24,875 bases of DNA. Source: an uncultured delta proteobacterium. Lineage in GTDB: Bacteria; Desulfobacterota; WTBG01; CAIYCZ01. The notes under the pieces are model-generated. The model did no database searches, was not told the DNA's origin, and was given only the letters and a program-made list of their open reading frames with translations. The stretch is taken from the NCBI GenBank assembly GCA_963803975.1, contig CAWDOY010000033.1:1-24875 (forward strand). The letters are read 5' to 3'. Shown here in pieces: positions 1-24,875 of the stretch. A program made the translations under genes and the position numbers. The first letter of the stretch is position 1; each line of letters opens with the position of its first letter.

Positions 1-8
1 CTCCCCCT

Positions 9-1456
9 TCATCTTTTGATTGATGGTATGGCCGCCAGCACCTTGAGGGACGCCTGCTGTTCCACTTCCTCCGGCTTGCTGAAGGTGTGGCTGAAATATT
101 CCAAAGAAAACGCAAGCCCGATGCTGGCAAATCCCCCCAGGAGAATTGAAAGAATAATATTTAAGAGAATTTTCGGCTTAACCGGCTTCAGGGGCGGCAG
201 CGCCGGATCAACCACGCTGATGTTCGCGAGCTTCTGGCTGTCCATGGCGTTTGATATGCGGGCCTCTTCCATCTTCTTCAAATAGAGCTGGTAGTTGTCC
301 TCGTTTATTTTTACCTGGCGCTCAAGCTCGCCCAGGCGCATCTCGGCGCTGTTGATCTTGTTGAGCTCTGCCTGGTAGGTTGTCAGGTGCTGCTGCTGGC
401 TTGTCTCTTTGGCCTTGAGAGCGCTTATATTCTGGCTGATGCTTGACACTGCTTTTCCGTGGTAGGTTTTTTCCTCTTTATCAAGGAGCTGTTTCGCCCG
501 CGCGATTTCCTGCCGGATCTTCACCACCGGGATGCTCTGCTCGTTGTAGCTGCCCAGGAGCTTTTCTTCCTGCAGCTTCAGCTCGGAAACCTTGTTCCTG
601 ATAACACTCATTGATTGCGGGTTAAAGTCTGTCTCCTGGCCCATGCTGCCGGGCTCTGAACCAGTTGACTGTTGGGATTTCAATGCCCGTATCCTGCCGG
701 CGTTTTCATTCAGCTCGCCCTGGTTTTTTGCCAGCTCGGTTTCAATCTCGGCAATCTGCTTTAAGAGCACTGACTTCTGCTCCTGGAGCGCGACGATGTT
801 ATTGCTGCTTTTAAAAGCCTTGAGCTCTTCCTCCGAGTCTTTGAGCTTTTTTTCGCAGAGATTGACCTGCTCAATAAAAAAGCCGTATTCGCCTGATTCC
901 TTGTAGACACTTGATGTGGTGCTCAAGGAATACCGCCACCAGCTTGTTTACCACCCGGGCAGCAACAGCAGGGTCCTTGTGCTGAAACCGGATATCAATG
1001 ATATTTGATTTCTTCACCGCTTCAACCGTGAGCTTTTTTTGAAACACCAGCAGCGCCCGGTCAGACGGGGACAGCTTTGCAGGTGCGCCGAATGAAAACG
1101 AGCGGCTTCTCCAGCAGCTCCGGATAGAGCGCCTCCAGCCCGATGTCGCGGATGACCTTTTCCGCGAGGTTGCGGCCGGTGAGCATCTCCACCTCGGAAT
1201 TGAGCCGCTCTTCGCGGGACAGGTCCATGACAAGCGGCGAGCCGCCGCCCGCGGGGGTGGTGGGCGTGTAGACGTTTTCCCGGCCGAATTTGAGCAGTAT
1301 TTTTGAGGTCGCTTCATAGGTAGGCGACATCAGAAACGAGCCGGCAGTCACCGTCAGCACCACGGTAAAGAACAGGGTGCAGATTTTTACCTTATGTTTG
1401 AAGATGATATAAAATATATCCCGCAGCGTGCCCTGGGGCTCAAGCGTGGTGTCCAT
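9..1456 (-). CDS. Polysaccharide chain-length determinant (Wzz/GumC/Wzc-N family), split by two frameshifts
   Basis: ORF pieces 1061..1456 (TLRDIFYIIFKHK, TM segment, PTYEATSKIL), part of 871..1317 (VEAVKKSNIIDIRFQHKDP..AARVVN) and 9..926 (coiled coil, NISVVDPALPP.KP.KP, C-terminal TM) join into one Wzz/GumC-type protein; downstream of a Wza-like gene. Confidence 0.88.
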
Positions 1457-1460
1457 GAAT

Positions 1461-2239
1461 TTATTGGCCTATTTTGTAGGTGGTAGCCCTGGTCAGCATG
1501 GAATACGTTGTTGTTGTTGCTGGTGCTTATTTTCTCTTTGTGGAGCTCATATGGAAAGCTGACATAGACATTGCGCGGGATCAGGTTATAGATGTGGGCC
1601 ATGAATTCATCAGCCTGCGCGAGCTCGGTCTTGGGAACATAGACCATGTCAAAGGGCTTGAGGGTAAAGTCCTCGCCGGTTGCCTCGCCGCTTAGCACCT
1701 TCTTTAAATCAACCTTGCGCGCTATTGGGCTGGTTGTCTTTGCCCTTGCTGATGATCATGACGCTTGAAAGTTTCGCGTCCTTGGTGAAGCCGCCGGTAT
1801 TGAATATGGCCTGCATGGCGTCGATCTGCCCGATAACCGTGAGCACCTGCGGTGATTTGACTTCACCGCCCACATAAATACGCTGGCCGCCGAATGCTTT
1901 CACAATGACGGTAATTTTAGGCTGCTTTAACTGGCTGCTGTAGGCCCTGGTGAGTGACTCATCAAGCTGCACAGGGGTGAGCCCGGCAGCCTGCAGCTCA
2001 TCGATTATCTGCAGGGAAATTTTTCCGTCCGGCCTGATGGTCACGTTTTCATTAAGCTCAGGGTTATAATAAAACTTGATATCGAGGTTATCACCGGGCT
2101 GCAGCAAATACGCTTCCTGCCCCTGCTTGTAGACGATTGGCGTTGTGGGCAGTGTAATTGTTTTGTTCTTGCCGGCGCATCCGGCAACAAGTATCGTTAC
2201 CAAGATTATTATATATTTAAGAGCTATTTTATATTTCAT
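1461..2239 (-). CDS. wza: Polysaccharide export lipoprotein (Wza/Poly_export + SLBB), frameshifted; exact 3' end uncertain
   Basis: Lipobox ILVAGC; YLLQPGDNLDIKF; VTIRPDGKISLQ; IYVGGEVKSP; GGFT; continues after a frameshift near 1700 as DFTLKPFDMVYVPKT. Confidence 0.85.
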
Positions 2240-2301
2240 AATAATGTAACCTTTTCTTTTGTTAATTTAAATTATACTATCCAATGTTAGCTAATAGCGT
2301 A

Positions 2302-2329
2302 ATTATAGTAATTATAATCGGAATGTCAA
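2302..2329 (-). promoter_or_regulatory. Sigma70-type promoter for the wza operon
   Basis: Minus strand reads TTGACA-N16-TATAAT, about 60 bp upstream of the wza ATG. Confidence 0.65.
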
Positions 2330-2359
2330 TAAGAATGGTTGAGACATAAAAATGGTTGG

Positions 2360-2410
2360 GGAGTTAAGGAGTTGAGGAGTTAGGGAGTTGGGGAGTTAGG
2401 AAGGAGTTGG
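2360..2410 (+). repeat. 8-bp tandem array (GGAGTTRR) x6, locus A
   Basis: ggagttaa ggagttga ggagttag ggagttgg ggagttag (gaa) ggagttgg. Confidence 0.95.
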
Positions 2411-2507
2411 GGACCACGAATTCACGTTTGCGAGCTAGGTTGACACGCTATACACCTTTCACTTTTCACGGTTACGACGGTGCAGGTCACGGCAAGACGA
2501 GTCGCTG

Positions 2508-2548
2508 AGCAAGCGAGTCACGAGCGACGAGTCACGGCTCACCGGCAG
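2508..2548 (+). repeat. CGAGTCA-type heptamer block, locus A
   Basis: AGCAAGCGAGTCACGAGCGACGAGTCACGGCTCACCGGCAG; shares its start and end with 3881..3984. Confidence 0.85.
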
Positions 2549-2835
2549 GCTATTCACTGTCACGGATCATAGTGTCTTCGGTTGCTTGATGTGCATGAAA
2601 AAGCAAACATCGGTGAAACACACAAACGGTACTATTGGCAAACATCTGCAAATCAAGTATACTGAATGTCAGCATATCAAGCGGGTAAACGCCATGCTGG
2701 ATCTGTATGTCCACATGCTGATAAAAGGCAGAGTCGAGGTAAAAGGGGAGAGGGGAAAAACATTGATGATCGAAAAAATAGACACCCCGGATCACTTCAC
2801 GCTTCTCGGTTCTTATGTTTGCGACGACAATTGCC

Positions 2836-2864
2836 TTGACACACAATAGCCTCTTGCCTATACT
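2836..2864 (+). promoter_or_regulatory. Sigma70-type promoter of the small-protein/nucleotidyltransferase pair
   Basis: TTGACA-N17-TATACT, 40 bp upstream of ATG 2905. Confidence 0.7.
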
Positions 2865-2904
2865 TTTCTCATATAAAGCTCATTTCTTTCAAAAATCTGT
2901 CAAA

Positions 2905-3162
2905 ATGAAAACGCTGCAAAAACAGTCACTGCTTGCTTATCTGCAAGGTCATAAAGAGGCAAATGAACGCATTGCTGCCGAGCGCAAAATGCAACTGGCG
3001 CAATTAACAGAAAATGAAAGTCTGTCCGTATATGACAATCTTTGCAACATGTGGCAGGAAACATCATGCAATGAGGGAATTGACAAGCTTGATGCGCGCA
3101 TGATTGCGTTTCTTATTGCCCGCAGAAAACGTATGAACAAGCACTGTTTACCAAAGCAATGA
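2905..3162 (+). CDS. Small hypothetical protein (85 aa), putative antitoxin partner
   Basis: ATG at 2905 lies after the promoter; stop is 1 nt before the next ATG; looks helical (MKTLQKQSLLAYLQGHKEANERIAAERK...). Confidence 0.65.
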   Translation: MKTLQKQSLLAYLQGHKEANERIAAERKMQLAQLTENESLSVYDNLCNMWQETSCNEGIDKLDARMIAFLIARRKRMNKHCLPKQ

Positions 3163-3163
3163 T

Positions 3164-3730
3164 ATGAATCTGCAATTTGAAGCTGCTCGTGAACTCCACG
3201 CATTTTTTTCATCAAATAATATCAGCTACTGTATTATTGGCGGGATAGCCCTTCAGCACTGGGGGGAACCGCGCTTTACCCAGGATGTTGATGCAACAGT
3301 TCTGATTGCGCTTGGCGAAGAAGACAAGCTGCTTAAAAAAATATTTTCTGCCTTTAAACCGCGCATTACCGATGCATTTGACTTTACCCTTAAAAATCGC
3401 GTATGTCTGGTCTCAAGCTCTCAGGGGTGCCCAATTGATATTTCCTTTGGCATCCCGGGATATGAGGATGAGGTTATGCGTCGCGCTGTGGAGTGCACCA
3501 TCGGAGAAAATGTGGTTATTAGAATATGCTCGGCTGAGGATTTGATTATTCACAAGGCTGTTGCCGGCAGGCCCAAAGACCTTGACGATATTGAAAGTGT
3601 TATCATCCGGATGGCAAAAAAACTGGACGATGACTATATTATGTTATGGCTTCAGCAGTTTGCTGAACTGCTGGAAATGCCTGAAATAACCGATCGCTTT
3701 CAGAAACCATGGAGCATGTTTAATAAATAA
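3164..3730 (+). CDS. Nucleotidyltransferase (AbiEii/DUF6036-like, Pol-beta superfamily), putative toxin
   Basis: IIGGIALQHWGEPRFTQDVD (GG..DxD signature), IDIS, SAEDLIIHKAVAGRPKDLDDI. Confidence 0.82.
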   Translation: MNLQFEAARELHAFFSSNNISYCIIGGIALQHWGEPRFTQDVDATVLIALGEEDKLLKKIFSAFKPRITDAFDFTLKNRVCLVSSSQGCPIDISFGIPGYEDEVMRRAVECTIGENVVIRICSAEDLIIHKAVAGRPKDLDDIESVIIRMAKKLDDDYIMLWLQQFAELLEMPEITDRFQKPWSMFNK

Positions 3731-3741
3731 TCTTTAAATAG

Positions 3742-3804
3742 GGAGTTGGGAGTTAGGGAGTTGAGGAGTTAGGGAGTTGAGGAGTTAAGGAGTTGAGGAG
3801 TAAA
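3742..3804 (+). repeat. 8-bp tandem array (GGAGTTRR) x8, locus B
   Basis: ggagttg ggagttag ggagttga ggagttag ggagttga ggagttaa ggagttga ggagtaaa, starting 11 bp after the NTase stop. Confidence 0.95.
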
Positions 3805-3806
3805 GG

Positions 3807-3876
3807 AGGCACCCGCCTTCGCGTGGCGCTTCTGCGCGGCACACCACCACACCTTCGCGTCACGGCTGACGGCGGC
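3807..3876 (+). repeat. Two degenerate copies of the REP-like CCCGCCTTCGCG...CTACGGCGGG element
   Basis: aggcacccgccttcgcg is identical to 13994..14010; second copy reads caccttcgcgtcacggctgacggcggc. Confidence 0.65.
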
Positions 3877-3880
3877 TCAC

Positions 3881-3984
3881 AGCAAGCGAGTCACGAACGA
3901 CGAGATACAAGTCACTGGTCACGAGTCGACGAGTCACGAGTCACGAGTCACGAGTCACGAGCCACGAGTCACGGCTCACCGCAG
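3881..3984 (+). repeat. 7-bp tandem array (CGAGTCA)n, locus B
   Basis: agcaagcgagtcac... then gagtcac gagtcac gagtcac gagtcac gagccac gagtcac ggctcaccgcag; ends 4 bp from the response-regulator stop. Confidence 0.95.
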
Positions 3985-3988
3985 TGCT

Positions 3989-4633
3989 CTATATCTGCAC
4001 CATGCCTTCTTTGATAGCGTAGCGGATGAGGTCGGCCTGCCGGTGCAGTTTCAGTTTGTTCATGATATTATTTCTGTGGGCGTGCACGGTATGCAGGGAC
4101 AGCTCCAGCTTTTCCGCTATCTCTTTACTGCTGAAGCCCTCTGCCATCATCTGCAGGATGCTTTTTTCCCTGCTGCTCAGTCCTGAAGCATTATTTTTAT
4201 CCGCTATAGTGCCAAGAAAGCCCTCGATGACGAATGACGATATCTTGGGCGTTAAGTAGTATCTGCCCATGTGCACTGCGCTGATTGCAGAGATTATTTC
4301 ATCGGTTGCCGTCTCTTTTAAAACATAACCTTTCGCACCGCTCTGCAGAGCCTTCTCCACATAGGACCGGTCATCATGCATGCTTAAAATAATCACTTTA
4401 CTCGCCGGGTCTCCCTTTATGAGCTGGCTGGTTGTTTCAATGCCGTTTAACAGCGGCATGGAAATATCCAGTATATAAATATCCGCGGGGTTCTTTTTTG
4501 CAATCTTCAGAACTTCATTGCCGTTTGCCGCCTCGCCGATAATTACTATATTCTCACCTTTTTTTTCTATAATGGCTTTTATACCGTCACGAACTATGGA
4601 ATGATCATCTGCGAGGATAACTTTTATTTTCAT
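3989..4633 (-). CDS. NarL/FixJ-family response regulator (REC + LuxR HTH)
   Basis: KVILADDHSIVRDG, ILDISMP, GAKGYVLK, LSSREKSILQMMAEGFSSKEIAEKLELSLHTVHAHRNNIMNKL. Confidence 0.95.
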   Translation of the reverse strand: MKIKVILADDHSIVRDGIKAIIEKKGENIVIIGEAANGNEVLKIAKKNPADIYILDISMPLLNGIETTSQLIKGDPASKVIILSMHDDRSYVEKALQSGAKGYVLKETATDEIISAISAVHMGRYYLTPKISSFVIEGFLGTIADKNNASGLSSREKSILQMMAEGFSSKEIAEKLELSLHTVHAHRNNIMNKLKLHRQADLIRYAIKEGMVQI

Positions 4634-7600
4634 GACTTTTTCCCCCTCCGTTTAGGGATCGTTATATGCAGCGTGGTGCCTTTTTGCGGGGCTGATTCTA
4701 TGATCAGAGTGCCGCCCAAAGCCGCAATCCGCTCGCGCATCCCCTGAATGCCGATTTTGGTTGCCAGCCGTGATGAAGCGGTGAGCGACTCAGGGTTAAA
4801 ACCCCGGCCATTGTCCGCGATTTCAAACAATATGTTGCTTTTCTCTTCATGGAGCCGTATGGACACGGCTTTTGCTTTAGCATGTTTGACAACATTATTC
4901 AAGGCTTCCTGCGCGGTGCGGTACAATACGATCGCCGCGGCATCATCAATTTTTTTGTCCGCCACCCTGGCGCTGAAATCGATGGCGATGTTAGTCTGCC
5001 GCGCGATGTTCAAGAAGAAAAATTTAAGCGCGTTTGACAGGCCGACAATATCCAGATTCGGCGGCCGCAGGTCAATTGCTATCTTTTTTAAATTATCCAC
5101 CGCCTGCTTCAGCGCGGTCTCTGTGCGCTCGATGCTTTTCAGCGCGGGGTCAAGGCTGTTTTCAATAATATCTTCTTTGGCGATGGCGAGGCCGGAGCTG
5201 ATGGCAATCACCATCGATCCGATCTCGTCGTGCAGCGCGCTGGAGATGTTTTTTTTCTCCTCCTCGCGGATCGATAATATCCTGCCGGAAAAGGCCCTGA
5301 GACGTTTTTCTGAATTTTTAAGCTTCAGCTGGTGCTGTTTGAGGTCCTCTAAAACTATTTTGCGCTCCTCCTCAATGCTGATGGCTTGTGCCAGGATGGA
5401 AAAAATATTCAGCTCGTTGGGGCTGAATGTCTTCGGCTCTCGATATGCAACGTTCAAGCTCCCGATGAGGGTATCCCCCAGCATAATAGGGGTAGCGATA
5501 AAATTTTTAAAGCCCAGTTGCAGCATGGGCGAATTTTCAGGAATACGCCGGCGCTCTTTAGGATTGTTTATTACAAACGGGCCGTCTCCATAGTGGGCGC
5601 AGAGCTCATCAAAGCGGCGCGCACTGAGCTGTGGAGCACGCATGTATTCCGCCGGGAGGTTCCATGAGGCTGCTATATACAGAAGATCTCCTCTTTTCTT
5701 ATGGTAGGATGCGCTGGCTCCGTAGAGGATTGTTCCGGCAACTTCGATGATGCTCTGGATGTTTTTATCAGGGTCCGCGGTGAAGCTGAGCAGGCAGGCA
5801 TTTACTCTCTTTATGAGCTCCTCGGCGTGCTTGCGCGGCGAAATATCTTCCGCGATGCTATACATGCCGATTACGTTATCCTGCTCGTCTTTATTGGGGA
5901 CCACTACCAGGTGGGCGGGAAAGAGGCTCCCGTCCTTGCGCCGCAGGTTCAATTCATTATCAAAAATACCCTGGTCAAGTGCAGCGGTAATCACTGCATC
6001 CGCCTCCTTTTGGGACGCGTGCATGGCTGACGGGCTGATTTTATTAATTACTTCTTCCGGCGTATAGCCGAACATCTTCTCGGAGTGCTTGTTCCACAGG
6101 ACAAATTTATATGACTGGTCTGTCGCACCGAGATGAAAGGGCACGTGCTCGGCGGTCAAACGGTATTTCTCTTCGCTCTGCCTGAGCGCGTCTTCAGCCA
6201 GCTTCCGTTCGGTTATATCAACCGCGGTCCCCAGCACCGCTTTTCTGCCATTGTAATCTATGGCAGCTGCAGTGTAATCGACCCAGCGCTCTGCGCCGTT
6301 TTTTGTTTTAATTTTCAGCTCATAACGGGATGGCAGTTCTTCTCCGGCCTGTCGTTCGAGCCCCCACTGTTTTGACTGTTCCCTGAAGTCAGGATGTATA
6401 ATATCCCAGAAGTTCATGCCGAGCAGCTCATCGCGGTCATAGCCGCTGTTTTTTATTGCAGCAGGATTTACATAGACCAGGTTATTGCCCTGATAAATAA
6501 ATATCGAAACAGTGAGATGCTCGGTCATGGTGCGGAATTTTTCTTCGCTTTCTTGCAAGGCTGTCTCGATGGCCTTGCGCTGGGTGATGTCACGGGTAAT
6601 CGCACAGAAAAATATTTTATTACTTATCTGCCAGCGTGACAGTGAAATCTCGGTTGAAAACGTGGTGCCGTCTTTGTGACGCCCGAATGCTTCAAAAACA
6701 TGGCCCATCAGCGGAGAAGAACCGGTTGCAACCAAGGTTTGATAGCTTGACTCGTCCTGGGCGCGCAGTTCGTCGGGCACCACAAGAGTGGATTGTTTGT
6801 CCAGCACTTCTTCAGCAGTGTAGCCAAATATAGTTTCCGCGGATTTGTTCCAGAAAACAATCCTGCGGGATTCATCCGTCACAAATATCGCGTCTGTTGC
6901 CGTCTGGGCAAGGTTGCGAAAGCGCTCTTCACTCTCTTGCAATAATATTTCGGCGCGTTTTCTATTGGAAATATCCCTGACCAGGGAGGTGATAAAAACC
7001 CCCTCCCGGGTTTCCCATAACGATACCGAGCCCTCGGCAGGAAACTCGCTGCCGTCTTTTCTGCGCGCGGTCAGCTCCGCGTGCATGACGATCACCCCGG
7101 GCGTACCGTTCCGCCAGAAATGCAGTGAACTGCTGCCAGTGAGATTCCTGCAGCTGCTCGGGCATAATTTGTATGAATGGCTTGTTCAGCATTTCCCCTG
7201 CGGTATAGCCAAAGATGTTTTCAGCCGCCTTGTTCCACAGGACAATGTTGCCCCTGCTGTCCGCGGTTACGATGGCATCGGAAGCATTTTCAATGACCTG
7301 GCGCAACTGCTCTTCGCTCCGGCGCAGGGCTTCGACGGTTTTATCATGTTCCTCAATTTCTTGCTGCAGCTGCACGTTGAGGGCGGTTAGCTCGGCGGTG
7401 CGCGCAGCCACCTGTTTCTCAAGGTGCTGGCGATATGTATCAAGCTCCGCCTCTGCAGCCTTGCGTTCACTGATATTACGCACTGTCCCCAGTATCACCT
7501 GTTTCCCCGCGTATTCAATAAAACGCCCGCTGATATCCGCCGGCACGAGCGTGCCGTCTTTCTTCAACAGTTGCACATCATTGAGTGACCAGAAGCCCTG

Positions 7601-8724
7601 CGGCAGAAGTGTTGAGGTAACAAAATCGATAATAGTGTTTGGCTCCTGCTCCGGAAGCAGGGCGGCAAAGTTCATGCCCGCAAACTCTTGAGCGGTATAG
7701 CCCAGCAGCGCTTCCGCCTGCCTGTTTGCCTCAAAAATAATCCCCTCAGCATCAGCCAGCAGAATGGCATCAGTTGAATCATTCAGCAGGGTGCGGTATT
7801 TTTCTTCTGATTCCCGCAGCGCGCGTTCGGTCAGTTTCTGGTCGGTAATGTCTTCAGCGATACCGAGAATATAGGGCGGTATGCCCGGCCGGTTTAAAAT
7901 GGGAACCTTTGTAGTCCGGATATCCCGCGTTCCTCGCCGGGGTAGATCAACGGGCTCTGCAGCGATAAAGACCGGCTCGCCGGTGGCTACTGCCTGCCGG
8001 TCTGAAGCGGTGAAGCTGTCAGCTGCAGCACCGCCCAGCACGTCATAATCAGTCTTGCCGATAACCTCCTCTTCCTTCAAGCCGATCAGGGTTTCACAGG
8101 CTTTATTCCAATAAATGTAACGAAATTCGTTTGCCTCTTTGGCGAAAACCTGCACGGGAAGATTTGCCATGAGCGAGTCAAGGAAAACATTGGTCGCCAG
8201 CAGCATTTCCTGGGCCTGCTTGCGCTCGTTGATGTCTCGAATACTGGACCGCAGTCCAAGACATTCACCAGTATCCGAATGAATTGGCTGGTAGGAGAGC
8301 GACACCCATTTTAATGAGCCGTCTTTGCATTTGATTCGGAACTCCACATCATTGTCTGATCAGTCGGAACTTTAATGCCATTTTCAAAATGGGAGAGAAT
8401 CATTTCCCGATCATCATTAAAAATGATTTGCTTTAATCTGTCCGGCATATTGAAATATTCTTCACGGGAATATCCCGTGAGCTTCTCCACCGCTGGATTA
8501 ATCCATACAAGATTCCCGTCAAGACCAACCCAGCTTTCCCAGTCACAGGTGTAGTCTGCGATAATCCTGAAACGCTCTTCGCTTTCCTTTAGTATTTCTA
8601 TTGTCTGCCGGGTTTCACCGGGGCTACCTGCTGATTCCGTCTGCAATACAGGATTGACCTTACGGCGCAGCTCTGCAAGCTCTGCTATGAGCTGCTCTTT
8701 TGTTTTGTCCTGGTCGGGGATCAT
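4630..8724 (-). CDS. Soluble multi-PAS + GAF sensor histidine kinase (HisKA_3/NarX type), two frameshifts
   Basis: ATG 8724 with GGAGA RBS (MIPDQDKTKEQLIAEL); ORF pieces 8311..8790, 6962..8347 and 4630..7095 give seven PAS/PAC repeats (SEE.FR...DIT.RK), a GAF domain, H-box ALHDEIG, QEALNNVVKHA, DNGRGF, GIQGMRER; overlaps the regulator start (ATGA). Confidence 0.9.
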
Positions 8725-8815
8725 AGATGTCTCCAGAAAATTCAGGGTGCATTTATATGACGCAGGCTGAAGCCTGCGGCTATTGGGCATAGTGTCGATT
8801 TATTATTGTCCTTCA

Positions 8816-9445
8816 TTATAAATGCTTTTCATTGTTACCAGCTGCTTGAGTGAAAGAACTCTTTACCAGGGGGGCCAGGAGCAGGCCGATACATTTATAT
8901 CCGGCAACAGATAAATGCACCCCATCGCCTGAGTCATAGATATTTCGCAGATAACCGTGTTCATCCTGCAGCGCTGCAAACCAGTCAGCAAAAAGAACAT
9001 CCGGGTGGTGCTCGGCATAGTTTTTTATTTTATAGTTGAGCGCTTCAACCCTTGTTTCATAGCCGTCAATGCGGATGGGCGGGATGCCCGGCGCGATAAC
9101 CGGAAGGCCCTTTTCCCTGCACGATTCATAGCCCGCCTGGAGGTTATTGAAAATCTGCGCTTCCTCGATCATGCCGAGATCGTTGGTGCCGCCGGCAAGT
9201 ATGACCAGATTGAATGATGAGGTTTTCAGGGCATGCTGAAGCCTTATGACAATACCGCGAGCAGTATCACCGCACATGCCTTCATTGATGAGCTGATAAT
9301 CAGCATCAGGGTGTATGCGCAGCAATTCCTGCTTAAGCCAGAACTGGTATGATGACTCGGGATTGCCGCCCATCATGGGGTCATAATAGGGGAAGCCGGC
9401 AGTATGGGAATCTCCGATACATAAAACAATATATGATTGCGCCAT
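8816..9445 (-). CDS. SGNH/GDSL hydrolase
   Basis: GDSHTAG, INEGMCGD, GGTND and DGVH blocks. Confidence 0.93.
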   Translation of the reverse strand: MAQSYIVLCIGDSHTAGFPYYDPMMGGNPESSYQFWLKQELLRIHPDADYQLINEGMCGDTARGIVIRLQHALKTSSFNLVILAGGTNDLGMIEEAQIFNNLQAGYESCREKGLPVIAPGIPPIRIDGYETRVEALNYKIKNYAEHHPDVLFADWFAALQDEHGYLRNIYDSGDGVHLSVAGYKCIGLLLAPLVKSSFTQAAGNNEKHL

Positions 9446-9526
9446 ATGTATTTTGAAAAACAGCAGATTATTGCCTCGCGGTTGGTGGATGGCATATTAG
9501 CACACGCGGCCCGGGTTTACAATCTA

Positions 9527-9680
9527 ACAGTCTGTTGAAAAACACCCGTCTGCTTCGTTGCGCTCATCCTTCGTCATTGCGACGTACGGTACAGTACGCC
9601 TCATTCCTCTTGATTTCGCGCGCCTTGCATCCGGATGTTTTTGACCAGCCTGGGAAAAAACTACTTTATCAACAACCTGC
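9527..9680. mobile_element. MITE-like non-autonomous element with imperfect terminal inverted repeats, flanked by TA
   Basis: Left end TA|ACAGTCTGTTGAAAAA and right end TTTATCAACAACCTGC|TA (14/18 complementary including TA); an internal second right-end-like copy TTTTTGACCAGCCTG at 9638..9652; no transposase. Confidence 0.65.
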
Positions 9681-9696
9681 TATAGCCACACCGGGC

Positions 9697-9725
9697 TTGA
9701 CTCGAAGGGTGCTTTTGTTTATTGT
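9697..9725 (+). promoter_or_regulatory. Possible sigma70 promoter for the patatin-four-helix-amidohydrolase run
   Basis: TTGACT-N17-TATTGT. Confidence 0.4.
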
Positions 9726-9766
9726 CAGAAAGTAAAAAAACAGGTTAAGGAGTGTGAAGAGTGAAT

Positions 9767-9874
9767 GGTGAATGGGTGAATCGGTGAATGGGTGAATGGG
9801 TGAATGGGTGAATGGGTGAATCGGTGAATGGGTGAACCGGTGAATCTTAGCCTTTTGCCTCTTGCCTTTTTACC
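9767..9874 (+). repeat. 8-bp tandem array (GGTGAATS) x10 followed by a pyrimidine heptamer run (GCCTYTT) x3
   Basis: ggtgaatg/ggtgaatc/ggtgaacc units at 9767..9846; gcctttt gcctctt gcctttt tacc at 9850..9874. Confidence 0.95.
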
Positions 9875-9903
9875 CCATGATTAATGACGGCGACTGATGA
9901 TAA

Positions 9904-10752
9904 ATGATGACTGTGGAAGAATTGAAAAACAAACGAATAGGCGTTGTATTTTCTTCCGGCTTTTTCGGGTTTTTTGCCCATGCCGGCTGTCTTAAGGCAC
10001 TTGAAGAGCTGGGGATCAAGCCGGTCGGGTACGCGGGCACCAGTTCCGGTGCGATTGCAGCAGCGTTTGCTGCAGCCGGGCTGAGCGCAGAGCGTATCAG
10101 CGCTATTCTGTTTAATCTCAGGAAACAGGACTTCTGGGACCCGGAGCCGTGGTACAAAACAGCAGTGAGCGCTTTGAAGCTTTTCCGGGGCTCGCTCGGG
10201 TATCTGGAGGGAGAACGGTTCAGGAATTTATTGGAGCGCAACCTGCCGGTACAGCAGTTCCAGGAATTGAAAACCCCTTGTGTGATTGTGGGTGCAAACA
10301 TTACTAAAAAGAGACGGGAAGTATTCACTGCGGGAAGTATCAGTGACGCGGTGCAGGCATCAGGCACCATTCCCTGGACGTTTAAAATGAAAAAGATAGG
10401 GGAGGACTATTTTCTGGACGGCGGGCTGATCGATAAAGCACCCCTTGATGCGCTGCGGGCGCATGTTCCGGTTGATGTGATCATGGTCCATTATATTTCT
10501 TCTCAGGAGCTGAACGAAAACAGCAACTCTTTTTTGCTGAAAAAATTCTCTCCGCAGCGGGCATACGGCCTCTCGATAAGTATTGCCCGCCATGAACACT
10601 ACCAGGCGCAGAAGAAGCTTGCAGAGCAGCAGGGGGTAATGGTAATAGAGCTGAAGCCGGATCTCCCTGCGGTGACGCCGGACGCTCTTTATCTAGGCGA
10701 AGAAGCGTTTAATAGGGCTTATGAACAGGCGATAAAACATTTTAAGAGGTAA
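9904..10752 (+). CDS. Patatin-like phospholipase
   Basis: Gly-rich SSGFFGFFAHAG, nucleophile elbow GTSSG, catalytic LDGG. Confidence 0.92.
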   Translation: MMTVEELKNKRIGVVFSSGFFGFFAHAGCLKALEELGIKPVGYAGTSSGAIAAAFAAAGLSAERISAILFNLRKQDFWDPEPWYKTAVSALKLFRGSLGYLEGERFRNLLERNLPVQQFQELKTPCVIVGANITKKRREVFTAGSISDAVQASGTIPWTFKMKKIGEDYFLDGGLIDKAPLDALRAHVPVDVIMVHYISSQELNENSNSFLLKKFSPQRAYGLSISIARHEHYQAQKKLAEQQGVMVIELKPDLPAVTPDALYLGEEAFNRAYEQAIKHFKR

Positions 10753-10830
10753 AAAGGTAAAGAGGTAAAGAGGTAAAGAGGTAAAGAGGTAAGAGGAGGT
10801 GAAGAGGTGAAGAGGTGAAGGGGTGAAGAG
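10744..10830 (+). repeat. 8-bp purine array (AAGAGGTR), about 10 units, filling the entire patatin/four-helix intergenic space
   Basis: aagaggta aaaaggta aagaggta x4, agaggaggtg, aagaggtg x2, aaggggtg; contains the patatin TAA (10750) and the next GTG start (10823). Confidence 0.95.
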
Positions 10831-11176
10831 TCAACGATTTGAGGATCTTGAAGTCTGGCAGAAAGCATGTCAGTTATGCTTAAAAATATTTAAAGCTTTT
10901 AGAGACTGTAAAGATTACGGATTAAGGGATCAAATCACACGTTCATCTCTATCCATTCCGTCTAATATTGCAGAAGGATATGAACGTGATTCAAACAAAG
11001 AATTCATACGCTTTTTATATATTGCTAAGGGTTCCTGTGGGGAATTAAGGACTCAGATATATATTGCCATTGAGATTGGATTTTTAGAAAAGCAGCAGGG
11101 CGGCAATTTTATAGAAGAAGCAAAAGAAATATCTTATATGTTGAATAGTCTGATTCAGAAGCGCAAAACCTTTTAA
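10823..11176 (+). CDS. Four-helix-bundle protein (TIGR02436 / 23S rRNA intervening-sequence protein / Avd-like)
   Basis: FEDLEVWQKA..L, YGLRDQITRSSLSIPSNIAEGYER, EFIRFLYIAKGSCGELRTQ: the family signature. Confidence 0.95.
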   Translation: MKSQRFEDLEVWQKACQLCLKIFKAFRDCKDYGLRDQITRSSLSIPSNIAEGYERDSNKEFIRFLYIAKGSCGELRTQIYIAIEIGFLEKQQGGNFIEEAKEISYMLNSLIQKRKTF

Positions 11177-11206
11177 CCTTTTTGCCTTTTAACCTTTTAT
11201 CCTTAT
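11167..11206 (+). repeat. 8-bp pyrimidine array (AACCTTTT) x5, complementary to the upstream AAGAGGTR array
   Basis: aacctttt aacctttt tgcctttt aacctttt atccttat; contains the four-helix TAA (11174..11176). Confidence 0.85.
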
Positions 11207-11231
11207 TGACCTCATTAATAAAGGAGCCTTT

Positions 11232-12026
11232 ATGATCATCGATATTCACAACCACCTTACTGTTAAGCACAGCCCGTTCTATCTCCCGGCGGAAGAATAC
11301 CTGAAGGTTATGGATGAGCTGGGTGTCGATAAGACCGTTATTCTGGGGAAGGATTACGGGTTTCTGGGCGACCGTCAGAACTCAAATCTTCCTGATGCGG
11401 AAACAGCGGAGTTTGTAAAGGCTCATCCCGACCGCTTTATCGGCTTCAGCGCCGCCCATCCTGACCGGACTGAAAAGGAAAACCTGGAGCGCATAGAGCG
11501 GGCCGTGAATGACTATGGCATGAAGGGGATCAAGCTCAACCCGGCATCCGGCTTTTATCCGAATGACCAGCGGCTCTATCCCGTGTATGACAAATGTTTA
11601 AGCCTGCAGATTCCCGTCATGGTCCACATGGGCATTAAACCGCCTTCTGAGGGCAACCGGATGAAATACTGCCATCCGCTCTATCTCGATGACATCGCAG
11701 TGGACTTCCCCGATCTGACCATCATCATAGCCCACTCCGGCTATCCCTGGATCGAGGATACGATAACCGTGAGCCTTTACACGCAAACTCTTGTTGCCGA
11801 TATCTCGACGCTGAATCAGCTGGAGGAGGTCATGGGCTGCGAGGTGGTGGTGCCGACGCTGAAGCGGCTGACCGCCTCTCTCGGCGCCAGCCGCGTGGTA
11901 TTCGGCTCTGATGGGATTTTTAATCTTGAAGCACTTATCAGCGCAGTCAGGAATGCGCCCTTTCTCTCTGATGCCGACAGGGAAAGAATCTTCTGGAAAA
12001 ATGCAACGGAAATTTTAAAATTATAG
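11232..12026 (+). CDS. Amidohydrolase family 2 (TIM-barrel metallohydrolase)
   Basis: MIIDIHNH, GMKGIKL, PVMVHMG, IIIAHSGYPW, VVFGSD; RBS AAGGAG. Confidence 0.92.
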   Translation: MIIDIHNHLTVKHSPFYLPAEEYLKVMDELGVDKTVILGKDYGFLGDRQNSNLPDAETAEFVKAHPDRFIGFSAAHPDRTEKENLERIERAVNDYGMKGIKLNPASGFYPNDQRLYPVYDKCLSLQIPVMVHMGIKPPSEGNRMKYCHPLYLDDIAVDFPDLTIIIAHSGYPWIEDTITVSLYTQTLVADISTLNQLEEVMGCEVVVPTLKRLTASLGASRVVFGSDGIFNLEALISAVRNAPFLSDADRERIFWKNATEILKL

Positions 12027-12027
12027 C

Positions 12028-12504
12028 TTACTCGTCCCGGTGCCAGTGCACCCGGACATATTTTTCTCCCTCAGGGTACCGGATGTTAAGCTCTCCTTTG
12101 CACGCGGCGTGTATGGCTTCTCCAATGCGGCGCGCAATGTGCTCGTAGGTGGTCTTAATAGTTATCTTGTTGTTGTTATCTGCAATATCAATTATTCTCT
12201 CTAATGGTCTGTAGTTACGCTCATTGTTTTCAGTATTTTTTACAATGCTAAGAATTTCCTGCTTATGCTTTGATAAGAATTCACCCTCTAAAAATATAAC
12301 CCCGCCTTCATATTTTTCTGCTATCCTTTTGCACGCGGGGCATAAAAATTTTGCCGCGTTTGCCGGCGGTTTTTCAGACCACTTAAAATTGCCATTATGA
12401 AATACCACGCTGCATTTTTCACATACCGAAGGATCAGGACAATTTTCTTTCAAAAAATATGGGTCATGGTTATGCTCCTGGATTAGCTTATTCATCTTTG
12501 CCAT
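12028..12504 (-). CDS. BCAM0308-family (NMD3-like zinc-ribbon) protein
   Basis: HDPY, CEKC..VFHNG..KW, LCPACKRI, PLERII, TTYEHIARRIGEAIH, VRVHW; AGGAG RBS before ATG 12504. Confidence 0.75.
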   Translation of the reverse strand: MAKMNKLIQEHNHDPYFLKENCPDPSVCEKCSVVFHNGNFKWSEKPPANAAKFLCPACKRIAEKYEGGVIFLEGEFLSKHKQEILSIVKNTENNERNYRPLERIIDIADNNNKITIKTTYEHIARRIGEAIHAACKGELNIRYPEGEKYVRVHWHRDE

Positions 12505-12630
12505 AACTTTCTCTCCTTTTTTTATCAAGGTTGATGAATTGAGAAGTTTATACTAATGTCCACTTATTATTATAGCATTGTTGTCTGTTAATAACATGAG
12601 TTTAAAAACATAGCAGTAAAAAAGTTGTAA

Positions 12631-12683
12631 AAAAGGTAAAGAGGTGAAGGGGCAACCCACCTTCGCGCAAGGCTACGGCGGGC
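12631..12683 (+). repeat. Short AARAGGTR array plus REP-like hairpin upstream of cobD
   Basis: aaaaggta aagaggtg aagggg, then CCCACCTTCGCGCAAGGCTACGGCGGGC (12656..12683). Confidence 0.8.
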
Positions 12684-12793
12684 AGGCAGGCAAGAATGTG
12701 GATGCATTGAATGCGGAATAAGCTACGTGCCTCGTGACGCGTAAGATAAAAGTGAAACGTGGAATGTGGAAACTCAACTCATTGGAGATTTTG

Positions 12794-13870
12794 GTGAATA
12801 ATAAGCATGGCGGTACAATTTACGCAATCGCCCGCCAGATGGGAATAGAACCTTCGGAACTTCTTGACTTCAGCGCCAGTATCAACCCCCTCGGGTTTTC
12901 ACCGCGCGTTAAGAGGGCTCTGAGGGGACATGATGACGCCATTCTTCATTACCCTGACCAGGAAGCCCACGATTTTATACAGGAGCTTGCCCGATACCAC
13001 CGGCTTCCGGCGACCAATATTATTGCCGGCAATGGCTCAACTGAGCTTATATTTCTGCTGCCCAGGGTTATAAAAACCAAGAAAGTATTGATAGTTGTGC
13101 CGACATTTTCAGAATATGAATCAAGCATCAGACAGGCAGGCGGCAAAGTCTTCTATTTCAGGACAACCGAGGAGGAGCAATTTTCCATTCAGCCGCAGGA
13201 GGTATTGAAAGAGCTGCAGAAAGGCTATGATGCGCTCTATATCTGCAACCCCAATAACCCGACAGGGGTGCTGACCTCAAAAGAAGTGCTGAAGGATATT
13301 GCGCACAGTGCGCGGCAACGATCGACTGCGGTTATCATTGACGAGACATTCATTGATTTTAATGAAAACCAGTCTGTTAAACATGAAACAAAAGAGCTTG
13401 AAAATATTTATATTTTACGGTCTATGACGAAATTTTTCGCGCTCCCGGGGCTCCGGGCCGGATACCTTATTTCCGCAGCAGGTAATATTAAAAAGCTTCG
13501 CGAGCAGCAGGAGCCATGGACCATGAATGCTCTTGCCCAGTATGCGGGTGTTGAGAGCCTCAGAGACAAAGATTATATCCAGAGGTCATTGCACTATATG
13601 AAAACAGCACGGCATGAGCTTGCTGCCGGGCTGCAGCGAATTCCCTGTTTGAAAGTCTTTGCGAGCGGGGCAAATTACCTGTTGATCAAACTGCTTGCAC
13701 CGGCCCCGTTGAGTGTTTCCGGGCTTTATAGCAAGCTTTTAGAGGAGAGGATTATTATCAGGAAATGTAATACGTTTCAGGGAATGGGCGATAGGTTATT
13801 TCCGTATTGCAGTAAGAAAGAAAAGTGAAAACAAATGTTAATTGGAAAGCTGAAGAAAATGCTGCAATAG
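12794..13870 (+). CDS. cobD: L-threonine-O-3-phosphate decarboxylase (PLP-dependent); C-terminus frameshifted
   Basis: GTG 12794 with GGAGA RBS; HGG, LDFSASINPLG, YPD, GNGSTELI, CNPNNPTG, DETF, RSMTKFFALPGLRAGY; the expected YFRIAVR is in another frame near 13795; likely stop is TAG 13868. Confidence 0.85.
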
Positions 13871-13881
13871 AAAGAGTGGAT

Positions 13882-13984
13882 GAGTCGGTGAGTCGGTGAA
13901 GGTCGGGAGTGAAGAGTTAAGGAGTTAGGGAGTCAGGGAGTTGGGGAGTTAAGGAGTTGAGGAGTTAAGGAGTCGAGGAGTGAC
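13882..13984 (+). repeat. 8-bp arrays (GAGTCGGT x2, then about 9 GGAGTYRR units), locus C
   Basis: ggagttag ggagtcag ggagttgg ggagttaa ggagttga ggagttaa ggagtcga ggagtgac at 13921..13984. Confidence 0.95.
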
Positions 13985-13998
13985 AAGTCGAAGAGGCA

Positions 13999-14026
13999 CC
14001 CGCCTTCGCGCAAGGCTACGGTGGGC
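13999..14026 (+). repeat. REP-like hairpin copy
   Basis: CCCGCCTTCGCGCAAGGCTACGGTGGGC, 26/28 identical to 12656..12683. Confidence 0.85.
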
Positions 14027-14080
14027 AGTGCAGGCACAGAGGCGTCAAAGGCAGTAGCACCGTGCAACAGGCATTTTACT

Positions 14081-14121
14081 TTTAACCTTTCACCTATTCA
14101 CCTTTTAGACCTCTTGAACCT
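14081..14121 (-). repeat. Degenerate AARAGGT array on the minus strand, just after the radical SAM stop
   Basis: + strand tttaaccttt cacctatt cacctttt agacctctt gaacct. Confidence 0.7.
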
Positions 14122-14130
14122 GATTGCTGG

Positions 14131-15637
14131 CTATTTGTCTAATTCAGATTTAAAGCGCGGAGACCAGAAGAGCTTGCGGAAGTGGTAACCGTATACGGCC
14201 AGGCACACAACTTCTGAGAATGCGGTGCGATACTTTGAATATGAATTCTTGAGCAGCCGCCAGTAATAATTCTTAGTCTGTGTCCGGTCAATAATACCAA
14301 GATACCAGAAGGTGCGGATAAAGGTAAGGACATCATTTTTCTCAAGGTAAAATTTGGTCTTTGGCCGGTAGTCCTGCAGGAAGGTCATGATGCGTTTATA
14401 ATACATCTCCGGTGAATAGATAGTATTCATCACCCACTTATAACCATTGATAAGGGTTTCCCGGTCCATTTTGGGGATGAAGTTAGAGACTTTCCTGCGG
14501 ATCGGTATTATTGCAGGCACATTTAAACAGAAGCCGGCCTTCCTCTTCCAGACGTTTATAGAGCCGTGTTCCCGGCATTGCGGTGAGCAGGCCGATCATG
14601 GCCGTAACAATGCCGGTCTTCTGAATGAACTGTACCTGCCGCTGAAAGATATCCGGCGGGTCGCTGTCAAAGCCGATAATAAACCCCCCCATCACCGCCA
14701 GGCCGTGATTCTGAATGATGCGCACTGAATCAATAAGGCCCCGTTTAAGGTTCTGGGATTTGCCGCATTCTTTGAGGCCCTCCTCAGATGGTGTTTCAAT
14801 CCCCATAAAGACCTTATTAAAGCCTGCCTGAACCATGAGGTCCATCAGCTCTTCATCCTCTGCCAGATCAACCGATGCTTCGGTAAAGAAATTGAGCCGG
14901 CGCTTGCGCTGGCTCTGCCAGGTAATAATCTCCCGCAGCAGCGATTTCACCTTAACCTTATTGCCGATAAAATTATCATCAACAATAAATACAGTTCCGC
15001 GCCAGCCGCGGCTGTAGAGCGCGTCAAGCTCCGCTATCATCCGGTCATTGGTTTTGGTGCGCGGCACCCGGCCGTTCATGACGATGATGTCACAGAACTC
15101 GCAGTTGAACGGGCATCCCCGTGAGTACTGAATGCCCATGCTGACATAGTCAGATAAATGTATTAGGTCCCATTGAGGAATCGGCGTGGCATCCAGTGGC
15201 GGACGATTATGTTCCTCGTAATATTTTTTCGCAGTCCCGTTTTCGATGTCTGCAACAAAACGGGGCACGGTGAGCTCGCCTTCACCCAGTATCAGATGAT
15301 CCGCATCCTGAAAAACCTCCCGGTAGGAGTTAAACAGCGGGCCGCCGCACACGGTTTTAACACCGAGCTTGCGGCAGCGATCAAGCACGTTACGGGTGGA
15401 GCCCCATTGCGCCACCATGGCGCTGATGAAGACATAATCCGCCCACTGCAGGTCATCATCATGCAAGCTGCGCACATTCATATCCACCAGGCGTTTCTGC
15501 CAGGAAGAGGGAAGCATTGCCGCCACCGTGAGAGCTCCCAGCGGCGGGAAAGCGGATTTTCGCTGTACCACCCGCAGGGCGTGCTTGAAGCTCCAGAATG
15601 TTTCAGCAACCTGGGGATATACAATCAGGATATTCAT
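14131..15637 (-). CDS. B12-binding-domain radical SAM protein (DUF4070-like C-terminus), frameshifted near 14490-14520
   Basis: PPLGALTVAAMLP, GGP, GEGE, SRGCPFNCEFC, FIVDDNF, GIETP, GFIIGFDSD; ORFs 14483..15637 and 14131..14520 join. Confidence 0.92.
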
Positions 15638-15746
15638 TCATCTGTCTCCACTGAAGCTATCTGTTGGTCACCTTGACCGGCATAAAAATAGTAGCATATA
15701 GGACAAGCGGGAACAAGGCCAAAAGGAGAATGACCGGCGTGATAAT

Positions 15747-15832
15747 AAAAAAGGGAGTTAAGAAAGTAAGCAAATGAGATGTTGAAGAGGGGGGAACAAC
15801 GCTCTCAAGTGTTTTCTTACTCCTTAACTCCC
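15747..15832 (-). terminator. Long hairpin built from GGAGTTAA units and followed by U6 on the minus strand
   Basis: Minus strand GGGAGTTAAGGAGTAAG ... CTTACTTTCTTAACTCCC TTTTTT, about 110 bp upstream of the radical SAM ATG. Confidence 0.5.
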
Positions 15833-16192
15833 AATTCAAAAGCAATGGAGCTGCTGCCTGTTTGCGTATAATCTTCAGTTACTGTCGAATCTACCTAATA
15901 TATTGCCCGCAAAGCAGCTTAATTAGTTCTATTTCATGACCTGATCAATATTCTGTTAAGTTCTATAATATACACATTTCCAGGTTTTTTAAAGGATAAT
16001 TATTGCCTTTTATGTGGCAGTATTCGGCTTTCCCCTGAAACTGGTTTTTGCTCTGTTTAACGTGTTTTAAAAAATAAATTTGCAACTTTCTTTTTGCCAG
16101 ACTATTTAAAGATATGTTATGAACCATGATGATTGAAATAACACTTGATTTGAATCATCTCAAGACTATGTAATAATTTTTGGAGAACGGGT

Positions 16193-18641
16193 ATGTACAG
16201 AAGAAGAGCTTCTTTACTGTTGTTGACAATCAGTATGATAGTATTGCTCCTGCCGGTCTTCGGGCAGGCACAGATAGTCGCTCTTACTGTTAAGGGGGTG
16301 GCTGCCACTGATTTGTCCGGCATCCCCAAAACATCTTTCAGCCCCGGCGATACCATCCGCTATACGGTGTCATACTCTGCCAGCGGGTTCTCCTTTTTGC
16401 GGGTGCGCGGCACGGTTGCGTTTATTGGCGCGCCCCAGGAGAAATTGCCCCGGCAATATAAGACCGGCAGCGGCGATTATACTATTTCCTGGGACAGCGT
16501 TGTCCCGGCCCAGGCCCTGGGAACGGCAACCGTAACGATCCGTTTTTTCAGCCTGCCGGGTGGTTTCGGGACAACTTCCGCCACTTTTACCGTCGAGGAA
16601 AAACCACCGCTGCCTCCAGCCTCATATGTCGGGACGTCGCTGTGTATAGCCTGTCACAGCAGTTTCAGCAAAGACATTGTCGATGCTTACAATGAGTCAG
16701 GACACCACTTTGCACTGAATGCTGTCAGTTCTTCTGCACCGGTATATCCCGGCTTTGCTCCTGGTGTGCCTCAGCCGCCGTCAACTTTCCCGTGGACGGA
16801 CATTCTCTATGTCGCGGGCGGTTACGGCTGGGAAGCGCAATTTGTAAATCAGGACGGATACATTTTAACTAACGGCACAGATGCTGTAGATAGCCAGTAC
16901 AACCTGCCGGACGCATTTTTAAAACTGCCGGGGCAGTTTGTGCCGTACGGGTCAGACCAGACCGCAGCCAAAGCATTTACCTGCGGAGCCTGCCACTCAA
17001 CCGGCTATTCTGCTGCGGGAAACCAGGGCGGTAAGGCCGGCATTGTCGGAACATGGCAGGAGCCGGGGGTCGGGTGCGAAGCATGCCACGGTCCCGGCAG
17101 CAACCATGTCGCAAATCCGAGCGCAGTTAAGCCTCCCAATGATCCGGCTGGTGCCTGCGTGACCTGTCATGTGCGCGATACTACAGCAGTGGTCGAGGCG
17201 TCTGACGGGCTTATTCTCAGCCAGCAGCAGTCTGATGAACTTACTGCCGGTGCAAAATTCTATTTCAAGTGCGTTTCCTGCCACAATCCCCACGCATCAG
17301 CCCGCTATGACCAGAGCGCTCAGGGCACAGCCATTATTCAGGTCTGCACCAACTGCCACAAGGACAAAACAGTGGGTCTCGGTATGGGGTTTCTCAAGTG
17401 CACGGACTGCCACATGCCGTATGCCGTTAAATCAGGCGCACATATAAGCTATCAGGATTCGAGCAACCTTACGCTGCACGCGGGAGATGTGCGTTCTCAT
17501 ATCTTTACTATAAACCCGGATGCTGCCAGTCCGTCGGAGATGTTCAGCCCTGACGGCGCATCAATAGCAGTCGGCAGCGACGGCAAGGCAAAAGGACTGA
17601 CGCTTGATTTTGTCTGCCTGTCCTGCCACCGCCAGGGCGGGTTTGCCGCCACTGTCTACAGCTTTGAACAGGTGAAGGGATTAGCGTCTTTAGTGCATGG
17701 CAGCGCGCCGAGCAAGGGCGGCTATATCGGATCTACGCTCTGCATTGCCTGTCACTCAGCAGGATCGGACATAGTGGATGCTTATACAGCTTCGGGCCAT
17801 CACTTTGCGCTGAATAAGGTAAGCGCAGCCGCACCGGTTTATCCCTCATTTGCCCCGGGCGTTCCCCAGCCGCCGGCCGGCCTGCAGTGGTCGGATATCC
17901 CGTACGTGGCGGGCGGTTATGGATGGAAGGCAAACTTTTTAAACACCAGCGGTTATCTCATCACCAATGGCAGCAATAAGATTGACAGCCAGTACAACCT
18001 GCCGGATAATTTTCTCGGCACCAGCGGGCAATTCGTCCCCTATGAAACAAAACAGCCGGCACCCAAGGTGTTTGACTGCGGCTCCTGCCATGCCACCGGC
18101 TATACAGCGCAAGGCAATCAGAACAGCCTCGCGGGAATCAAAGGAACCTGGAATGAAGACGGGGTAGGGTGCGAGGCCTGTCACAGGGCCCGGCGAGCAG
18201 CATCTGAACAATCCTCTGGGGGTTAAGCCGCCAAATGATCCGATCGTATGTCATCCGGGCAAGACCATAGGCCTCGGCATGGGATTCCTTAAATGCACGG
18301 ACTGCCACATGCCGTATGCTGGCAAGTCGGGAGCAAATATAAGCTATCAGGACCCGGACGGCCTCGAGCTGAAAATAGGTGATGTGCGCTCCCACCTGTT
18401 TACTATCAATGCGGATGCAGCGAGCCCTGCTGATATGTTTACGGCTGACGGCACAGCAATAGCTGTTGACGGCAATGGCAAAGCTAAAGGACTGACGCTT
18501 GATTTTATCTGCCTGTCCTGTCACCGGCCGGGCGGGCTTGCCAATACCACCTATACCTATGAACAGGTGAAAGCTTTGGCTGGAGCGGTGCATCCGCAGC
18601 AAGAACAGAAGGGGAGAGGAAACTTTTTTCGTCGCAATTAA
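16193..18641 (+). CDS. Secreted multiheme cytochrome c with a tandemly duplicated octaheme module; frameshift and deletion near 18185-18255
   Basis: GGAGA RBS; signal peptide; beta-rich N-terminal domain; 11 CxxCH in 16193..18226 plus 2 in 18279..18641; the second module repeats SLCIACH..SGHHFALN..GGYGW..CEACH..CTDCHMPY..LDF.CLSCH. Confidence 0.9.
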
Positions 18642-18755
18642 TTAGTGTCCCCGATAAATTTCATTTTATGCATTTTAAAAGCGGACTCCATCACCATGCT
18701 TTTTTAAGTGTCCCATCACACGGGTGAAGGTTCAGGCTGACCCCATGTTTACAAG

Positions 18756-18796
18756 AAAAATCCGGCGAAATGGAACTCATCCATTTCGCCGGATTT
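18756..18796 (-). terminator. Intrinsic terminator between the convergent cytochrome and fdh genes
   Basis: Perfect 17-bp stem AAATCCGGCGAAATGGA / TCCATTTCGCCGGATTT with a 5-nt loop; T run on the minus strand. Confidence 0.85.
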
Positions 18797-18798
18797 GA

Positions 18799-19603
18799 TT
18801 ACTGCAAAACGTTTTGCAAGGCTCGTTTATACGGCTAACCTGATAAAGCGACTGGCAAAGCGCTTGCCCTCCTCGGCCATTTTACGGAGGTAGGCCCTCC
18901 GGGAGCTGGCAGTTTAGCTCTGCTGCGCGTGGGGAGGCCGTAGAAAGGAAGGGGCCCGCAGCAGTATGTACATGCAATGCAGACCGCCAAGCTCGTCAAT
19001 GCCGTACACATTTGCCTCGCTGTGACCCTCTGCCACAAGCTGCGCTTGCCGTGCCTGGGCTTTGGCACCACGTCTGTCCGGTCGCCGTATAGTGCGGCGG
19101 CAACGTCGGACAGGTTTTCACGCAGGCAGGCTCCTGCGCCGTATGGATGACCCGGCCTGGCATCCCCAGCACTTGTATGATTTGGGTATACCGTCATCTT
19201 CAGGGCGGGTACCGTCAGATAGGCGCGGAATTGAAAACGGGCGGACGCTTACACATGTACCGCAGCCGATGCAGCTCGCTGCGGTCGATAAACACAAAGC
19301 CGTTGTCGGAACGCTTGATGGTCTGCTTGGGGCAGCTTCTCCATGCAGGCCGCGTCGGTGCAGTGCATGCACTGTTTTTTTCCTGAAAAGCCAGTCAGGG
19401 TCGCCGTTGCCTTTTTCACCAAGATGAAACTTGATAAGGGTATAGGTGTGGTCCGAGAGGTCGGAAGGATTCTCGTAGCCTTCGGTGGAGGCAAAAAATT
19501 CCGAGGTCCCGGCCGGCAGCTCATTCCACTGTTTGCAGGCGATCTGGCAGCCCTTGCAGGCAATGCATTTGGATGTATCAATTAAAACAGCCTTTGCAGC
19601 CAT
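18799..19603 (-). CDS. fdnH: Formate dehydrogenase beta (4Fe-4S) subunit, multiple frameshifts; 3' end approximate
   Basis: AVLIDTSKCIACKGCQIACKQWN, YENPSDLS..TYTLIKF, WLFRK.QCMHCTDAAC, CIGCGTC, SYKC; GGAGG RBS. Confidence 0.85.
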
Positions 19604-19622
19604 TGTATCTTCCCTCCTCTCC

Positions 19623-22600
19623 TTATAGTGGTTCTATGTTGACAAGAAACGCCTTGAATTCAGGTATCTGGGTGTTAGGATCACCCACACCGGGGCGTCA
19701 GCGAGTTGGCGCTGCCGCCCTTTGCAATTCCCTGGTAGCCGAAATGCCACGGCAAACCGACCACCTCGACCTCCTGGCCGGCAATCGTCAGCTTCTTGAT
19801 CCGGTTTGTCTTCAGGACAAAGGCCTCGATTGAACCGCGGGTATTGAATACCCTGACTTTATCGCCGTTGACCACGCCCAGCTTTGCAGCCAGTGTTTCA
19901 CTCATTTCAACAAACACATCGGGCACCAGCTCCGCGAGCCACGGCAGGTTGCGCGTCATGGCGCCTGCCTGCCAGTGTTCTACCAGGCGGTAGGTCGTGC
20001 AAACATAGGGGAACTTCTCGCAGTTACAGGGTTCGTGCCATGTGGTGATGATTGGATTGTTAAGCTGGCTGTGTCCCATGGGGTTGTCGTACAGCGGCGT
20101 TTCAAAGGGCTCGTAGTGTTCGGGGAAAGGACCGTCCCACCCGGCCCATACCAAAAATCCTGGCAAGGCCCTCGGGCTGCATGATGAATGCGCCGACACT
20201 ATCTTTGGGGGCCGAGGTGCCGAAGTCGCGCACATCCCCGCCCTGCCATGCCGAGCCGTCCCACCAGATAACCTTTTTGTTTTCATTCCAGGGTTTGCCG
20301 TTGGTGTCGCAGGATGCCCGGTTATAGATTATTCTTCGGTTTACCGGCCAGCACCACGAGAACTTGGAATACAGCCCGATATTGCTCACATCCTTACTGT
20401 TATCAAGATCGCGATTTTTGCCCTGGTTGCCGCTTTCGGTGTAGCTTGCGCAATAAAGCCAGTTGCCGGAGGATGTTGTCCCGTCGTCGCGCAGCATGGC
20501 GAAGCTGGGCACCTGGGTCCCTGCGGCATACACTTTCCCGTCAATTTCCACATCCGCATGGAACCTGCCGTTTATGCGCTTTGCCACCTCATTCACATCA
20601 GGTCCGCCGTCCTCGCCAATGCCGTAATTCCAGTCAAGGTGCTGGATGGGCTTGTCCTGCTCCAGCGGGCTGAACCGGTGCAGCTTTTTCACCATTTCGC
20701 CGAGCTTGCCCAGCATCCAGAGGTCTGACTTGGCGACCCGACCCGACCGGCTCCACCGCCTTGTAGCGCCATGCATCCAGCGGCCGCTGTTGGTGATGCT
20801 TCCCCTCCTTTTCCATTGAGGCGGCAGCGGGCAGGAGGAAGACCTCGGTTTTGATGTCCCGGGGATTTACTCCATCGCGTTTCCAGAAGGCCGCTGTTTC
20901 TGTTCCCATAGCTCGGCTACGACCAGCCAGTCCAGCTTGCCCAGAGCGGTGCGCTCGAACTCGGCATCGGGTCCGGCCACCGCCGGGTTCTGCCCCATGG
21001 CGATCATGCCTTTGATGATGCCTGAATCGACGGCCTGGAACAGCGGTATGTGGGAGTAAAGGTTACTGGCGTTACCGGCAGCCTTCGGCAGGTAGTTGTA
21101 GGCAAACTCGTTCTCAGCCGGGCATGCTACGCCGAAGTAGTCTTTAAACAGGCTGACGGCGAATTTCTTGGTGTTCTGCCAGTGGTCGGTGCTCTGCCGG
21201 GTTTATGGTTGTTTTTACCTGCGTGGCAACGTAGGCATCAATCGTTGTCGAAGCAATTGTCGGCACGGGAAGGTACCCCGACAGCAGATGGGCAAGAAGG
21301 GCGTGATCGGTCGAGCCCTGAACGTTGGGACTCACCGCGCAGCGCGTTCACGCCGCCGCCGGCAAGGCCGATGTTGCCGAGCAGGAGCTGCAGCATGGTA
21401 AATGCCCTGATGTTCTGCACGCCGACGGTGTGATGGGTAAAGCCCATGGCGTAGAGGATGGTGCCGACCTTGTCGCGGGCGCCGCTTTTACAGTAGGTTT
21501 CCGCGACCTCCAGAATCTTTCCACTGATGTGCCGGTGATTGCAGAAACCTTTTCCGGGGTATACCGGGAAACGTGTCGGGCCAGCAGCTGAAGACACAAT
21601 CGGGATCTTCCAGACTGTCGGCCTTCACATTGCTGCCGCCGCTGTCCAGCTCATACTGCCAGGTATCTTTTTTATAGGTGTGTTTTGCCGGATCGTAGCC
21701 TGAGAACAGACCGGCTGCGTCATCGAAGCTGAATCCCGCATTGATCTTTGTCAGGGCGTTGGTGTGGCGGTTTCTGACATACTCCTCGTTGTACTACTTG
21801 TTCTGGATGCACAGGTTGATCATGCCGTTGATAAAGGCAATGTCGGTACCCGGCCTGATCTGGGCAAAAAGGTGGGCTTTTGACGACGTCCGGGTGAACC
21901 GCGGATCAACGCTGATGAGCTTTGCGCCGTTCTCGATCGCCTTGGTTACCCATTTGAAGGACATGGGATGGTTCTCGGCAGCATTGCTGCCCATGATCAT
22001 GATATAGTCACTGTTCTTGATATCGATCCAGTGATTGGTCATCGCACCACGCCCGCACGACTCTGCCAGAGCCGCTACAGTTGCGGAGTGTCATATCCGG
22101 GCCTGGTGTTCGAGGTAGACGATTCCCAGAGAGCGCATCAGCTTGCTGTACAGATAGCACTCCTCATTATCCAGGGCCGCGCCGCCGAGTGCGGCGATAC
22201 CCTCACAGCGGTTTACCGTGACGTCGTCCTGTGCGGCAACAAATGTGTCGCGGCGCGTCTTTTTGATTCTGCGTGCGATCATGAAAAGCGCAAGACCCAC
22301 GGAATCTCTTTCCAGTCGTTTGCGCCGGCCCGCCGCCGACAGCACCTTCTGATTGCGCAGGGAGTTGTTTGCGGTTTGATACAGGGAACTGCCCTTTGAG
22401 CACAGCGCTCCCTGATTGATGGGATGATCCGGGTCACCTTCGGTGTTGACTACTCTTTTGCCGTCGGAAGCGGTTACCACTATGCCGCAGCCGCACCCGC
22501 AATAGGGGCAAATTGTCGTTGTTTCAGTCCCCGTCTTGGTTTCGAGGACCTCGGCGTACTCCTTCGCCTTCATCCTTCCAGATGCCGGGCGCGGCATCGG

Positions 22601-22652
22601 TCCCGGGTCATTCCCGACGCGTCTTCAGAAAACCTCGTCTGGTGATGTCCAT
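19623..22652 (-). CDS. fdnG: Selenocysteine-containing Mo/W formate dehydrogenase alpha subunit, Tat-exported, many frameshifts
   Basis: MDITRRGFLK Tat motif at 22652; TICPYCGCGCG; EGDPDHPINQGALCSKG; EHQARI-UGA-HSATVAALAE..GRGAMTNHW; SNAAENHP; TSSGNWLY; TTYRLVEHW; ends IPEFKAFLVNIEPL. Confidence 0.93.
22053..22093 (-). promoter_or_regulatory. In-frame UGA (Sec) and downstream bacterial SECIS hairpin
   Basis: TGA at 22093..22091 is in frame with MTNHW (17 codons on); hairpin GCGGCUCU-GGC-AGAGUCGU (22075..22057) starts 15 nt after the UGA. Confidence 0.88.
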
Positions 22653-22800
22653 AGATGAATCTCCCTTCTTTTTTAATGAGTTAACAAGCCCCCCCGTCAT
22701 CTAATGAACGACGGTGTGTTTCGGTGGTTTTTTATCCTCCTTTCTCTCTCTGGCATATGCCGTTGTGAATACCCGGCCAACGATGAAGCAATGGTCCTCT

Positions 22801-23733
22801 TTAATGTATTGTTTCAGACATGTCCGCGCCTTTTTCCGCTGCTGTTTCAGGAGGAAAAAAGAACAACTTTTTGTAGCCCTCCTTTTCAGCAAACAGGTCA
22901 AGGTATAGGGTTGCAACATCCGCCACTGCGGGAACAAATCCCCCGGTTATCCCGCCGGCTTTTTTTTCATCAAATGTTTTCATGTAGCCCCGGCACTGGT
23001 CGCATACGTCAATGCGCCAGGGGCCGCCTTCTTCGGCAATAAATTTCATGCCGTCTGTCTGCGCGCAATTGCAGTTCTGAGCACTGCAGCCGCATAAAAC
23101 GCCACTCTGCACCGCACAGCAGGCAGTACAGCTGCCGTTTGCCGTCTTCTTTATCAAGCTTTGAAAGCTGGGCGGCGCTTCCGCATACGGGCAGTTGCGT
23201 TTCATCCAGATGTCTTCCTCATCGGCAGGCAGCAACAGCTTTTCAGCCGCTGCCTCAAAAAATGGTTTTGCACAATGAAAGGCGCAGAATAACAGCGTAC
23301 TGGGCGTGACCCCGATGCTTTCAGTCAGCGTTTGAAAGTAGCTGCTGTCCTGTTCCGGCAGCTTTGTGATCATGCCGCCAGATCAATAACGCCGCTGCTT
23401 TTTCGCTTCGATCGTCGCTTGCACGTCGTCGTTGGGGTATGTATCTGATTTTGCATGATACCGCACAACTCCGGGAAAGCCGCCAGCAGGTCTGGTTAGC
23501 CCGCTCGATACTTCCCGATCAAGCACCGGCTGGCCGGCAGCAAGCAGCTGATGGTTTTGCACCTTCGGTCAGCGCGGGAGCAGGAGCCGCCCGTCAGGGA
23601 AGTTTTTGTGTTATGTTGCGCCCTGAAAACCTGGATTGAAAAATTCGACGGTATCCTCGGAGATAAACTCTTTGCCCTTGAGGTTGTCCAGGTGTTGTTC
23701 AATAGCCTTAAGATCAGCAGTGTATACCCTCAT
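22801..23733 (-). CDS. fdhE: Formate dehydrogenase maturation protein FdhE, frameshifted
   Basis: W..RNCPY, further Cys pairs, WRIDVCDQCRGYMKTFD, ADVATLYLDLFAEKEGY; immediately upstream of fdnG; ATG 23733 (MRVYTADLK). Confidence 0.8.
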
Positions 23734-23963
23734 ATTCTCACCATAAATGTATGTTTTTCACGATAGATAAAGAGATTGAAGGAAATTATTCCTCCAATCT
23801 CTTTTGCTGAATAAGGCAGGTGTTTTGATTACTCAAAACCCCTATCGGCCAGTTTTCCCAGAGGGAAAAACAGGCTACAGAGATTGTTTTTTTGTGATGG
23901 AAGGTGCTGTAGATTTGACTTTAAAATTCTTATCAAATTATTATTATGCTTGTCAATAGAAAA

Positions 23964-24875
23964 GTCGCCGTTCCAGATCTCGTCCAGAGTCCCGTGCTGC
24001 AGGTCGCCGAGCACGGTGTGCCGGGCGCGGAAGCACGGGACGACAGCGCCCCGGGCCGTGACGAAGAGCGTCTTCCACGGGTGGGGGCAGACGTCCCTCC
24101 CATCGACGCCCGCCCGGACCGGAGGCTCCGGCGTCATGCCGCCCGCGGCGAGGACGGCCCACGAACCGGGGAGGCACCGCCACTCGGCCATTCGCTGCCG
24201 CACCTCTCAGGGAACCCGGGTGTCTCCGTCGCGAACGCGACGGAGACGTGAATTGCCGGGCGAGGTGGACCATCTCCCGCAGGCGCGGGTGAGCGAAGGG
24301 GTCCGTCGCCGAGGACAGGACGAGCGCCGTTGCCTCGGCCAACCCGGGGACGATCCGGTGGAACGTCTCCATCGGGAGCACGCCCCGATCCCCTTCGGCC
24401 GCGCCGGAGGGCCGGTCCGGCTCCGCCAGCTCGACCCCACAGCTCGACCGGACGATGCGCGACTTCCTGCTGCCGGCCGCGCAGGCTCTCGCGGAAGAGC
24501 CGGAGGTTCGCCTCCTTGCGCGCCGTCCGCGGGTCCCCCGCCGGGGTCCGAGGCCGGGCGCGCCCCAGATGGCCCAGACGCGCTCCAGGTCAGGCAGCTC
24601 GTCCCCGAAGCACAGGACCTGACGGCGTTCCTCGACGGCGAGGACGACGCCGGCCTCGGCGACCTCGAAGGCGGCCGTGTAGAGGTCGGTCGCCCGGTAC
24701 CCACCCGGCTCCCGCGCGCTGGCGGGGACCGGGGCACCGTCCACGTGGAACTGCACGTCGGGGAACGTCATGACGACGTCGATGCGGACCTCCTGGCCTG
24801 CGCGGAGCGCCACCCGGACGCTCGGTGTGAGCCCAGGTGCCGCCCGGGAAAGCTGGGGTTCTCCGGGATGCGGCG
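23964..24875 (-). other. High-GC segment carrying a frameshifted, 3'-truncated radical SAM/SPASM-like gene fragment
   Basis: PMETFHRIV..DPFAHPRLREMV; CPHPWKTLFVTARGAVVPC..VLGDL..GTLDEIWNGD, then cut off; GC 48/60 in 24121..24180 versus 16/60 in 23881..23940. Confidence 0.6.

Follow-up and report, generated by a model that had tools for sequence, protein, structure and literature searches.

Known counterparts of the locus reported here include intervening sequences (IVSs) of 23S rRNA. The helix-45 IVS of Coxiella burnetii holds an S23p ORF within a 28-bp stem and carries tandem heptamers of variable number, the first of which is the site of RNase III cleavage (PMC4990558, in part). Avd, known from diversity-generating retroelements (DGRs), is a pentameric RNA-binding barrel (10.1101/2023.10.23.563531, in part). 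In the accessible portions of that paper and of PMC10053308 and PMC10910872, the four-helix-bundle family TIGR02436/PF05635 is named only in DGR or CRISPR contexts. Short tandem repeats form a separate body of literature. The heptamers GGGAATC of Xanthomonas and GGGGA(C/T)T of Nostoc place their purine strand just after stop codons and their pyrimidine strand before start codons (Rehm et al., PMC4692102, in part). TAACTGA repeats of Beggiatoaceae are described as spreading horizontally without a mechanism, and the possibility of a mobile repeat-binding protein has been raised (MacGregor, PMC4679880, in part). Four-helix-bundle genes go unmentioned in the available text of both papers (term counts 0). 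No description of flanking inverted arrays as a trait of TIGR02436/PF05635 was found in the literature searched, and the class of cassettes described below is undescribed in that literature, which consists largely of the main text of open-access papers.

The window analyzed here is a stretch of 24,875 nucleotides from an uncultured delta proteobacterium (contig CAWDOY010000033.1). The first-pass annotation, made from the letters alone, had proposed that complementary 8-bp arrays enclose an Avd-like gene between a patatin and an amidohydrolase gene. Tandem repeat detection, HMM searches, fold prediction and coordinates all agree with this (Table 1). The arrays were also said to supply the neighbouring signals, and all of these indeed lie within them, namely, the patatin stop TAA (10750-52), seven GAGGT and one GGAGG motifs resembling Shine-Dalgarno sequences, the GTG start (10823) and the TAA of the four-helix gene itself (11174-76). 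The AT-richness of the gene is equally evident. The GC counts of 18/60 and 30/60 given for short segments are exact, and GC content is 0.35 over the whole gene versus 0.51 and 0.52 for the neighbours. The arm complementarity score at this locus is 41, versus a maximum of 27 among shuffles (n=1000), and is reached by 8/12,508 windows of the genome. A short-read contig of run X2 covers patatin, array and gene with a left array shorter by 42 nt, indicating that the locus is real and that its copy number varies. Rfam gave zero matches in 9400-14200 of the window, and the results of a promoter and terminator scan were near chance level. Apparent frameshifts introduced by assembly interrupt many ORFs of the window as well as the gene for RNase III.

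Table 1. Array-bearing features of the window and the genes next to them.
Feature	Position	Strand	Remarks
Gene-less GGAGTT(A/G)A and CGAGTCA arrays	2355..2536	+	
Gene-less GGAGTT(A/G)A and CGAGTCA arrays	3739..3973	+	between two convergent genes
Gene-less arm stack before patatin	9761..9875	+	purine GTGAATGG array, then pyrimidine array of another unit
Patatin-like phospholipase (PF01734), upstream host gene	9904..10752	+	stop codon within first array unit
Left purine-rich arm	10744..10830	+	TRF: period 8, 10.6 copies of AAGAGGT(A/G), AAGAGGTA then AAGAGGTG; carries patatin stop, SD-like motifs, GTG start
Four-helix-bundle protein gene	10823..11176	+	117 aa; TIGR02436/PF05635/NF008912; predicted pI 8.7; HMM, sequence, fold
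Right pyrimidine-rich arm	11167..11218	+	TRF: 4.8 copies of AACCTTTT in 11167-11204, degenerate unit to ~11218; includes TAA of the gene
Amidohydrolase (PF04909), downstream host gene	11232..12026	+	
Gene-less arm stack after aminotransferase stop	13881..14125	+	purine arrays, small palindromic insert, pyrimidine arrays of several units

The window protein scores 129.3 bits (cut-off 24) and 132.1 bits (cut-off 33.8) with TIGR02436/PF05635, and only four-helix-bundle models match the cassette ORF in family searches. Its structure model (pLDDT 95.7) consists of four long helices and is similar to the five-chain structures 2GSC (Xcc0516) and 2RLD (BT_0352), with TM-scores of 0.81-0.88 and the best value, 0.88, for 2GSC, which is also matched by sequence (E 2e-16). 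Thus, the protein resembles these members of the family by HMM, sequence and fold. The match to Avd (4DWL) is weak (TM 0.80, E 0.06, 14% identity), and the proposed membership in an Avd-like family holds at the level of the modelled fold. By analogy with 2GSC and 2RLD only, the protein is predicted to be a homopentamer. Four-helix proteins are under purifying selection as judged from sequence comparisons, with dN/dS of 0.03-0.25 in 16/16 computable pairs (19 pairs in the set, three saturated). The viral collection gave no confirmed relative, and plasmids contributed 26 records, mostly cyanobacterial.

The first-pass annotation suggested that the gene and its arrays were inserted as one cassette, and called for a look at related genomes for an empty site. 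The amidohydrolase is present in 19/30 relatives, and patatin is kept upstream of it in G001 and G003 only. In G001, a member of the same genus, patatin is joined directly to the amidohydrolase; gene and arrays are absent and one degenerate arm unit is left. In G003, the gene at the same junction encodes another four-helix protein (40% identity) and is bracketed by GGAGTT/AACTCC arms. This second cassette type is also found next to a closely similar amidohydrolase on contigs of runs X3 and X4, and the window type on those of X2 and X5, indicating that this junction harbours both cassette types among close populations. The patatin-amidohydrolase junction is thus known in three states: with the window cassette, with an unrelated cassette bearing other arms, and empty. 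The same exchange of cassettes is seen at two further junctions (C44 versus G001 and C15 versus G002), and the C3 and C25 junctions occur either filled or gene-less, with arms in which several units are stacked together. The presence of a different cassette, or of none, at the same spot in close relatives points to a likely mobile cassette. Since G001 keeps a degenerate arm unit, its empty site may have arisen by deletion instead of representing the target before insertion. Shared sequence at this junction amounts to no more than a short T run, the flank is mosaic and there is no clear target duplication. No transposase, recombinase or reverse transcriptase (RT) was found in or beside the window cassette, nor were excised or circular forms observed. 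Joints that skip the gene in runs X1 and X2 were considered as traces of excision and rejected, because they have short sides with other letters between them and correspond to gene-less hairpins elsewhere. Assembled contigs of the RNA runs X19 and X20 barely cover the four-helix gene. Contig C19 of the same assembly (G000) duplicates much of the window in pieces at 85-98% identity and probably represents a second strain in the bin. For a frameshifted copy on C19, a genuine mosaic gene was considered and rejected: its sequence mixes the alleles of the two cassette types column by column, short-read contigs match one allele or the other with gaps, and the copy is most likely an assembly artefact.

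Complementary flanking arrays are strongly enriched among homologues of the window gene, a pattern that the first-pass annotation had proposed to test for. The set comprises 105 loci, made up of 30 of the 92 matches in class-level relatives and 79 returned from 424 cross-phylum relatives, minus four with short flanks. The mean arm score is 35.7 for cognate arms, 17.2 for non-cognate and 16.6 for shuffled ones. The 95th percentile of non-cognate scores is exceeded at 78/105 homologous loci versus 7/277 neighbouring ORFs, counts that overstate independence given the kinship among loci, and 27/105 loci fall below this threshold. The repeat unit varies from locus to locus and the two arms vary together: a locus's own right arm ranks first of 105 in 38 loci and among the top five in 77. 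Within the 78-locus set the left arm is purine-rich in 63 and pyrimidine-rich in three; polarity is apparently reversed at L073 and L104, where the pyrimidine arm comes first. The complementary block has a median length of 30 nt (IQR 27-38), or about four units; as a suggestion only, this length would match a ring of five subunits. A stop codon on the same strand marks the start of the left arm in 64/75 loci (median distance 3.5 nt; no matched control), a position that could equally reflect selection against other landing sites. This distance measure supersedes a cruder count of neighbour orientation (58:13 upstream, 49:17 downstream). In 15/105 loci, all of Gammaproteobacteria, tRNA-Gln immediately follows the cassette (L054, L061, L062, L067, L077, L080, L083, L088, L091, L096, L098, L099, L103, L114 and L117). 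The gene preceding these cassettes is presumably rpsI, which it resembles in its C-terminal sequence, and tRNA processing at these loci could report on the cassette RNA.

Several observations indicate that the repeat unit follows the protein and not the site. Among pairs of loci at different sites with non-homologous flanks, arms are cross-complementary in 31/46 pairs at protein identities of at least 70%, compared with 2% of 3268 pairs below 50%. For pairs at the same site with proteins less than 50% identical, the fraction is 3/22. In close pairs the cognate arm score is 40 versus a cross score of 30, so covariation of the arms is present within individual loci as well. Monophyly of proteins from the same site is rejected by the AU test at 3/3 sites (p 1.4e-6, 3.3e-4 and 5.7e-5), on a 28-row quick tree with groups set by site after the first tree was seen. 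The nearest relatives of the window protein come from Nitrospinota (77% identity), Ignavibacteria and Kryptoniota (66%), stand in unrelated gene contexts and share the AAAGGT/ACCTTT unit family with the window. Their clade with the window protein has moderate support (SH-aLRT 83-85) in a 112-row protein tree, itself a quick tree. Arm unit and protein demonstrably travel together between unrelated sites and phyla. The proposal that gene and arrays behave as a single cassette is supported, and the four-helix gene and its arms very probably form an exchangeable unit.

The genome from which the window derives contains ten PF05635 matches, six of them over the cut-off. All six have complementary arms, as judged by eye, each with a different unit: AGGCACAA, GGTTCCAA, TCAGC(A/T)A, AAGAGGTA, GAAAGGT and GATGAAT. 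A search that starts from the arrays, and that missed the cassette on C47, returned 60 complementary pairs, of which 38 are gene-less (gap <100 nt). Eleven pairs span 300-500 nt: six enclose members of the PF05635 family, one a GxxExxY gene, and four are weak (score 29-32). All seven strong pairs of this span (score at least 35) enclose a PF05635 or GxxExxY gene. Just 12 of the 266 stronger arrays lie within ORFs. Arrays are purine-rich in the sense strand after stops (52:8) and pyrimidine-rich before starts (36:18). The arm stack upstream of patatin likely consists of remnants of earlier cassettes. Two arm stacks of the window also contain a small palindromic element (13993-14030 and 3807-3850); it has nine copies in the genome, four within 120 nt of an array, and other small palindromes break up arms or ORFs at C9, C3 and L048. 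Elsewhere in the window, ~9480-9685 is occupied by a long, dispersed, MITE-like intergenic repeat that has 78 BLAST hits (60 nt or longer) in the same genome. Positions 2815-3730, flanked by gene-less arrays, encode a small protein that matched no family and a DUF6036/AbiEii-like nucleotidyltransferase; the two may be a toxin and its antitoxin. A second four-helix-bundle variant, scoring below the family cut-off (G000:C14:111429-112023 and L141), is located in what by eye resembles a type I restriction locus, 3 kb away from an armed cassette; it apparently has an extended C-terminus with an internal inverted pair of 9-mers.

GxxExxY genes (TIGR04256) have complementary arms, mostly of 9-mers, at 12/20 loci (L150, i.e. 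G000:C11:172-624, and L151-L169). An obligate partnership of the two families was considered and rejected, since GxxExxY is found in 12/31 genomes versus 23/31 for PF05635, and occurs without a PF05635 match in G006, G012 and G025. Array density shows no trend with PF05635 gene number in a small sample of seven relatives (53-140 kb each): G011, with no PF05635 match, has 36 arrays per Mb, and G003, with five matches, has none in 100 kb. A reverse search from the TAACTGA repeat identified inverted pairs at 63 metagenome loci, with a PF05635-like gene enclosed in 13 (11 distinct) and 50/63 pairs without one. The 13 loci that enclose an ORF of at least 95 aa comprise 11 with a PF05635-like gene and two low-complexity read-throughs. 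The family is a candidate for the mobile repeat-binding protein raised by MacGregor. TAACTGA arms surround two distinct protein subgroups, so arm recognition is not one-to-one. At L233, L242 and L261, a non-coding stretch within TAACTGA inverted pairs resembles RNase P RNA in its motif. At L246 and L253, heptamer arrays are read through in frame inside an aminotransferase-like ORF.

How these arms work is a matter of competing interpretations. The element could act as RNA in the manner of an IVS: the arms would pair in the operon mRNA, RNase III would free the ORF, and the protein would likely bind the stem, affecting its own translation or the decay of the host mRNA. The window locus on its own speaks for a sense RNA duplex. 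Its sense RNA folds at -127.6 kcal/mol (z = -3.07, 1/100 shuffles as good) with 42 long-range pairs from 10742:11218 to 10790:11168, five of them G-U, with the ORF in the loop and pairing of the left array confined to its 5' half; duplex energy is -49.4 kcal/mol in sense versus -30.9 kcal/mol in antisense. Cassettes are also co-directional with the host gene and start at stop codons, the genome has an RNase III gene (split in the assembly), the Coxiella IVS is cut at its first heptamer (PMC4990558, in part) and Avd binds RNA (10.1101/2023.10.23.563531, in part). However, over the 78 armed loci, G-U-type mismatches do not exceed A-C-type ones (166 versus 206; 30 versus 34 by locus), a comparison that register ambiguity in tandem arrays may blunt, and the more stable duplex is the sense one in 38 loci and the antisense one in 40, unlike in tRNAs, where the same strand-bias test gives 37:12. 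Of the long stem proposed in the first-pass annotation, the predicted fold stands at the window locus; a sense stem is favoured there, but selection for one finds no support across the 78 loci. G-U pairing at the window is locus-specific, and the lack of sense bias in mismatches and energies leads us to read the arms as strand-symmetric ends, with the RNA hairpin secondary. An RNA cassette of this kind also leaves the swap of unrelated cassettes at one site unexplained, and we consider it unlikely.

Sense orientation at stop codons would also fit retro-mobility, in which the protein likely recruits an RT in trans and cDNA of the hairpin RNA is inserted by its repeat ends. The Avd fold agrees with this, as Avd is required for DGR reverse transcription (10.1101/2023.10.23.563531, in part), and the genome has RVT_1 matches on contigs C50 and C47. 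Yet no RT lies near any array of the window, both RT loci being on other contigs, and identity to Avd is as low as 14%. By their motifs, the C50 and C47 loci resemble remnants of group II introns, which also speaks against such a role, and retro-mobility appears improbable. The arrays might instead be generic, slippage-prone intergenic hairpins inside which a gene merely lands, its protein having no role. The gene-less majorities of own-genome pairs (38/60) and TAACTGA pairs (50/63), the missing trend between array density and gene number and the arms around GxxExxY genes (12/20) are all in line with such passive capture. The unit following the protein across sites and phyla, the 7/7 strong pairs of 300-500 nt that enclose a PF05635 or GxxExxY gene and purifying selection on the proteins speak against it, and we give it little credence.

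Our preferred interpretation is that the cassette is a non-autonomous mobile element residing at operon stop codons, and we hold it, with the full mechanism outlined here, with somewhat more belief than doubt. The predicted pentameric protein would likely bind its own arms, which would serve as strand-symmetric recognition or recombination ends in the form of a DNA hairpin, a cruciform or duplex binding sites. At an occupied junction, alleles may spread when the host genes on either side recombine; entry into new junctions may proceed by way of the arms and use a catalytic activity provided in trans. Cassettes that decay would persist as hairpins without a gene and as solitary arrays. The RNA hairpin would be a side effect: it would render an insertion tolerable and, within rRNA, permit removal by RNase III, and ORF-bearing 23S rRNA IVSs would be copies of the cassette that landed in rRNA. 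Several facts weigh against this reading: the missing transposase, recombinase or RT and the lack of any excised or circular form, the degenerate arm unit at the G001 site, the two protein subgroups within TAACTGA arms, the 27/105 loci below the arm threshold, the preference for a sense RNA duplex at the window locus taken alone and the flat relation between array density and gene number. A broader version is a tentative one, on balance doubtful: a pentameric four-helix-bundle protein or GxxExxY nuclease may read a co-evolving 7-9-base code in its own inverted arms and drive insertion at operon stops, constituting a widespread transposase-free class that would be the source of ORF-bearing rRNA IVSs and of the heptamer and octamer repeats of cyanobacteria, Xanthomonas and Beggiatoaceae. 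Against a protein-arm code, the co-inheritance of unit and protein could be hitch-hiking. Comparing the binding of cognate and non-cognate arms, with swap pairs from the same junction as controls, would provide a direct function test for a large family of unknown function, and a protein that reads a repeat code would represent a novel type of ring that binds nucleic acids sequence-specifically. Binding of the arms by the protein would further connect an orphan protein family with the unexplained repeats of 7-8 bases in bacterial genomes. A mobile cassette also offers an origin for intergenic 7-8-mer repeats, reported as spreading horizontally without a mechanism (PMC4679880, in part), and presents ORF-bearing rRNA IVSs as instances in which a genome-wide element landed at a special site.

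The 23S rRNA IVSs of Coxiella, and of Leptospira as cited in PMC4990558 (in part), likewise have the same family within an inverted-repeat loop and variable heptamers in the 5' arm. The background on stem-loop IVSs given in the first-pass annotation is borne out by Coxiella, with heptamer repeats at the RNase III site (PMC4990558, in part). The window element is not a 23S IVS, because it lies outside rRNA, between patatin and amidohydrolase. More generally, cassettes of this type differ from 23S IVSs in their position at operon stops, in occurring several per genome with locus-specific units, and in an ORF under purifying selection, whereas the IVS ORF is decaying. The window protein shares with Avd (4DWL) its fold and basic character and differs in its low identity; since RVT_1 matches are confined to C50 and C47 and no RT is adjacent, the element is not a DGR. 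REPtrons and TIRtrons (PMC3733652, in part) and MITEs are similar in having a gene between inverted repeats and gene-less copies genome-wide. Unlike REPtrons and TIRtrons, the cassettes carry no tyrosine transposase as cargo, and their arms consist of tandem arrays (PMC3733652, in part); lacking a transposase, the window element is neither an IS nor a REPtron. The polarity of arrays in the genome studied here is that of the Xanthomonas and Nostoc heptamers (PMC4692102, in part), and the repeats of Xanthomonas, Nostoc and Beggiatoaceae are, like those of the window, arrays of 7-8-nt units that often form inverted pairs (PMC4692102 and PMC4679880, both in part).
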